Shown piece after piece: positions 1 through 64,000 of a DNA stretch of 64,000 nt. The notes beneath the pieces are model-generated. The model ran no database searches and had not been told where the DNA came from. It saw only the letters and a list, made by a program, of their open reading frames with translations. A program made the translations under genes and the position numbers. Location of the stretch: the sequence record MN018232.1; one strand, 5' to 3'. Positions within the stretch are counted from its first letter, which is position 1. Each line of letters begins with the position of its first letter.

Positions 1-88
1 TTCTTTCTGAAAACTTATCAGTCCACTGTTCTCTACCTTTGTAATATACCTCTTTGTCACAGATCACTTTCTTTATAAAAGATGCCAT
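1..88 (-). CDS. Small hypothetical protein (partial, runs off window start)
   Basis: Manual translation MASFIKKVICDKEVYYKGREQWTDKFSERK...; ATAAATA late-promoter-like box just upstream (~112-118). Confidence 0.6.
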   Translation of the reverse strand, partial: MASFIKKVICDKEVYYKGREQWTDKFSER

Positions 89-126
89 CATCCTATAAGT
101 GGTTTATGTGTATTTATCAGTTACCT

Positions 127-1410
127 TTAGAGTCTTTCAAATCCTAATGGATAATTCATTTCTCCAAGAACAATAGTTGCATAAATTGTTGATGCAGTGT
201 TTCCTTGAGAAATTGCAAAAGTATGTAAAGAACCAGACACACTCCCAGTCATAGAGAAGTTGTGGTTAGGACTATATTGACCCGTATCTGCAGTTAGATT
301 AAGAGTTGGATTACTACCATATTGACATGCAACGTGATATATCTTTGATACTGAATAAGAACTTTCAGAACAAGTTAGATAAACGGTAAAACAACGAGCA
401 CCGTTTGAGTTGTCCATCCTAAAAATATTTGTTGAAGTGTTTGCAGGACATGTTTTAATTACGGTATAAAATCCACCACCATTTTGTCCAAAAGTAATAT
501 CACCATTAGATTTAATTCGTAGTCTCTCAGATCGAGTAGTACCAGTTTTTACAATAAACGCACCTTGGTTTCCAGACCCTTCTCTCGCTGCACCAAAATG
601 CACATGTCCTTCAGTGTCGTTGGCTGCAGGTGAGTAACCAGCAACACAAGAAATTAGTGCATGAGAGCTGCTTGCAGATGTGTTTCCTGAGAATTTAGCA
701 ACATAAACAGTACTGGCAGTACCAGTAACAGCTGGAGATGTTACATATAACTTTGCCAGGGTACCAATACCACTTGTATTTGCGGTAGTACGACCAACCA
801 ATAACCTACCTTCGTCATCGATGCGAAGTCTTTCTGTTAAATTGTTATCAGATGATCTATCTGTATATGGTTGATGATTTATGGCCATAAAATGACCATC
901 AGTCAAAACAAATCCGCCACCTGAACCACCGACACTCATTCCAATATGTGCTGATCCCGAAAAAGTAGAATTAATTCTAGCAATACCATCAGATGCAACT
1001 TCTAGTATTGATCCTGGAGCGTCAGTTCCGATACCGACTGATCCAATACCAGTTATACGCATTCTTTCTGTTGGTGTAGCTGCAGTTTCAACACCAAAAA
1101 TTAAATCAGATGACCCATCAGGAACTTCCATACGTGCTCTTGTTGCGGCATCTGCCCTTAAAATAACAGCAGCACCATTATCAGATGAATTAATATAGAG
1201 AATTTTTCTTCCACTGGTTTCGGCTCCAATATTTACTGTCCCACCAGTAACTTCAATACCACTACGTGCTGTAATGACACCAACAGAATCTACATTGGTA
1301 ACATCTTCATAAGTGACTGTACCTGCAATAGATACAGTATCATTAACCCCACCAATAGTAATCTTATTACCACTTCTAGGGTTAATATTATTAGTGAGAA
1401 TATTTGACAT
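127..1410 (-). CDS. Tail fibre-like virion structural protein
   Basis: Repeated ERMRI/ERLRI..G..GIGT beta-repeat motifs and GVITA motif typical of cyanomyovirus fibre proteins; TATAAATA late promoter at 1432-1439. Confidence 0.7.
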   Translation of the reverse strand: MSNILTNNINPRSGNKITIGGVNDTVSIAGTVTYEDVTNVDSVGVITARSGIEVTGGTVNIGAETSGRKILYINSSDNGAAVILRADAATRARMEVPDGSSDLIFGVETAATPTERMRITGIGSVGIGTDAPGSILEVASDGIARINSTFSGSAHIGMSVGGSGGGFVLTDGHFMAINHQPYTDRSSDNNLTERLRIDDEGRLLVGRTTANTSGIGTLAKLYVTSPAVTGTASTVYVAKFSGNTSASSSHALISCVAGYSPAANDTEGHVHFGAAREGSGNQGAFIVKTGTTRSERLRIKSNGDITFGQNGGGFYTVIKTCPANTSTNIFRMDNSNGARCFTVYLTCSESSYSVSKIYHVACQYGSNPTLNLTADTGQYSPNHNFSMTGSVSGSLHTFAISQGNTASTIYATIVLGEMNYPLGFERL

Positions 1411-1431
1411 CGATCAAAGATACTTTTCTTC

Positions 1432-1439
1432 TATTTATA
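1432..1439 (-). promoter_or_regulatory. T4-type late promoter TATAAATA
   Basis: Exact TATAAATA on minus strand, 22 nt before the start at 1410. Confidence 0.85.
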
Positions 1440-1743
1440 GTGCGTGTCTTATTCTGTGGCAGTTAGAACAGAGTAATACAGTCTTTTGAACTTCCTCTCT
1501 AATGACATCAATGTTTCTATCAAGTGCAGGTGCAATCTCGAATGACTTTGTAGATTCATCAATGTGATGGAAGTCATAACAACAGAGAGGAAACTCTCCA
1601 CCACAGTCACTACACCTACCACCGAGTTCTTCTACAAACATCTTCTTACGTTCATTCCGTCTCTTCCTCATCCAGTTACGATGATTCTCAGCACTTCTTC
1701 CACCTGCATACTTACCAGAGGTATTAGATCTCGGTCTTGGCAT
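1435..1743 (-). CDS. Free-standing HNH endonuclease
   Basis: CxxC (CSDC), DFHH, and LCxNCHxxxH motifs of zinc-binding HNH nucleases. Confidence 0.85.
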   Translation of the reverse strand: MPRPRSNTSGKYAGGRSAENHRNWMRKRRNERKKMFVEELGGRCSDCGGEFPLCCYDFHHIDESTKSFEIAPALDRNIDVIREEVQKTVLLCSNCHRIRHAL

Positions 1744-1777
1744 TATGTTAAAAACTTATTATTACAATATTATGTAT

Positions 1778-1802
1778 AAAAAAGGACCCTTGAAGGGTCC
1801 TT
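1778..1802 (-). terminator. Intrinsic terminator after g23
   Basis: AAGGACCCT-TCA-AGGGTCCTT stem followed by a T run on the minus strand. Confidence 0.85.
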
Positions 1803-1828
1803 AAGGTGATCGTTACGATCGGGTAGAA

Positions 1829-3259
1829 TCACATCAGATTCTTCACTGCAACACGTCTGTAGTAACGGTTGGAGTTAACTCTGAGTCTGCCAAGACCTTG
1901 GTCAATACCTTCAGCGAATGGGTTAGCAACGAGACCGTAACGGGTCTTGAAGCCGATTTTTGGCTGGAAGGTGTTCTCACCGACGGCACGAACCATCTGG
2001 AGAGGAACATAAGGACAATAGAACAGACCAGCGTCATAAGGTGAAGAACCCTTATAACCGACGACATAGTACTGGTTACCACCGTTGGTTGCAGCGTTAG
2101 CAGCAGACAGGTTAGCAGAATATGGGTCGATGTAGACGCGGAACTTACCGTTGATGGTACCAGCGAAGGTGTTGCCGGTGTCGTCAACGTTCAGGTTAGC
2201 GTTGAGTGCTGGGGTGTAGTCGAGGATACCAGCCATGGTCAGTGCGGAAGCAACGTCTGCGGAACACAGAATCATGTTGCCCTTGCCACGACGAGTTCTT
2301 TGAGCAATCGCGTTAGCGTCTCTCTCGATCTGGAACAGAAGACCCTTGAACTTCTCAACAGACCAACGACCGTTGGAGTCAACGTCGAGGTCAAATACAC
2401 CAGCAGTTGCAGTGTTAGAAACGGCACCTTGCTCAGCAGTCTTATAGATGGTTCTGATGACTTCGCGGTTGATTTCAGCAAGAATCTCGGTTGAGAGAAT
2501 GTTTGCCAACTCAGCCTCAGCATTCAGACCATGGATTGCCTTGAGGTCTTGTGCCAGTTCCAAGGAGTACTCAGCCTTGAGTGCTCTTGACTTAGCGGTT
2601 ACAGTGACTTTCTCGATCGAGAATGCCATCTGGTTGAAGTGATCGCCAGTACCTGAACCCAGGTTCTCAGCGTCACCAGTTACCATACCCTGACCTACGT
2701 TGTAGGCAGTGGATGATGCAGAACCAACAGGGTTCAGAACTGATGGGTTAGTGCCAGACTGTGAGGTTGTACCCAGACCAGCATTAGCATCAGACATGCC
2801 TGCGGTCAGGTTGAAGCCGTCATCCTGACCAGAGAATGCGGTATCGACTTCGTTGTAGAAGGTCTCGGAGCCAGACTGGTTCTCGTAGCGAGATCTCATT
2901 GCGAAGATCAGGCCAGTAGGACCGTTCATTGGCTGAACGCCTGCGAGGTCATATGCGACCAGGTTAGGCATTGCGCGTCTGATCAGGGAGATCAGAACAG
3001 GGTCGAAACCAGCGGTAGGACCAGCGGCAGGTGAGTCAGCACCAAAACCACCAGATGCACCAGCAGCGTTAGCAGCGTTGGTTGGGGTTTCCATCAGGTT
3101 GATACCTGACTGGAATGCTTGCTCCTCACGGAGGAATTTTTCTTGGTTTTCGAGCAGGACTGCGGTTACAGCTCTTCTGTGAGTGTCCTTGATGGGATCA
3201 AGACCTTCATAGTCGAGAAGTGGACTCCACTTTTCCTGCAGATGTTCGGATTGAAACAT
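1829..3259 (-). CDS. g23: Major capsid protein gp23
   Basis: KWSPLL, GVQPMNGPTGLIFAMRSRY, KSRALKAEYSLELAQDLKAIHGL, CPYVPLQMVRA, FQPKIGFKTRYG. Confidence 0.99.
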   Translation of the reverse strand: MFQSEHLQEKWSPLLDYEGLDPIKDTHRRAVTAVLLENQEKFLREEQAFQSGINLMETPTNAANAAGASGGFGADSPAAGPTAGFDPVLISLIRRAMPNLVAYDLAGVQPMNGPTGLIFAMRSRYENQSGSETFYNEVDTAFSGQDDGFNLTAGMSDANAGLGTTSQSGTNPSVLNPVGSASSTAYNVGQGMVTGDAENLGSGTGDHFNQMAFSIEKVTVTAKSRALKAEYSLELAQDLKAIHGLNAEAELANILSTEILAEINREVIRTIYKTAEQGAVSNTATAGVFDLDVDSNGRWSVEKFKGLLFQIERDANAIAQRTRRGKGNMILCSADVASALTMAGILDYTPALNANLNVDDTGNTFAGTINGKFRVYIDPYSANLSAANAATNGGNQYYVVGYKGSSPYDAGLFYCPYVPLQMVRAVGENTFQPKIGFKTRYGLVANPFAEGIDQGLGRLRVNSNRYYRRVAVKNLM

Positions 3260-3300
3260 TTGCTTTTACCTAATAGTTGTTGTTTGAATGAATGTTAAAT

Positions 3301-4362
3301 TCACTTTTTGAATGCACCAAGTGCTCTCATGTACTGTTCCATACCTGTAGAGGTAGGAGCAGGGGTTGAATCTACACTTTCAGAGATTGTCTGAGGTGCT
3401 TCAGATTTCGCGGAAGGTGCCTTGGAGAAGTATGACTCCTTCAGGGTCTCCAGCTTTTCACGATATTCTTCTTCACTTTCAAACTCTACACTTTCAGCAA
3501 GTGAAGCGAGCTTCTCTTTCTGGGTCTCAGCAAGACCTTCAGAGACAACTGAAAGAACGATGTCTGCGGTGGACTCAGCGAGTCTCTTATTCAGACCAAT
3601 GTTCTTCTCAATCTGCTCATTGAGTTTAGTCTCCATATCATCAAGTTTTTCTACCATGCTCTCAAGTACATCATATTTTTCTTCAGGGATAGTTACATAA
3701 TGCTCTTCAAAAAGACCCTTCATGCCAGACAGGAAGGATTCAGTCATTTCGGTCTTGAGACCATGTTCGATAGCCAACTCATTCTCGGTCATCCACTCTT
3801 CGCAGACATATTCGAGATATGCGTCAACTCTCTCGGTGAGTTCACCCTTAAGGGCTTGTCTCTCCTCATCCAGACGCTCGGCATACTGGACTTCCAGGGA
3901 TTCCTGGATTTCTTTGATTTTTGAGGTTAATGCAGCTTCAAAGATGACACGTGCCTTTTCTTTGAATTCTTCGGAGAGCTCTTCACCACCGAGGAGTGCA
4001 TTTACGTCCTCTTCGATGTCAACAGTCTCTTCGGTAACTTCTTCGGATTCGGATACAATCTCTTCCTCTTCGAGGACTTCCTCTTCGGTTTCGATTTCTT
4101 CCTTAGCCATTTTCTTCATTGGATCAGCAGCTTTTGCACCCTTATTAACTACATCCTTGACAGTAGCGATCTTAGGCTCTCTGAGCTTTGCAGAATCGTT
4201 GTCAGGCTTGTAGTTCTCAGGGGTAGGACCACCGAGATCTTCGTAGGAAGTTGACAGGCCTTCGCCTGGGCTGGAAAGCTTAGGCATACCTTCAGCAGGT
4301 TTAGCGTTCGCGTTCACAGCAGTTTTAGATTGCTCCATTTCTTGTAAATCTCCACGAGACAT
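3301..4362 (-). CDS. g22: Prohead core scaffold protein gp22
   Basis: Acidic coiled coil with ELSEEFKEKARVIFEAAL; lies between g21 and g23. Confidence 0.95.
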   Translation of the reverse strand: MSRGDLQEMEQSKTAVNANAKPAEGMPKLSSPGEGLSTSYEDLGGPTPENYKPDNDSAKLREPKIATVKDVVNKGAKAADPMKKMAKEEIETEEEVLEEEEIVSESEEVTEETVDIEEDVNALLGGEELSEEFKEKARVIFEAALTSKIKEIQESLEVQYAERLDEERQALKGELTERVDAYLEYVCEEWMTENELAIEHGLKTEMTESFLSGMKGLFEEHYVTIPEEKYDVLESMVEKLDDMETKLNEQIEKNIGLNKRLAESTADIVLSVVSEGLAETQKEKLASLAESVEFESEEEYREKLETLKESYFSKAPSAKSEAPQTISESVDSTPAPTSTGMEQYMRALGAFKK

Positions 4363-4399
4363 TTGAAGTTACTCCGATTAACCTTTTTTAATCTATATT

Positions 4400-4407
4400 T
4401 ATTTATA
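4400..4407 (-). promoter_or_regulatory. T4-type late promoter TATAAATA upstream of g22
   Basis: Exact TATAAATA on minus strand. Confidence 0.85.
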
Positions 4408-4429
4408 AATTGTATATTTCAATAACTTA

Positions 4430-5080
4430 TCAAAGATTGTTTAAAAAGTCATTGAACAAATCAAGTTTCTTCTCATCAAGTTGACCTTGAGTTACAAGAG
4501 TGTTGATCTGCTTGTAGGTTTTCTTGGCGGCCTGTTCTCTAAGGATACCACCATCCCAAACCCACTCTTTTCCTTCCATAATACCTTCAACGAAAGCATC
4601 TGGTGCAGAAGGATCAGCAACGATATCAGCAGCAGTTGCTAACATGAAGTCGTCACCAACAATGTTTACACCTTCTCTGGTTTGCTTGAGTGACCCAATA
4701 CCTCTACTAGAAACACCCAATTTAACTCCTTCTCCGATGAGTGACTTCGCAATGTTACCCATTGGTGTTGATAAGATTTTTGCCTTACCAATGAAGTTAT
4801 TTCCGTCTTCTTTGAGTGAAATAATTTTGTGACTGACGCGATCAAGATTAACAGTCGGGCCGTCTGGGTGTCCGAGTTCTCCAAGAGCCCTCCCAGAATT
4901 AATATGGTTTTCTGTGTATCTTTGGACTTCCTTTCTCAGGCCTTCCATTTGATACATTCTGCCATTACGATTACAGATGTTACCCTGAAGGAAGATACCC
5001 TCAATGTACATATGTTTCTTACCGCCCTTCTCTTCGACGATAAAATCAACTGACTCGATTTCTTCTCTGATTAGTTTCAT
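4430..5080 (-). CDS. g21: Prohead protease gp21
   Basis: IEGIFLQ, NRNGRMY, ALGELGHP, LGVSSRGIGS, DIVADPSAPDAFV. Confidence 0.98.
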   Translation of the reverse strand: MKLIREEIESVDFIVEEKGGKKHMYIEGIFLQGNICNRNGRMYQMEGLRKEVQRYTENHINSGRALGELGHPDGPTVNLDRVSHKIISLKEDGNNFIGKAKILSTPMGNIAKSLIGEGVKLGVSSRGIGSLKQTREGVNIVGDDFMLATAADIVADPSAPDAFVEGIMEGKEWVWDGGILREQAAKKTYKQINTLVTQGQLDEKKLDLFNDFLNNL

Positions 5081-5085
5081 TGTTC

Positions 5086-5634
5086 TCAGGATCTTTGTAC
5101 TTGTTGAATAAAGGCTTTACCTGTTCCAGATTCTGTCTTGACTGCAACTTTGAAAGACTTTCTCAATGTTGCGTCAGGTGATGTGAATACATCGGTAACA
5201 GAACTAGAGTTATAGTTAACAGTAATTCTTGTGCTGAAATAACCACCAACACCAGAAGTATTGTTGACAGAGGTAACTTCTTGATGCTCAAAGTCAAAGT
5301 TAGACTGACCTGAGACTGTAAGTGTAACCGTGTCACCTACATCAAATGGGCTTCCAGTTCCCTGTGGGAAATCAATAGTAGTTGTAGTACCAGTTGTGAT
5401 ACCAACAACTTTCTGTGCGGATACAGGACCAAGAGAAATTTCTGCCGTATCAAAAGTAGGTACGTAGAAATGCTCGTTGGTTGCAGTAGGGTTTCCACCA
5501 TACGTGACATAAACACCAGCAGTTTCTGCTACAATCCTTAATGAATCGCATTGCTGTTGCATTGCGCTAGATTGAGTAGAACCAGTGCCAGTGGTTAATG
5601 TAGTATTGATCCCTACGGGTCTAGAAGCTGACAT
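5086..5634 (-). CDS. Hypothetical protein, probably virion-associated
   Basis: Thr/Gly/Ser-rich beta-type sequence within the head gene operon; no recognised family. Confidence 0.55.
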   Translation of the reverse strand: MSASRPVGINTTLTTGTGSTQSSAMQQQCDSLRIVAETAGVYVTYGGNPTATNEHFYVPTFDTAEISLGPVSAQKVVGITTGTTTTIDFPQGTGSPFDVGDTVTLTVSGQSNFDFEHQEVTSVNNTSGVGGYFSTRITVNYNSSSVTDVFTSPDATLRKSFKVAVKTESGTGKAFIQQVQRS

Positions 5635-5665
5635 TATGTTTCAATAGTTCTATAATACTTATTTA

Positions 5666-5884
5666 TTATTCTTCGGTCTCTTCTTCAGCTTCACCATAAG
5701 AAGCTTCAGTTTCGATCTCTTCTTCTGCCTCAACTTCAGGTGCATCAAAGATGGATGCTGCTACGTTGGGACGGTTTGCTTCAATCTTTTCTGCACTTTT
5801 AGCAAAAAGGATATCCTTGATTTTATCACTAATTTGTGATGAAGACTCGTCGGGACTGACGAGCATATCCATAAGTTCGTCCAT
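5666..5884 (-). CDS. Small acidic prohead core protein (gp67-like position)
   Basis: Directly downstream of g20, acidic C-terminal tail. Confidence 0.6.
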   Translation of the reverse strand: MDELMDMLVSPDESSSQISDKIKDILFAKSAEKIEANRPNVAASIFDAPEVEAEEEIETEASYGEAEEETEE

Positions 5885-5910
5885 AAAAATAATGTATCTA
5901 CAATTTGTAT

Positions 5911-7593
5911 TTAGATTTCACCACCAGGAGGATTCTTAGTTGTCCCAGGAGCCTCTGGATCTTTAGGTGAAGTTGGTGCCTGCATTGGGTCAATTGGTGC
6001 ACCACCTGCAGGAGGCATACCAGGTGCTGGTGGCATACCTGTCATTGGATCAACCATAGCATTAGGATCAGGAATTACACCATTTTCAATTTCCTTCTCA
6101 ATCAATTCATCCTGTTCAATAATCTCTTCATCAGTCTGACGGAGAATATTTCTTCTTACATAATCCTGTGAGTAATACTTACCAACATAAGGTTCTGCAA
6201 GAGCAGCAAGGTTCAATCTCTCAGTGGTAAGTTCTGCATTCTTGAGTTCTGCAAAATGGTTGTCATACATGAAGTCATATTGAATATGATCTGCCATATA
6301 CTCCCAATCTTCGGGAGTGACAATATTCTTTAGAATCAATTGTGTTCTCAACATGTCACTGAACATTGCTGAGAATCTCTTTCTCATTCTACCAACAAAC
6401 TTGGAGAACTTGATTTCATCTCTCAAAATTTCGGAAGAACGACCCATTGAGAAACCAGTATCACCTTCGATTCTGGTCTCAGGAACATTCAGAGCTCTGT
6501 AGAGTTTTCTCTGGAAGTAATTGATATCAGTAATTTCTCCAAGATTTTGACCACCAGGAAGTGTAGTAATTTCAGTACCACGACCACCTTCTCTACGAGG
6601 TAACCAGAAGTCTTCCATCATAGACATAAACTTCTTGTCATCACGCATCTCACCAGTGTTTGCGTCATAGACCATCTTGTTTCTATAACGCATCATGACA
6701 TCACGAAGGTATTGTTCTGCCTTTACCTTAGGAAGATTGCCAACGTCAATGTAGAAAATTCTACGTTCTGGTGCTCTTGAAAGTCTGTAGATAACCAATG
6801 AATCCTCAATCATCATTAACTGATTGAGTGGTTTGATTGCCTTATGCATCCAGGACAATGTGAGTCCTTTGTTTCTATCTACCAAACCAGAGGTGCAATA
6901 GGTGACAGAATCACGGGTCATCTTGATACCCTTTTGTGGATTCCCACCATAACCAGCACGGGATGTTCCCATGTCTGGTGTGTACATGAAGAACTCTTCT
7001 ACCTCTGGGAAGTTAAATGCAAGATTGTTTGATGCACCAAAGTCATCTCTTGCCTGTTGAAGACTATCTTTACCCTGTTTCTTCAACTTACGGACATATC
7101 TAATCTTAGATGCGTCAATATATCTGAGTTCTTGAATACCTTCTTGAGGATTCTTTTGGTCGATGACCTTGTTATAGTAGAGTCTTCCGTCAATATACCA
7201 GTTACGGAAAATCTCATGTGCCTTCTTATCAAAGTCAAGAAGTTCGAGAATATAACTAAACTCTTCTCTTACAATCTTTTTGATTTTATCACTTGCATTC
7301 AGATTGGACAGTTCAATCTTTACAGGTGAATCGTTTGTATCAGATACAATTGCTTCGTTTACAATATCTTCAATCGCACTATCACACTCTGGATAGAGTG
7401 CCATCTGTCTATATCTTCTGATGAGATCGGTCTCATTTTTGTAGAGACCCTCAATATCTAAGTTATAACTACCAAAAAACCCACTACTAGCGAAGTTCTC
7501 AGATCCATCTTGATTAGAGGGTGGAATCGGAGAGACTACGCCAGAAGGGGTCTTTTCGCTATCTTCAATTGAAAAACCAAATAATCTGGCCAT
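5911..7593 (-). CDS. g20: Portal vertex protein gp20
   Basis: YRLSRAPERRIFYIDVGNLPKVKAEQY, EDFWLPRREGGRGTEITTLPGG. Confidence 0.99.
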   Translation of the reverse strand: MARLFGFSIEDSEKTPSGVVSPIPPSNQDGSENFASSGFFGSYNLDIEGLYKNETDLIRRYRQMALYPECDSAIEDIVNEAIVSDTNDSPVKIELSNLNASDKIKKIVREEFSYILELLDFDKKAHEIFRNWYIDGRLYYNKVIDQKNPQEGIQELRYIDASKIRYVRKLKKQGKDSLQQARDDFGASNNLAFNFPEVEEFFMYTPDMGTSRAGYGGNPQKGIKMTRDSVTYCTSGLVDRNKGLTLSWMHKAIKPLNQLMMIEDSLVIYRLSRAPERRIFYIDVGNLPKVKAEQYLRDVMMRYRNKMVYDANTGEMRDDKKFMSMMEDFWLPRREGGRGTEITTLPGGQNLGEITDINYFQRKLYRALNVPETRIEGDTGFSMGRSSEILRDEIKFSKFVGRMRKRFSAMFSDMLRTQLILKNIVTPEDWEYMADHIQYDFMYDNHFAELKNAELTTERLNLAALAEPYVGKYYSQDYVRRNILRQTDEEIIEQDELIEKEIENGVIPDPNAMVDPMTGMPPAPGMPPAGGAPIDPMQAPTSPKDPEAPGTTKNPPGGEI

Positions 7594-7628
7594 TATGATT
7601 AAACTAGACTGTCTTGTCTAGTTATTTA

Positions 7629-8261
7629 TCACTCAATCAGAACTTCACCAGCGTTAGAACCAGTAGACTGCAGTGAGTTGCCGATAGTGAAATACTGAAT
7701 ATCGAATTCAACATCGAAAGTTTCGAGTTGATCACCGTCGTCATAGCTCAGTGCAATCTCACTAATTCTGGTTGGGAAGATGTCATAGAACTTATAAGTT
7801 CTCAGGACTGCTGAATTACCACCTTCATTAGTGGTGGCAAATCTCTCAGCACCTCTACCCAGTTGAGTGACATATGCATCAGTCATGTAAGATGATGGGT
7901 TGGTAACACCAGTTGCATCATCTAGTTTGCTGATGGTGTTTGCCCATCTTTCAAACGCAGTTCTGAGTTGGAAGTCCTCATCATTGATGATTGTAACTGT
8001 CCATGCATCAAACGTTCTGTCACCAGCAACCTTCAGATTTCTACCTCTGAAAGGAACTTGGAAAGAGCTGGTGTTTGAAGCAGGAAGTTGTGCAGCCTTA
8101 CAAAGGAACTTGAAGGTTCCATTTTCTGACTGATCACCACTACCCCATGCATCAGCAATTGCTGATGGGAAGGTAGGAATCGAGACTTCGAATAGGTTGG
8201 GGCGGGCCCCACCGCCCGCCAGTCTTGATTTAAATTGTGATAGGGTTTTTGTTTCTGCCAT
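7629..8261 (-). CDS. g19: Tail tube protein gp19
   Basis: GGGARPNLFEV, FLCKAAQLP, FRGRNLKVAGDRTFDAWTVTIINDEDF. Confidence 0.98.
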   Translation of the reverse strand: MAETKTLSQFKSRLAGGGARPNLFEVSIPTFPSAIADAWGSGDQSENGTFKFLCKAAQLPASNTSSFQVPFRGRNLKVAGDRTFDAWTVTIINDEDFQLRTAFERWANTISKLDDATGVTNPSSYMTDAYVTQLGRGAERFATTNEGGNSAVLRTYKFYDIFPTRISEIALSYDDGDQLETFDVEFDIQYFTIGNSLQSTGSNAGEVLIE

Positions 8262-8292
8262 TGGTAAATCCTCCTTTTATTATTTACTATAA

Positions 8293-10722
8293 TCAAACAG
8301 TCCCTACAACTTCCTGGAAGTCAACACCAGTTCTGGTGGCAACGAATGTCAGGGTGATGTAGTTGATGGACTTGGTTGGCTTCAGGAAGATGTCAGCTCT
8401 GAACTCATTGTTATCAATGATGTCAGGTGTGTTGTTTGTTTCGTCACAAACTACGAGGAAGTCATACAGACCTCTCTTCGCCTGAACATCTCTAAGGTAT
8501 GGTTCAACAATGTTCACGAAATTAGCTCTCGTGTTGTCATCATTGAGTTCAAAGAGTTGTGAGTTAGCAGCACCCTCAAGTGCTTGTTCTACTGTAAGGA
8601 ACAATCTTCTTACGTTGATTCTGTCGAACGCAGATGAGTAAGCCAGAGCTGTCTTATCACCAAAGAGAACAATACCAGAACCCCTCTGAGAAATGATGGA
8701 GTTGATTCTTGCTCCGTAGAGCTCATCTCTTTGATTCTTCGATGGGTTATATGCCATCTTGACTGCGTTATTCAGGTTTCCTCTCTGGAGACCAGCAGGT
8801 GAGAACCATGGATAAGCTTCAATAGAAGTTCTGACACAAAGACCAGCAACGTCACCGTTAGTTGGGATGTAACGGAATTGGTTGTTGAATCTGTCGAAGG
8901 TGTACTTATAACCTGTGTCGAAGATCGCGTAAGACGAAGATGACAATGGGCTATAGAACTGAAGTACGTTCTGTGTTTGAGTAGCAGAGCTGGTTACATT
9001 AACAACGTTATCTCTGTGTGGGGAGATAGTTGCAATACAATCCTTTCTACCTTCTGCAAGAGAAATCAGATAGTTAGCTTTTGCTTGTGACTGACTTTCG
9101 ACTGCAAGACCTGGACCCATGAGGAGGTAGTCAACGGCAATCTCATCCTTATCAGCAAACAGTTGGTAACCATTTACCAAGTCAGAAAGGTCAGCACTCA
9201 TACCCTTGTTAGCACTGTAGTCAACACCACCCAAGAGTGTGTAACTTACATTACCGATAGAGGAGAACTTAGTAGCTAAAGCTTCCTGACCCCAGAGACC
9301 TTCGGATACGGTATATGGAGTGAAGTTAGTAGAGAACCCAGATGCAGTTGGAAGTGTATTCCAATAAGTATCTTCAGCTTGTGATGGGTTATAACCAGCA
9401 AAGATGAAGTTGGAGTTCAGTGCGATGTAATCCTTATAGTAGGTCTTAGTTGGATTGTCGCCATCCGCGACTGCGTCTTGTGCTTTAGACAGAGATGTGA
9501 AGGTCTCAAGGATGTTACCCTGAACACCAGTTACGTCTCCAGTGTCATCAACAACAACGACGTGAATACCATCATTCTTACCACCTCTAGAGGTGACATA
9601 CTGGTTATCAACAGGTCTCTCTGCAACGTTTCTCCAGTAAACTGTTGAGTTGGTAAGACCCAGTGTCTGTTCACCGTACCAATCCTTAACTGCGCCAGCG
9701 GTAACTGTACCACTTGCCGTTCCCGAATTGTTGGTAACATTAAGAATGTCAGCTTCAACGAATGATGCTGCTTGGTTGTACTGTTGATAAGTAACAGGAG
9801 TAACTGTACCAGCGGTAGAAACCAGGTTCTGGAAGGTAACTGCTGTACCTACAGTTGGGAGTGAAGCTGCAATACCAGCAGACAATGTGACTGAAGTGTC
9901 AGCAACGAAACCAGTAATTTCGATTGAACCACTACCAGGAGCCAAGAAATAATTGCCAGTTGTAATACCTGATGTGCTGTTTACACTAACGATTGTAGTA
10001 CCAGCAGCTCCAGTTGCAGAAGTAGTTGTAACACCGATAGTCAGATAATCTTCGGAGGTTGGGAATACTCTCTCAAGAACTCTAACTTCGATTGTGCTGT
10101 TACCGTTCTGTGCGTCAGTGTTAACACCTGTGATGATACCCTTGAGGTGACCAGAGAAAGAATTAACTGCACCAGCTTCAGGGATTGATATGCTGTTTCT
10201 AGCAGCAGATACACCGTAACCAACAACCAGGTTTGATGCACCAGGGTTAGTAGTAGCAACACTGACGATTTGGTCAGACTTGTTATCGATGGTACAAACC
10301 TTCAGGCTGTTAGCCCATGTACCAGGGTTTCTTGATGCCCAGTAGTAGCTTGTGTCGCTTCTATGGTTGAGTTCGTAGTCATCAACATTTTCGATTAGAA
10401 GACCAGTTGTTGATGCTGCACCAACACCTGCATTACCGTTGTTCAGACTTGTGCCAGATACTCTGACAACTTTGAGGATTCCACCATAAGAGAGGAATGA
10501 ATTACCTGTCATCCAGTACTCATACTGTCTGTCAGTGCCAATTGGCTGACCAAAAGTATCCAGGAATTGTTGTTGTGTCTCAATGGTAATTGGTTCGTTT
10601 ACAGGTCCGATTGGGAATGGACCAGCAATTGCACCAATGTTGTCAAGAACGTTCTCAGCTCTTCCAACAGTTAAGTCAACTTCCCTGACTAATACTCCTG
10701 GAGATAATTGAGGAGTAGCCAT
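8293..10722 (-). CDS. g18: Tail sheath protein gp18
   Basis: SPGVLVREVDLT, PWFSPAG, FDRINVRRLF, FLKPTKSINYITLTFVATRTG. Confidence 0.98.
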   Translation of the reverse strand: MATPQLSPGVLVREVDLTVGRAENVLDNIGAIAGPFPIGPVNEPITIETQQQFLDTFGQPIGTDRQYEYWMTGNSFLSYGGILKVVRVSGTSLNNGNAGVGAASTTGLLIENVDDYELNHRSDTSYYWASRNPGTWANSLKVCTIDNKSDQIVSVATTNPGASNLVVGYGVSAARNSISIPEAGAVNSFSGHLKGIITGVNTDAQNGNSTIEVRVLERVFPTSEDYLTIGVTTTSATGAAGTTIVSVNSTSGITTGNYFLAPGSGSIEITGFVADTSVTLSAGIAASLPTVGTAVTFQNLVSTAGTVTPVTYQQYNQAASFVEADILNVTNNSGTASGTVTAGAVKDWYGEQTLGLTNSTVYWRNVAERPVDNQYVTSRGGKNDGIHVVVVDDTGDVTGVQGNILETFTSLSKAQDAVADGDNPTKTYYKDYIALNSNFIFAGYNPSQAEDTYWNTLPTASGFSTNFTPYTVSEGLWGQEALATKFSSIGNVSYTLLGGVDYSANKGMSADLSDLVNGYQLFADKDEIAVDYLLMGPGLAVESQSQAKANYLISLAEGRKDCIATISPHRDNVVNVTSSATQTQNVLQFYSPLSSSSYAIFDTGYKYTFDRFNNQFRYIPTNGDVAGLCVRTSIEAYPWFSPAGLQRGNLNNAVKMAYNPSKNQRDELYGARINSIISQRGSGIVLFGDKTALAYSSAFDRINVRRLFLTVEQALEGAANSQLFELNDDNTRANFVNIVEPYLRDVQAKRGLYDFLVVCDETNNTPDIIDNNEFRADIFLKPTKSINYITLTFVATRTGVDFQEVVGTV

Positions 10723-10803
10723 GTTTTCTCTCTCCTATGGGTCTCAGTTTAACTACTAATATTTAGAAATTTGACTGTTTTGAGAGGGTAAACATGACGT
10801 AAA

Positions 10804-11034
10804 CTACCAATCTGGATATTCCCACCGAGACTTTGGACACTTATCCTTCTTTCTCTCTTTGACACCTTCAATAAAACACTCTTTACAGATATAAGAATAC
10901 GACGATGGGACTGCTCCTCTATCCTTCCTTGTTCTATAAAAACCATCCACAAGGTTCTTGACTTCGCCACAACTCTTACACTTTCTATCAGTCAGAAAGA
11001 GATGATTGAGTTCTAGTTGTTCGTCAAGGTTCAT
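10804..11034 (-). CDS. Small zinc-ribbon protein
   Basis: CKSC...FY...CKEC, resembling the N-terminal zinc ribbon of EndoVII-type nucleases but with no catalytic domain. Confidence 0.65.
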   Translation of the reverse strand: MNLDEQLELNHLFLTDRKCKSCGEVKNLVDGFYRTRKDRGAVPSSYSYICKECFIEGVKERKKDKCPKSRWEYPDW

Positions 11035-12701
11035 TAGTAATTAGTCCAAAGTGTCCATCCACCAGCATTGGTACCATACTCATCATATGGACTTGCTGTA
11101 GACCACCTATCACCATCTGTGTCAACGAAAGACCCTTCATCGAGACCATCATTCATAAAACCAAATGGTGCCATGTCTTGTTCAATCTGGTTCTTCTGTT
11201 CTTCATATAATCTCTTTCTAACATCCTGGTCAGTCAACTCTTTGAAGTAGTCCTGAGCAACTAACCATGCATAGATAACCAGACACATTGCAAGGTCATC
11301 ATTACAACCTTCTTCTGCCTCGAATGAGTTTCCTTTAGAGATAAAGGTTGTCAGTTCTGAGATAATCTCATAGTCATTGAATATGAGTTTATTCTCCTCA
11401 ATCATTGTCTTGAGGTTAAGTGCACCAACCTTTTTGACAGTCTTTGACATCTTGACACCAAGTTGGGTTTTTGTACCAGAGAAACCCTGACCAACAACCT
11501 GACCTGCTCTACCTCTCATTGCACACATGAGTAAGTTCTGATATTCTAAGTCGTACTGAAGAATTGACGCAATCTGGTCTCCGATATCATTGACCTCACA
11601 GAGAATGAATGCATTGTTATATGACTTTGCAATCTCCCAAATAATGTTGGGAAACAACATCGGTTTGATGGTATTATTACGATACTTTGCTACTATCTTA
11701 TGGGGAAAAGTTGTGATATCAGCGACGATAAATGCAGAGTAGTCTTCTCCAACACCTCTAGCGACATCAACAGTAACCACATAGTCATGGTCTGATTTTG
11801 GTTCTTCATGGACATCTAATCCAGCACTCTGTTTGATTGGGTTATCGTATACAAGAGTTTTCAGTTTACTGGGTGCAATCAGTGTATCGACAGAACCAAG
11901 GAACTCACACTCAAACTCAATTTTGAATTGTTGTTCAGACGTGTTCTTAATAGTCTGTTCTTTCCAGACTTCGTCCCTTCCAGGGACTTCAGACCAATGA
12001 ACGTCTGTTGGTATATATTCATTCTTACCTTTTTCGGCATCATGCCACATACGGTAGAAATGATTCATACCGTGTGGGGTAGAGACGATAATTACTTTCG
12101 TTGATTTACCAGAAGTAATAGTAGGATAAACAGAGGCAAAGAAGGCATCTGCAATATGGTTTGGAACGAACGCAAATTCGTCGAGGAAGAGAATGTTAAA
12201 CGACATGCCTCGGACAGCACTTGCAGACGTAGAAGCAGCCAGTATCTTTGAGCCATTTTCTAATTCAATGTTACCTTTGTTCCATACAAGAATACCTTGT
12301 TGCATCCATTTAGGAAGGTTCTCATATGCTGTTGCTAGTCTACCTAACAATTCACGAGCTGTCGTGGCTTTGTTTGCTAGGATACCAATATTAACACTAT
12401 CGTTGAAAATAGCATAATGTAAAAGATAAGATACACAAGTAGTGGACTTACCTGTCTGTCGTGGCATTTTACAGATGTTAAATCTGTTGTTGTGGAAGTT
12501 GTTGATAAGTTTTTCTTGGAATTCATAAGTCTTAAATGGTTGAAGACCATGGTCCAAGGTCACAATCTGTACATAGTTTTGTGCAAAGTAAACTGGGTCT
12601 TCCTTACACTTAATGTATTCCTCAATCTGTTCTTTAGTAAACTCAATTGGGGTATTCGCCTTCTTGAGAAGAGGATTACCCAAATATACATCATTACTCA
12701 T
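11034..12701 (-). CDS. g17: Terminase large subunit gp17
   Basis: Walker A-like MPRQTGKST, Walker B LFLDEFAF, nuclease motifs VDVARG and DDLAM; uninterrupted. Confidence 0.99.
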   Translation of the reverse strand: MSNDVYLGNPLLKKANTPIEFTKEQIEEYIKCKEDPVYFAQNYVQIVTLDHGLQPFKTYEFQEKLINNFHNNRFNICKMPRQTGKSTTCVSYLLHYAIFNDSVNIGILANKATTARELLGRLATAYENLPKWMQQGILVWNKGNIELENGSKILAASTSASAVRGMSFNILFLDEFAFVPNHIADAFFASVYPTITSGKSTKVIIVSTPHGMNHFYRMWHDAEKGKNEYIPTDVHWSEVPGRDEVWKEQTIKNTSEQQFKIEFECEFLGSVDTLIAPSKLKTLVYDNPIKQSAGLDVHEEPKSDHDYVVTVDVARGVGEDYSAFIVADITTFPHKIVAKYRNNTIKPMLFPNIIWEIAKSYNNAFILCEVNDIGDQIASILQYDLEYQNLLMCAMRGRAGQVVGQGFSGTKTQLGVKMSKTVKKVGALNLKTMIEENKLIFNDYEIISELTTFISKGNSFEAEEGCNDDLAMCLVIYAWLVAQDYFKELTDQDVRKRLYEEQKNQIEQDMAPFGFMNDGLDEGSFVDTDGDRWSTASPYDEYGTNAGGWTLWTNY

Positions 12702-12707
12702 AAAAAA

Positions 12708-14267
12708 TCAATCCTCAATAAAAGTAACAGCACATTCTGCCCTTTGTAGGTTAGAATCAGAAGAAATTGCCATTGTAAGTGTTCTTTGTGGTGGTAAAAC
12801 AATTCTTAGTGACTCAAGATCAATTGTTTCTGGAGCACCGTTTGTGACACAAAATACTGCTATTGGTTCTCCACCAATAATTTGAGCATCAGATCTTGAA
12901 TATGATGATGCATTTCCAAGAGGTTCATAATCAAGAGGATTGTCAGTTGGAGCATCAAGATATAAGTATAGAAAACAAGGTGCTGTTGATGATGCTGTTG
13001 TTAGAGCACTTACTTTTTTGATTAAGAGTTCTCTCTGATTAATTTTATTATTGTCAATCAAACCACTCTTTAAACTTAAAAGATGGTATTTTATGTTAGT
13101 GGTATTCATTCCACCAGTCTTTGATCTAAAGGCAGCGATTGGATTAGTTGTTGTATTCACAAGACCTTCAATCGCACCCATCATAGATGCGCCAGATACT
13201 GTTACACCAGTACCAGTATTGCCATCTAATTCAGCAGCTACATAACCAATTTTGAGTGATGGATTATCTAAGTGGACATTATTATTTTGGTTAGTATAAT
13301 GAATATGATGGACAGGCATAATATCGCCAGTTTGTTGATTCTCAACAGCTAGTCTTATTTCACCAACACCCAACCAACGATAATTAATTTGATATACATT
13401 TAACTTTGTTGGATCTATTTTCATATTAGATGGATTTGTACTTCCACCAACACCAGTTAAAGTATCGTGATTCCAATCTTCTTGGTATGTCCATTCATTT
13501 GTTTGATTTACTCCTACCTGAGAGGTTGATCCTGTTGCTACAAGATCACCATCACTTACGATTGAAAATGTTCCTGATAATGGACCAACAGTTGTAGATA
13601 AGAAATCTAGATATCCATTTTTACGATCAACTATCCATCCATTATATGTGTGTGTTCCAATACCAGTTGCATTTTGAGTTGATGTTCCTGCACCAATACT
13701 AACAGTGGTTGCAATTCCAGCAAGTGTTACTGTAATATTTTCTGTACCACTCGCTGGTGTTGTGATGAGAAATCTGTGAATATGTGCCTTACCACCATTC
13801 GCTCTTAAAAAACCAAACTTTCCTTCAGTGCTGTATCCGACCTGAAGTGCTTGTTCTTGAGAGAAGAAACCTGCTCTTTGTGTATACCCTGTTGCAATAC
13901 CAGAAAACTGTGCTGTAAATCTTCCAAGAGCACCTTGTCCTGGACGATATCTTACTGCTCTTTTAGAACGAATAACACCATACCCATAAGCACCAGTTCC
14001 ACTTTCAACTTGCATGAGAGTTGAAGAAGTGGTTATACCAGTCCCATTTGTAAATAATTCAAACCTATCTGAGTTTAAACCATATATGGCATCAAGTTGA
14101 AATATTGGATAAATTTGAGAGACAATTTGTTCTCCAAATGCACCACTTCCACTTGCAGTTCCACCACAGTTATCAATGTTGCCGTATCTGTCGGCACACA
14201 TGTATACTTCAAATAAACTTCTTTCTTGGTTTAGATAATCTTGATTAATCTTATTCCACTGAGCCAT
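12708..14267 (-). CDS. Hypothetical protein, probably virion structural (beta-sandwich-rich)
   Basis: Long Gly/Thr-rich ORF in the g16-g17 insert; no enzyme motif recognised. Confidence 0.55.
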   Translation of the reverse strand: MAQWNKINQDYLNQERSLFEVYMCADRYGNIDNCGGTASGSGAFGEQIVSQIYPIFQLDAIYGLNSDRFELFTNGTGITTSSTLMQVESGTGAYGYGVIRSKRAVRYRPGQGALGRFTAQFSGIATGYTQRAGFFSQEQALQVGYSTEGKFGFLRANGGKAHIHRFLITTPASGTENITVTLAGIATTVSIGAGTSTQNATGIGTHTYNGWIVDRKNGYLDFLSTTVGPLSGTFSIVSDGDLVATGSTSQVGVNQTNEWTYQEDWNHDTLTGVGGSTNPSNMKIDPTKLNVYQINYRWLGVGEIRLAVENQQTGDIMPVHHIHYTNQNNNVHLDNPSLKIGYVAAELDGNTGTGVTVSGASMMGAIEGLVNTTTNPIAAFRSKTGGMNTTNIKYHLLSLKSGLIDNNKINQRELLIKKVSALTTASSTAPCFLYLYLDAPTDNPLDYEPLGNASSYSRSDAQIIGGEPIAVFCVTNGAPETIDLESLRIVLPPQRTLTMAISSDSNLQRAECAVTFIED

Positions 14268-14270
14268 AAT

Positions 14271-14588
14271 TTATACCCAATCTAATTTTGCTGGATGATA
14301 CCTTTTATCGTCTTTAATCTTTATTGATTTATCAGAGTTTTCTCTCACATAAATCTGTTGAACAATTGCACCAGGATACTCATCTTGAAGAAACTCTGCA
14401 AGTTGATTTCTTGATGGAATACCATTTTCAGTAACCATAGAAATTCTATGAATACTACCTTGATACATTACATCTGCAGAAAACTCTTCACCTACACTTT
14501 GAGTGTTTGAATCGGAACCATTTACGATAAGTGTGTCAACATGTTGAATATTGACACTTTCTTGAAGAAAATCTTGAAAACTTTTCAT
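14271..14588 (-). CDS. Candidate internal head protein with capsid-targeting-like N-terminus
   Basis: N-terminus MKSFQDFLQE resembles T4 IPII/IPIII CTS MKTYQEFIAE; shares the PSRN..L...YPG..VQ module with the upstream ORF. Confidence 0.55.
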   Translation of the reverse strand: MKSFQDFLQESVNIQHVDTLIVNGSDSNTQSVGEEFSADVMYQGSIHRISMVTENGIPSRNQLAEFLQDEYPGAIVQQIYVRENSDKSIKIKDDKRYHPAKLDWV

Positions 14589-14589
14589 A

Positions 14590-15882
14590 TCAACAGTTCC
14601 ATGCTCTAAGGGACTTATTGATTCTGCTATCGGGATCGTTAGCAGTTTTGGAAGAAGTCAATTTCTTCTTCATACCTTTCATTCTTGCACAGAAAGATGC
14701 TCTTCTCTTATTACCAACTTTCTTTGATGGTGCTTTTAAATCAGAGCCAGGGTTATCTCTCTCGTAGGACTTACGACCCTTCTCATTTAATCCTCCCTCT
14801 TTGTTTTGTCCCTCTTTACGAGTCCAGGCTGCTCCTTCCGAGACTTCCATAGAACCATCATCATTAGTGCTTACTTCTTTAGCATTCTCATCCCAGTAGG
14901 AACCACCATATGCACAGTCAGATCTAGTTTCCAACTTCTTACACTTTGGACAATACTTTAACTCACTCCCTTCTTTTACACCAACATTCAGAACTGCATC
15001 TGTAGGTTGGAATGTTGTAAGGTCAAATCTTTGAACCATACAACCTGGATAGACTTTTGCAAGTGCATCCTGAACTTCATTTCTTGATGGTTTCTTCACT
15101 TCAGGGAAGAAGAGCTTCATCATCATATACTTACCTCTCCAGGTAAATGCTACAGCATAAACATTGCCAGTCTGTGCTGGAACTCTGGTTGACTCCTCAA
15201 TGGCATCTTTGAGTGGAAGTTCACCTTTGAGTTTTGCAATAACTTGTTCTCTCACACTTCCCTTTGGTACACAGTTAGGGACCATACGGTTACCCTTTTT
15301 CTTCATACCTCTTTGTTCGTGGGTTTTCCAACAAGCTTCATCAACAACTTCTACTTCAATACCATTCTTTCTCATGGCATCGATTTGGAGTTCTGTGAAC
15401 TCAGGGAGTGCCAAGAACTCTTCTTTCTTGGTTGAACTACCCCAGTTTTTAGCACCCTTCTTGCGACACTTTACCAATGCCCCAGAAGCATATGCAGAAG
15501 GCCATACGGAATAACGTGACTTGACCTTATGGTAACAAGCATCTTTCTTGCCCGAACCCTTACCCTTCTTATCCTCTTCGTTAAAGGTTTCTTCTTTCAT
15601 TTTCTTCTTAGGTTTGTCGGTTGAAACGTAAGTTGGTTTTGCAGCACCACTCTTTTGTTGTTGATTGGGGTCTGCAGCCTTCTTTCTTCTTTGAGCAGAT
15701 TTTCTTTCTGCAGGAGTCATACTCGCTCTTTTAGATGAAGAAACACACTTTGGTGTACCCTCACCAGGTTCATCACTTGCACAGGTACCACCTGTCACAA
15801 CATTAACCCAACCACTTTTACCATCTTTAGATTTGGATCCTTTGAACCACTTGTGGAGATTACCTTCCTGCATTTTGATCAA
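14590..15882 (-). CDS. Modular Lys/Cys-rich hypothetical protein (possible internal head polyprotein)
   Basis: Chain of short basic modules separated by Glu-rich linkers; ATAAATA late box at ~15893-15899. Confidence 0.55.
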   Translation of the reverse strand: MIKMQEGNLHKWFKGSKSKDGKSGWVNVVTGGTCASDEPGEGTPKCVSSSKRASMTPAERKSAQRRKKAADPNQQQKSGAAKPTYVSTDKPKKKMKEETFNEEDKKGKGSGKKDACYHKVKSRYSVWPSAYASGALVKCRKKGAKNWGSSTKKEEFLALPEFTELQIDAMRKNGIEVEVVDEACWKTHEQRGMKKKGNRMVPNCVPKGSVREQVIAKLKGELPLKDAIEESTRVPAQTGNVYAVAFTWRGKYMMMKLFFPEVKKPSRNEVQDALAKVYPGCMVQRFDLTTFQPTDAVLNVGVKEGSELKYCPKCKKLETRSDCAYGGSYWDENAKEVSTNDDGSMEVSEGAAWTRKEGQNKEGGLNEKGRKSYERDNPGSDLKAPSKKVGNKRRASFCARMKGMKKKLTSSKTANDPDSRINKSLRAWNC

Positions 15883-15898
15883 AGATTTTAATTATTTA

Positions 15899-16846
15899 TC
15901 AGATACCGATTGATGTATAGGTATTCAGTTCGAATGCTAATGATTTCCATTCAGAACCAAGATACATCTGTACTTTGTTCTCGGTCGTATTAAAAATCAA
16001 TGCACCTTGAGTTACAGTTAATGCATCTCTCTCGGACGTTGTTAGTGTTGGTGGATAGAACTGTGAAGATGCAGTAATGATTCCTGAGACAGTGGTGTTT
16101 GATGACACATTTTCAGTACCACCTGCACCAGCAGAAATACCAGTTAAATTAGAACCATCACCATAATATGTGTCTGCATATACATTTGCAAACCTAGTAC
16201 TATTTGTTCCTATATCTACAGTACTATCAGAATTTGCTAAGATATTTCCAGTAAATGTTGAGCTTCCATTTACTGTAAGACTTGTACCATTTAAGAGTTG
16301 AAGACTATCACTTCTGAATCTTGCAGAAATATTTTGTGACCCACCTTTAATGTGAGCAAATTCAATGATACCATCTTCGGTTCCATTACTGGCATCTAAG
16401 ATCTTACCAGTAATCTTAGCGTAATTTCTTTCTACACCAGTATCACTTTCACCAGCAAACTTAATCTGTCCCAGATAATCTCCATCATCTGGGGAAGCAC
16501 TATTCCTATAAAGTTTGAATTCTGGTGCAGCGGAGCTTCCTGTGTCTGTAGAGACAATAGTAACGTTGGATGTTATGTTACCATTAAAATTTACGTTGTT
16601 ATTAAACGTTGTGATGCCAGATATGTTTATTCTTCCATCATAACTGATACCAGTTGCACCATAATTTTCAACCCATGGGTTGACGACAGATACTGTGGTT
16701 CCAATACCAATACCACCAGTATCGACTTTTAAAAATAATTTACCATCATAAGTATTAAGTGCTAATTCACCCGTCTCCAGATTCGAGAGTGCAGGAATCT
16801 TTCCCGCTACAGATGAGCGCTTAAACTTTACCTTTGGAGCCGCCAT
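15899..16846 (-). CDS. Fibre-like protein with T4 gp37-like N-terminus
   Basis: KFKRSSVAGKIP..L.TGELALNTYDGKLFLK parallels the T4 gp37 N-terminus (QFKRSK.AG..P..L.EGELAIN..D). Confidence 0.65.
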   Translation of the reverse strand: MAAPKVKFKRSSVAGKIPALSNLETGELALNTYDGKLFLKVDTGGIGIGTTVSVVNPWVENYGATGISYDGRINISGITTFNNNVNFNGNITSNVTIVSTDTGSSAAPEFKLYRNSASPDDGDYLGQIKFAGESDTGVERNYAKITGKILDASNGTEDGIIEFAHIKGGSQNISARFRSDSLQLLNGTSLTVNGSSTFTGNILANSDSTVDIGTNSTRFANVYADTYYGDGSNLTGISAGAGGTENVSSNTTVSGIITASSQFYPPTLTTSERDALTVTQGALIFNTTENKVQMYLGSEWKSLAFELNTYTSIGI

Positions 16847-16895
16847 TATAACACCTGGTATATACCGTAAAACACTTATATAAGTGTATTAATAT

Positions 16896-17132
16896 TTATT
16901 CGAACGTTCCACCGTCACCCGCGGTCTTCTTTGTTCTAGTTGTCTTGGGTTTTTGGTCCACAGACTTTAAAGATTCTATCTGTGCTTCTTGTTCCCTCAC
17001 CTTTGTTGTCAACGCTTCAACCAAATCAGTCAACTGTCTAATTTTTGCATTAGTTGCAATTGATTGAGTGAACAAATCATTAGAAGTAGTTTGATATGAT
17101 GAGATCAAATACTTTATATCATTTTCATTCAT
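16896..17132 (-). CDS. Small coiled-coil hypothetical protein
   Basis: Heptad pattern; ends in DGGTFE. Confidence 0.6.
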   Translation of the reverse strand: MNENDIKYLISSYQTTSNDLFTQSIATNAKIRQLTDLVEALTTKVREQEAQIESLKSVDQKPKTTRTKKTAGDGGTFE

Positions 17133-17134
17133 AG

Positions 17135-17158
17135 AAAAAGAGGGTATTGCTACCCTCT
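17135..17158 (-). terminator. Intrinsic terminator-like hairpin
   Basis: AAGAGGGTA-GCAA-TACCCTCTT followed by TT, after the 589-aa fibre gene. Confidence 0.7.
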
Positions 17159-17180
17159 TATTTATTTTGTTATCTTAGGT

Positions 17181-18950
17181 TCAGAATGTACCACCGTCGA
17201 TGGTTGCGTTCTCAATCAGAACCTCACCACTCGAACACTTGATAACTTCCTGAACTCCACTACATCCACCGATGTGGAGAGAACCTACTTCAAGTGCACC
17301 AGCTGCATTTGAAGTCAGAACACCTGAAGATTCAGATACATCGGAAGAAACAACGATTCTTGAAGTCGAGTCATCCCAATATACAGCAGCCTTCTTAGCA
17401 GAAGACGTGAAGTAGTTGAAGATAACACCGATATCCTTATCGAGGTCAGAAGATGGTGCAGAACCATCAACCATACCCAGTTCCAAGAGTTGGTCTTCAA
17501 TGGTTGTTTGTGATGTATTAACCTGAGTGGTTGAACCATTGACAATCAGGTTACCCTGAACTGTAAGGTTTTGGTTACAAGCAACAGCACCAGTTGAATT
17601 GGTGATTGTAATTGCGGTAGTACCATCATTGGCCTGAAGATTAGTAGCCTTTACAGTTGGAGTTGTAAGTGAAGTTGTGACTGTAACTGCATCGGGGAGT
17701 CCGACAGTAAGAGTCTGTCCAGAAGCAGAAGTCTCAATCTCATTTGCGGTACCAGAAATAGTCAGAGATTGGGAGTCGAGGTCAACAGCACCAGTTCCAG
17801 AATCACCAGCAAGGTCAAGATCTTGTGCAGTAATGTTTGTATCAACGTAGTCTTTTACTGCAGCAGATGTTGGGATGGTAGTATCATTGTCATTAGATGC
17901 GATACCCTCAGACTCAATAACAATTGCAGCTGCTGCAAAGTCAGCTACAGCCAAATTGGTAATTGAGTTACCAGTACCATCAGCATCAAAAGTCTTATTG
18001 GTTAAGGTATCAGATGATGATGCCGTGATGAAAGCAGATGTTGCATTACTATAATTTGCAAGATCATTATCAACTACAAAGTCATATTCTCCATTCGTAT
18101 CATCATATGAAACAGTGATACGAGTTTGTGTACCAGCTGTAATTGCAGCACCAACAATATCCTCAATTCTTTCTGCTTGAAGTGTTACTGCACCTGAAGT
18201 AACTGAGAAGTCAGTTGCATCGAAAGAAGCAACACCCTTATTTGAAGTTGATGCATCTTCACCTGCAACCGTGATAGTAGCACCAGAGTGAGTAACATCA
18301 ACTCCTTCACCACCAAGGATTGAGAATCCGTGGGATGTTGCAGTCGTGATACCACTATCAGTCGTCACATACTTGACAACGTTGTCAGTTAATGAAACGG
18401 CACCGCTAGAGACACTGAAATCATTACTGTTGAAAGAAGCAACACCCTTGTTTGAAGTAGATGCATCTTCTGCAGAAATAGTTACTGTGTCATTAGTAAT
18501 AGCAGTATCAATGCCTTCACCACCTGTGAAAGTCAGAGTACCACCAGTGCTAAATGTGTCAGATCCACTATCACCAGTGATTGTGAAATCGGATGCAGCT
18601 GGAGCAGCAAATGACAGTCCACCATTACCATCACTGGTAAGTAAGTCTCCGTTATTGCCATCATCTGCTGGCATTGTCAGAGTATAACTTGCTGCCAGAG
18701 AATCTGGTGATTTAATGGTTACTGAGTTAGTACCATTGTTTGTGCCTTCGACAAGCTTTACACCACTACCAGTGGATGCAGTACCTACTGACCAATATCT
18801 ACCAGAACCAACGAATTGGTTCAATGCAGTAGTAGAATTTACACCAACATACAAATCATATGAATCGGTTGTAAAACCAGGCTCACCCGCACGAAGGGCA
18901 GGGAGGTTGGCTAATACACCTCTCTTAAACTGAATTACTGGTGCTGCCAC
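17181..18950 (-). CDS. Fibre-like structural protein with Mtd_N-like N-terminus and internal duplication
   Basis: MAAPVIQFKRG...L.AGEPGFTTDS..LYVG; two copies of EDASTSNKGVASF; ends in IDGGTF. Confidence 0.7.
   Translation of the reverse strand: MAAPVIQFKRGVLANLPALRAGEPGFTTDSYDLYVGVNSTTALNQFVGSGRYWSVGTASTGSGVKLVEGTNNGTNSVTIKSPDSLAASYTLTMPADDGNNGDLLTSDGNGGLSFAAPAASDFTITGDSGSDTFSTGGTLTFTGGEGIDTAITNDTVTISAEDASTSNKGVASFNSNDFSVSSGAVSLTDNVVKYVTTDSGITTATSHGFSILGGEGVDVTHSGATITVAGEDASTSNKGVASFDATDFSVTSGAVTLQAERIEDIVGAAITAGTQTRITVSYDDTNGEYDFVVDNDLANYSNATSAFITASSSDTLTNKTFDADGTGNSITNLAVADFAAAAIVIESEGIASNDNDTTIPTSAAVKDYVDTNITAQDLDLAGDSGTGAVDLDSQSLTISGTANEIETSASGQTLTVGLPDAVTVTTSLTTPTVKATNLQANDGTTAITITNSTGAVACNQNLTVQGNLIVNGSTTQVNTSQTTIEDQLLELGMVDGSAPSSDLDKDIGVIFNYFTSSAKKAAVYWDDSTSRIVVSSDVSESSGVLTSNAAGALEVGSLHIGGCSGVQEVIKCSSGEVLIENATIDGGTF
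18222..18470. repeat. Intragenic 39-bp direct repeat pair (18222-18260 and 18432-18470)
   Basis: gaaagaagcaacaccctt[a/g]tttgaagt[t/a]gatgcatcttc, 37/39 identical by eye. Confidence 0.8.
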
Positions 18951-19003
18951 GAGCTACCCTCCTTCTTCGTATAAAGATACACTTTTTATATTATTATTTA
19001 GAT

Positions 19004-19243
19004 TTAGAAAGACCCACCGTCATATGATCTTGTGGTGATTTTATCCACCTCAAGGAGGGATTCAACTTGATCTATAAAAGAATCTTCTAAATCATTATCT
19101 TCAACTGCTGATATTAAAATAGGTGAATTATTGATAATATCCCTCAATCTAAATCTTCCTGCTGCTGCATCGTATTGAAGTACTGCAGGAATAGTCTTAT
19201 CCTCTGGATTTAAATCATCAGTATCGATTACTCTTAATGGCAT
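19004..19243 (-). CDS. Small acidic hypothetical protein, paralog of the neighbouring ORF
   Basis: DDLEDSFIDQVE...YDGGSF. Confidence 0.65.
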   Translation of the reverse strand: MPLRVIDTDDLNPEDKTIPAVLQYDAAAGRFRLRDIINNSPILISAVEDNDLEDSFIDQVESLLEVDKITTRSYDGGSF

Positions 19244-19566
19244 CAGAAGCCACCTCCATCAATATCTCCACCCTCAATATTTCCAAGGTTTATTTCATCT
19301 TCAAGTTCTCTTATAAATGAATCCGCAATGTCACCATCTTCGGCTGCTCTTTCAAGTAAGACATCTGCTGTAGTCAATTCAAACTTCTTAGTTATATTAT
19401 TAAAGGTAACAAATAGACCATCTTTTGTATCATCAAGAACACCAAAACTGGTATCAGCCATATCACCAAGAGTGGTGGGTTGTCTTACGTTTTTAACCAA
19501 AGTTTTGGTTGTTTGTTTTTTAGAGATACTTTTGGCACCAGAGGCACCTTTTCTTACAGTTGCCAT
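19243..19566 (-). CDS. Small hypothetical protein
   Basis: GDIADSFIRELE...IDGGGF; translationally coupled to both neighbours. Confidence 0.65.
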   Translation of the reverse strand: MATVRKGASGAKSISKKQTTKTLVKNVRQPTTLGDMADTSFGVLDDTKDGLFVTFNNITKKFELTTADVLLERAAEDGDIADSFIRELEDEINLGNIEGGDIDGGGF

Positions 19567-19901
19567 TAGGTTGAAATACCAGCGGTTACCATAGCAGACC
19601 CCTCTACCATTCTTGAAACCGAACCACTACCAGATGTCAATACTACATCATAATAATATCTACCTGGTTTCAGATTTACGGTTTTGCCTGCTGTCATTGC
19701 AATTGAAACTTCACCAGTCAGTCCAACAATAGAGACAGAAAATGATTCGGATGATGGTGAACCTGGATACTTTTTAATTTTAGATACACCAGAGAATCCA
19801 CTCAAATTAGAAGCACTTCCATCAGATTCAGTAGAAGTAAAACTTTCACTGAAGTCTGTACCTTGAGCAATAACTATGTTGACAACAGGAGTAGCGGCCA
19901 T
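19566..19901 (-). CDS. BppU-like/Ig-fold virion structural protein
   Basis: NIVIAQGTDF...L.PGRYYYDV...RMVEG.A.VT.GI pattern. Confidence 0.6.
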   Translation of the reverse strand: MAATPVVNIVIAQGTDFSESFTSTESDGSASNLSGFSGVSKIKKYPGSPSSESFSVSIVGLTGEVSIAMTAGKTVNLKPGRYYYDVVLTSGSGSVSRMVEGSAMVTAGIST

Positions 19902-19912
19902 CTCTTATCTTT

Positions 19913-20341
19913 TTAACTATTTAGATCTTTGTTGACGTTTTTCAACATTTTTTGCAAATCTGCTGTGCTGCCAACAAAAAGTGCATTATTAGTTACAGAA
20001 GTAGGTCCCTTCTTATCTTCCTCATTTACATCTTTAAGTTTTTTCTGTAAATCCATCAATTTATCAGTTGCGTCAGAGACATTCTTAATCAACTGACCTG
20101 CAACTTCATATGCACGAGGCATTTCACTCTCTTGAGCAAGTTCTAAGATACCGTTGATTGCTTCTTGTCCTTTTTCAATGATCGAATATAAATTACCCCT
20201 AGTATACTCGTAGTCTTTACGGATATCTTCGTTGGAGTTTTCAAATTTTGTGATTTGTCTTTCGACATCATCCTTCTTTTCTGTCTTAACTTCAATCGGT
20301 TCGACATCAAATGTTTCGTTGAGCTTTTCATACTTATCCAT
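19913..20341 (-). CDS. g16: Terminase small subunit gp16
   Basis: DYEYTRGNLY, PRAYEVAGQLIK, TNNALFVGSTADLQKMLK; follows g15. Confidence 0.9.
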   Translation of the reverse strand: MDKYEKLNETFDVEPIEVKTEKKDDVERQITKFENSNEDIRKDYEYTRGNLYSIIEKGQEAINGILELAQESEMPRAYEVAGQLIKNVSDATDKLMDLQKKLKDVNEEDKKGPTSVTNNALFVGSTADLQKMLKNVNKDLNS

Positions 20342-20350
20342 GGGTTAACC

Positions 20351-21349
20351 TCAGAAGACATTACCATCAAACCCGAAATCGTCTCCAAGTTCTATCTGTA
20401 CATTGTCATTGTTATTAATAGTGTACACCTTGGAACCAAGAACGTGGTTCTGAAGAGGAGACTTATCTTCAGCTCTCCTTACCACCAACTTATTGTCTGC
20501 TACGGTCTCAACATACATCTCTTCTTGGTCAATATAGATGTAAGAACCTTCTGGAATTGCTGAACCATTTTCAACATCAATCACAGTTTCATTCATATCA
20601 ACATTTTCAGCAAGTAATGTTGCTACTACACCATCATAATCTTTGATAGCTCTTGGTGTGACCTGATAAGTAACATCTCTCTCATACTTATTGGACTTGG
20701 ATCCAGCAATGTATCCAACAGTAACCTTCTTAATGATATCGTTAGAGACATCCTTCAGAGGACCGAAGACATAGGTCTTTGCAGTAAATGTGAAAGTATA
20801 GAGTAGAGCTCTTCTTGTATCAAAGTTACCTTCATACTCATCAGTCATGTCAATGTTGTCAAGTACAACGGGGACATTCATAACTTCTTTGAAGTTACCT
20901 AAAAACTTGATAGGGAGAGTATAACCAGGTTGGAAATATGGAACAATCTGTTCAACAATTTGAAGCATATCATCATTCAGTTTTGTATAAACTGAAAGAG
21001 TGATTGTCATATTATATGGTACTGGGAGATATGACTTCCTTTCTTCTGTACCATCAGCTGATGTTACAACAAACTGCTGTGTTTGAGTAGACTTTCTTGA
21101 CGGATCGTATGCGAGATTCGTAAATTCAAATGACATCCTGGGAAGTGTCATTTGAACTGGATGATTCAAATCAGGATTCTGTTTCAGTCTTGCCAAAAAC
21201 TTCTGAGTTGGTCCATAAGCAAGAGGAACTTTGATAATACTCTGAGTATCATCATTCTCATCCTTATGTTTGATTTGAATACCATTAAAAAGGGAACCAA
21301 ATCCAATAATTACGGATCTAAAGATCTCGTTGTAAAAATACTCAAACAT
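20351..21349 (-). CDS. g15: Tail sheath stabilizer/terminator gp15
   Basis: IKVPLAYGPTQKFLARL, LPRMSFE, EQIVPYFQP. Confidence 0.95.
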   Translation of the reverse strand: MFEYFYNEIFRSVIIGFGSLFNGIQIKHKDENDDTQSIIKVPLAYGPTQKFLARLKQNPDLNHPVQMTLPRMSFEFTNLAYDPSRKSTQTQQFVVTSADGTEERKSYLPVPYNMTITLSVYTKLNDDMLQIVEQIVPYFQPGYTLPIKFLGNFKEVMNVPVVLDNIDMTDEYEGNFDTRRALLYTFTFTAKTYVFGPLKDVSNDIIKKVTVGYIAGSKSNKYERDVTYQVTPRAIKDYDGVVATLLAENVDMNETVIDVENGSAIPEGSYIYIDQEEMYVETVADNKLVVRRAEDKSPLQNHVLGSKVYTINNNDNVQIELGDDFGFDGNVF

Positions 21350-21373
21350 TATTTTGAAGCACTATACCTTTAT

Positions 21374-22843
21374 TTAGGGCATACCGAATGGATTACTTGA
21401 TGAGAAGTCTATAATTACATCTGCTTCGGACTCAATTGTATCATTATCAGCATAAGGTGTGACTAAATCATCGGTATTATAACCACCAATCACGTACTTT
21501 GCACCCGACTCTTGACCTGTTAATACTTCACCAATCTGGAAGTATCCATCAACAATACTGACTTCCATAATATCATTGACACCATCCCATTCCTTGACTC
21601 TTGCTGTTGTACTTGAGATAGAACCAGTTACAACTTCGTTAAAGATAAATGTTCCACCAATAGACACTACATTAGATACTGCAGGACCAGATAATGTGAC
21701 GATTGGGGTAGAATCATAACCCTCACCACCATCAATTACATATACTGCAGTTACGATACCAGATGCACTGATCGTCGATACACCAACTGCCTGTCTAGAC
21801 GGACGTGGGAATGCAGAATCAAATGTATAAGAGGTAGAATCGAATGTGTAGAATGAGGAATCCCAAAGAGGATAAGCACCTGAGGTATTACCAATAGTAA
21901 CAGTTGGTGCTGCTGAATAACCAGACCCACCATCTGTAACTCTAATGGATTGAATAGAACCTGCTGTAGAGATACCTGTTGTTGCTGCAAATCCAGTACC
22001 ACCACCTCCATATACGGTAATCATAGGTGGTTCTGTATAACCACAACCAGCATTGGTTATCAGAATTGTTGGGATAACACCAGACTTACCCTTACAACCT
22101 GGATACTCATAGGATACTGACGCAATGCCTGTTGCAGTTACACCACCTGGAGGAGCTGAAGAGAAACCTACAACTGGTTGGGCAGTATATCCTCTACCCA
22201 TATTAGAGATTGTAATCTCATTGACTGCACCAGATGCACACCAATCCGCTTCTGCAGTTGCAGTAGAACCGACACCAATCAGGTTGAGTGTTTGAATATA
22301 ACCAATTTGTGCGATCTCATCATCAATATTATCGACACCAGTATCGATAACTTCATCTTCATATCTGAAGAGTTCACATCTCAACTCATAGACATATGTC
22401 TTCTTGAGTTGATAGAAGGGTTGCTCATGTTCAACGAACTTAATCTCGAACAATCTATCTCCCAATGGGAAATAAATCAAATCACCTTCCTTGGGTCTAG
22501 AGGTCAATTCCATGTTTGGAAGACCTTCAGTTAATGGTGCAATATAGTTCTCAAATCTCTCTTTTGAGATAATCAATTGAAGATCATCTCTATTTTCAAT
22601 ACCAAATTTTGACAGGATAGTGCCCTGTCCAGTGTATCCTTCGTAATTATCAACGTATGCTTCTAAAGGATATGCATTCTTGAATTCAGACTCAATAACT
22701 TCACGAATAACTGTATTAGTCGTGGCATATGTTCTTGGAAGATAATACACTTCCACACCATACATCTGCAACTGTTCGTTGACAAGACTCTGGATTAGGT
22801 TTTGTTCGGATCTTGTACCGTTAAGAAAGAAGGGATTTAACAT
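21374..22843 (-). CDS. g14: Neck protein gp14 with G.GY-repeat insertion
   Basis: GVEVYYLPR, PKEGDLIYFP, EIKFVEHEQPFYQL, FSSSNPFG. Confidence 0.93.
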   Translation of the reverse strand: MLNPFFLNGTRSEQNLIQSLVNEQLQMYGVEVYYLPRTYATTNTVIREVIESEFKNAYPLEAYVDNYEGYTGQGTILSKFGIENRDDLQLIISKERFENYIAPLTEGLPNMELTSRPKEGDLIYFPLGDRLFEIKFVEHEQPFYQLKKTYVYELRCELFRYEDEVIDTGVDNIDDEIAQIGYIQTLNLIGVGSTATAEADWCASGAVNEITISNMGRGYTAQPVVGFSSAPPGGVTATGIASVSYEYPGCKGKSGVIPTILITNAGCGYTEPPMITVYGGGGTGFAATTGISTAGSIQSIRVTDGGSGYSAAPTVTIGNTSGAYPLWDSSFYTFDSTSYTFDSAFPRPSRQAVGVSTISASGIVTAVYVIDGGEGYDSTPIVTLSGPAVSNVVSIGGTFIFNEVVTGSISSTTARVKEWDGVNDIMEVSIVDGYFQIGEVLTGQESGAKYVIGGYNTDDLVTPYADNDTIESEADVIIDFSSSNPFGMP

Positions 22844-22849
22844 AAGTCA

Positions 22850-23722
22850 TCACCCGATCATGTCAAGAGGTGGTAACTCATATGTGCTCATCATTCTTTC
22901 CTGAATCCTATCTAATTCTGCTTGTGCATCATCATATAGTTGTCTACCATTGAACTCAATACCACCAGGAAGTTTTACACCCTGGAATTTAATTAAGTTC
23001 TGACCCCACTGTCTCTTAATCAGTGCAGTCAGATATGGTTTAATGAATGAATCGTTGTAAATTCTTGCATAATCATTAGGATCATTCATTGCCCAACAAT
23101 CAAGAATTAAAAACTCACCAGCATTAAGATCACTGTAATCAACATCGATATACAATCGATCAGTTCTTTGATTGAATCGAATCTGTTTATGTGTGTTTAG
23201 AATAAAGTTAATTGTCTCAAGGTAACCCATTGTCATTGAGTATGACAACAGATCAAAACCACCAGCACCCCAACCATTCAATCCGATAAAATCATTCAAC
23301 ATATACTGGTATCTTACGTTGAACATACCAGCACCCATTCCTGCAGGATATTGGTAGATCTTATTAACACCAATAATTGATGGAGGAATCTGAATGTAAT
23401 TACTGTTCTGATAATAAGTGAACGTGGTTGCAGTACCAGCAACACTCGCAGATGCTGTTATTGATGTGATACCAGTGGTTCCATTTTCATTCTGAGGTGC
23501 ACCAGGTGGTCTTGCTCTACCTCTCTTGATATCCTCCTCGGTAAGTTCGTACTTCAAATAAACCTTAGTGACACCATCAAAGTGTCTCTCCTGGAAATAC
23601 TGAATGGCATCATCTACAAGATCTTCAATTTGTTCATCTGCAACGTTGATCTCCAATACTGGAGCACCCAATTGTCTTAAACAATAATCAATCAGTTCTT
23701 GTCTAGTACTAGGCTGTGCCAT
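22850..23722 (-). CDS. g13: Neck protein gp13
   Basis: LRQLGAPVLEINV, KRQWGQNLIKF.G..LPGGIEFNG. Confidence 0.95.
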   Translation of the reverse strand: MAQPSTRQELIDYCLRQLGAPVLEINVADEQIEDLVDDAIQYFQERHFDGVTKVYLKYELTEEDIKRGRARPPGAPQNENGTTGITSITASASVAGTATTFTYYQNSNYIQIPPSIIGVNKIYQYPAGMGAGMFNVRYQYMLNDFIGLNGWGAGGFDLLSYSMTMGYLETINFILNTHKQIRFNQRTDRLYIDVDYSDLNAGEFLILDCWAMNDPNDYARIYNDSFIKPYLTALIKRQWGQNLIKFQGVKLPGGIEFNGRQLYDDAQAELDRIQERMMSTYELPPLDMIG

Positions 23723-23746
23723 CTATAATGAGACCTACTTATATGT

Positions 23747-23980
23747 CTATTTATTTAATAAATCGGTGATAGTATTAAGCATATTCTTAATATCTGTCAC
23801 GTCAGTTTTTAAATTACTTACCTCAGACTGAAGAGAGTCAAATTTCTTTTTATCCTCTCTCAGTTTTTCTCGATTTCTCACATAGGTTTCATAATCAATG
23901 TTGTTTGTGTTAACAATGGCCCCAGAATGGATGTCTCTATAATATCCATCCATTCCATCAACGGGAATCATATTGTCCAT
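23747..23980 (-). CDS. Small coiled-coil hypothetical protein
   Basis: GYYRD..SGAIVN motif, heptad C-terminus. Confidence 0.65.
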   Translation of the reverse strand: MDNMIPVDGMDGYYRDIHSGAIVNTNNIDYETYVRNREKLREDKKKFDSLQSEVSNLKTDVTDIKNMLNTITDLLNK

Positions 23981-23981
23981 A

Positions 23982-26900
23982 TTATGCGAATGAAAGTACT
24001 CTCAGGTTTCTGATCATTGGTACAGTAGACTGATCTGTCGAAGTACCAATGATCTTAATTCTAAATGTCTTGAATGGTTTTACTTCATCAATAGTAAACT
24101 TGTACTCTTTATATTGATCTTGAGTTGGTTCTGGAACATAAGCATCAACCTTAGGAACTCTCTTATCGGGAGTACCATTGTTTGATGAAATGTCAAGAAT
24201 AGCACCGTTAATATCAATATTCTTATAACCAGGGAAAGGAACAAAGATTGTCTCTTCTACTGGTACATCTTGATTAAGTGCATAGAATACTCTAATATCA
24301 CTGTAGTTTGATACGTAACCATCAAGTAGAACTTGTAATGATGATGCTGGATTCTCAAGAGTTACATTCTTAGATACATATGTGAATCTGTTAGGATCAT
24401 CTTCAGTACCATTAACTCTAAAGTCAGCAACATAATCTGTAACGGGGCGACTGATTCTGTTCATTGTATAAACAACAGATGCATTATCCAGGTCAATGAC
24501 AGGACTGATTCTAGAGTTTCCAGACAGTAAAGTGAATTGCATTTCGAATGACTTATTACCAGCAAAGGTATCACCATTCAACAGATTACTTTCGTTTTGT
24601 GCCGAAGCAACCATTCTTTGACCATCAAAATAGTTCTTATCAAAGATTGTGACTTGTTTATATCCCTTGTCGAGATATGACTCCTGATTGCCAGATACAC
24701 TCGAAGCAGAAATCGTTCTAACTTGTGAGATGAGGTTTGTGCCTTGTGGTGTAATAGTGGTAACCTTAGGAGTAATCAAGTTATATGGTAAGTTGTAAGT
24801 ACCCTTGACCAATGGTCCGCCTGCAAGTTTGTTTTCCTTGAAGTAGAGTGGTGGAAATCCTGCAGCATTAGCAGGTGCTCTATTCGTACCATTTGCATTC
24901 ATCTGAACCTTGACATAATAGTAGTCAAGTCCAATAGGTGCTTCATCTAATTCACTTGAAACTACATTTGCAAGTAGATGTGAAGTATTGATTCTTCTAA
25001 GAGATACACCATTCAACTCATACTTGTAGATAAGTTCACCAGAGGAGTGTGTTGCGATGGTTGTATTATCAATACCTCTTGTAACACCAGTCAGAGTTCT
25101 ACCATTTACACCAGTGTAAGAAATAATCTCATCACCAATCTTCACATAACCTGGGTTGGTACCACCTACACCAAGATTTTCAAAGGTTTCAAAGTCTGTC
25201 GCCAAACCTTCGATTGTGATGAAGGTTGTGGTGTCAAAACCATATTCTTGTGAAAGAGTATTAGGAACAAGATCACTTCTAACGTCAGAGATTGTTACTC
25301 TGTTTACGTTAGAGTAGAGACCATGATTTCTCTGGAATACTCTGATGTAGTTACCCTGTTCAGTAACATTGATAGGCGATACAGGAATAACATTTCCACC
25401 AACATCATTAAGTTCAGTTGTAAATCCAACACTATTTTCATAATAAAGTGGGTATGCAGAGTTGGTTGTAAAGTTACCCTGTACGTTATCAAGTACAAGT
25501 GTGTTATTACCGAGAAGTTCGTTGACAGAAAGTTGAATACCAGAACCTAGATTGACACTTCCAACTTGTACAGGTGTCAATACATCACCAACAACATAAC
25601 CAGTACCACCTGCTCTAACTACTGCTTCAGTTGCAACACCATTTTCAATTGTAATATCAGCGGTGGCGTTCACACCCTTACCAGTAACAGCAGTAAGTGC
25701 TACACCAGTGTAGGTGAAAGTTGCTGAAGAAGGTGTGTATCCAACACCAGCATTTGTAATCGTAAAGTTAGAAGTTACAGATCCTGCGAATGCAACCAGA
25801 GTACCTTGTGCTCCATTACCCAACTGTTTGACAGTTCTACCGACAACGAGACCACTATCACTTACAGTTGTTCCAAGACCAACTCTGATTTCTCTTGAGT
25901 TGACTGTCAAACCATTAGGATCGATCTGTGCAAGATCTGATGGAAGTTCTGGGTTGTAGAATGAAACAGAACCCTGTGACTTGAAGTTTGCCACATAAAG
26001 ATTGAACTTAAGATCCTCATACTGAGAAGGTGTCCACACAGAAGCATTCTGAGACTTAAAGAGAGAACCAAGAAGTGGTTGCTCGGTAACCAGAATCTGA
26101 CCTGCTTCTTGTCCCAATGTTGTTACATCAGCCTCACCAAGTCTACTAATCCAAACTCTGTATTCTGTAGAATGTGAGAGAAGAACCATTGCGTATTCTT
26201 TCTCAGGGTTCAGATAAACTGGAGCATCAAGTGTAATAGTTGTTGCTACAGTACCATCATCACTGAGGTTTACATCTTTAGGATCTACACTCTTGAATGA
26301 GAAAGGAAGAACTTTGTCGGTTGGGGTACCAAGATTAGTCTCTCTAATTTCGAAGAGAACAGGAATATTTTCATCCTTAGTTACAAAGAACAAATCAACT
26401 TTAGTGATGAATACCCCAGTTGGATCATCAACTAAGAACGTTTGTGCAAGTGGGTCAATGCGTGGTGGAATGACACGTACAGATGTAGTAGATGTGGATT
26501 GTGTATCGGTGTTTGTATCTGTAATTGTAATCGTATTTGATGTTGCTGTATCTCCGATATTTCTTCTCTGAGTTAGATCAGCTCTTCTTACTGTTGCATT
26601 TCTAACAGAGAGAGTTGTTTCTTGAGTCGTATCAACATCACCTTGTGAATAGAAGATTGATTCACCAGCAGTTGATACAAGTCCTTCAATTGTACTGTTA
26701 GTTCTACTACTGGTGAGTCTGAAACTTGATCTACCAGTTTCAAAGATTGGGTTTGCGGGATTGTTAGGACTTGGGACAAAGTATGATGCTTGGAGTGTAC
26801 CCACTCTATCAGTAATAAGTCTTACATTAGAAACCCTAGCCTGTGCACCACTAGATGCTCCAGTCAGGATCATTGATCTAGAAATCCATCCACTAAATTG

Positions 26901-29900
26901 TGGGAAGTCTTGTGACTGAAGACTAAATGTATCAATGTTCAGAATCGTTGATGATGCAGAGTAGATAGCTGGAATTGAAATATCCCTATTGTATGGATTA
27001 CTATCATATACATCTGTTGGACTATTGAATGGTCCATACTTATGGTTGGTTGTGGCAACTCTAAAGTCAATCGTAGGGATTGTAGAACCATTGGTGACCT
27101 GAGAACCACCATCATCCATTCTACCTCTTACTGTCTCACCAACGACAAATGTTCCATGAATCATCTCAATTTCAATGAGTTTTGGTGTCACATAGTTGTT
27201 AACATCAACATCATCAAAGAATGAATAGACTCTTGTAAATGGTTTGAATGATGTTGCAGTTACATCAATATTACGAGATCTCATAAAGTTGATGATCTCT
27301 CTTCTTACAACTCTACTACCAAGAGATTCTGTATCAATTCTCTCATTAACAAAGAACTGTCTTCCAGTTCTATTCTGTGAAAGATTGACAGACGTTGTTG
27401 CTCTTATATTATTGTCTGTAGTTGTTGTATTTGTTCTCTGAGTTGTTGTATTTGTAGTTCTTACTTGACCCGTTCTTCTTGAACCTTGAGTATTAGTATT
27501 GGATGTTTGTCTTGTTGTAGAACTTGTCTGAGTTGATTGATTGTTTGACAATGAGGTGTTTACATCTACACCAACAGTCTGCCAAGAATTCCAAATAACA
27601 GGAGAAACACCTGCTCTTGAACCATCTCTTCTTGTTCTAATATCTGCACCCAGAGCTTCAGCAACACCTCTGAACGAACCCTCCATCATTACATCATTGA
27701 CTTCAAGTTCGTTTACATCAATCCAAACGTCAACTTCGGGAGTAAGTTCAATATTACCTTGCCAGAACTGAACCAGATATGGAGTTACATTTTCAGCTCT
27801 TGTTGCAAATGGTTGTTGTAACCAAGTTTCATCAGTATAATCAAGAGTCAGGATTCTACCACTCTTCTTGACATTTGCACCAACAACTTCTGCAAAGTTT
27901 GAATCTTGATTTGCGTCAGATGTAGTACCAATACCAGTTACTGCAGTTGTTCCCAGTTGAAGATTGAGTGCAGTAGTGTAGTGAGATGGTCTAAGAACAC
28001 CTCTCTCAGTGTCAATACTGTTTCTGATACCAATACTTGTATCTTGAGGTTCAAGAGTTGTGAAGTTATCTACAAAGATACCAGACTTGAATCTGTTGTT
28101 TCCATTTGCGTCTTCAACGAAGAGATTGAGTGTATTCGTCTCAAGTTGATTTAATGAAGTATAATACTCAAGATTCTTGATTCTCTGTTCAAGTTTAGAG
28201 ATATCACTCATTTGATATCTCTTATGTTCAATAAACTTAATTTCAGCGTCTGTAGTGTCGAAAAGATATGCTGGGAGGAATACATTAGCAATATTCATCA
28301 CACCACTCAGACTATCTGGAAGTCTAGGATCATCGTCTGGTGCACCTTCAAGAACACTAAGAATACCTTCTTTATCGATGAAGACTCTATCTGCTCTTGG
28401 TAAGTAATAGTCATATGTCACCGTCAGTGACTCGTCAGAAGCAATGATGTGACTTGATGATTGGAGATTACCATTCTGACCATCAGCAAAGTTTCTACCA
28501 TCAAACTCAAATGGTGACCTTACATTTTCAGCAACCACATAATCAGTGAGTCGTGGTCTTACATCAATAATATCAGATACTCTTACATCTTGGACTCCTC
28601 CAATTTCTGTTCCATAATTATACCCAACATAAGAGTTGATAGTTGTAATATCACCCTCGTCTGCATCATCATAAGAAGATGATGCAAAGTATACACGAAG
28701 TTTTCTAGCAGGAATCTGTGCTTCTCCTCTTCTCTCAATTCTAGAGTAATCGTAGAATGTTCCTCTTTGACCATTGAAGAATTTAAAGTCAGTAGTAACT
28801 TCTTTAGAACCCAGTTTTACATTTGATGAGACACCATTAACTGTTGAAGACTCAAAACTAATTACTTCTGAATTCTGGAATGTTGTGTCATTCAAATATG
28901 TGAAGTAAATCGCAGTATCATCAAGTTTCTGGAGATAAATTGCTTTTGCACCACTGGTTTGACCTGTGAGAATTTCTCCAATAATCAGGTCATTTGTCGT
29001 AGCAGTAATACCATCAAGTTGTGATAATGTCATGTTAGGACATACTGGATCAGAATTGTCATCTGACTCAAAGATGCCGTAGATCTTATAGACATCAACA
29101 GTATTCAGTGAGATTACTTCATCCTGAACTCTTGTACCATAAGGATAGTTACCAGTTGTTAAACCATCATCTAATGTAGTTGAACCAATACCAGATGCAG
29201 CCCTACTAGACTTATTGATAATCAAATCTTGGGACACGTTCTTCAGTTTTGTTTTTGAAGTAACGTCAGTCTTTCTGATTGTAGTAATCAGTTTGGTATT
29301 GGTATCATTAGAACCAAGACCATTGATTTGAAGTGACTTTGAACCATTCGTAAATTCAAATCTATCTTCAGTCAGAACTTCAGTAGAACCATCAGATCTA
29401 ATCAGAGTATATCTCTCCTCATCAAATGGTAAGAATACTTCCTTATCCTCAGTATTAATGATAGGAGTAGAATTATTAGTAATGGAAGTTGTATATTGTC
29501 TTCTAATTACTAATTCAGACCCAATAAGATTTACTGATGAGATATTGGTCTTAGGGAAAGCACTGTAAAGAGTGTCATTATTGGCCAAATTACCTGAACC
29601 AGGACCACCAACCCCTTTGGTGGAGAGGAGTTCAAAGTTCTGAATAGTCTCTACACTGGTTGGAAGAGCACCATTACAAATACCAGAAACAGTAGTTACG
29701 GCTTCAACAGTAATATTAGTCTGACCAACACCTGTTACTCTTGCAAAACTTGCTACATCTAAAGTTGGTCTAGAATATCTTACAATATTACCAACAGTAA
29801 CGATGCCAACGAACGAAAAACCAGGATCTGCAGGAATTGAAATCAGTGATGTGCTACCAGATTCTGCAGAAATATTTGCTGAACCAAAATTACGAACTCG

Positions 29901-31601
29901 TGACTGAATAGTATCTCCAGTAAAGGTTGCAGCAGTTCCAACTACACCAAATACTGACTTAACATCAGATAATGAGAAATTTTTATCACTTGTAACAAAT
30001 CTTGCATCATCCAATATCCCATTGAAGAGAAGTCTCTCCCCTTTATGGAATTCACCTTCAACATTATAAGCAGTTAGTGCAGTACCTGCTGTTACATTAT
30101 GCTTAAGATAACCCTTTGCACCACTTGACTCACCCTTGATAAAGGTTGACGTGGTAAGTGTGATTGGTTCGTTGAGTGTGATGTCAGTATATGTCTGAAC
30201 ATCAAATAATGATAAATCCCATGTATTCAAGTTGGGGAATGCAGTATCATACGAACCACCTTCTAAAACAAAGTCATATACTCTTGCAATACCAATTTCT
30301 TTACCTGAGGAGGTCAATGAATTAACACCAACTCTCTGATCTCTCAAACTCAGAGTCAAAGATGTATTAATACCAATTGTTGCAGATCCACTAACTCTGT
30401 TTAAGTTGAGAGTTGGTCCAAAACCGAAATTAACTGCTTGATCTTCAATAGTTCTTGTAGTTCTTGGCTTTCTAAAGTCAATTAAAGTAGGAGCAATGGT
30501 TTCTACCTCATATCCCCTTACATAAGCCTTACCAGGAGAGATTTTGTAGATACCAAGGTCGTCACTAGGAACATTACCAGATTGAGTGACTTGAGTCGAA
30601 TTATAGATACCTCTATTTCCTTCATTGTTGTTAAGACTATTCTTAACTGAAGTTACAAACTCTTTTACGTAATAATCGCCAGATTCATCAAAAGTTCTAC
30701 GTGCAAATTCGTCACCTAAGAAGTTATAATCAGTATTTTTGTTAATAAGACGTAAAACACCGTCTTTTACTTCCGATAATTGAACAAAATTCGACTCATC
30801 AAAACTATCAAGTGGCTTTTTCGACAAAGTTGTCGAAATTTTCAATCTATCGGCACCAGGAGCCGTAAAATTGTTAAATCCTTGGGCATTATCATTAAGT
30901 GAAGGGTCAACATCAGAAGAAACGATCTCTTCAACAACATCTAAACCTACTCGATAGGATGGGACATTAGAATATTGGTCAAGAATCAGTGTTTGGGCAC
31001 TAACATTGACAAAATACCCTCTCAGAAAGTAAACACCCTGAGATAAATTGAATGATGAACCAATAATTGCTGCATTTTGTGGAATTGTTGTTGCAAAACC
31101 TTCACCAGCAGAAATAAAGGTAGATGCATAAGTGATATTCTTACTAGTAAGGAGAACTTCACTGTCTAAAAACGTACTTACATCCTCATCAGAGTTTGCA
31201 GAATTCTCATAGTTCAAATAAAGGGTATATGTGCCTCTTTCGGACTCTTCGTCTGTGATATATGTGACAACTTTTGCGGTTACGCCAGATGTTGCACCAG
31301 TAATTGTGGTACCAACAATTTGATCGAGATAAATGCCAACAGGAACACCCAAGAATTCGGGCTCAATCTGTACACCATAAAAATTCTGAATATATGTCAG
31401 ATCACCAGGAATTACTTTTGCACCTTCTTTGAAGAAGTGGTTACCCATCTCTTCAACTTGGTTTTGCAGAATAGACTGCAGACCAGTCAGTTCTCTTGCT
31501 TGAACAGGAAAACCAGGTTTGAATAGAACCTTATAATAATTCGACTGGGGATCAAAGTCGTCAAAATATGGGGCGACATTGAGATTAGTTTCCTGTGGCA
31601 T
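23982..31601 (-). CDS. Giant virion structural protein (DUF4815/VrlC-like)
   Basis: NLNVAPYFDDF, PVQARELT.LQSILQ, ARRTFDESGDY, NRFKSGIFVDNF, DPLAQTF; 2539 aa. Confidence 0.8.
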   Translation of the reverse strand: MPQETNLNVAPYFDDFDPQSNYYKVLFKPGFPVQARELTGLQSILQNQVEEMGNHFFKEGAKVIPGDLTYIQNFYGVQIEPEFLGVPVGIYLDQIVGTTITGATSGVTAKVVTYITDEESERGTYTLYLNYENSANSDEDVSTFLDSEVLLTSKNITYASTFISAGEGFATTIPQNAAIIGSSFNLSQGVYFLRGYFVNVSAQTLILDQYSNVPSYRVGLDVVEEIVSSDVDPSLNDNAQGFNNFTAPGADRLKISTTLSKKPLDSFDESNFVQLSEVKDGVLRLINKNTDYNFLGDEFARRTFDESGDYYVKEFVTSVKNSLNNNEGNRGIYNSTQVTQSGNVPSDDLGIYKISPGKAYVRGYEVETIAPTLIDFRKPRTTRTIEDQAVNFGFGPTLNLNRVSGSATIGINTSLTLSLRDQRVGVNSLTSSGKEIGIARVYDFVLEGGSYDTAFPNLNTWDLSLFDVQTYTDITLNEPITLTTSTFIKGESSGAKGYLKHNVTAGTALTAYNVEGEFHKGERLLFNGILDDARFVTSDKNFSLSDVKSVFGVVGTAATFTGDTIQSRVRNFGSANISAESGSTSLISIPADPGFSFVGIVTVGNIVRYSRPTLDVASFARVTGVGQTNITVEAVTTVSGICNGALPTSVETIQNFELLSTKGVGGPGSGNLANNDTLYSAFPKTNISSVNLIGSELVIRRQYTTSITNNSTPIINTEDKEVFLPFDEERYTLIRSDGSTEVLTEDRFEFTNGSKSLQINGLGSNDTNTKLITTIRKTDVTSKTKLKNVSQDLIINKSSRAASGIGSTTLDDGLTTGNYPYGTRVQDEVISLNTVDVYKIYGIFESDDNSDPVCPNMTLSQLDGITATTNDLIIGEILTGQTSGAKAIYLQKLDDTAIYFTYLNDTTFQNSEVISFESSTVNGVSSNVKLGSKEVTTDFKFFNGQRGTFYDYSRIERRGEAQIPARKLRVYFASSSYDDADEGDITTINSYVGYNYGTEIGGVQDVRVSDIIDVRPRLTDYVVAENVRSPFEFDGRNFADGQNGNLQSSSHIIASDESLTVTYDYYLPRADRVFIDKEGILSVLEGAPDDDPRLPDSLSGVMNIANVFLPAYLFDTTDAEIKFIEHKRYQMSDISKLEQRIKNLEYYTSLNQLETNTLNLFVEDANGNNRFKSGIFVDNFTTLEPQDTSIGIRNSIDTERGVLRPSHYTTALNLQLGTTAVTGIGTTSDANQDSNFAEVVGANVKKSGRILTLDYTDETWLQQPFATRAENVTPYLVQFWQGNIELTPEVDVWIDVNELEVNDVMMEGSFRGVAEALGADIRTRRDGSRAGVSPVIWNSWQTVGVDVNTSLSNNQSTQTSSTTRQTSNTNTQGSRRTGQVRTTNTTTQRTNTTTTDNNIRATTSVNLSQNRTGRQFFVNERIDTESLGSRVVRREIINFMRSRNIDVTATSFKPFTRVYSFFDDVDVNNYVTPKLIEIEMIHGTFVVGETVRGRMDDGGSQVTNGSTIPTIDFRVATTNHKYGPFNSPTDVYDSNPYNRDISIPAIYSASSTILNIDTFSLQSQDFPQFSGWISRSMILTGASSGAQARVSNVRLITDRVGTLQASYFVPSPNNPANPIFETGRSSFRLTSSRTNSTIEGLVSTAGESIFYSQGDVDTTQETTLSVRNATVRRADLTQRRNIGDTATSNTITITDTNTDTQSTSTTSVRVIPPRIDPLAQTFLVDDPTGVFITKVDLFFVTKDENIPVLFEIRETNLGTPTDKVLPFSFKSVDPKDVNLSDDGTVATTITLDAPVYLNPEKEYAMVLLSHSTEYRVWISRLGEADVTTLGQEAGQILVTEQPLLGSLFKSQNASVWTPSQYEDLKFNLYVANFKSQGSVSFYNPELPSDLAQIDPNGLTVNSREIRVGLGTTVSDSGLVVGRTVKQLGNGAQGTLVAFAGSVTSNFTITNAGVGYTPSSATFTYTGVALTAVTGKGVNATADITIENGVATEAVVRAGGTGYVVGDVLTPVQVGSVNLGSGIQLSVNELLGNNTLVLDNVQGNFTTNSAYPLYYENSVGFTTELNDVGGNVIPVSPINVTEQGNYIRVFQRNHGLYSNVNRVTISDVRSDLVPNTLSQEYGFDTTTFITIEGLATDFETFENLGVGGTNPGYVKIGDEIISYTGVNGRTLTGVTRGIDNTTIATHSSGELIYKYELNGVSLRRINTSHLLANVVSSELDEAPIGLDYYYVKVQMNANGTNRAPANAAGFPPLYFKENKLAGGPLVKGTYNLPYNLITPKVTTITPQGTNLISQVRTISASSVSGNQESYLDKGYKQVTIFDKNYFDGQRMVASAQNESNLLNGDTFAGNKSFEMQFTLLSGNSRISPVIDLDNASVVYTMNRISRPVTDYVADFRVNGTEDDPNRFTYVSKNVTLENPASSLQVLLDGYVSNYSDIRVFYALNQDVPVEETIFVPFPGYKNIDINGAILDISSNNGTPDKRVPKVDAYVPEPTQDQYKEYKFTIDEVKPFKTFRIKIIGTSTDQSTVPMIRNLRVLSFA

Positions 31602-31606
31602 ATCTC

Positions 31607-33166
31607 TTAGAATTGCAAGATAACTTTAACGTCTTCTTTCTGTGAAGATGATCTGGTGACTGATGGCCTATTATCAACATAAATGATGTCACCAGAGTAC
31701 TTTTGAGACTCTGGATTTGAAATTCCACTATTGAATTCCTGACCCAGATAGTAGGTACGACTATTTATTGTCGTAGATACACCTGAAAAGTTTTGGTCAA
31801 TATTGAGTGTGTTACCTGAAGTTGGTGAGATTTGGATACTACCACCTGTTGTAGGTGATGATGTAAACTTCAATTGTTCAAAACCATATACAGGAACAAC
31901 GTTCTGAGTGCCATCAGTATTGAATCCTGCAGTCCTTCTGTCCTGCCAATACTTCAAAATACCAGTCTGTTGGTCATAAGAAACAACTCTACCGATGGCT
32001 GTTGAACCTAAACCAACGGTTTGTGTAACAAAACTGTCTGCGGTAAAGACTGCTTCACTGTAACCAGTACCAACAAGCTTCAATGCATAGAGTGCACTGG
32101 CTTTATCTTTGGTCAAATTGGTTGTTGAGTTGTAATTTGTTGGATTTTTGACGATTCCAACCTGTGCAAACTGGTTTCCAGTGATAAAATCGGGATTTTG
32201 GGTGTCATTTTCAAATCTAGCATAAGAAAGTACGTTATAAGCACCCAATTCACGATAAATATCGGCACCATGACCACCTGGAGGAGGAATAATTACGTTA
32301 AAAACGGGTGCGACACTGCCATTTGGGACACCACCATTCTCTAAATCGAGAGTTCCGAAGGAATATCCACTTCCTCCTCTTGAAATTGTCACAGATTCGA
32401 CTTTTGAGTCGTTATTGATGACAACTGTAGCCTCTGCACCACGTCCATCGCCTAAAATTGGCACTCTTGTGTAGGTAACATTGGCAGTTCCGATGCCAAC
32501 TCCACGATTTCTGATGGTAACAACCTTTAATTGACCACTTGTGCCTGCATTTTCTCTTACAGCAGAGTAAGAACTGTTGGTTTCCCAGTCAGTTGGGACT
32601 GCAATATAGTTTGTTGAGTCAAATTTGATGATTTGATTCGGCTTAATCGTATAAAGATACTTCCAAATATAACCATCACCACTGCTTCCAGCCTCTCTTG
32701 GCTCCAAATCTGTGAAATTTGGCTCGTCAAGAGAAGGACCACCTCTAAAACTATTCTCTGGATTAGCGTTATTGAACAGACAGATATAAACTTTATACTC
32801 ACTATTCATTACATAATAGTTGGAGTCGTAAATGTCATACGATCCAGATGGTTGAGATGGGTTATCTCTATCAATATCATTCCTCCACATGTCATATGTG
32901 GTACCAGATTGCCAGGTAATTTTCCTTATAACCTGGCTTACATCACCCGAATTAATCTTTTTAAGGGCCAACATGGTGTCCCAGTAATAGTTGGAGTCAT
33001 CCAAACTATCTTTTGGGGCAGGTGGATTCGAGTTCCAATCACTCTGAAACTCAGGAGCATCTGGTAGACCAATCCACGCATAGTAAGAATTAGAAGAATC
33101 TTGTACAGAATCGACAAAATTCTTCGCATTCAAGATACGCAGTTGATCAGTAATTATCGCAGCCAT
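31607..33166 (-). CDS. g8: Baseplate wedge protein gp8
   Basis: WQSGTTYDMWR, YKVYICLFN, DGYIWKYLY, YSGDIIYVDNR. Confidence 0.9.
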   Translation of the reverse strand: MAAIITDQLRILNAKNFVDSVQDSSNSYYAWIGLPDAPEFQSDWNSNPPAPKDSLDDSNYYWDTMLALKKINSGDVSQVIRKITWQSGTTYDMWRNDIDRDNPSQPSGSYDIYDSNYYVMNSEYKVYICLFNNANPENSFRGGPSLDEPNFTDLEPREAGSSGDGYIWKYLYTIKPNQIIKFDSTNYIAVPTDWETNSSYSAVRENAGTSGQLKVVTIRNRGVGIGTANVTYTRVPILGDGRGAEATVVINNDSKVESVTISRGGSGYSFGTLDLENGGVPNGSVAPVFNVIIPPPGGHGADIYRELGAYNVLSYARFENDTQNPDFITGNQFAQVGIVKNPTNYNSTTNLTKDKASALYALKLVGTGYSEAVFTADSFVTQTVGLGSTAIGRVVSYDQQTGILKYWQDRRTAGFNTDGTQNVVPVYGFEQLKFTSSPTTGGSIQISPTSGNTLNIDQNFSGVSTTINSRTYYLGQEFNSGISNPESQKYSGDIIYVDNRPSVTRSSSQKEDVKVILQF

Positions 33167-33191
33167 GTTTAGAGGACTTTTTTCTTATTTA

Positions 33192-34681
33192 TTATGATAA
33201 TGTGAGACTTGTGGAACCGATACCAGCAACTGTAAATGTTAGAGTAGTTCCAGAGAACGTAATCTGAACACCTTGAGTAGATGCCGCACTTACAAATCCA
33301 CCAATTGCAGTAACAATACCAGTGTTATACTGATTAGTTGCCGTAACAACACCTAATGTCGATACACCAGTAACTACTAATGAATCTGCATTTATATTTG
33401 CAGTGTTTGCAACACCAGTGTAACTAATTGTCGAAATACCAGAATTTGTGGTAACACTTATATTGGATCCAGCAGAGATAAGTGTAGTAATTCCTGTTAC
33501 ATTAGAAGCATCAGCACCAGTCAGAGTGGTGACTACACCAGTCATTCCTGAACCATCAGCACCAGTCAGAGTGGTGACTACACCAGTCATTCCTGAACCA
33601 TCAGCACCAGTCAGAGTGGTGACTACACCAGTCATTCCTGAACCATCAGCACAGTCATTCCTGAACCATCAGCACCAGTCAGAGTGGTGACTACACCAGT
33701 CATTCCTGAACCATCAGCACCAGTCAGAGTGGTGACTACACCAGTCATTCCTGAACCATCAGCACCAGTCAGAGTGGTTACAACACCAGTCAGGTTCGAT
33801 CCATCACCATAATATGTTGCACCAGTTACGATTCCAAGAGTAGAAATACCAGATACTTTGAAATAACCTAATACATCAGCACCACCATGTTTTGTTTCAA
33901 ATCTCTTATTGTTGTTATAATACAGCTCAACACCATAGTTTCCGTCAACGTTAGTTGACATTACTTGTGTTGTTCCAGCACCACTAGTAAAGTTTTGGGT
34001 ATCTGCCTTAATATTTAAAGCACCTGTATTAGCTCTAATGACATTCCCATCAGAGTCATTATGGAAGATAGTAAATTCTGATTGTTCTCCTAAGATAAAT
34101 TGTTTGTCATCGGTCATCAATAAAGATGAACCAAGACTTACAGTACCCGTAAGTGTGGATACTCCTGAAACATTAATACTTCCTGCAGAATGACCTGCAC
34201 CAACAAACATTGATCCGAAAGTACCAACACCCGTGATATTAATATTTCTACCTGTTACTTCATCATAGACAATATCATCAGACACATAAAGATCACCACC
34301 AACATACAAATCACCACCAGTGGTAGTAATACCGCCTTGACTTGCAAGTGTTGTGATACCAGAAGTAAGAAGTGTAGTTACGGTAGTTACACCTAACGTT
34401 GTAATACCAGCTACCTTTAGATTTCTAGAGATATCTACATCCGTCGTCGCAATGGAGACTGGAGTAGGTGCAGAAATTTCAACGTATCCTGTTGTTGTAT
34501 TTACAGCAACATTTGTTCCTGCAGTGATGGTGGTTACAACACCTGTAGCAAGTGATGAACCGTCACCAATGAGATTATAGATCTCACTAAAGTTACTGTT
34601 GATTTTAATACCACCAGAAACTAGTGAATCACCTGTCCCATCATTAGGAGCTGAGCCAGTGTTAATACCTTGGTATGCCAT
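33192..34681 (-). pseudogene. gp9/gp10-like baseplate-fibre gene split by a frameshift (ORFs 33632-34681 and 33192-33635)
   Basis: N-terminus GINTGSAPNDGTGDSL..GGIKINSNFSEIY; the two ORFs are contiguous halves of one repeat-containing protein, broken at a 23-bp defective unit of a 45-bp repeat. Confidence 0.75.
33509..33792. repeat. 45-bp tandem repeat encoding MTGVVTTLTGADGSG
   Basis: Five identical 45-bp units (starting 33509, 33554, 33599, 33667, 33712), one 23-bp broken unit (33644-33666) and one degenerate partial unit. Confidence 0.95.
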
Positions 34682-34715
34682 CTACTGTAGGATCCTTTTC
34701 TATGTTTTATTTATT

Positions 34716-37700
34716 TTAAGTTTGATAGTTATTAAACTTCAAAGGTCTGAATCTCTGAACCAATGGTGAGCTAGTAATACCTGTGTATGAATTAGGTGTA
34801 AACTCAAGTGCATCTGTGGTTGCTCTATTCAAGAATTGAATCTTACCCCATGTGTATTCACCGAGATTTCTCCCTCTTATGAAACCAGCTACCGTGGTAC
34901 CAAATCCAACGTTTGCAACCTCAACTCTTCTAATTGCAGTTGTTCCAAGACCAACTGAGGTCAGATCAACTGTGGAATTATAAGCAGCAGATACCTGATA
35001 GATATTGTCACTTGTGCTTGTAGACAGACCAAAGTTTGAAAGATTGACCACAAAATAATCACCAGTATTGAGTTGACTGATAGTAACTGCGGTACCTACA
35101 ATATTGGGATCTCTCATGTAAGAATTCTCTGGAATATAAAGTTCAAGTGTTCCAAGAGCACCTGTGGACTGTGCATATCCAACAATCTGTCCAAGATCAC
35201 CAAAGTAAGAACTGACACCAATTTGTTCTCTTCTAACGGAAGGTTGTTGAATAAGAACACTAGGTGCCTGAGTGTATCCTGTTCCTGCATTAGAGACAGA
35301 AATAGATACCACTCCATCACCAGTTACTGATGCAATACCTGTTGCTCGGGTTCCATTAGGATTATCTGGTAAAGATACTGATACTGAAGGAGTTGTTAGA
35401 TAAGAATAACCGGCACCAACATTACTTACGGTAAATGATGTGATTATTCCACCATAATCATTATCTACAACATATCCTGATGCTCCTGCTAGACTTGGAT
35501 CGTCTTGTGCTGGTGTATTACCATCTTGGAATATGCTTCTAATAGTAACAAGTGATGGTTTACTAATGACTGGAGCAATGTATGTGTTATGGAATGCATA
35601 ACCTAATGGGTTATTTGCTTGAATACCTGCTTGGGTACGCATTGAATCACTCCACTCTGGAGAAAGACTTCCATTTTCCCACAAACTTGTGTATTCAAAC
35701 ATACAGAAGTTTAGTAAGTATAAGTATTCTTTAGCCGCTACTTCAAACGCATCTGCATCTGTTTTCCAAGTATTTCCACCATATCCTGATGAATCCCAAA
35801 AACCTCCGTCATATGCTTCTTCCATTGCTGCATATAAATCACCTGTCTGCCAATCAGATGCCAAGTAACTGTATAGTTTTATAGTATCTGCAGGTAAACC
35901 ATGCATGTGTAGTGTATGGAATACGTGCTCAATAACTTCTTGTGCGTCTTGATCACCATCACCATATCCACTACCAGTTGAGTTCAAGTACCACACCATG
36001 TCATTTTGAACAGTGGTGTCAAATAAGTTAGTTAAGTTCCAATCAATAATACCTTGGTCAGTTAGGAAGTTTGGAGTATAGTCTGCTCCTGCACCTCTTG
36101 CTACTCTTTGAATAGTTGGTTTACCTGCGTGGTAAGTTCCCGAGTCACCACTCAATGTTTTGATCAAGTTTCTTTGGGATGTTTCATTAATACCTGCACC
36201 ATTTACATCTGTAAACAGTTCAACCATACGAGCAACTTTTTCTACCCATACATCTGGAACTGCTATTTGTCCGCCAGTTGTACCTGCAGATACAATTCTT
36301 ACACCATTAACTGTGACTTCACGTTTGAATAAATCACTACCGTCACCAACAAGATTAATAATTGGACCATTGTTATATTCTGGATCTACACCACTACCAG
36401 TAGATGCAGTAGCAATTGCAGATGCAATTGGTGATTGATCAATAATAACAATTCTATCTTGATAATCTAAGAGTGAAGTTTCATTTGTAGAATTGAAGAA
36501 TGGTCTTACAGTGTCTGTATAAGCAACAGCACTTGAGGTTCCAACATAAGATGTCAGATATGCTGCAGGATAAATTGATGGTTCATACTCAACTCTATCC
36601 TTAGTTACAAAGTCACCATTGATAGTGATATCGTCAGTTTGCTTACACCATGTAAGCGGTCTTACAAGTGCTTGATTTGTAGTAATACCAGGACCGTCAT
36701 AAGGGAATGTTCTAACAGTATCAAGAGTTGTAATACCAACTACGGTTCTTGGTTCTTGATATAAACCAAATCCTTGACCCTTAGTAGAATCATTCTTAAG
36801 TTGTAAAGTGTCACCTACCTTGACAGTTTCAAGAATATCAACCAGAACAACATCAACATCAGGTGTACCTTTGTAGAAGATGATCTTTGATGTGTCACCC
36901 TTTTTGGGAGCCTCTGTAAATTCAATGATAGAACCACCATTAAACTTATACGACTGATTTGGTACCTGAAGAATGTCATTGATGGTAACAATCAGACATT
37001 GTGCAATGTTGATGTCGGAACCATCTGCGGTTTCAATAGCAAATCCAGCACCAGCGATAGTGAGTGGGAATCTCTTCTCTACACCATCGAACAAGGTATC
37101 GAGTTTATCAAATACATCGAGTTCACCGACCGTAAATCCATTGAATGTGTCACGATAGGTAGTTGAAACCGTGAGTTGGAATTCATCATATGTGTAACTT
37201 GTATCAGTCTGGATACCAGTTGTACCACCAATAGAGAGTCTTAATACCTCTCCATCACCATAACCAAATCCACCACTTACAATATCAAAGTTAACAACAC
37301 TTGAACCCTGACCAACTGTGATGTCTACACGAGCACCTGTACCCATTCCAGTTTGACCGTCCGCATAGACCAGAGGAATATTTGAATAGGGAAGAGGTGC
37401 ATCAATTACGATAAGAGGAGGGTTATTCTGATCAAGGTTTGCTCCAAAGTAACTGGTTGTGATTGCAACAACTTGTCCATTCTGAACGGTTGCTGTACCG
37501 ATGTTCACAACTGTTGTGATGCCAGTTGAAGAAACTGCATAACCAACATTGACTGTTTGAACACCAACTCTATATCCAGATCCAGGATTACCAATTTCAA
37601 CAGATGTAATCGTACCACCACCAGATACAAAACATGATGCACCAGCAGATATCAATGGTTGATATCCAAGACCTGGAGTAGACGCCACAGAGATGATTGT

Positions 37701-40700
37701 TCCACCTCTTGGAATCGTTGCCATATTAGGATCAGATTCTGAAGATACACTGTCACCAAGATAGGTGATACTTGTAATACCTGCGGTTTCTAGGAGTGTG
37801 AAGTCACCAGTGGTATTTTGAGCTCCCTGTGGTTCTTGTAAAATGTTAGAGTTAAGAATAATTGCCTGATTAGTTGCAAAACCAGTTACATTATTACCAT
37901 TTTGTACAAGTGAGAAGAACTTAGTTTGACCATTGAACTGACTTTGAATATTGTCAAAAGTGTAATTGGTGCTGTAAGTATCAACAGAATCATCAGTGAT
38001 ACCACTTCTCATAAATGTTCTACCTTGGAAAGTAGAATAAGTTGTGATACCAGACCAGTCAATATTATCAGGACCTTGTGTAGTAGTGCTGAGTGGAGTT
38101 GCGCCGAATGGAGCTTCTACAAAGTGAAGTGTGTTATCGACAATATTGTAATTACCACCAAGAAGTTCAACGGATGTTCCGATGTTGTGTGTGGCAACAC
38201 CAGTACCCATTTGACCTCTCAGAACTCTGAATTTGTTTGTTGCTCCAACACCAACGTCTTGAAGTAACATAATCTCACTATCAATCTTGATAATGTCATT
38301 TGCCTTGAATGATTGAATACCAACAACATCAAAGTCAACATCAAATACGACGTTTTGATCAAGTCTTGTAGATACATTGACTTCAGTTACAGGTGCCTGA
38401 ATCATGTTATCAACAGCAACAAGAGCTCTAGCATTCTGGTTAGTTGCAGTCAACTTATGGAATGTACCAACACCAACAGAAGTCAGATCAAGTGCAATTG
38501 GTGATCCAGCAAGTGCATCAGTTGCACTCTTTGCAAATCCAACAGACTTATTACTGTATTTGATGATGTAGAGTTCAGATGGTAACTTGTCTGTTGACAC
38601 ACCTGAAACAGTTGTCGTTGCAATACCGATAGCATTGGCAGTAGACAACTGTGAGTTCTCATAACTATAATTTACCTTTTCACCAGTGACAAAGAAGTGA
38701 TCTGGAATTGTTACCTGATTTGTTGACAGATTTACAATCGAGGAATCGTTACCAAGGAATGCTCTCTGGAAGATTGGGAGAGTATTATGTTTGAGGTTGA
38801 ATGCTCTCTTCTTATCAAATTCAGTACCAGTATATGTTCCATAATCAGAGAACAGAATGTTATTTTGTAAAGCACTGATTGACGCAATACCAACAATATT
38901 GTTAAAGTTCTTCAGACCAATACCGAAGGTTCTAACAGCTACATCAATACTTGGATTTGGTGTAAACACCAGACTTACTGAGGTACCTGATGTAACAGCA
39001 CCAACTGTTCCTAAACCAGAGTTAGTACCAATACGTCCATACTTAACAATGTTTTGGTTATTGGAGTCAAGAACATGACACTCAAACATCTCATATTCAT
39101 TATTGGTGGTGTCATGGACAGTCACCATGAAGTATTCACCAGCAAATGGATCTTCATATGCTGCAATCTCATTTGCAACTGGAGAACCAGAAGCAGAGAT
39201 TGACTTATAATATGATGAAAGGTTTGTAACACTCATCTCAGTAGTGTTAACACCTACTGCTGTAATATTAGTTTCAATAGAAATGATATTGGCAGTAACT
39301 GCTGTTCCTACAGTCGGTACAATGTTAACATCAATAAATCCTCCACTAATATTTGCTGTGTATGTACCAAACCCAGATGAAATACCCTCAGTAGAATCCA
39401 CATCTCCATATTGAAGAAGTTGTACATTTGTACCATCATGTAATACATTCAATTCAGTGTAGAAGTAGTTGTCTTCGGCATCTTCCAGTTGAACATGAAG
39501 TTTTGCAGATCTACTTACTGTTGGAACTTTTACCAGAGTGGTAGTTGTCGAAACTGGTACAGTTACTGATGATGATGCAATAGAAACAATGTCACCAACT
39601 TGAGTTGAACCAACACTAGTCAGACTTTCAACACCACTAAATGTGAAGTATGAAATATCATAGTTGTTATATTCAAACAGGTTGGGGAAGAATGTAAGAC
39701 CCCACTCACTGGTACCAGCACCGATGTAATCAAACGAACCCAGTGATTTACCCGTGTCGATAGTACCGTATTGATTCACATAACCTGTTGTACCATCTTG
39801 AAGAACAGTTACTACACCGAACTGTTTTCTACTTCTCAGTTCTCTGTCCTGAACCAAAGTAAAGAACTTGTTCCATGCATACTTATTATCAAAGAAATCA
39901 ACGATGGAATACTTTGTTTCTCTTGGATTACTATTAAACTCACCACTAAAGTCATCAATCTTAAGAACTCTGTTACCTCTTGATTCAAAGTAATCTACGA
40001 GAATTTTGTTTTCAAATACAATCTCATTAGAGATGGTTTTACCACCATTAATATCAAGAGTTAATTCAGTAGCACCATCAAAGTCAGGGAAACAATTAAG
40101 CATTCCCTCCCCGATCAGATCAACAACGGTTTCAATCTGGAAATCAACTGCTGAAGCAATACCAGCAGCATTGTTGTCAATAACGAGATCAGCAAACTTC
40201 TCAAAACCTGCAGTGTGGTTCAGTGAACTAACTGCATCATCCCATGTCTCATATGGAACTCTTGATTTGAGTGAATATGAAAAGTTCTGATAATATTCGT
40301 TGTTTGGAATGACTTGAAGATTGTCGTTCAGGAATCCAGAATTGGTCTGCCATCCATCTACGAACGTTGCACCAACACCAAGTCTGATAGTCGAATCAAA
40401 ATCAATATTACTGATAATGTTTGCTTTGTTTCCAGATGATTGGGACTCTAAAATTGTGCCAACTTCAAAATCGTCTTCAGACGAAACAAATAAATAACCA
40501 CTTGTGGCATCAAATCTTTCAACCCTACCAACATAGCCAATATTAGTAACTCTTTCTCCCTCAAAGAAGTTTGTTGTGACGAGTTTTGAATCAAATATTG
40601 GGAAGAATGACTCAGGCGTTACAGAACCAGAAATGGAACTTGTAACTTGACCAGGGAATTCGCCTGGTGCAAGATAATCAGTCAGATTGTATTCAATATA

Positions 40701-43700
40701 CGCATTTGCACCACCAATTTGACTATCGAGTGCAGTTACCTCAAACAACGAATAGTTATAATCTTCAGAGTTGTAACCTCTACCAGTAGTATTGAAACCA
40801 ATTGCAACGTTCTCAACAATTACCTTCTCACCAACTTTAAATGGCCAATCTTTTACTTCACTAAACTGTTTGGAGAAGGTAAGTCTGACAATCTTGTTGG
40901 TCGAGTTATAAGATACAGAACTTATGCTGAAACCATTTGTATTTTGAGTGGGAATAAATGTTGGTGGAACATTATTCAGTGATTTAGTGTTTTCGATAAT
41001 ATTGACTTCATTGTCACCAAGTTCATAATCAAGTTCGATATCAGTGATAACTTGATTAGTAAATCCATCAATAACAATAAGATCAGGTGCCTGGCTGTAG
41101 TTGACACCACCAGATGAAATACCGATTGATTCAAAAGAACCAAGAGGATCTACTCTCAATACCTGTGGTAAATTACCTACAACATTAAGAGTCTTATCGG
41201 ATGGATAACCAAAACCAATGTAGTTGAATTTAGTTCCTAGAACACTACCAATGGTGGTAGAGGATGGTTGAATTAGTGCACCTGTACCATTCTTACTCGT
41301 AACTGAAGAGAAACCTGGGAGAGACTTATACCCTACGCCTTTGTTGAGTGCATTGATCTTGTTGATTGGCCCATTTGCAGTCAATGATGAAGTATCATAC
41401 TTCATAGTTGCATTGGTGGTACCATATGAGACTACAGTGTCGTAGTCAAAAGGAATATTATATTCAAAAGTATCTGATGTAACACCAACTACATTATAAA
41501 TTCCATCAAATTTGTTTTTAGTAAGATTAATACTATTGTTATTGATAACAGTATCATCTTTAAACAATCTCAACTTGACTGGAGGAATAATATCCAAATT
41601 GTCGGGACTGAATCCGTAGTAGAGATTATTTGGAATGTTATCACTCATAAACAGAGTGAGATTTGCAGTAGTATCTACACCAACCACACCAGACTTTGTA
41701 ACCTCAAAGTTTCTATCAGTTCTTGTTGTCCAGAACTCATTGACTTCTTGTGAGTCACTATAGATGAACATATCAAATGCAGAATAAGTAATACCCTTAT
41801 CAACAAATGAAAGTGATGTATCAGATAAATCAAACTTGATGTATTGATTCTTTTGTGCCCTTACTCCAGGGTTGATTTTGGAAAGGGTTCCCGTGGTGGC
41901 AGAACCAACATTCACAAAAGTAGGATTCTCACTCGATAGTTCTGACAGATATTCAACTAGTTTAATCTTATTATTCATATAAGAGTAAACATAATACATC
42001 CCAGATGCGGTCAAATTCTCTGATGGATCACCAGAAGTATAGATAACTTTATCACCTGTAAAATACTTGTTCTCAGGAACGATGAATGTATTGTTATTGG
42101 TATTGATGCCAGCCGGTTCAATAGTGTCAGGATCAAACACAATTCTTCTATTGAAGTCATCATATTTGACTTGAATTGTGGTTGTGGTTGTTGGATTGAC
42201 ATCAATAGTAATGATGTCACCTCTCTTCATACCATGAGTTTGTGCGGTAGATACCGTGACAACGTTTTTTGAGACTCTACCTTTAATTACAGATGTTATG
42301 TTGGTATTGAAGCTATGGTAACTTCCAAGACCTACAGCGGATTCGAAGTATAATAACCCACCCTTCTCGGTGTTAATACCAACATATTGACCAACAGAGT
42401 TCACACCAACTCTTTGAGTTGCGATACCAATAATATCTTTGGATAATGGAACTGCAAAGATATTTCTGGTCTCATCAAGATTAAATGTAGGTGTACTTGT
42501 AATACCACTCCAACACGCAATAGATGTTCCACCATTGGTATAATAAGTCATTGGAGTGTTTAATGACAACTTATGATCTGGGAGATAGATCTGTTGTTGA
42601 TCAACTCTGACCTGTGTTAAACCAACACCTGGATTTGAGAATGTAATTGTAGTCGCAGTACCTACAGTTGATGTACCTACACCAACTGCCTCGTTTGGAG
42701 TAAAGTATAACTGTTTATTAATTGTAAGATTTCTCTGAGTATTGATACCTGTTGAGAGGAATCTGAGTTTTCTAGGATCATCTCTAACAATAGTACCTGC
42801 AGAGTGGGCAACTGCAAGTGTTCCATCAACACCTCTAAGAACTCTGACTCTACCAGATTTTTCATCAATGTTGAGAACTTTTAATTTTTCTCTTTCAATT
42901 CTGAGAATATCATTTGCTCTAATCGAATCCTCACCGAAAGGACCATTCATATAAACGTAGGTCACAATACCAGTGACAGTATCAGTTCCTATTCCTAGTG
43001 ATACATACCATCTTTCACTTGATACACCGACCGAATACGACCCAGCGAATCCTTTGTAGTATGAAGATAACCCATCAATGAAAATTGTATCTAATGGTAA
43101 GAAGTTGTGTGGAGCTGAAGTAATACCAACAAACCCATTAGCACTTCCTGTACTTGTAAACTCCACATTTTCATAAGATGTAGTGGCAAGACTTACACTG
43201 TTTACATTCTTACCCTTAAGTTGAGATACTCTAAAGTTTGCATTTCTACCGCCAGTATTAGTTGAATTGAGTTCAACCCTATCACCAATCTTGTATCCAT
43301 CACCTGGATCCAAAATAGCCATACCATCAACACTACCTGATGATGTTGCAGTAATGTCTAAAGACTGATTTCTAAGTTTGTCTGAATTGTAAATGTAATC
43401 ATATTGACTATTTCCGCCATTTGTGAAATAGTTCTTAGTATTTCTAAACCACCCATCTCCCACAATATTGTAATGAGTTTGATTAGACGCTGACTTGAAG
43501 TTGAATGGAATTGGTAAGGAATTATAATCGTTTCCAATTACATATGGGAACAATGGTCTTCTGTAGTTATTAAATGGACCAGAAGAATCTACAGTATCAG
43601 AGATAGTACAGAAGTATGCATATACACCGTTTGGATAATCTGGTGTTACACAGAAACGACCATTGTGTTCATCAAGATCACCGTCACCAGCATAGATATA

Positions 43701-46700
43701 GTCATCTACAAAGAATCCGTTAGGGAATGCATTGTATGAAGGTCTATTGACAGGAGTATTCTTGAGTTTGTAACTTGTAACCATTCTACGAATGTTACCA
43801 GTTCCATCGATATTATCGAAACCGTATGGACCATAGATTGGATTACCATCGTACGCCCAACCTACGATTGGTGAGTGATACAAACTATCAATTTCTTCTC
43901 CACCAACACTTAAAGTTAAGTCAAAAATACCATATTTGATATTGTCCTCCCCAAAACCATTTAATGAGTTTAGTGACTCTCTTAATGGTCTAGGTGCATA
44001 AACTGCTGCATACTGAAGTGACTTGTTTGAAATGTTCTCCTCAATAATGCAGTCATCATCTTTAAAGTTGGAAAAGTTTCTTTCAAATAGGTTGATATTC
44101 CATCCTCTAATATTTGCCTGAGTTTTTGCACCAGATCCAGCAGGTATTACATCAATTGTGGTCTTACCAGTAACATATCCTGCACCACCTTTTTGAACAT
44201 AGACACTTTCTATCTCACCATTATTAATGATTGGCACTAAGATTGCAAAATTACCTGTCTCACTTACAATGTTGAGATCAGGTGGTGCATTGTAACCAGA
44301 ACCACCTGAGTTTACAATAACCTCAACAATCTTACCATTGTTGATAATTGGTGTTAGTTTTGCTTTTGAACCAGACTCAAAGGTGATTTCGGGTTGTCTT
44401 CTAAAATCAACAATAGTTGATGCACCATAACCAACACCACCATTGGTCAAGTCAATACTTAAGATCTCTCCTCTAAAGACAGGTTGTAGTTTTGCTTCAT
44501 AAAGAAGAATATTACCGATGAATGGATCATCACTAATCAACCAGTTTGCATCAGCACTAACCAAAACATAGTATGGATTTGTGATCTCTGCTTCAGTATC
44601 AGTCCATGCAAGTACTGATACAGGAGTGATAATATTCTCTTCAATTGGTGATTCAATAATATAAAGTTCTTGGAAGTCCTCGACAAAGGTCTTATCGAAC
44701 GATGCTGCTGCACCTTCTACTTCAACAGTGATTGGTGGATAGTTAAATGAACCTACGCCCTGTTTTGTGAAGTTAATACAGATTCCTCTATCATAATAAT
44801 AGTCTCTTTCTACAGATCCAGTACCAACTTCTGTCAGTGCAAATGCATCATCATTAATCTTTTTAACAAAATAATCTTTATCTTCACTCAGACCCTCAAC
44901 TCTTGGAGTTCCTCTTGTATATCTTACAACTTCTTTCGATTTATAACCGTGATTTAAAATTTCAACTCTATCTGATACTGTATTGATACCAGCTGTTGAA
45001 ATAGTTCTCTTTTTGTTTTCGTAACCTACACCAGGATTAGTAACTACAACACTTGATACAACCTGCTTAAGTTCTTTTGCAACAAGATATTGCACACCAT
45101 CACCATAACCTGCTAAATCAACAGTGTTGATACCTGCAAATACATCTCCTTTTGTGGTATGAAGTTGAATACTCTTTTGGCCAGTTACAAATACAAAATA
45201 CTCACCACCAGTATTCAGTCCAACAATACCAGATGTATTTCTTGGTTCATAGATTACACTTTCACCATCTAAGAATTTGTGATCGGTCTCAAATGTAATC
45301 TCATCTGTTGTGAGATTTACATCACTTGGGAAATTGGCGACGAAAGAATTTTCAAGTTTGATTGAAGTCATTCTTGGTTCTGCCTGTGCACCAGAACCAT
45401 TACCACCCTTGATTGTAATCGTTGGTGGTGCATAATAACCCATACCAGGGTCAGTAACATCAAGCTTTACAAGTTGACCTTTTACGTTAGCAACACCTGT
45501 TGCACCAGTTCCTACCTCATCGACAATCTTTACTACTGGTGGATTGATAATATCGTATCCAGTTCCACCACTTGTCATAGTGAAGTCAAGAATATCACCA
45601 TAATAAACACTACTGGATGACTTATAGTTTAACAACTCAAGACCATTAACAAAAATACCTGTATATCCTGAAGTTGTTTTCTCTATTCTCTTTCTATTAG
45701 TAGGACTTAGAATCTTTCTGTAGATACCCTGTGGTTGAATCGTTTTACCATAAAAATCAAGGTAACTTAAAGAAGCATTTACTACAGACCCATTAAATGT
45801 AATATATGATTCTCTTGTAAGGTCTGCATTACTTCTTGCAAGTTTGATTTCACTTTCATTTACTCTGTAGACAAAGTAAGAACCAGTGGTAACTCCATCA
45901 AAACCATTACCTGCAGATTGGAAATATACTGAGTCACCTGTGTAGAAACCGTGATCGGGTAATGATGTTGGGTTAGTTGGTAATGGTAAAATGTCGGTGC
46001 TCAGTAATGATGCAGAGAAAGTTACTTTCTTATCGTAAGTATTTGTCTCAATGTCATTATATTTTGGTAATGAGTTAGATGATATAAGAACATCACCATT
46101 AAACTTTGCATATGTATTCTGTACATTGGCAACAAAATTCTTGATATAAGAATGACTTGTAGACGAACCCTTGAGTAATTGATTCTCAAGATAGAATGTA
46201 CCTGAAAGATTGATCTGTTGTCCGAACCTTACATTAATCTCATTCTCTGATACAATTCTAGTGACTGTTCCGAGGTTTGATACAGTGCCATCTTCGTTTT
46301 CATATCTGAGTTCATACCCCTCTTGGAAGAAGTGATCATTATAAAGTTTAAAGTTATATACGAATGCATCAGCATCAATTACAGAACTTTCAGCAATTTT
46401 AAATTTTGTTTGGACGTTAAGGACATAGTTATTTGCTTTCTTTCCAGGTGCCTCATATCCAAATGATTTAATCTCAATAGTGTCATTCTTTTTGAAGTAA
46501 TATGTTGGATCGTTCTGTACAAAATCCTTCAGGGTAGATGTAAATCTAACCCTGATTTCTTGTGAGGTATCAATACCAACATAGGCATATGAGAAAGAAT
46601 CTAACTTAACGTCAGACTTCTTATTCAATGAATTGGTCAGACCAGATACGTTAAAGAACTGGTTTGTGGTCTTTCCACTATATGCAACACCAATCGCATT

Positions 46701-47729
46701 ACCATCAACATCATTGACGACTAATTTACCATATTCAGGAAAGTCAACGGTTGAATCAACATCAAGAACCGTTGAACCAAAACTTACAGAGGTAAGGAGT
46801 TTTGTAAGGGGGTTAGGTTCAAACTCACCAAAAATAGAACCTGTTACGTCAGTATCTCTTGCAAATCCAGCATCAATACTAATCTGATAGAATTGATAAT
46901 CATCATAAGGAATCTGTTGTACATTAGTTACAGATCCTCTTGCATTCGTTCTCTTTTGGAAGATTGTAAGGTTCTGAAGATCTAATGGATCACCCTGAAG
47001 TTTCTCAACTACAAAGTCTTGAGTTACTCTATAGTTTGCATTAGAGGGAGTCAGAAGGAACTGTGATGGTTTGAGAATCTCTACATCTTCACCATACAGT
47101 GCTCTAAACAAGATTTCAAAGGACTGATCAGTACCCTTTGAAGAATAAAAACTATCTGAGTTGTAGATAAAGTTTTTGGAGTTTAATCCACTATAAAAGT
47201 TGCGATCAGCAAAACCAGGAGTAAACTGTCCCTTAATCTTCTTAAAGAACTGTTTGAGGAAAAGAACGTTCAGGTTGACAACTTCTGTTCCAAGTAAATG
47301 AGTATCTGCTTCAGTCTGAGAGAATGTTAATTCATCTGGTGCACCTGTGGTGACATAGGTGGTGATACCACTGAATCCTCTTCTACAGTTCTGAAACTCA
47401 GTGTCAGTCTTTGTTTCGTAGAATATAATTTCATTATCAATCTGAATGATACCGTTAGTCTCAGAGAAACCTTCTGTCGATACTACAGTAACAAATCTAT
47501 CATTATAATCTAAAATTTCGGCAAGAGTCGTTGATTCGACAATATCGTATAATTCTTCTACCTTTACATACTGGTCAATATTGTTGATGATATCAACAGG
47601 ACCACTTTGGTATTCTTGTGATACGTAATACTGCTCTAAAAAATCCGATAGGAGAGGAAAGTCTTCTCTAACGTATCTGGGAAGTTGACTAGCTACAATT
47701 TCCTGGAATTTGACTCTATCTACTGCCAT
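34716..47729 (-). CDS. g7: Giant baseplate wedge initiator (gp7-like), 4337 aa
   Basis: Between g6 and g8; SQLPRYVRED.P, YSSKGT.QSF.ILFRALYG, many G.GY..P.V repeats, HSPIVGWAYDGNPIYGPYG. Confidence 0.8.
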   Translation of the reverse strand: MAVDRVKFQEIVASQLPRYVREDFPLLSDFLEQYYVSQEYQSGPVDIINNIDQYVKVEELYDIVESTTLAEILDYNDRFVTVVSTEGFSETNGIIQIDNEIIFYETKTDTEFQNCRRGFSGITTYVTTGAPDELTFSQTEADTHLLGTEVVNLNVLFLKQFFKKIKGQFTPGFADRNFYSGLNSKNFIYNSDSFYSSKGTDQSFEILFRALYGEDVEILKPSQFLLTPSNANYRVTQDFVVEKLQGDPLDLQNLTIFQKRTNARGSVTNVQQIPYDDYQFYQISIDAGFARDTDVTGSIFGEFEPNPLTKLLTSVSFGSTVLDVDSTVDFPEYGKLVVNDVDGNAIGVAYSGKTTNQFFNVSGLTNSLNKKSDVKLDSFSYAYVGIDTSQEIRVRFTSTLKDFVQNDPTYYFKKNDTIEIKSFGYEAPGKKANNYVLNVQTKFKIAESSVIDADAFVYNFKLYNDHFFQEGYELRYENEDGTVSNLGTVTRIVSENEINVRFGQQINLSGTFYLENQLLKGSSTSHSYIKNFVANVQNTYAKFNGDVLISSNSLPKYNDIETNTYDKKVTFSASLLSTDILPLPTNPTSLPDHGFYTGDSVYFQSAGNGFDGVTTGSYFVYRVNESEIKLARSNADLTRESYITFNGSVVNASLSYLDFYGKTIQPQGIYRKILSPTNRKRIEKTTSGYTGIFVNGLELLNYKSSSSVYYGDILDFTMTSGGTGYDIINPPVVKIVDEVGTGATGVANVKGQLVKLDVTDPGMGYYAPPTITIKGGNGSGAQAEPRMTSIKLENSFVANFPSDVNLTTDEITFETDHKFLDGESVIYEPRNTSGIVGLNTGGEYFVFVTGQKSIQLHTTKGDVFAGINTVDLAGYGDGVQYLVAKELKQVVSSVVVTNPGVGYENKKRTISTAGINTVSDRVEILNHGYKSKEVVRYTRGTPRVEGLSEDKDYFVKKINDDAFALTEVGTGSVERDYYYDRGICINFTKQGVGSFNYPPITVEVEGAAASFDKTFVEDFQELYIIESPIEENIITPVSVLAWTDTEAEITNPYYVLVSADANWLISDDPFIGNILLYEAKLQPVFRGEILSIDLTNGGVGYGASTIVDFRRQPEITFESGSKAKLTPIINNGKIVEVIVNSGGSGYNAPPDLNIVSETGNFAILVPIINNGEIESVYVQKGGAGYVTGKTTIDVIPAGSGAKTQANIRGWNINLFERNFSNFKDDDCIIEENISNKSLQYAAVYAPRPLRESLNSLNGFGEDNIKYGIFDLTLSVGGEEIDSLYHSPIVGWAYDGNPIYGPYGFDNIDGTGNIRRMVTSYKLKNTPVNRPSYNAFPNGFFVDDYIYAGDGDLDEHNGRFCVTPDYPNGVYAYFCTISDTVDSSGPFNNYRRPLFPYVIGNDYNSLPIPFNFKSASNQTHYNIVGDGWFRNTKNYFTNGGNSQYDYIYNSDKLRNQSLDITATSSGSVDGMAILDPGDGYKIGDRVELNSTNTGGRNANFRVSQLKGKNVNSVSLATTSYENVEFTSTGSANGFVGITSAPHNFLPLDTIFIDGLSSYYKGFAGSYSVGVSSERWYVSLGIGTDTVTGIVTYVYMNGPFGEDSIRANDILRIEREKLKVLNIDEKSGRVRVLRGVDGTLAVAHSAGTIVRDDPRKLRFLSTGINTQRNLTINKQLYFTPNEAVGVGTSTVGTATTITFSNPGVGLTQVRVDQQQIYLPDHKLSLNTPMTYYTNGGTSIACWSGITSTPTFNLDETRNIFAVPLSKDIIGIATQRVGVNSVGQYVGINTEKGGLLYFESAVGLGSYHSFNTNITSVIKGRVSKNVVTVSTAQTHGMKRGDIITIDVNPTTTTTIQVKYDDFNRRIVFDPDTIEPAGINTNNNTFIVPENKYFTGDKVIYTSGDPSENLTASGMYYVYSYMNNKIKLVEYLSELSSENPTFVNVGSATTGTLSKINPGVRAQKNQYIKFDLSDTSLSFVDKGITYSAFDMFIYSDSQEVNEFWTTRTDRNFEVTKSGVVGVDTTANLTLFMSDNIPNNLYYGFSPDNLDIIPPVKLRLFKDDTVINNNSINLTKNKFDGIYNVVGVTSDTFEYNIPFDYDTVVSYGTTNATMKYDTSSLTANGPINKINALNKGVGYKSLPGFSSVTSKNGTGALIQPSSTTIGSVLGTKFNYIGFGYPSDKTLNVVGNLPQVLRVDPLGSFESIGISSGGVNYSQAPDLIVIDGFTNQVITDIELDYELGDNEVNIIENTKSLNNVPPTFIPTQNTNGFSISSVSYNSTNKIVRLTFSKQFSEVKDWPFKVGEKVIVENVAIGFNTTGRGYNSEDYNYSLFEVTALDSQIGGANAYIEYNLTDYLAPGEFPGQVTSSISGSVTPESFFPIFDSKLVTTNFFEGERVTNIGYVGRVERFDATSGYLFVSSEDDFEVGTILESQSSGNKANIISNIDFDSTIRLGVGATFVDGWQTNSGFLNDNLQVIPNNEYYQNFSYSLKSRVPYETWDDAVSSLNHTAGFEKFADLVIDNNAAGIASAVDFQIETVVDLIGEGMLNCFPDFDGATELTLDINGGKTISNEIVFENKILVDYFESRGNRVLKIDDFSGEFNSNPRETKYSIVDFFDNKYAWNKFFTLVQDRELRSRKQFGVVTVLQDGTTGYVNQYGTIDTGKSLGSFDYIGAGTSEWGLTFFPNLFEYNNYDISYFTFSGVESLTSVGSTQVGDIVSIASSSVTVPVSTTTTLVKVPTVSRSAKLHVQLEDAEDNYFYTELNVLHDGTNVQLLQYGDVDSTEGISSGFGTYTANISGGFIDVNIVPTVGTAVTANIISIETNITAVGVNTTEMSVTNLSSYYKSISASGSPVANEIAAYEDPFAGEYFMVTVHDTTNNEYEMFECHVLDSNNQNIVKYGRIGTNSGLGTVGAVTSGTSVSLVFTPNPSIDVAVRTFGIGLKNFNNIVGIASISALQNNILFSDYGTYTGTEFDKKRAFNLKHNTLPIFQRAFLGNDSSIVNLSTNQVTIPDHFFVTGEKVNYSYENSQLSTANAIGIATTTVSGVSTDKLPSELYIIKYSNKSVGFAKSATDALAGSPIALDLTSVGVGTFHKLTATNQNARALVAVDNMIQAPVTEVNVSTRLDQNVVFDVDFDVVGIQSFKANDIIKIDSEIMLLQDVGVGATNKFRVLRGQMGTGVATHNIGTSVELLGGNYNIVDNTLHFVEAPFGATPLSTTTQGPDNIDWSGITTYSTFQGRTFMRSGITDDSVDTYSTNYTFDNIQSQFNGQTKFFSLVQNGNNVTGFATNQAIILNSNILQEPQGAQNTTGDFTLLETAGITSITYLGDSVSSESDPNMATIPRGGTIISVASTPGLGYQPLISAGASCFVSGGGTITSVEIGNPGSGYRVGVQTVNVGYAVSSTGITTVVNIGTATVQNGQVVAITTSYFGANLDQNNPPLIVIDAPLPYSNIPLVYADGQTGMGTGARVDITVGQGSSVVNFDIVSGGFGYGDGEVLRLSIGGTTGIQTDTSYTYDEFQLTVSTTYRDTFNGFTVGELDVFDKLDTLFDGVEKRFPLTIAGAGFAIETADGSDINIAQCLIVTINDILQVPNQSYKFNGGSIIEFTEAPKKGDTSKIIFYKGTPDVDVVLVDILETVKVGDTLQLKNDSTKGQGFGLYQEPRTVVGITTLDTVRTFPYDGPGITTNQALVRPLTWCKQTDDITINGDFVTKDRVEYEPSIYPAAYLTSYVGTSSAVAYTDTVRPFFNSTNETSLLDYQDRIVIIDQSPIASAIATASTGSGVDPEYNNGPIINLVGDGSDLFKREVTVNGVRIVSAGTTGGQIAVPDVWVEKVARMVELFTDVNGAGINETSQRNLIKTLSGDSGTYHAGKPTIQRVARGAGADYTPNFLTDQGIIDWNLTNLFDTTVQNDMVWYLNSTGSGYGDGDQDAQEVIEHVFHTLHMHGLPADTIKLYSYLASDWQTGDLYAAMEEAYDGGFWDSSGYGGNTWKTDADAFEVAAKEYLYLLNFCMFEYTSLWENGSLSPEWSDSMRTQAGIQANNPLGYAFHNTYIAPVISKPSLVTIRSIFQDGNTPAQDDPSLAGASGYVVDNDYGGIITSFTVSNVGAGYSYLTTPSVSVSLPDNPNGTRATGIASVTGDGVVSISVSNAGTGYTQAPSVLIQQPSVRREQIGVSSYFGDLGQIVGYAQSTGALGTLELYIPENSYMRDPNIVGTAVTISQLNTGDYFVVNLSNFGLSTSTSDNIYQVSAAYNSTVDLTSVGLGTTAIRRVEVANVGFGTTVAGFIRGRNLGEYTWGKIQFLNRATTDALEFTPNSYTGITSSPLVQRFRPLKFNNYQT

Positions 47730-47740
47730 TTGTTTTTCTA

Positions 47741-49783
47741 TTAGTAGGATGCTCTGCTAACGATTGCGGTACCAAGTGGTTGTCGGGGAGTTGTGGTCAG
47801 AAGTGCCTGTTCTTGTTCAGGGGTTTCGACAGTAGTAATTGGTGTACCTCTTACTAATGCGTTTGATCCATAACTTGATGAAACAATGTAGTTTGTTCCT
47901 GATACATCATTTCCAGAGGAAATGTTGTCAGCAATAACATCGACTGTTGTATTATTTACATCCAATTGTAGATAGAGATCTTGGAGACCAATCACATCAT
48001 TAGAGTATGGAGTTGCCGATACCTCTACCAATGGTGTATTTCTATTTACGATGGTAGAAATGATGTTAATTGGGTTGAGTTTGATTTCTCCCTTCTTGTA
48101 ATCAATAGTACCTACGTTCTGTTTTACAATAATTGGTTCAGTAGGTGAATTAAGTTTGAAGAGGAATACCGTACCTTTCTCAAGGTCACCTGTGGGTTTA
48201 TCACCAAGGTAAACCGTACCACTAATACCACTGACAGTGAAACCAGATGATTTGATATTGTAACCAACTAGGTTTCCATCGAAGACTGCACTATGACCAT
48301 GATTCTTCACATGGAAACGATTACCGAAGCATAATTCGTACTCAGCAAACTTATTAGGAGAAGCAACCATATCTCTTCTCATATTCACATTTGTGATGTT
48401 AGAAGTTACAGACTGATGGCTACTATCAATAACCTTTTGGAACTTGGAATATTTGAAACGAGCACCAAACTGATTAAGTTCTGATGAATCAGCGTAAGCA
48501 GTCAAGTTCTGTAATACTACATTCTGAACGAATGATGCATTAGGTGCAAGGTTTGTATTGTAGTATGTCTCACAATCTGCTTCAACATACAGATACTTCA
48601 GGTCAATGATCTCTGCTCGAATACCAGCAACTGAGTAACTTTTGATTCTCTGTTGAAGGTTTTGTTTGATTCCACTTGATAAGAAGACACCATTATATGG
48701 TTTGACACTGATGAACACCTTACCAAACTGTGGTGGGCTCAGATCCTCACCACCAAATGCTGATACTGATTCAGCTTCTGGGTAGATCTGTGGAATTAAT
48801 GCTTCATAATCAGCAGCAGTGACTGCTCTGTTCTGTGATGCGTAAATCTGCGGTGCATACTTCTTAATCGATTCAACAGATTCAATTGATTTACCACCTG
48901 TTGATTGTAAGACCGTTTCAATAATCGATACACCAGAACTAATTCCTGCACCGTTATTATCGTTTAGGTTACCAATAAATTGAAAGTTTGCAATGTTGTT
49001 TCCACTAGCTCCATTACTTGTGATATAACTTGCTTCAATATAATTCTTATCTTCAAGTTTGACACCAAAGACACCATCACCAAATAGTAATTCATATCTT
49101 TCTTGTGAAATCTCTTGAAGGAAATAAGCTCTGGTTGACTTAGTTACATCAAACAGACTTGTAAACAATTCAAACTGTCTTGTTACAGTTGAACTCTGGG
49201 TGTCTCTTACAACGACATTCAAGAGATCAGTATCAATACCTGAGTTAGGAAGAATAAACTTCTGAAGTTTATTACTACCATCTACCGTAAAAGTTTGTTT
49301 AATGTATGTTCCTTCGTAGATATTAATATTTCTAAATGATGCAGTACCAGTTGAATCTACTGGAACAGTAATATCATTTGGAATTGAGAATATAAAATTT
49401 CGACTCTTATTGACACCAGTTGATCTAGATGTCATGACTGCACCAGCCTTAAGTGTGACTGATACTGCGGTTGTATTACTTACGTCTACATCAAAAGATA
49501 CTTGGGCGGTTGATGCTTTTCTTGATCTAGGTACATACCCAATATTCCTCGCGAGAGACACCACGTTCTCCCTCAACGTGGCGCTATCGATGAATACCTC
49601 ATTAGATACCATATTGGCATTATATGAGGTGATATACGTATTATATGCTAACGTATCGATGATTGTGCTTAGATTCGATCCTTCAAAGTCGTAATCAGTG
49701 AAGTTTGAGTTCGAACGAAGATAGTCCTTGATAGACTCTTTGATCTGATCAAAATCTAAGTTGCTAAAATTAACTAGAGGCAT
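47741..49783 (-). CDS. g6: Baseplate wedge subunit gp6
   Basis: LDFDQIK, DYDFEGSNLS..ID.LAYNTY, QNRAVTAADY, PPQFGKVFIS. Confidence 0.96.
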   Translation of the reverse strand: MPLVNFSNLDFDQIKESIKDYLRSNSNFTDYDFEGSNLSTIIDTLAYNTYITSYNANMVSNEVFIDSATLRENVVSLARNIGYVPRSRKASTAQVSFDVDVSNTTAVSVTLKAGAVMTSRSTGVNKSRNFIFSIPNDITVPVDSTGTASFRNINIYEGTYIKQTFTVDGSNKLQKFILPNSGIDTDLLNVVVRDTQSSTVTRQFELFTSLFDVTKSTRAYFLQEISQERYELLFGDGVFGVKLEDKNYIEASYITSNGASGNNIANFQFIGNLNDNNGAGISSGVSIIETVLQSTGGKSIESVESIKKYAPQIYASQNRAVTAADYEALIPQIYPEAESVSAFGGEDLSPPQFGKVFISVKPYNGVFLSSGIKQNLQQRIKSYSVAGIRAEIIDLKYLYVEADCETYYNTNLAPNASFVQNVVLQNLTAYADSSELNQFGARFKYSKFQKVIDSSHQSVTSNITNVNMRRDMVASPNKFAEYELCFGNRFHVKNHGHSAVFDGNLVGYNIKSSGFTVSGISGTVYLGDKPTGDLEKGTVFLFKLNSPTEPIIVKQNVGTIDYKKGEIKLNPINIISTIVNRNTPLVEVSATPYSNDVIGLQDLYLQLDVNNTTVDVIADNISSGNDVSGTNYIVSSSYGSNALVRGTPITTVETPEQEQALLTTTPRQPLGTAIVSRASY

Positions 49784-50185
49784 TTACCTAGTGGGTTGTA
49801 ATGCAAATGATAATTGTTGTGGTGCTACGTCAATACCAATGATGTCATACCGAATGACTACATCGAAGGCATTATTGTCAAAGTTAGGGTTAACTTCAAC
49901 TTCTCTCAATCGAACTCTTGGTTCAAAGTTATTAATCGTGTTCTCAATCTCAGATCGAATAGAACTTGCTGTCAAGAAGTCTAAGTTTTCAAATAATAAG
50001 TTGGTGACATTTGATCCAATTGTTGGTTCAAATGGTTTCTCACCAGGAATGGTAAAGACTAAATTACGAATTGAACGAGCAATAGCATTCTCGTTTCTCA
50101 GGATAATCACATCAGAATTGATCGGATTAACCTGAAAAGTAGCACTTACGTCTTTAAAAGCTTTACTTATCCTTTGGACAGGCAC
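49784..50185 (-). CDS. g25: Baseplate wedge subunit gp25
   Basis: AIARSIRNLV.T..GEKPF.P.IGS, FEPRV; GTG start; late promoter upstream. Confidence 0.95.
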   Translation of the reverse strand: MPVQRISKAFKDVSATFQVNPINSDVIILRNENAIARSIRNLVFTIPGEKPFEPTIGSNVTNLLFENLDFLTASSIRSEIENTINNFEPRVRLREVEVNPNFDNNAFDVVIRYDIIGIDVAPQQLSFALQPTR

Positions 50186-50211
50186 TTAATTAATATACAA
50201 CAATTCTCAGT

Positions 50212-50219
50212 TATTTATA
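50212..50219 (-). promoter_or_regulatory. T4-type late promoter TATAAATA heading the baseplate operon
   Basis: Exact TATAAATA on minus strand, 27 nt before g25. Confidence 0.85.
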
Positions 50220-50235
50220 GGGGTATCCCGACAAA

Positions 50236-50391
50236 TCACTCAGTTAAAATTTGACTATTATCTTCATTCTCCCAGAAGTCTTTCCAGTCCACCTCAGATG
50301 CTTCATAGAAACCATCTTGACGGACTTTCTTCTGATTCTTTGGTGTCTTCTGATCGTGATTGATCTCTCTCAAAAAGTTCTTGTTGTCCAT
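50236..50391 (-). CDS. Small hypothetical protein (51 aa, not in ORF track)
   Basis: Manual translation MDNKNFLREINHDQKTPKNQKKVRQDGFYEASEVDWKDFWENEDNSQILTE. Confidence 0.6.
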   Translation of the reverse strand: MDNKNFLREINHDQKTPKNQKKVRQDGFYEASEVDWKDFWENEDNSQILTE

Positions 50392-50404
50392 ATAAGTCTT
50401 TTAC

Positions 50405-51031
50405 TTATATATCCTTCACCTCGTACATATAATGATCAGAGGTTTCAATCTTCCTTTTGTTCTCTACACTATAGACTGTAGTATCAATCTCAAATCCAGG
50501 ATTCTTTTCAATACGATTAAATGTCCAGGCATTATCATACCAAATGATTCGATTGTTAGGATAGGCGTAATAGTTACCAGTCTCTACTTTAAACAGGTGT
50601 GCACACTTATGTTCAGGTGTTTCTGAATAGTTGAGATCAGGTACACCTTTATTCTCCCAGGACCAATCTAAGGTGAACATATAATCACCCAATACCTTCT
50701 TACCATCAGGACGAATCAATTGTGCTTCAAGACCAGCAAGTCGATGTCGTCTTTGTACATCAATATAAGGACTGAAGCAATCCCAATACATGATCTGCTC
50801 TAAGGGTTCTATCTCGGCCTCTGGGTCCCAACAAAATGCATGTAGGGGTCTCCGTGTCCAATTGACACCATTCTCCAGAAACGCTTCAAATAGAGGCACA
50901 CGTTTCTCAATACTTGCCACACTATGAACATCGGCCTTAGTGACCTCTCCATGTCCTTTCTTGTGGTTATACAGAAACTCATTACGAATGTAACAAGACC
51001 AATCAGGTAAACTGTGATTTAAGTAAGCCAA
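50405..51031 (-). CDS. Hypothetical protein of a type recurrent in T4-like cyanophages
   Basis: MAYLNH.LP...YIRNEFLY, WDCFS, YAYPNNR; function unknown. Confidence 0.65.
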   Translation of the reverse strand: MAYLNHSLPDWSCYIRNEFLYNHKKGHGEVTKADVHSVASIEKRVPLFEAFLENGVNWTRRPLHAFCWDPEAEIEPLEQIMYWDCFSPYIDVQRRHRLAGLEAQLIRPDGKKVLGDYMFTLDWSWENKGVPDLNYSETPEHKCAHLFKVETGNYYAYPNNRIIWYDNAWTFNRIEKNPGFEIDTTVYSVENKRKIETSDHYMYEVKDI

Positions 51032-51393
51032 TTCCTTTCTCCTGGAAAATAATAATCAGTGAGTTCTTCGTCCTTAAGTATATCACGAACTGCATACAGT
51101 TTACCTGTACTTCGTTCATATGCTACATTCGGTTCATGTGAATGATTGATGTAATACTGTTGACCTAACCGTTGTAGATCATCATCAATCCAATAACCAT
51201 TACCATCATAATAAGTCATCTTCTCTAGATACTCTCTTATTTCAGATGATATCTGCCATTCACATATTTGAACACACTTCTTAGGTTCAAAGATAATAGT
51301 ATCTTTTGGAATATCCACTAAAGAAAAAACACCCACCCCGTCACAGACTTTACTGGGAGCGAGATAGGTGTAAACAGTTAGATTATAACTCAA
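51019..51393 (-). CDS. SET-domain protein (putative protein-lysine methyltransferase)
   Basis: GVGVF (GxG), INHSHEPN (NHSxxPN), A.RDI...EELTDYY (ELxxDY variant); TTG start overlapping upstream TGA. Confidence 0.85.
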   Translation of the reverse strand: MSYNLTVYTYLAPSKVCDGVGVFSLVDIPKDTIIFEPKKCVQICEWQISSEIREYLEKMTYYDGNGYWIDDDLQRLGQQYYINHSHEPNVAYERSTGKLYAVRDILKDEELTDYYFPGERNWLT

Positions 51394-51536
51394 CGTCCTT
51401 GACCACGATAACGCTTCTTCTTACCGTTTCGAGAGGAAGCTGACAACTTAGTGTGCTTACCACTACCTTGACGTGATTTCTTTGGAGTTGACTCGATCAT
51501 TGTTTGACCAGTCAGTGAACGTTTAAACTTTGCCAT
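51390..51536 (-). CDS. Small highly basic protein (48 aa, not in ORF track)
   Basis: MAKFKRSLTGQTMIESTPKKSRQGSGKHTKLSASSRNGKKKRYRGQGR; GAGG ribosome-binding site. Confidence 0.7.
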   Translation of the reverse strand: MAKFKRSLTGQTMIESTPKKSRQGSGKHTKLSASSRNGKKKRYRGQGR

Positions 51537-51544
51537 AATACCTC

Positions 51545-52111
51545 CTAATATGGTTCAAAATAATTTAAAACTTCATCAATGTGAAACACATAGCACGGAG
51601 CTGTTGTGTATCCATAGTATAACATCTTTTGTATCCTATGGGAACCATCCATTGATCTATATCTCTTTCCAGTAATCGTAGTAGTACCATCTAATAAGAT
51701 ACCTGGATATGTAATATCTGCTTCAATGACTCTACTACCACCACAACATGGACAATATAATGTATCTGAGGTAGCTCCATATTTCTCTTCCTGATACCAT
51801 TGAATATCAGAAATCGGAACATCCAGTAGTCTATCTGAATTACGCATCCAATTCAATCTTCTTAATCGAATCCAATACCCTTCACCTACCTCTGGAATAT
51901 ACCAATTGGTTTCGGACTTGAATCCAGACTTATCATAATGTTGAAAACTATCACCCTCAAAGTAATGAGAAAATAATAACTCATCATACCATCCATCATA
52001 ACCATATAACTTTAATTCATTGTCTCGATAATCATCAATACAATAAATGTTACCAGGTATCAGTTCTGGATACTGTGAGAAACCATCATACAATACAAGT
52101 AATCCTTTCAT
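51545..52111 (-). CDS. ParB/sulfiredoxin-like domain protein
   Basis: YPGIL...YRSMDGSHRIQKM (DGxHR); start moved to MKGLL because the track start lies in a terminator. Confidence 0.55.
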   Translation of the reverse strand: MKGLLVLYDGFSQYPELIPGNIYCIDDYRDNELKLYGYDGWYDELLFSHYFEGDSFQHYDKSGFKSETNWYIPEVGEGYWIRLRRLNWMRNSDRLLDVPISDIQWYQEEKYGATSDTLYCPCCGGSRVIEADITYPGILLDGTTTITGKRYRSMDGSHRIQKMLYYGYTTAPCYVFHIDEVLNYFEPY

Positions 52112-52113
52112 AT

Positions 52114-52136
52114 AAAAAAAGGGGGTCGAAACCCCC
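52114..52136 (-). terminator. Intrinsic terminator
   Basis: GGGGGT-TTCG-ACCCCC followed by T7. Confidence 0.9.
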
Positions 52137-52141
52137 ATACA

Positions 52142-52921
52142 TCAGATCACCCGAGTCTTCTCATGACCCACTCGAATACGTGGATCACACCAGATATCAT
52201 ATCCAGCTTCAATTGCATCAAGACAGAATGAAACGTCTTCACCACACATATCTTGAACTGCACCACTTTCAAACACTTGCATCTTTGGTGCAAACCAAGG
52301 ATACTTCATCTTCTCATTCTCAAAGACACCATTCTGAATCAGAACCCAACCGAATCCAGTGTAGTCAACAGTAAATGGCTTCTTACGCTTACTGATACCA
52401 TCAACCATCTCATGGTTCATCACACCACCATTATTCCTGAAGTCATCTTCTTCCAACCAATGCGCAACAGAGGTTGTCCGCCCGTCCTCAGTCGAATACC
52501 AACCTGCAACGATTTCCTTCTCCTCACCTTCAGAGTTTAAAGCTAGGTCGCACAGCTGCCAGAACTTCTCAGTGTTAAAAATAATATCAGAGTCAATCCA
52601 CAACTGATAATCATAATTCAACTTACCATCCCAAGGAATCTGGTCAGGCCCTCTCAACACATTGGCGCCGAGACACTTACAACGTGCGAAGTTCACCATA
52701 GACGAGTAATCCTGACTGATCTGAATACTCATCTGGTTCTGTACAAGATCAAAACATAACTGTACAAAATTCTTCATGAATGCATATGAACATCCACGTC
52801 CTGGAAGACAAAAAACAATTGCCTTCCCTCTCATCCTTTCTTTGATCGCTTCATAGTCCCACTCAGGACCTTTATCTTTCTTCTTTGGTTCTGAAGCTTT
52901 TACTGTAAAACCTTTAGCCAT
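52142..52921 (-). CDS. GT-A-fold glycosyltransferase-like protein
   Basis: LWIDSDIIF (DxD), GFGWVLI, GEDVSFC...G..IW.DP...VGHEK; start at MAKGF with GGAG RBS. Confidence 0.65.
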   Translation of the reverse strand: MAKGFTVKASEPKKKDKGPEWDYEAIKERMRGKAIVFCLPGRGCSYAFMKNFVQLCFDLVQNQMSIQISQDYSSMVNFARCKCLGANVLRGPDQIPWDGKLNYDYQLWIDSDIIFNTEKFWQLCDLALNSEGEEKEIVAGWYSTEDGRTTSVAHWLEEDDFRNNGGVMNHEMVDGISKRKKPFTVDYTGFGWVLIQNGVFENEKMKYPWFAPKMQVFESGAVQDMCGEDVSFCLDAIEAGYDIWCDPRIRVGHEKTRVI

Positions 52922-52950
52922 GAATTTGAAATCACTCCATTTCAATTTTT

Positions 52951-52979
52951 ATTATACCAAGTATGTAGTCCTCTGTCAA
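52951..52979 (-). promoter_or_regulatory. Sigma70-type early promoter
   Basis: TTGACA-N17-TATAAT, perfect consensus. Confidence 0.9.
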
Positions 52980-53001
52980 TCACTGAGGGTATCGGTAAAC
53001 C

Positions 53002-53214
53002 CTACTGTGACGTGTCTGACAAATTACTGATATCCACTCCTTCTTGTAGTACATTCACTACCTCATATGAGAGATCCTCAGCTTGATAGTCAGTCTTCAC
53101 TAGGCCCACCAGGTTCTTTAAAGTCTCCCAACTACTTCGAAAATTCTCTTCTGACAAACTATGTAATACACACTCGTCCTTTAAGTATATGTGGTAGATC
53201 TTTGTAGAACTCAT
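53002..53214 (-). CDS. Small hypothetical protein
   Basis: KIYHIYLKDEC..HSLSEE.F; co-oriented in the early region. Confidence 0.6.
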   Translation of the reverse strand: MSSTKIYHIYLKDECVLHSLSEENFRSSWETLKNLVGLVKTDYQAEDLSYEVVNVLQEGVDISNLSDTSQ

Positions 53215-53397
53215 AGATGCGCCGACCTTCTCAGGATTTTTTTATATATGGAATTTTTTTTATATATGCAATATCTTAAGGCCGTTTGGGGACCTTTGTA
53301 GGTTAGGAAAGGCGCAATTTCTTTTAAGGGGGGGCTCTTTGCGGGATCCCCGCGGTACTCGAAGGCCCTAAAATACTGTCGAATTTGGCATAGTGTC

Positions 53398-53440
53398 ATT
53401 ATAACATATAAGGCCACAGAGTGTCAAGAACTGTGGCCCT
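53398..53440 (-). promoter_or_regulatory. Sigma70 promoter with -35 in a stem-loop
   Basis: TTGACA-N18-TATAAT with extended TG; GGCCACAG/CTGTGGCC stem encloses the -35. Confidence 0.8.
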
Positions 53441-53449
53441 GGTATGTTA

Positions 53450-53701
53450 TCACGCGAAGAGATAAGTTCCGCGGTCGATGCGAGTAACTCCGCGTCCTTC
53501 TTTCACAGCTTTCAGGATAGCCATTTTAGTCATAAAGTTCCCGCAGCATTCAGTCTGCATCCATGTGTCCCATGCACGGTTGTTGTTATACAGTGCACGC
53601 AGAGTAGGATACAACTCCTGCAGTGTATATGCACCGTTGAGTGATGGGATGATGTCGCGGACCCAATTGCGGATCTCTTTGTTAATTGCTTTGGTTTCCA
53701 T
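53450..53701 (-). CDS. Small early protein, possible winged helix
   Basis: Likely start METKA; YTLQELYPTLR...VKEGRGVTRIDRGTYLF. Confidence 0.55.
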   Translation of the reverse strand: METKAINKEIRNWVRDIIPSLNGAYTLQELYPTLRALYNNNRAWDTWMQTECCGNFMTKMAILKAVKEGRGVTRIDRGTYLFA

Positions 53702-53787
53702 GTGTTGAGTGTGTGGTGAGTAGTGTATACAAAGGGGGTTCATATAGGCCCCCTTATATAAGCCCTTCATATAGGGCCCTTATGTGA

Positions 53788-53940
53788 TCAGAACTCAAGC
53801 GGTTCGAGTGTAGGTTGGGCCTGGGGGATTTGCACCTGTTCGATGTTATCACTGTTCGTAGCGATAGCCTCAAGGATGTTCAGGATTTGAGCACCATTGT
53901 TACCCTTACGGAGCAGGGAGATCATCAGATTGCGGGACAT
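53788..53940 (-). CDS. Small early hypothetical protein (50 aa, not in ORF track)
   Basis: MSRNLMISLLRKGNNGAQILNILEAIATNSDNIEQVQIPQAQPTLEPLEF. Confidence 0.65.
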   Translation of the reverse strand: MSRNLMISLLRKGNNGAQILNILEAIATNSDNIEQVQIPQAQPTLEPLEF

Positions 53941-54078
53941 GTGTTAGTGTGAGTTAGTGTGTGTTTTGTGTGTCGTAGTTTATAGTCATTGCGGACTGTA
54001 GTGAGTGTTATATAAGGGGCCGTATATAAGGGGGCTTATATGGCCCGGCCCTATATGAGTTAGTGTTACTTAGTGACC

Positions 54079-54300
54079 TTAATAGTGACTGGCCAGTTTG
54101 ATAACCTGATCATCCTTGACAATACGATTAGGGCCAGACTTAGTTTCGAATTGATGATAAACAGCATCAGGAGATTCGCCTTCCCAGCTGATAGCATCGG
54201 TCAAAGATGTGCACATCTCACGAACAGTCTTAGTGCCGCGATAAGTGGCATCGAATTGATCTTCAAGAACAGAAAGTGCGTAACGGAAAGTCATAGTCAT
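54079..54300 (-). CDS. Small early hypothetical protein
   Basis: ORF track; co-oriented, CA-rich leader. Confidence 0.6.
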   Translation of the reverse strand: MTMTFRYALSVLEDQFDATYRGTKTVREMCTSLTDAISWEGESPDAVYHQFETKSGPNRIVKDDQVIKLASHY

Positions 54301-54342
54301 AATGTGAAATTGAATGTTAATTAGTGTTGTGGTGAATGTGGC

Positions 54343-54459
54343 TCAGAGAAGCGCTTTGCGTTTGCGATTGATCTGAGAGGGCAGTACAGTGACTGTTACT
54401 TTCTTGCCATTAGCTTTGAGTTCATCAATGGACTTCAGCAGTTGTTGATAGTTGGTCAT
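54343..54459 (-). CDS. Small early hypothetical protein (38 aa, not in ORF track)
   Basis: MTNYQQLLKSIDELKANGKKVTVTVLPSQINRKRKALL; 20 nt downstream of the repeated 32-bp motif. Confidence 0.6.
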   Translation of the reverse strand: MTNYQQLLKSIDELKANGKKVTVTVLPSQINRKRKALL

Positions 54460-54478
54460 GATGATTGCCGTGGTTACA

Positions 54479-54510
54479 CTATAGCGGACCTTTGGAGGTG
54501 AGTAATTTTG
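54479..54510 (-). promoter_or_regulatory. Repeated 32-bp promoter-like motif, copy 1
   Basis: CAAAATTACTCACCTCCAAAGGTCCGCTATAG; 28/32 identical to the copy at 55537-55568. Confidence 0.7.
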
Positions 54511-54562
54511 AAGTCCTCAAAGTGTTACAGATAAGTGATACTGATTTGACAGGATTTGGGGG

Positions 54563-54591
54563 TTGACATTGAGACTTAAGCCTGATAGAAT
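54563..54591 (+). promoter_or_regulatory. Plus-strand sigma70-like promoter
   Basis: TTGACA-N17-TAGAAT, opposite to all coding genes. Confidence 0.65.
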
Positions 54592-54772
54592 ACGGGGTAA
54601 GATGACTATAAGATCAGGCCTTTATGATGCCCTTTAATACACTCATGAGACCCCAGCTAGTGACTCTGTAACACCTTTCTAGACACTTTTGCAAATCACT
54701 TATAAGCATTTAAAAAGCCATTTACAACATAAAAAAAGGCAAATAGCAGTATTTATTCACCTTTTTGAGACG

Positions 54773-55039
54773 TTATTTTACAGAATGAGACTTTCTTACT
54801 CTACGGACTTCATCATCAACTACTTCGCCAATTGTAGTGTAAATGTAGTCAGTATTTCCTACCTCATATAGCACTTCATTTGTATCATCTTGATTAAGAT
54901 AAATTTCATCATTAGATACATCATTGAAGTAAAATACATCCTCTTTAGTATAGATGAAGAAAGCACATATAGCATCCTCTCCTTGTTCTTCAATCAGACA
55001 ATCTACAATAGATTTTAGTTTAGATAGTGTGTGGTACAT
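54773..55039 (-). CDS. Small acidic hypothetical protein
   Basis: LIEEQGEDAICA.FIYTKEDV; co-oriented chain. Confidence 0.6.
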   Translation of the reverse strand: MYHTLSKLKSIVDCLIEEQGEDAICAFFIYTKEDVFYFNDVSNDEIYLNQDDTNEVLYEVGNTDYIYTTIGEVVDDEVRRVRKSHSVK

Positions 55040-55042
55040 AAT

Positions 55043-55207
55043 TCAGTGAGTGAAAGGATTAACAGTAGCTCGTGTTACTGGATCACCTAATTGTTCTCTG
55101 GTTGGTATATCATCATGAGGACGATATGCAGAGATGATAGGTGATAACAAGAGAGCTAATCGTTCATCTAATTGTGTATGTCTGAGGTGATAGATTTGAT
55201 GATTCAT
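55043..55207 (-). CDS. Small hypothetical protein (54 aa, not in ORF track)
   Basis: ATGA-coupled to the upstream ORF; MNHQIYHLRHTQLDERLALLLSPIISAYRPHDDIPTREQLGDPVTRATVNPFTH. Confidence 0.5.
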   Translation of the reverse strand: MNHQIYHLRHTQLDERLALLLSPIISAYRPHDDIPTREQLGDPVTRATVNPFTH

Positions 55208-55518
55208 ACAGTAGTCATCTCCAGGTAATCAGCTTCAGTTTGTAACTTCTTACCATTCCAAATATAGATCATTGGATCATCACAAGCACCATAATCTTCA
55301 ACCTCTCCATCATCATCAAAGGTGACATAATCGCGAACAGAAACTACAACCATTGTGGTCTGATTACCGAGATGATTGATACAAGCGGTTTGAACATATT
55401 CATCTAAATCACCACAAGCTGGAGTCCATTGAATATCAAGATCTTCATTGCGATCTTCCTCTACAATATAACTCTCATCAATAGAAAAGTCAAAGGCTTC
55501 AATAGTAGCGAATTCCAT
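55204..55518 (-). CDS. Small acidic hypothetical protein
   Basis: ORF track; starts 19 nt downstream of motif copy 2. Confidence 0.6.
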   Translation of the reverse strand: MEFATIEAFDFSIDESYIVEEDRNEDLDIQWTPACGDLDEYVQTACINHLGNQTTMVVVSVRDYVTFDDDGEVEDYGACDDPMIYIWNGKKLQTEADYLEMTTV

Positions 55519-55536
55519 GTGATTAGCGTGATTGTA

Positions 55537-55568
55537 CTATAGTGGACGTTTGAAGGTGAGTAACTTTG
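55537..55568 (-). promoter_or_regulatory. Repeated 32-bp promoter-like motif, copy 2
   Basis: CAAAGTTACTCACCTTCAAACGTCCACTATAG. Confidence 0.7.
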
Positions 55569-55573
55569 TAGAG

Positions 55574-55732
55574 TTAAGATTGGGATACTTTATTGATAAC
55601 AACTCGATGAGCAGGGTATCTAGCCTCTACTAATTGTCTTATAAAGTCTCTATCAGAACGATCAGATTGAAGAGAAAACTCATGCCTTCTCCCCTTGTCA
55701 TCATTCCAATAACCAGTGCAATTGTAAATCAT
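55574..55732 (-). CDS. Small hypothetical protein (52 aa, not in ORF track)
   Basis: MIYNCTGYWNDDKGRRHEFSLQSDRSDRDFIRQLVEARYPAHRVVINKVSQS. Confidence 0.55.
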   Translation of the reverse strand: MIYNCTGYWNDDKGRRHEFSLQSDRSDRDFIRQLVEARYPAHRVVINKVSQS

Positions 55733-55828
55733 TTGAAGAAATTAAGACGATGTAATTCAGTATAAGCGAAACGACGCATATTGTCATCCTCTGTTGTATG
55801 ATACAAATTAATCATACGCTGACAATAA

Positions 55829-56221
55829 TCAGACTTGTTCTTCAAGAACATTCAGGTTGATAGACACAGAGTTGTGCATGATATCTGCATCGTTCTCACC
55901 AGTGAAAACGAAACCTGCACCACCCATATCAGCGGCAAACTGATAGATCTCATCAAAAGGTTGTGCAAACTTCTCAGCAATCTGTTGATAGAAGTTACCA
56001 AGGTATCCAGTGAAACGAATACAACGACGAACAAAGGTCACATCACGCAGGTCACCCTGAATGAATTCATTTGCTTCAGTCTCAGAATACTCTGGTCGTT
56101 TCAGGTCAACACCACGAACCCAGTACCCTTCTGACCGTAATCGTTTCACCATGTGACTACCAATGAAACCACCTGCACCGAGAACCAGTGCAGTCTTCTT
56201 ATACTCAGTCATAACATCCAT
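55829..56221 (-). pseudogene. Truncated NAD-dependent sugar epimerase (GDP-mannose 3,5-epimerase-like), N-terminal fragment only
   Basis: GAGGFIGSH Rossmann motif and FAADMGGAGF; stops at 130 aa before the SSAC and YxxxK catalytic region; I found no continuation in other frames. Confidence 0.85.
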
Positions 56222-56250
56222 GAATTACTTACTATGTATTCTTAAAAAAG

Positions 56251-57081
56251 TCAGTACACTTTACACATCATATCAAGTCCTGTGTCGATGTCAAGTTTAG
56301 GAACAAACCCTAAAGAATTTAACTTATCGACATTCATTGTGAAGTTCTTGATCTGTAGATAGTCCTGATCCTCAGGAAAAGGAACGTCAATGATCTCACT
56401 TGTACTACCTACCTTCTCCTTACAATATTCAATGATCTCCCTGAATGATCGTGACACACCAGTTCCGATGTTATAGATCTCATTTGGTTTACCAAAGACC
56501 ATCAACTCATCCATAGCTCTACATACATCATCGACATACATGTAGTCTTTCTGATAGTCACCACCACCATACAGTTTGATAGGGTCATTGTTCTTAAGAC
56601 AACGAATCATATATCCAAGAACATTCTTTCCTGGTGTCACTGTAGGGTCAATACCAAAGACATTACCAATCCTAAAGATACGATAATCAATACCAAAAGT
56701 CTTGCAGTATGAAATGACTAATGACTCTGCACATCTCTTAGTGATTGAATAGAACCCTGTTGGATTGCAGGGGTCATCTTCCCTTGCATCGATGATGTCA
56801 TTGTCATAAACGAAACCAGAACTGACAAAGTTGAACACAGTATCTGTTCTCTTACAATGTGATAACACCTCAGTCAGAATCTTCAGATTGGTATCGATGT
56901 CAACCTGAAGATCTTTAAAGACATTCTGATTACTTGTTGTACTAATCAAGTACAGGATATCAGAGGATTCAGGGTGTCTCTGGCCACGGGGGATAGGAAT
57001 ATTATCAGGGTACATTCGACAGTAATTACTACCGATATAACCTGATGCACCAAATACAGATAGATTAATCATATTTCTCAC
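56251..57081 (-). CDS. NAD-dependent epimerase/dehydratase (WcaG-like extended SDR)
   Basis: GASGYIGS, SSGFVY, YSITK (YxxxK), R..NVFG, YNIGTG. Confidence 0.9.
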   Translation of the reverse strand: MRNMINLSVFGASGYIGSNYCRMYPDNIPIPRGQRHPESSDILYLISTTSNQNVFKDLQVDIDTNLKILTEVLSHCKRTDTVFNFVSSGFVYDNDIIDAREDDPCNPTGFYSITKRCAESLVISYCKTFGIDYRIFRIGNVFGIDPTVTPGKNVLGYMIRCLKNNDPIKLYGGGDYQKDYMYVDDVCRAMDELMVFGKPNEIYNIGTGVSRSFREIIEYCKEKVGSTSEIIDVPFPEDQDYLQIKNFTMNVDKLNSLGFVPKLDIDTGLDMMCKVY

Positions 57082-57610
57082 ACTCCTCTAAGGTCTTACC
57101 ACGTTTATCTTTCTCAGACAAAATAGGATATGGAACATTCCATTCAATATCTAGAGCAGGATCATTCCACAGAAGAGTTCGATCATACTCCTTGTAGTAA
57201 TACTCTGTTGTCTTGTATGAGACATGTGCACGGTCACTCTTGACAACAAACCCATGTGCAAATCCCTCAGGAACCCACAACATCAATTCAGGTCTGTTCA
57301 AATCAATCTTATAGTGTTCACCAAAAGTATTTGATGTCAATCGAAGATCGACGATAACATCTGTGATCCAACCTTTTACACACCTTACAAGTTTTCCTTG
57401 TGGTTTCTCAACCTGATAGTGAAGACCACGAAGAACATTCGCCGTAGAGGAAGAGTGATTGTCTTGAACAAATTCTACATCCAATCCAACCTCACTAAAG
57501 TCCCTTTTGTTGTATGACTCAATGAAGTAACCACGATCATCAAAGTGTCGTGGTTGTTCGATGATGTATGCACCATCGAGAGGTGTATTAATGATTTTCA
57601 TAATGTTCAA
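57065..57610 (-). CDS. rmlC: dTDP-4-dehydrorhamnose 3,5-epimerase
   Basis: DDRGYF.E, QDNHSSS, LRGLHYQ, QGKLVRC, VPEGFAHGF, LSEKD. Confidence 0.95.
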   Translation of the reverse strand: MNIMKIINTPLDGAYIIEQPRHFDDRGYFIESYNKRDFSEVGLDVEFVQDNHSSSTANVLRGLHYQVEKPQGKLVRCVKGWITDVIVDLRLTSNTFGEHYKIDLNRPELMLWVPEGFAHGFVVKSDRAHVSYKTTEYYYKEYDRTLLWNDPALDIEWNVPYPILSEKDKRGKTLEECEKYD

Positions 57611-58505
57611 TCGTCTTTAGGAGTCCTTGATTGATGTCAGTTTTTGGTTTCCAACCAATTTCGGTAGTGATCTTTTGATTTGATGTTGAGTATCTTACAT
57701 CATGTCCTGGTCTGTCAGCAACTAATACAATAGGGTGATCAGGTTTACCCATCAGTGATGTAATACGTTTGACAAGTTCAAGATTAGTCATCTCACACTC
57801 ACCACCGATGTTGTACCTGTCTCCTACATTACCATGGGTCCACAATTCAATCAAGGCATCACAATGATCCTCAACAAAAATCCAATCTCTGACCTGCTGA
57901 CCATCACCATAGACAGGAATGGGCAAATCATTCTTCACATTATGAATGATCTTGGGGATCATCTTCTCATAATGTTGTCTAGGTCCGTAGTTGTTTGAAC
58001 AATTTGTGATCGTTGTGGGTAGACCATAAGTCTTATTGTATGCGTTCACAAAGTGATCACTTGCTGCTTTTGATGCAGAGTATGGATTCCTTGGTTTGTA
58101 TCTTGATTGTTCATTGAAGGAACCTTCAGAGATAGAACCAAATACCTCATCAGTAGAGATGTGCATAAACCTGTTCACCTCCTTCTCTAATGCAAGTTGA
58201 AGAAGATTGACTGTACCAATCACATTGGCTTCAATAAATGGTTTACAGTCCTTGATAGAGTTGTCTACGTGACTCTCTGCAGCAAGATGGAAGATGTCCG
58301 TGAAGGTTTCTTGTTCAAAAAGATATCTGACCGCCTCCTCATCTGCAAGATCAGCCATATAGAGTTCCACATTGTCAGGTACATTGTCCTGACTAGCGGC
58401 ATAGGTAAACTTGTCTACGCATACAAGTCTTTCTTTGAATGGTGCAAGTTGTCTGAGAAGACTACTACCAATGAACCCTGCACCACCAGTAACTAAAATT
58501 GTCAT
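57588..58505 (-). CDS. rmlB: dTDP-glucose 4,6-dehydratase
   Basis: VTGGAGFIGS, HLAAESHVDNSI, HISTDEVFG, PYSASKAASD, NCSNNYGP, RPGHDVRY. Confidence 0.95.
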   Translation of the reverse strand: MTILVTGGAGFIGSSLLRQLAPFKERLVCVDKFTYAASQDNVPDNVELYMADLADEEAVRYLFEQETFTDIFHLAAESHVDNSIKDCKPFIEANVIGTVNLLQLALEKEVNRFMHISTDEVFGSISEGSFNEQSRYKPRNPYSASKAASDHFVNAYNKTYGLPTTITNCSNNYGPRQHYEKMIPKIIHNVKNDLPIPVYGDGQQVRDWIFVEDHCDALIELWTHGNVGDRYNIGGECEMTNLELVKRITSLMGKPDHPIVLVADRPGHDVRYSTSNQKITTEIGWKPKTDINQGLLKTIEHYENH

Positions 58506-59002
58506 TTTTGTTCGTACTTATCAAGGATGGAAGGTGAATATTGTTCAGGTACATCACCCTGAAATTTTTCTATCCTCTTCTTTGTCTCAAGTTCAAACAC
58601 TCTATTTCTTAATTCGGTAGAAGAGTATTTGTGTTGTCTCTTGTGATAATGAATCTCAATATCATTATCAATACAATATTGTTTACCTGTAAAGTCTCTA
58701 TCCTTATACTCCTCACTCAAGAATCGAATGTCGATCCTCTGGGTCTTGATCATATTCAGAAGATCTTCTTCGGTCTCGTAGACCAGAATCTCATCGACGT
58801 ATCTACAACCCTGTACCTGTACATATCTCTCGTACACACTCTGAGTGGGTTTGTTCTTGATACCAGGTCTGTCGATAGTGGGATCAACCTGAAGTGCAAC
58901 AATCAACCAGTCGCATAATTCTTTTTCCATCTTCAACATTGTCACATGTCCAGCATGAAACAAGTCAAAGGAACTACAATTAAAACCAATCTTCATTATC
59001 AA
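58502..59002 (-). CDS. Cytidylyltransferase (TagD/glycerol-3-phosphate cytidylyltransferase-like)
   Basis: FDLFHAGH (HxGH), SSTELR. Confidence 0.85.
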   Translation of the reverse strand: MIMKIGFNCSSFDLFHAGHVTMLKMEKELCDWLIVALQVDPTIDRPGIKNKPTQSVYERYVQVQGCRYVDEILVYETEEDLLNMIKTQRIDIRFLSEEYKDRDFTGKQYCIDNDIEIHYHKRQHKYSSTELRNRVFELETKKRIEKFQGDVPEQYSPSILDKYEQK

Positions 59003-59024
59003 AGATCATAACCACATAGTATGT

Positions 59025-59058
59025 ATTGTATGAAAAAAGGAGCCCTTTGTCAAGACTC
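59025..59058 (-). promoter_or_regulatory. Fused terminator and sigma70 promoter heading the sugar operon
   Basis: GGAGTC-TTGACAAA-GGGCTCC-TTTTTT hairpin; TTGACA-N17-TACAAT. Confidence 0.8.
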
Positions 59059-59631
59059 CTAGAAATTACTTACAATATTAAATGAAATCGTATATCTATG
59101 ATCCTTTACAGGATTCACATAATGTAAAAGTGATGATGGGAATATTAAAACAGACCCCTCTTCATAATCTTTTGTATTGATTGTATGTGCGAGATACGAA
59201 TTTGAATTTGGATTGTAGAAGAAAGTAGTATTTGGTTCTTCCACATGAAGTAAATAAATTCCAGAGAATGAAACATTCTCACCTAGGTGATCATGAACTT
59301 CCTGAAATCCACCAGGTTCATAATAATTAAACCAAATAGATTTACAATTACTTGATTGAGGATATGTTGTTAAAGATTTATCATCAAGTAGTTCACCAAC
59401 CATTTGATCCATAGAATCCCAGATGACACTATCAATAAACTTGGGATCATGTAGGAAATGAAGTCTATAATTGAATGATGTGTATACTTCAGCATTCCAA
59501 GATCCTACATTATGATACTTCTCTTTATTCTCAAGTTCCGATTTTATTTTGGGTAGTACATCTTCTTTGATTCTTTTATGATTAGGAACATTCCTATGAA
59601 ATAGAAATGGACTTCGAAAATTTTTAATCAT
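59059..59631 (-). CDS. 2OG-Fe(II) oxygenase-like protein
   Basis: WFNYY..GGFQEVHDH (HxH/D), SGIYLL, IFPSSLLHYV.P..R.TISFN; start moved to MIKNF. Confidence 0.8.
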   Translation of the reverse strand: MIKNFRSPFLFHRNVPNHKRIKEDVLPKIKSELENKEKYHNVGSWNAEVYTSFNYRLHFLHDPKFIDSVIWDSMDQMVGELLDDKSLTTYPQSSNCKSIWFNYYEPGGFQEVHDHLGENVSFSGIYLLHVEEPNTTFFYNPNSNSYLAHTINTKDYEEGSVLIFPSSLLHYVNPVKDHRYTISFNIVSNF

Positions 59632-59644
59632 TTTATGAAGATAT

Positions 59645-59671
59645 AAAAAAAGATGGGTGTGACCCATCTTT
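59645..59671 (-). terminator. Intrinsic terminator directly after the structured RNA
   Basis: AAAGATGGG-TCACA-CCCATCTTT followed by further Ts. Confidence 0.85.
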
Positions 59672-59677
59672 GGTACT

Positions 59678-59880
59678 CAGGCTCGCCAAGTTATTTTTAT
59701 CACTGAGTAATAACTAAATCTCAGGCGGGGAGAGATCCCATCCGCACCAACTAATCTTTGGAGAATTAGTAAACTCAGTTGGGTCCAGTGACTCCACCAC
59801 TTAGTTTTACGAACTAAGAAACGCGGGATTGAAGGGGCCTCCCTTCACCGACCAGTGCTGTTATAGTCCCTCCGTGACTC
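59678..59880 (-). ncRNA. Structured RNA, wcaG/manA-class candidate (apparently two related units in tandem)
   Basis: Multiple hairpins flanked by UGGYG words (UUGGUGCGG...UUGGCGAGCC; CUGGUCGG...GUGGUGGAGUC); upstream of WcaG-family epimerase genes; family name from memory, not from a search. Confidence 0.65.
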
Positions 59881-60211
59881 TACCATAATCATCCTGAAGT
59901 CTGATGATATCGTCTTCTCTACAGTCTCCTGACTGAACCTCAAGGAACATAATCCCTTCTGGTCCAGCCTCCATCCTATGAATCATATTCCTAGGAATGT
60001 GGAAATGATTTTCGTGTCCTGCAGGAAATGTATGATTACCAAGAGTGACTCTACCAAACCCAGACAATATAAACCAGAATTCGCTTCTGTTCTTATGTTT
60101 CTGTAGGGACAGTTTCTGGTTGGGAGAGACTTTAATTCTTTTGATGACCCTGAAAGGATTTCTCTCAAGGTCAACATAGAATCCCCATGGTTTATCAACC
60201 ACGTTCATCAA
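59861..60211 (-). CDS. Mannose-6-phosphate isomerase-type cupin (ManC C-terminal-like)
   Basis: KPWG, LSLQKH.NRSEFW, HRM, EVQSG...EDDIIRLQDDYGR. Confidence 0.9.
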   Translation of the reverse strand: MMNVVDKPWGFYVDLERNPFRVIKRIKVSPNQKLSLQKHKNRSEFWFILSGFGRVTLGNHTFPAGHENHFHIPRNMIHRMEAGPEGIMFLEVQSGDCREDDIIRLQDDYGRVTEGL

Positions 60212-60447
60212 AGAGCACCCTTCGAAAGCTTAGAGATATTAAGACCTTCGTTCATTTTCAAAACTCTAACGAGTTCATCGAACTTACCCTCAAGACCAGA
60301 AGGTGCAGCTGCAGGTGCTTCAGCCTTTGCTTGACACGCCGACTTCAACTCAGCTACTGCTTCTTCAAGAGCCTTCAGTCTGCTCTCAACTTCCTGGTCA
60401 TACTGACTCATGTATGCACCAGTAGAGGATGTTCTTTTCGTTGCCAT
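60208..60447 (-). CDS. Small coiled-coil hypothetical protein
   Basis: MSQYDQEVESRLKALE heptads. Confidence 0.6.
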   Translation of the reverse strand: MATKRTSSTGAYMSQYDQEVESRLKALEEAVAELKSACQAKAEAPAAAPSGLEGKFDELVRVLKMNEGLNISKLSKGAL

Positions 60448-60471
60448 AATAGTTATAGATTTAATTCTAAC

Positions 60472-60708
60472 CTATTTATTTGACACCCTGTCTTTGATGT
60501 AACAAGGTACACGATCAGGATCTAACCATTTGGTGTATTCGAAATCTTCCATTGCAGTCAAGAGTTGCATCTGATTGTCTAGAAGATACATGTCACTGTA
60601 ACGTTTAGTCCAACTATCAGCTTTTTGAATACGATAGTCAGGGAACCCATTTTCTAGGGTTCCACATTCAACATAACGATAAGGGAATCTCTCAAGGAGA
60701 ATCTTCAT
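60472..60708 (-). CDS. Small hypothetical protein
   Basis: Likely start MKILLERFPYRYVE with GGAGG RBS. Confidence 0.65.
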   Translation of the reverse strand: MKILLERFPYRYVECGTLENGFPDYRIQKADSWTKRYSDMYLLDNQMQLLTAMEDFEYTKWLDPDRVPCYIKDRVSNK

Positions 60709-60923
60709 CACTCCACCTCTTGAAGTTCCAGGTCCTCCGCCAAACAATCGATGAGAATATCATAGTCGTCAAGAGGGTCACCAGAAAAAGTTACACCGTC
60801 GTTCTCATAAAACTTACGGACCTTTTTGAAAAGTTTCGGATTCTTAACGTCAAGGAAGAAGTCTCCATTCACTGCGGAACGAAGAGTCGTGATGTCTTTT
60901 TTGAACTTAGAAGTGATTGTCAT
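60708..60923 (-). CDS. Small hypothetical protein
   Basis: Likely start MTITSKFKKD; the track's longer start runs through a promoter. Confidence 0.65.
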   Translation of the reverse strand: MTITSKFKKDITTLRSAVNGDFFLDVKNPKLFKKVRKFYENDGVTFSGDPLDDYDILIDCLAEDLELQEVE

Positions 60924-60945
60924 TGTCTTGCGTGTTGACCTTAGT

Positions 60946-60974
60946 AGTATAAGGGTTTTGACCTTGTGAGTCAA
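60946..60974 (-). promoter_or_regulatory. Sigma70-type promoter
   Basis: TTGACT-N17-TATACT. Confidence 0.75.
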
Positions 60975-60998
60975 GAGGACAGTAATTAAACTGTCCAA

Positions 60999-61071
60999 TG
61001 GGGGATGTGGGGATCGAACCCACCTTTCTCCTGTTATGAGCAGGGTGCTTTCACCAGAGAGCTAAACCCCC
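60999..61071 (-). tRNA. tRNA with CAT anticodon (elongator Met or lysidine-type Ile2)
   Basis: Cloverleaf, loop CT-CAT-AA, GGTTCGATCC; G1-C72 so not initiator type; no encoded CCA. Confidence 0.85.
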
Positions 61072-61075
61072 AAGG

Positions 61076-61147
61076 TAGGACTGCTGGGAATTGAACCCAG
61101 GTCACACCGTTATAAGCAGTGGGCCTTAACCGTTAGGCGACAGTCCC
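61076..61147 (-). tRNA. trnI: tRNA-Ile(TAT)
   Basis: GGGACTG acceptor, CACTG-CT-TAT-AA-CGGTG anticodon arm, GGTTCAATTCC. Confidence 0.9.
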
Positions 61148-61320
61148 TAGGGAGCTTCGTTGTTATTATTTGTATACATGTCTATTAAAGGATCATCTGC
61201 TGGTATCATTACTGCAGCAGATCCATTCTCATTAACTATCCCTATATGTTCTCCATCTTCTACTCTTTGTATCAGTTCATCCCATCTCTCTTGAAATTCT
61301 TGCACCGTGAAGACTTCCAT
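61147..61320 (-). CDS. Phd/YefM-like antitoxin-fold protein (57 aa, not in ORF track)
   Basis: MEVFTVQEFQERWDELIQRVEDGEHIGIVNENGSAAVMIPADD matches the Phd pattern (S.SEAK..LSELL..V..GE.V.IT..G...AVL.P); CTAAATA late box upstream. Confidence 0.65.
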   Translation of the reverse strand: MEVFTVQEFQERWDELIQRVEDGEHIGIVNENGSAAVMIPADDPLIDMYTNNNNEAP

Positions 61321-61355
61321 AATTGATAATATTTAGTGGGGGATTGGTTACCCAA

Positions 61356-61429
61356 TCGGAATGACAGGATTCGAACCTGCGACCCCTGCTTCCCAAAAGC
61401 AGTGCTCTACCAAGCTGAGCTACATTCCG
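61356..61429 (-). tRNA. trnP: tRNA-Pro(TGG)
   Basis: CGGAATG acceptor, CTGCT-TT-TGG-GA-AGCAG. Confidence 0.95.
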
Positions 61430-61518
61430 TGGAGGAAGAAGCGAGATTCGAACTCGCGGAGGCTACTAACCTCTCCAGTTTTCAAGACTGGTGCAATCAA
61501 CCACTCTGCCATTCTTCC
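61430..61518 (-). tRNA. trnS: tRNA-Ser(TGA), encoded CCA
   Basis: CCAGT-CT-TGA-AA-ACTGG, long variable arm. Confidence 0.95.
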
Positions 61519-61531
61519 GTGTGTCTTATCT

Positions 61532-61559
61532 ATCATACCACATCTAGTGTGGTTGTCAA
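61532..61559 (-). promoter_or_regulatory. Sigma70-type promoter for the Ser-Pro tRNAs
   Basis: TTGACA-N16-TATGAT with extended TG; -35 overlaps the oxygenase stop codon. Confidence 0.7.
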
Positions 61560-62113
61560 GTATAAGTATATGCGATTGTCATTCTTGGATGTTTACATAA
61601 AACATTGGGAGCAAATCCCATGTGTTCCAAATGTGCGGGGAACAAGACTGCGTCGTTAGGAATGAATGATTGATAAAGATATTCTTTGTCTTCAGTCATA
61701 ACAACAAACTCACCTCCCCATGCACTATTCCAAGAAGGATTCGCAAAAATTAAAAGAGTCCAACTTCCAAATGAACCATCAGTATGAAAGGTAGACTCTT
61801 GACCAAAAAACTGAATGTTGGTATTAACTCTATTTAATGTCAGATTTTGTTTGATAATTTTTTGACATTGATACTTGAGCAGAGAACCATACTTAATCAG
61901 TGTAAGGTTATCACCAATGGTATTGAATTTTGATAATGGTTTCATCAAACATCCCATATTGGGATGGTCTTCCTCATAACTATCGTTCTTGGTGAATCTC
62001 CAGGTATTGTATTTTGAATCCAGTTCGTCGTTCAGTAAAAAGAAATCCTTTGTATCAAGTATGTTCTTAATACGATAGATGTTATCTTTGACTTCAACGA
62101 ACCTCAAAATCAA
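61556..62113 (-). CDS. 2OG-Fe(II) oxygenase (prolyl-hydroxylase-like)
   Basis: FHTDG (HxD), W...WGGEF, VLFPAHLEH, R.TIAY. Confidence 0.85.
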   Translation of the reverse strand: MILRFVEVKDNIYRIKNILDTKDFFLLNDELDSKYNTWRFTKNDSYEEDHPNMGCLMKPLSKFNTIGDNLTLIKYGSLLKYQCQKIIKQNLTLNRVNTNIQFFGQESTFHTDGSFGSWTLLIFANPSWNSAWGGEFVVMTEDKEYLYQSFIPNDAVLFPAHLEHMGFAPNVLCKHPRMTIAYTYT

Positions 62114-62342
62114 GTCTCCTCACTTTTCTTTTTCTCCTCTCTTCCTGATAGGAGAGATCAGAGTTACTAAGGAAACTTTTTGGAATTGTTTCCTTATTGG
62201 ATTCTACCATCACTACTTTAGACAAGTCAACTGCAGTAACCTTGTCTTCAATTACCGTCATCATATTGGGACAACCACAACAATGTGTGTGATGGTCACT
62301 TCGGATTTCTTTGTTACACTGTTTGCATCTTACAGTAATCAT
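62094..62342 (-). CDS. Small zinc-finger hypothetical protein
   Basis: VRCKQC...CCGCPNM. Confidence 0.7.
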   Translation of the reverse strand: MITVRCKQCNKEIRSDHHTHCCGCPNMMTVIEDKVTAVDLSKVVMVESNKETIPKSFLSNSDLSYQEERRKRKVRRLDFEVR

Positions 62343-62364
62343 GGGTCATGTTTGTAATTCGATA

Positions 62365-62436
62365 TGGGAGTTACAAGATTCGAACTTGTGACCAATTGCG
62401 TGTAAAGCAACTGCGCTACCGCTGCGCTAAACTCCC
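62365..62436 (-). tRNA. trnV: tRNA-Val(TAC)
   Basis: GTTGC-TT-TAC-AC-GCAAT anticodon arm. Confidence 0.95.
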
Positions 62437-62442
62437 TCAAGG

Positions 62443-62524
62443 TGGGTGGTCTTGGATTTGAACCAAGGTAGGCAGAGCCAATGGATTTACAGTCCATCTC
62501 CTTTAACCACTCGGACAACCACCC
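62443..62524 (-). tRNA. trnY: tRNA-Tyr(GTA)
   Basis: ATGGA-CT-GTA-AA-TCCAT, long variable arm. Confidence 0.95.
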
Positions 62525-62527
62525 TAA

Positions 62528-62600
62528 CTGACCCACCAGGGCTCGAACCTGGGACAGGCTGATTAACAGTCAGCTGCTCTACCAACTGAGCTATAGGTCA
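62528..62600 (-). tRNA. trnN: tRNA-Asn(GTT)
   Basis: GCTGA-CT-GTT-AA-TCAGC, G73. Confidence 0.95.
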
Positions 62601-62791
62601 TTGGATTTTTCCTCTTTGGCGGTCTTGAAGTAAAGTTTGTAATACCGTTGTTTCATTTCTGAAATGGTATTCATGTCCTCTTCGTACCCCATGTATTTAA
62701 GGAGTTGAAAAGAACCCTCAAGTTCACTGATCAATCTTAACATATTGATTGAAGATCTGTCAAGACCCCCGAACGTATACTCTTTACTCAT
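62591..62791 (-). CDS. Small hypothetical protein (66 aa)
   Basis: Start MSKEYTFGG with AGGAGG RBS; last 10 nt overlap the tRNA-Asn 5' end. Confidence 0.7.
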   Translation of the reverse strand: MSKEYTFGGLDRSSINMLRLISELEGSFQLLKYMGYEEDMNTISEMKQRYYKLYFKTAKEEKSNDL

Positions 62792-62807
62792 AAACCTCCT
62801 AGGAGGA

Positions 62808-62880
62808 TGGAGAATAGGAGACTCGAACTCCTGACAGCCTGCTTGCAAAGCAGGTGCTCTACCAACTGAGCTAATTCCCC
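62808..62880 (-). tRNA. trnA: tRNA-Ala(TGC)
   Basis: G3:U70 identity pair, CCTGC-TT-TGC-AA-GCAGG. Confidence 0.97.
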
Positions 62881-62955
62881 TGGAGCCTCTGACAAGATTT
62901 GAACTTGCGACCTGAGCTTTACAAAAGCCCTGCTCTACCACTGAGCTACGGAGGC
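62881..62955 (-). tRNA. trnT: tRNA-Thr(TGT), encoded CCA
   Basis: GGGCT-TT-TGT-AA-AGCTC. Confidence 0.95.
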
Positions 62956-62959
62956 ATGG

Positions 62960-63167
62960 GTGGGTAGAAGGATTACATTATACCTTCAACAGAGGGGTCT
63001 CACTAATGTTAATGATACCTCTGAACTTTCAGGACCCTTGGTATGGGTTCTCATGCCTCCTGTCTCCAGGTCACATGGTGGCCACCACAGCCTTCCTTAC
63101 TATACAATGTTGGGTGCTTGACCACACCAACTTTTCTGTCATACCCTATGGAGATGATCAATCTCCA
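62960..63167 (-). ncRNA. Candidate ~200-nt structured RNA between tRNA-Arg and tRNA-Thr
   Basis: Closing helix GGUAUG/CAUACC, CCUG-GAGA-CAGG GNRA hairpin, GUUGG/CCAAC, CAGAGG/CCUCUG and GAAGG/CCUUC stems; no credible ORF. Confidence 0.6.
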
Positions 63168-63168
63168 A

Positions 63169-63242
63169 CGACTCAAGTAGGATTCGAACCTACGACCGAC
63201 TGCTTAGAAGGCAGTTGCTCTATCCAGCTGAGCTATTGAGTC
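63169..63242 (-). tRNA. trnR: tRNA-Arg(TCT)
   Basis: ACTGC-CT-TCT-AA-GCAGT. Confidence 0.95.
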
Positions 63243-63295
63243 AAGTGGTAGTTCCTATCGCCTCTAACCCTGAACTACCAAGGGGATTACAGCAG

Positions 63296-63688
63296 TCAAC
63301 GGAACTGGTTATTACCTGTTCCAGAGTTCCAACCACCTGGACCTTCATGGAAGTTCTCAGAACCTCCTTGTGTCTCTTTGACAGTGTTCCAGTTCTTAGT
63401 CGCCAATTCATACATCTCTTGATGAATGTTTGGTGACTCGACCTGGTGGGTGGTCTCCCTCTCGACCTTCTTATTATGGTCGATCTCCTTCTGTTTGTCA
63501 AGGGCCTTTTTGGTGAGGACTGGTTTTCCAAACCACGGATCCTCAGGAAGAATGACAGGTGCAGGAACAGACCTGAAGGTTGCAATAGGTTTCTTTACCT
63601 TACTGACAACCTTTTTAATAATACCTTCACTTTTAGGAATAAAGATATTATAGATTGATTTGAGTTTAGTCTTAATCTTCTTAATCAT
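63296..63688 (-). CDS. Hypothetical protein
   Basis: ATGA-coupled to the upstream lysozyme-like gene; LPEDPWF and SENFHEGPGGW motifs. Confidence 0.6.
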   Translation of the reverse strand: MIKKIKTKLKSIYNIFIPKSEGIIKKVVSKVKKPIATFRSVPAPVILPEDPWFGKPVLTKKALDKQKEIDHNKKVERETTHQVESPNIHQEMYELATKNWNTVKETQGGSENFHEGPGGWNSGTGNNQFR

Positions 63689-63999
63689 ACCAAAATCATT
63701 CGTTTAGTGTAGTCATATGCATAGTGTTCACGGTATCCCTTGATACCCCAACCCAACCAGTAGTAGGAGGGTACCATGTATTGTCTCACAGTTAGACCAC
63801 CACCTTCGAACTCAGGTAGCACCTTTTGGAACTGGCTCTCGTTCACCATGTAACGAACCTGACAGTCTAGTGCACTCGGGTTACATTTATATTTAGCGGC
63901 AAAGTTTCCGAGACCACGATAACGACCAATAGAAGTCCATTGAATCAGACCATAACCACCAGTATGACACTGGTTATAATTTACTCTTGCACCACCTTC
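63685..63999 (-). CDS. Phage-tail-lysozyme-like muramidase, C-terminal part (partial, not in ORF track)
   Basis: Manual translation ...GGYGLIQWTSIGRY.GL...Q.RYM.NE...YYWLGWGIKGYR; GYGLIQWT is typical of Phage_lysozyme2-type proteins. Confidence 0.75.
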   Translation of the reverse strand, partial: EGGARVNYNQCHTGGYGLIQWTSIGRYRGLGNFAAKYKCNPSALDCQVRYMVNESQFQKVLPEFEGGGLTVRQYMVPSYYWLGWGIKGYREHYAYDYTKRMILV

Positions 64000-64000
64000 A

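Follow-up and report, generated by a model that had tools for sequence, protein, structure and literature searches.

Sequence features pointing to a set of head-packed proteins in the cyanophage S-B43: a CTS-like leader and a modular protein with putative gp21 sites

Introduction

To our knowledge, published descriptions of the loading of head cargo by a capsid-targeting sequence (CTS) and of the processing of that cargo by the prohead protease gp21 are confined to phage T4 and phages closely related to it; giant phages have an analogous process. The T4-type internal proteins are small products of late genes that form a polymorphic cluster, and they are hypervariable. Their N-terminal propeptides span 10–19 residues, and the ten-residue leader, M-K-x-aromatic-x-x-F-I/L-x-E, ends in the motif for gp21, a protease that in T4 cleaves after L/I-x-E. 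An Asp at position 10 of the T4 leader prevents processing and leaves targeting intact. Residues 4 and 7 of the T4 leader are needed for targeting and residues 8 and 10 for processing (PMC9026906).

The T4 prohead core proteins gp22, gp67 and gp68 and the inner-body proteins of phiKZ, 201phi2-1 and SPN3US are cut by the prohead protease at several x-x-Glu sites within the prohead, and some of the resulting pieces stay with the DNA. T4 Alt is an enzyme that is packed in the head and injected, and it does not have a leader of the IPIII type.

Here we report an analysis of a locus of Synechococcus phage S-B43 (Kyanoviridae). The window, by which we mean the whole stretch of DNA that was analysed, comprises 64,000 nucleotides (positions 1–64000). 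A preliminary description of this DNA had proposed that two adjacent genes encode late-expressed proteins that are packed in the head, cut by gp21 and injected with the DNA. Our results point to a candidate and as yet undescribed set of proteins packed inside cyanophage heads, and in our view both proteins are probably loaded into the prohead and processed by gp21 in the manner of the T4 internal proteins. The locus shares with the T4 system the ten-residue leader ending in a gp21 motif, the small cargo, the late genes and a homologous protease and scaffold. It differs in that the mature parts of the proteins show no sequence similarity, that of the smaller S-B43 protein being acidic, and in that S-B43 has two leader-bearing genes, with packaging and cleavage predicted from sequence, rather than a polymorphic gene cluster. 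If the proposal is correct, the CTS/gp21 mechanism would extend to the most abundant myoviruses of the ocean, with the signal kept almost letter for letter.

Results and discussion

Gene organization and late-gene context

We confirmed both open reading frames, which lie on the minus strand at 14271–14588 (105 aa) and 14590–15882 (430 aa from a TTG start). In GenBank the larger frame starts at ATG 15873 and encodes 427 aa, and its homologues begin MQEG or MNEG. Translation therefore probably begins at the ATG, three codons further in than the TTG. The residue numbers given below for the modules of the large protein follow the 430-aa numbering from the TTG. The features of the locus, together with the protease and scaffold genes, are as follows.

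15893–15899, minus strand: ATAAATA, late-promoter-like, 20 nt upstream of ATG 15873
14590–15873, minus strand: modular basic protein, DUF6321/T4-GC119, 427 aa, pI 9.6 (PF19846, phrog_727, phrog_3477); proposed head-internal polyprotein
14271–14588, minus strand: 105-aa protein (phrog_1742), its ATG one base past the upstream stop codon
12708–14267, minus strand: 519-aa virion structural protein (phrog_1645), beginning 3 nt past the stop of the 105-aa gene, in the same late gene run
4430–5080, minus strand: gp21 prohead protease (T4 gp21 structure 5JBL, E=1.6e-23), the proposed processing enzyme
3301–4362, minus strand: gp22 scaffold, very acidic, with 27 hydrophobic-x-Glu sites; proposed docking partner of the leader and of the basic modules

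The single base between the upstream stop codon and the ATG of the 105-aa gene makes translational coupling of the two genes likely. Late expression, which formed part of the preliminary description, is supported by comparison: the ATAAATA element that precedes the large-protein gene also precedes gp22, gp20 and further late structural genes, at distances of 22–38 nt, and 16 of its 18 matches in the window are on the coding strand. The large-protein gene lies between g16 and g17, among tail-fibre-like and virion genes, and is annotated as encoding a structural protein. The protease to which processing had been assigned is a true homologue of T4 gp21, retaining the catalytic histidine and serine at the positions where the crystallized 5JBL mutant has alanine.

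The leader of the 105-residue protein

The phrog_1742 profile matches the 105-aa protein over residues 1–97 (E=6e-24). Its recognizable regions are listed here, a slash marking the predicted cut.

14559–14588, minus strand: CTS-like leader, residues 1–10, ending L-Q-E/S (conservation, T4 comparison, pattern scan and AlphaFold2)
14343–14498, minus strand: folded core, residues 31–82, with pLDDT about 80 (AlphaFold2)
14274–14312, minus strand: C-terminal tail, in which K95, R96, H98, P99, K101, L102 and W104 are nearly invariant in the family

The N-terminus reads MKSFQDFLQE, and the T4 record gives MKTYQEFIAE for the starts of IPII and IPIII and MKTFKEF for that of IPI. The preliminary description had noted this resemblance, and the homologues bear it out at the key positions. 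Among 120 homologues M1, K2, F4, F7, a residue 8 drawn from I, L and M, and E10 are invariant or almost so; in 81 aligned homologues M1, K2, F7 and E10 are invariant, F4 and S11 are nearly so, and position 8 is again I, L or M, with residues 15–33 variable. The S-B43 leader combines the CTS skeleton, with aromatic residues at positions 4 and 7, and the gp21 motif L8-Q9-E10/S11, and the phage encodes both protease and scaffold. In the AlphaFold2 model a helix at residues 4–10 is followed by disorder over residues 10–30, which separates the leader from the folded core. A second conserved site, V-G-E/E at residues 32–35, precedes this core.

When both strands of five phage genomes (826 kb) were scanned with a DNA pattern for the leader, eight matches resulted, each at an annotated start codon, and T4 ipII and ipIII are among them; the reversed pattern gave no match in the same genomes. 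Only two genes of S-B43 bear the leader. A start of the form MKSF..F..E/AR is present in 116 of 120 members of a cytidylyltransferase/NMNAT-like family, T4 IPII likewise having E/AR, and the enzyme has been detected in virions of S-SM1 and S-SCSM1. This enzyme is comparable with T4 Alt in being found in virions and in having an N-terminal leader that looks removable; it differs in its enzymology and in that Alt does not use an IPIII-type leader. CTS-like leaders ending in hydrophobic-x-Glu also head the DUF6321 proteins of P-SSM7, P-TIM40 and Syn1, as well as nine of 16 short DUF6321 members from IMG/VR. The leader occurs throughout the family, is conserved at the positions that the T4 mutational map marks as functional, and heads three unrelated families of cargo; its assignment as a T4-type CTS is thus supported by comparison. 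Such a signal on the NMNAT/cytidylyltransferase-like enzymes would account for their recurrence in cyanophage virion proteomes.

Across the S-B43 genome, a pattern that does not allow phenylalanine at position 8 matches only the 105-aa frame, and the DNA pattern scan finds the second leader-bearing gene as well. T4 gp61.1, which is made early and is not known to occur in heads, also starts with the pattern. The NMNAT/cytidylyltransferase-like gene lies outside the window.

The modular protein and its predicted cut sites

The C-terminal module of the large protein is a clear member of DUF6321 (PF19846; residues 359–428, E=6e-22, 78.5 bits against a cut-off of 28.5), a family without a described function that corresponds to T4-GC119 of Sullivan et al. 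(2010). The protein also matches phrog_727 and phrog_3477. The DUF6321 family comprises more than 8000 clusters at 90% identity and is present in 15 of 16 reference cyanomyoviruses. Copies of the module from Prochlorococcus and Synechococcus phages share 80–92% identity, and identity to the pelagiphage copies is 60%. The literature that we searched contained no description of leaders or modular junction sites in this family.

The large protein is strongly basic, and disorder is predicted for most of its length. The order and number of the modules vary but the module sequences hardly do. The module that had been proposed to be common to the two reading frames is indeed shared: module E and the 105-aa protein are linked by BLASTP of the two proteins (E=1e-4) and by the match of phrog_1742 to residues 226–285 of the large protein (E=4.7e-4), and a module-E profile recovers all 121 small proteins. 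Module E is also the only module that is confidently folded, as strand-strand-helix-strand with pLDDT 82–91. An adaptor arrangement, in which the 105-aa protein would carry the polyprotein into the head by pairing with module E, is not claimed here; the two show no clear co-occurrence in 72 IMG/VR loci (counts of 7/26/5/34, odds ratio about 1.8).

Modules A, B, D, E and G are preceded, at a constant distance, by a hydrophobic-x-Glu triplet, the motif of T4 gp21. This holds for 209 of 245 distinct contexts, compared with a mean of 17.9 and a maximum of 30 contexts for random positions (1000 trials). Of the sites, 94% have V, I, L or M at P3 and 65% have Ala or Gly at P1', with P2 and P4 varying. 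In the AlphaFold2 model all of the predicted junction sites fall in segments with pLDDT below 50, which are modelled as disordered. The protease motif is recurrent, conserved and accessible at the inter-domain junctions, and comparison supports for the large protein the architecture of a polyprotein processed by gp21, its sites lying in predicted disordered linkers. The six glutamate sites listed in the preliminary description are all of the hydrophobic-x-Glu type and are conserved at module boundaries in the homologues. One of them, QE/GNLHKW, is in S-B43 only the N-terminus (Met-Gln-Glu), and it becomes a true internal junction in homologues with N-terminal extensions. The pieces expected from these sites are as follows.

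15595–15864, minus strand: predicted product 1, residues 7–96, module A and a basic tail, 9.7 kDa, pI 10.2; bounded by M-Q-E/G and M-K-E/E
15337–15576, minus strand: predicted product 2, residues 103–182, modules B and C, 8.9 kDa, pI 9.3; bounded by F-N-E/E and V-D-E/A
15193–15336, minus strand: predicted product 3, residues 183–230, module D (Cys-Trp motif), 5.4 kDa, pI 9.6; ending I-E-E/S
14971–15192, minus strand: predicted product 4, residues 231–304, module E, homologous to the 105-aa protein; ending V-K-E/G
14836–14970, minus strand: predicted product 5, residues 305–349, module F (Cys-rich) and an acidic spacer, 5.0 kDa, pI 4.6; ending V-S-E/G
14593–14835, minus strand: predicted product 6, residues 350–430, DUF6321 module (Pfam), 9.0 kDa, pI 10.4

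No conserved cut site was found between modules B and C. The motif is short, and hydrophobic-x-Glu also occurs inside modules, for example in the invariant GGLNE of DUF6321. Acidic linkers rich in Val and Glu would yield some such sites without any protease.

The T4 core proteins and the phiKZ-type inner-body proteins are the nearest parallels to the proposed 427-aa polyprotein, which like them would be cut after several glutamates in the prohead and would leave some pieces with the DNA. The S-B43 protein, for which the cuts are predicted, differs from them in having discrete, conserved and shuffled modules that are separate genes elsewhere. The existence of the modules as separate genes in other phages argues for a true cargo polyprotein rather than a degraded scaffold.

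Occurrence in virions

Published proteomes record homologues of the large protein in some virions. T4-GC119 was found in the S-SM1 virion with 13 peptide counts, and ORF29 of S-SCSM1, a homologue of the 427-aa protein, carries a virion-protein annotation; in Syn9 virions T4-GC119 went undetected. The one proteome in which the 105-aa protein could be checked is that of S-SCSM1, where both neighbours of its orthologue, ORF30, are flagged as virion proteins and ORF30 itself is not. Since ORF30 has at least two good tryptic peptides, it should have been seen at a T4-like copy number.

Proposed mechanism

What the analysis shows is a set of conserved motifs, homology between modules, a late-promoter setting, a protease that is intact and virion records of the 427-aa homologues; from these we infer targeting, cleavage, a location in the head interior and ejection of these proteins. 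The leader of the 105-aa protein, a short helix at the N-terminus whose residues 4 and 7 are aromatic, would dock the protein to the scaffolding core, and gp21 would remove it after L-Q-E10, perhaps with a second cut after V-G-E34. What remains would be an acidic domain of 8–11 kDa with a strand-strand-helix-strand fold. The 427-aa polyprotein would consist of small and mostly basic modules (5–10 kDa, pI 9.3–10.4), several of them with Cys pairs, joined by flexible acidic linkers, each closing with hydrophobic-x-Glu and then Ala, Gly or Ser. In S-B43 the polyprotein itself lacks a leader. It would most likely enter by co-assembling electrostatically with the gp22 core, the polyprotein being very basic and the core very acidic. 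Cleavage by gp21 would give about six pieces that stay with the DNA in the head and probably exit with it at infection. The likeliest role for the basic modules would be a conserved one, played either on the DNA (charge neutralization or condensation) or against a host target that is itself conserved; an anti-defence role with fast evolution appears less likely.

Alternative interpretations

The annotation of the 427-aa protein as structural, and the position of its gene among tail-fibre-like and virion genes between g16 and g17, would also suit an uncleaved structural or decoration protein of the capsid surface, neck or tail, in which the predicted sites are a by-product of acidic Val/Glu-rich spacers between basic modules. 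Virion proteomics is silent on both the location in the particle and the cutting, and the linkers are rich in Glu. We nevertheless regard such a protein as quite unlikely, because a mostly disordered and strongly basic chain would be unusual for an external structural part, and because the hydrophobic P3 and the Glu at P1 are kept at a fixed offset while adjoining positions vary. Standalone copies in myoviruses, moreover, have CTS-like leaders, and podovirus copies have neither leader nor site. For the 105-aa protein, the start might be a generic amphipathic helix that merely resembles a CTS, on a late protein outside the virion such as an assembly factor or chaperone for its neighbours. This would agree with the unflagged orthologue in S-SCSM1, with the same pattern in T4 gp61.1, which is not known to be packaged, and with a start close to the end of the upstream gene region, as would suit a partner or chaperone. 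It is nonetheless unlikely, as the pattern is rare (eight matches against none in the control), the invariant positions are exactly those that are functional in T4, and the same leader is found on a virion-recurrent enzyme and on DUF6321 proteins.

As to the function of the predicted pieces, the preliminary description had suggested anti-defence or takeover effectors analogous to T4 IPI*. If packed in the head as small pieces, folded or unfolded, they could exit with the DNA as the T4 internal proteins and Alt do. Module E resembles phi29 p6 and T7 Gp2 weakly in fold, which can be taken as a lead only. The suggestion found no support in our searches, and injected effectors of this kind seem to us very unlikely. 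PADLOC gave no match to IPI*-like or other known anti-defence families, and Pfam none to a defence or anti-defence family. A Foldseek search of the PDB with the 105-aa model returned nothing at E≤0.001, VIA-align gave a best Z of 4.8 (phi29 p6, T7 Gp2 and ribosomal proteins), which is at noise level and not informative, and the sole hits in a protein atlas search were the viral clusters of hypothetical proteins to which the protein itself belongs. The modules are also extremely conserved across phages of different hosts, which is not the behaviour of arms-race effectors; the identities of 80–92% and 60% for DUF6321 are the opposite of the hypervariability of the T4 internal proteins.

Relatives in other marine phages

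Loading by a CTS and dicing by gp21 could belong to a broader, shared marine-phage toolkit of tiny conserved basic proteins (DUF6321, the GLYANIHAKRKR module, Cys-Trp modules and others) packed in heads, an extension that we consider possible but rather doubtful. Podoviruses, which have no prohead protease, would use separate genes by the capsid gene, and T4-like cyanophages would use shuffled polyproteins that are CTS-loaded, the CTS having been kept since the common ancestor with T4, and cut by gp21. The CTS would also load enzymes such as the NMNAT-like one. Pieces and enzymes alike would be injected, and within the first minutes of infection they would work on the DNA or on a host target that is conserved. 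The abundant DUF6321 (T4-GC119) family would gain a testable role, the ten-residue tag could be used to pack reporters into cyanophage heads, and existing virion mass-spectrometry data could be re-searched with semi-specific cleavage after Glu.

DUF6321 and the GLYANIHAKRKR module each have a small gene of their own beside the capsid gene in podoviruses that lack a prohead protease, with no leader and no cut site. One myovirus contig fuses them in the order leader, GLYANIHAKRKR module, site and DUF6321.

Locus and gene context

The window matches positions 1–64000 of the genome of Synechococcus phage S-B43 (MN018232.1) exactly; the phage is a T4-like cyanomyovirus of the Kyanoviridae. Both open reading frames named in the preliminary description are present, and its observation of two frames, a T4-like leader and a common module was confirmed. 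The two frames lie on the minus strand within a late structural gene run, flanked by g16 and g17 (as annotated) and a few kilobases from the head genes:

1829–3259, gp23, head gene
3301–4362, gp22 (scaffold), head gene
4430–5080, gp21 (prohead protease), head gene
5911–7593, gp20, head gene
11034–12701, g17
12708–14267, phrog_1645 virion gene
14271–14588, minus strand, 105-residue protein (phrog_1742)
14590–15882, minus strand, large protein with a DUF6321 domain
15893–15899, ATAAATA heptamer
19913–20341, g16

The large frame most likely starts at ATG 15873 (427 residues), since it is so annotated and close homologues begin MQEG or MNEG; residue numbers given here follow the 430-residue numbering. 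The ATAAATA heptamer lies 20 nt upstream of this ATG, is also found 22–38 nt upstream of gp22, gp20 and several further late genes, and falls on the coding strand in 16 of its 18 matches in the window. It agrees with TATAAATA, the late promoter of T4, and with NATAAATA, the form reported for cyanophages. A single base separates the stop codon of the large frame from the start of the small one, and the phrog_1645 virion gene begins three bases past the small stop codon. We also note a 102-residue frame (1435–1743, minus strand) with HNH-endonuclease-like Cys/His motifs, which has the capsid gene on one side and a tail fibre gene on the other.

The module common to the two proteins is real. They match each other in BLASTP (E = 1e-4), and the phrog_1742 profile finds both the small protein (E = 6e-24) and residues 226–285 of the large protein (E = 4.7e-4). 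An iterated profile of this segment, module E of the large protein, picks up 121 of 121 small proteins.

The leader and its cargos

The 105-residue protein begins MKSFQDFLQE followed by Ser, compared with MKTYQEFIAE followed by Ala in IPII and IPIII of the T4 record; T4 IPI begins MKTFKEF. In an alignment of 81 small-protein homologues, Met1, Lys2, Phe7 and Glu10 are invariant, Phe4, Ser11, Asn13 and Ile14 are nearly so, position 8 is Ile, Leu or Met, and residues 15–33 are variable. Suppressor scanning of the T4 IPIII leader assigned residues 4 and 7 to targeting and 8 and 10 to processing (PMC9026906). Judged from the alignment, the positions fixed in the small-protein leader are these same four. 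The AlphaFold2 model has a short helix at residues 4–10, disorder at 10–30 and a strand–strand–helix–strand core at 31–82 (pLDDT of about 80); the leader is thus a conserved peptide on a tether, outside the fold of the domain. The C-terminal tail of the family (14274–14312; KRYHPAKLDW) is nearly invariant with low model confidence, and may be a binding peptide.

The genomes of T4, Syn9, S-SCSM1, S-B43 and one podovirus were scanned with a DNA pattern for the leader, with the reversed pattern as control. All eight matches fall at annotated start codons, and the reversed pattern gave none in the same five genomes. The matches are ipII, ipIII and gene 61.1 in T4, the small gene in S-B43 and S-SCSM1, and, in S-B43, Syn9 and S-SCSM1, a second gene, which encodes a cytidylyltransferase/NMNAT-like protein. 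T4 gp61.1, a 54-residue hypothetical protein beginning MKTFKEFIKE, thus carries the pattern, yet is not a known internal or head protein. The N-terminus of S-B43 gp21 (MKLIREEIE, then SVDF) resembles the leader/mature junction of the 105-residue protein (LQE, then SVNI), which brings to mind the suggestion in a T4 review that the N-terminus of gp21 is itself a targeting propeptide.

The S-B43 cytidylyltransferase/NMNAT-like gene with its leader lies outside the window (MN018232.1 72536–73834, minus strand). In this family 116 of 120 members start with MKSF, Phe or Leu, any residue, Phe, one of Phe, Leu or Ile, Ser or Thr, and Glu, followed by Ala-Arg, as also follows the cut in T4 IPII. The protein is T4-GC190, for which 25 peptide counts were recorded in S-SM1 virions (Sullivan et al. 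2010, Table S8). It was also found in virions of S-SCSM1 by a study whose authors remarked that NMNAT-like proteins recur in cyanophage virions without explanation; a targeting leader of the kind seen here would provide one.

DUF6321 proteins of other cyanomyoviruses carry the leader as well. P-SSM7 gene 194 begins MKTYSQFIEE, which matches T4 at seven of ten positions; P-TIM40 gp114 begins MKNFAQYIEE, and Syn1 gene 112 begins MKSFKQL and has I-N-E immediately before the domain. Nine of 16 short complete DUF6321 proteins in IMG/VR begin with a 12-residue variant ending L-C/A-E and then Ala. That a single leader heads three unrelated cargos, including an enzyme found in virions, is as expected of a portable targeting signal. 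In one IMG/VR contig (L089, frame 3497–4252) a similar sequence, MRSFGQYIKE, is internal to a longer protein, just before the DUF6321 domain, and looks like the trace of a leader-bearing gene fused to upstream modules.

Modules and junction sites of the large protein

The large protein ends in a DUF6321 domain (module G), and separate pieces of it are matched by many PHROGs. Scored at 90% clustering, its relatives number over 8000. Seven module profiles (A–G) reveal architectures like A-B-C-D-E-G, in some of which D is duplicated or F is inserted at varying positions; IMG/VR loci add further module orders. Extra N-terminal modules are seen in homologues. Modules A, B, D, E and G are each preceded at a fixed offset by a hydrophobic-x-Glu site, found in 209 of 245 distinct junction contexts, whereas random positions yield 17.9 on average and 30 at most. 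No site of this type lies between B and C, and the motif is short and also occurs within modules. At P3, 94% of sites have Val, Ile, Leu or Met, and at P1' 65% have Ala or Gly, while P2 and P4 vary freely, which indicates that the junctions conserve a pattern and not one inherited sequence. Several proteins start right at a junction Met (M-x-E, then the module), which looks like a remnant of cassette shuffling.

T4 gp21 cleaves after L/I-x-E. The S-B43 enzyme is clearly homologous to it and retains the catalytic His and Ser, and S-B43 gp23 has one L-M-E site near the T4 gp23 cut position. In the AlphaFold2 model of the large protein only module E (pLDDT 82–91) and the DUF6321 end are confident, and all predicted sites lie in segments with pLDDT below 50. 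The predicted pieces would be 5.0–9.7 kDa, five of the six with a pI of 9.3–10.4. Within the DUF6321 module (14590–14835) the Glu of GGLNEKGR, present in myovirus copies and Ala in the two podovirus copies, gives the module an L-N-E site of its own.

In S-B43 the polyprotein itself lacks a leader, and we infer that it would enter the head by co-assembly with the very acidic gp22. Co-occurrence in IMG/VR lends no clear support to escort by the small protein through module E.

Virion evidence and function

The DUF6321 polyprotein family can be identified as T4-GC119 from notes in GenBank together with gene sizes. This cluster gave 13 counts in S-SM1 virions, is missing from the S-PM2 genome, and is present in the Syn9 genome yet was not detected in Syn9 virions (Sullivan et al. 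2010, Table S8). S-SCSM1 ORF29, which shares 49% identity with the large protein across aligned modules, has a virion-protein annotation based on mass spectrometry. Its neighbour ORF30, the orthologue of the small protein, carries no virion flag in that annotation despite usable tryptic peptides, which speaks most strongly against a T4-like copy number for the small protein. In our view, the proposal of a leader and a late, virion-associated polyprotein cut by the protease is well supported by sequence comparison.

The anti-defence role proposed with it fares less well and is conjecture. No specific activity is indicated: Pfam, PADLOC and fold comparisons gave nothing further, and the DUF6321 module is 80–92% identical among Prochlorococcus and Synechococcus phages and 60% identical to a pelagiphage copy. 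Such conservation is more what one would expect of a conserved function, exerted on DNA or on a host component that is itself conserved, than of an arms-race effector. Injection of the modules at infection is plausible by analogy with T4, though also conjecture. The searched literature, limited to non-subscription titles, held no mention of DUF6321; the only item with both 'capsid targeting sequence' and 'cyanophage' was a T4 review, silent on such sequences in cyanophages.

Standalone DUF6321 proteins

DUF6321 stands alone in the T7-like podovirus P-SCSP1k and the pelagiphage HTVC104P, as a protein of 84–94 residues encoded directly after the capsid gene, with neither leader nor junction site. 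These phages lack a prohead protease, whereas S-B43 has gp21. The next P-SCSP1k gene encodes a 58-residue basic protein with a GLYANIHAKRKR motif, and a single frame in a cyanomyovirus contig (L065) runs from leader to GLYANIHAKRKR module, E-L-E-E and DUF6321. Directly behind the major capsid gene, podoviruses encode DUF6321 together with other tiny lysine-rich proteins (P-SCSP1k genes 16 and 17; HTVC104P gp77 and gp76), all of which may be head-internal basic proteins there too.
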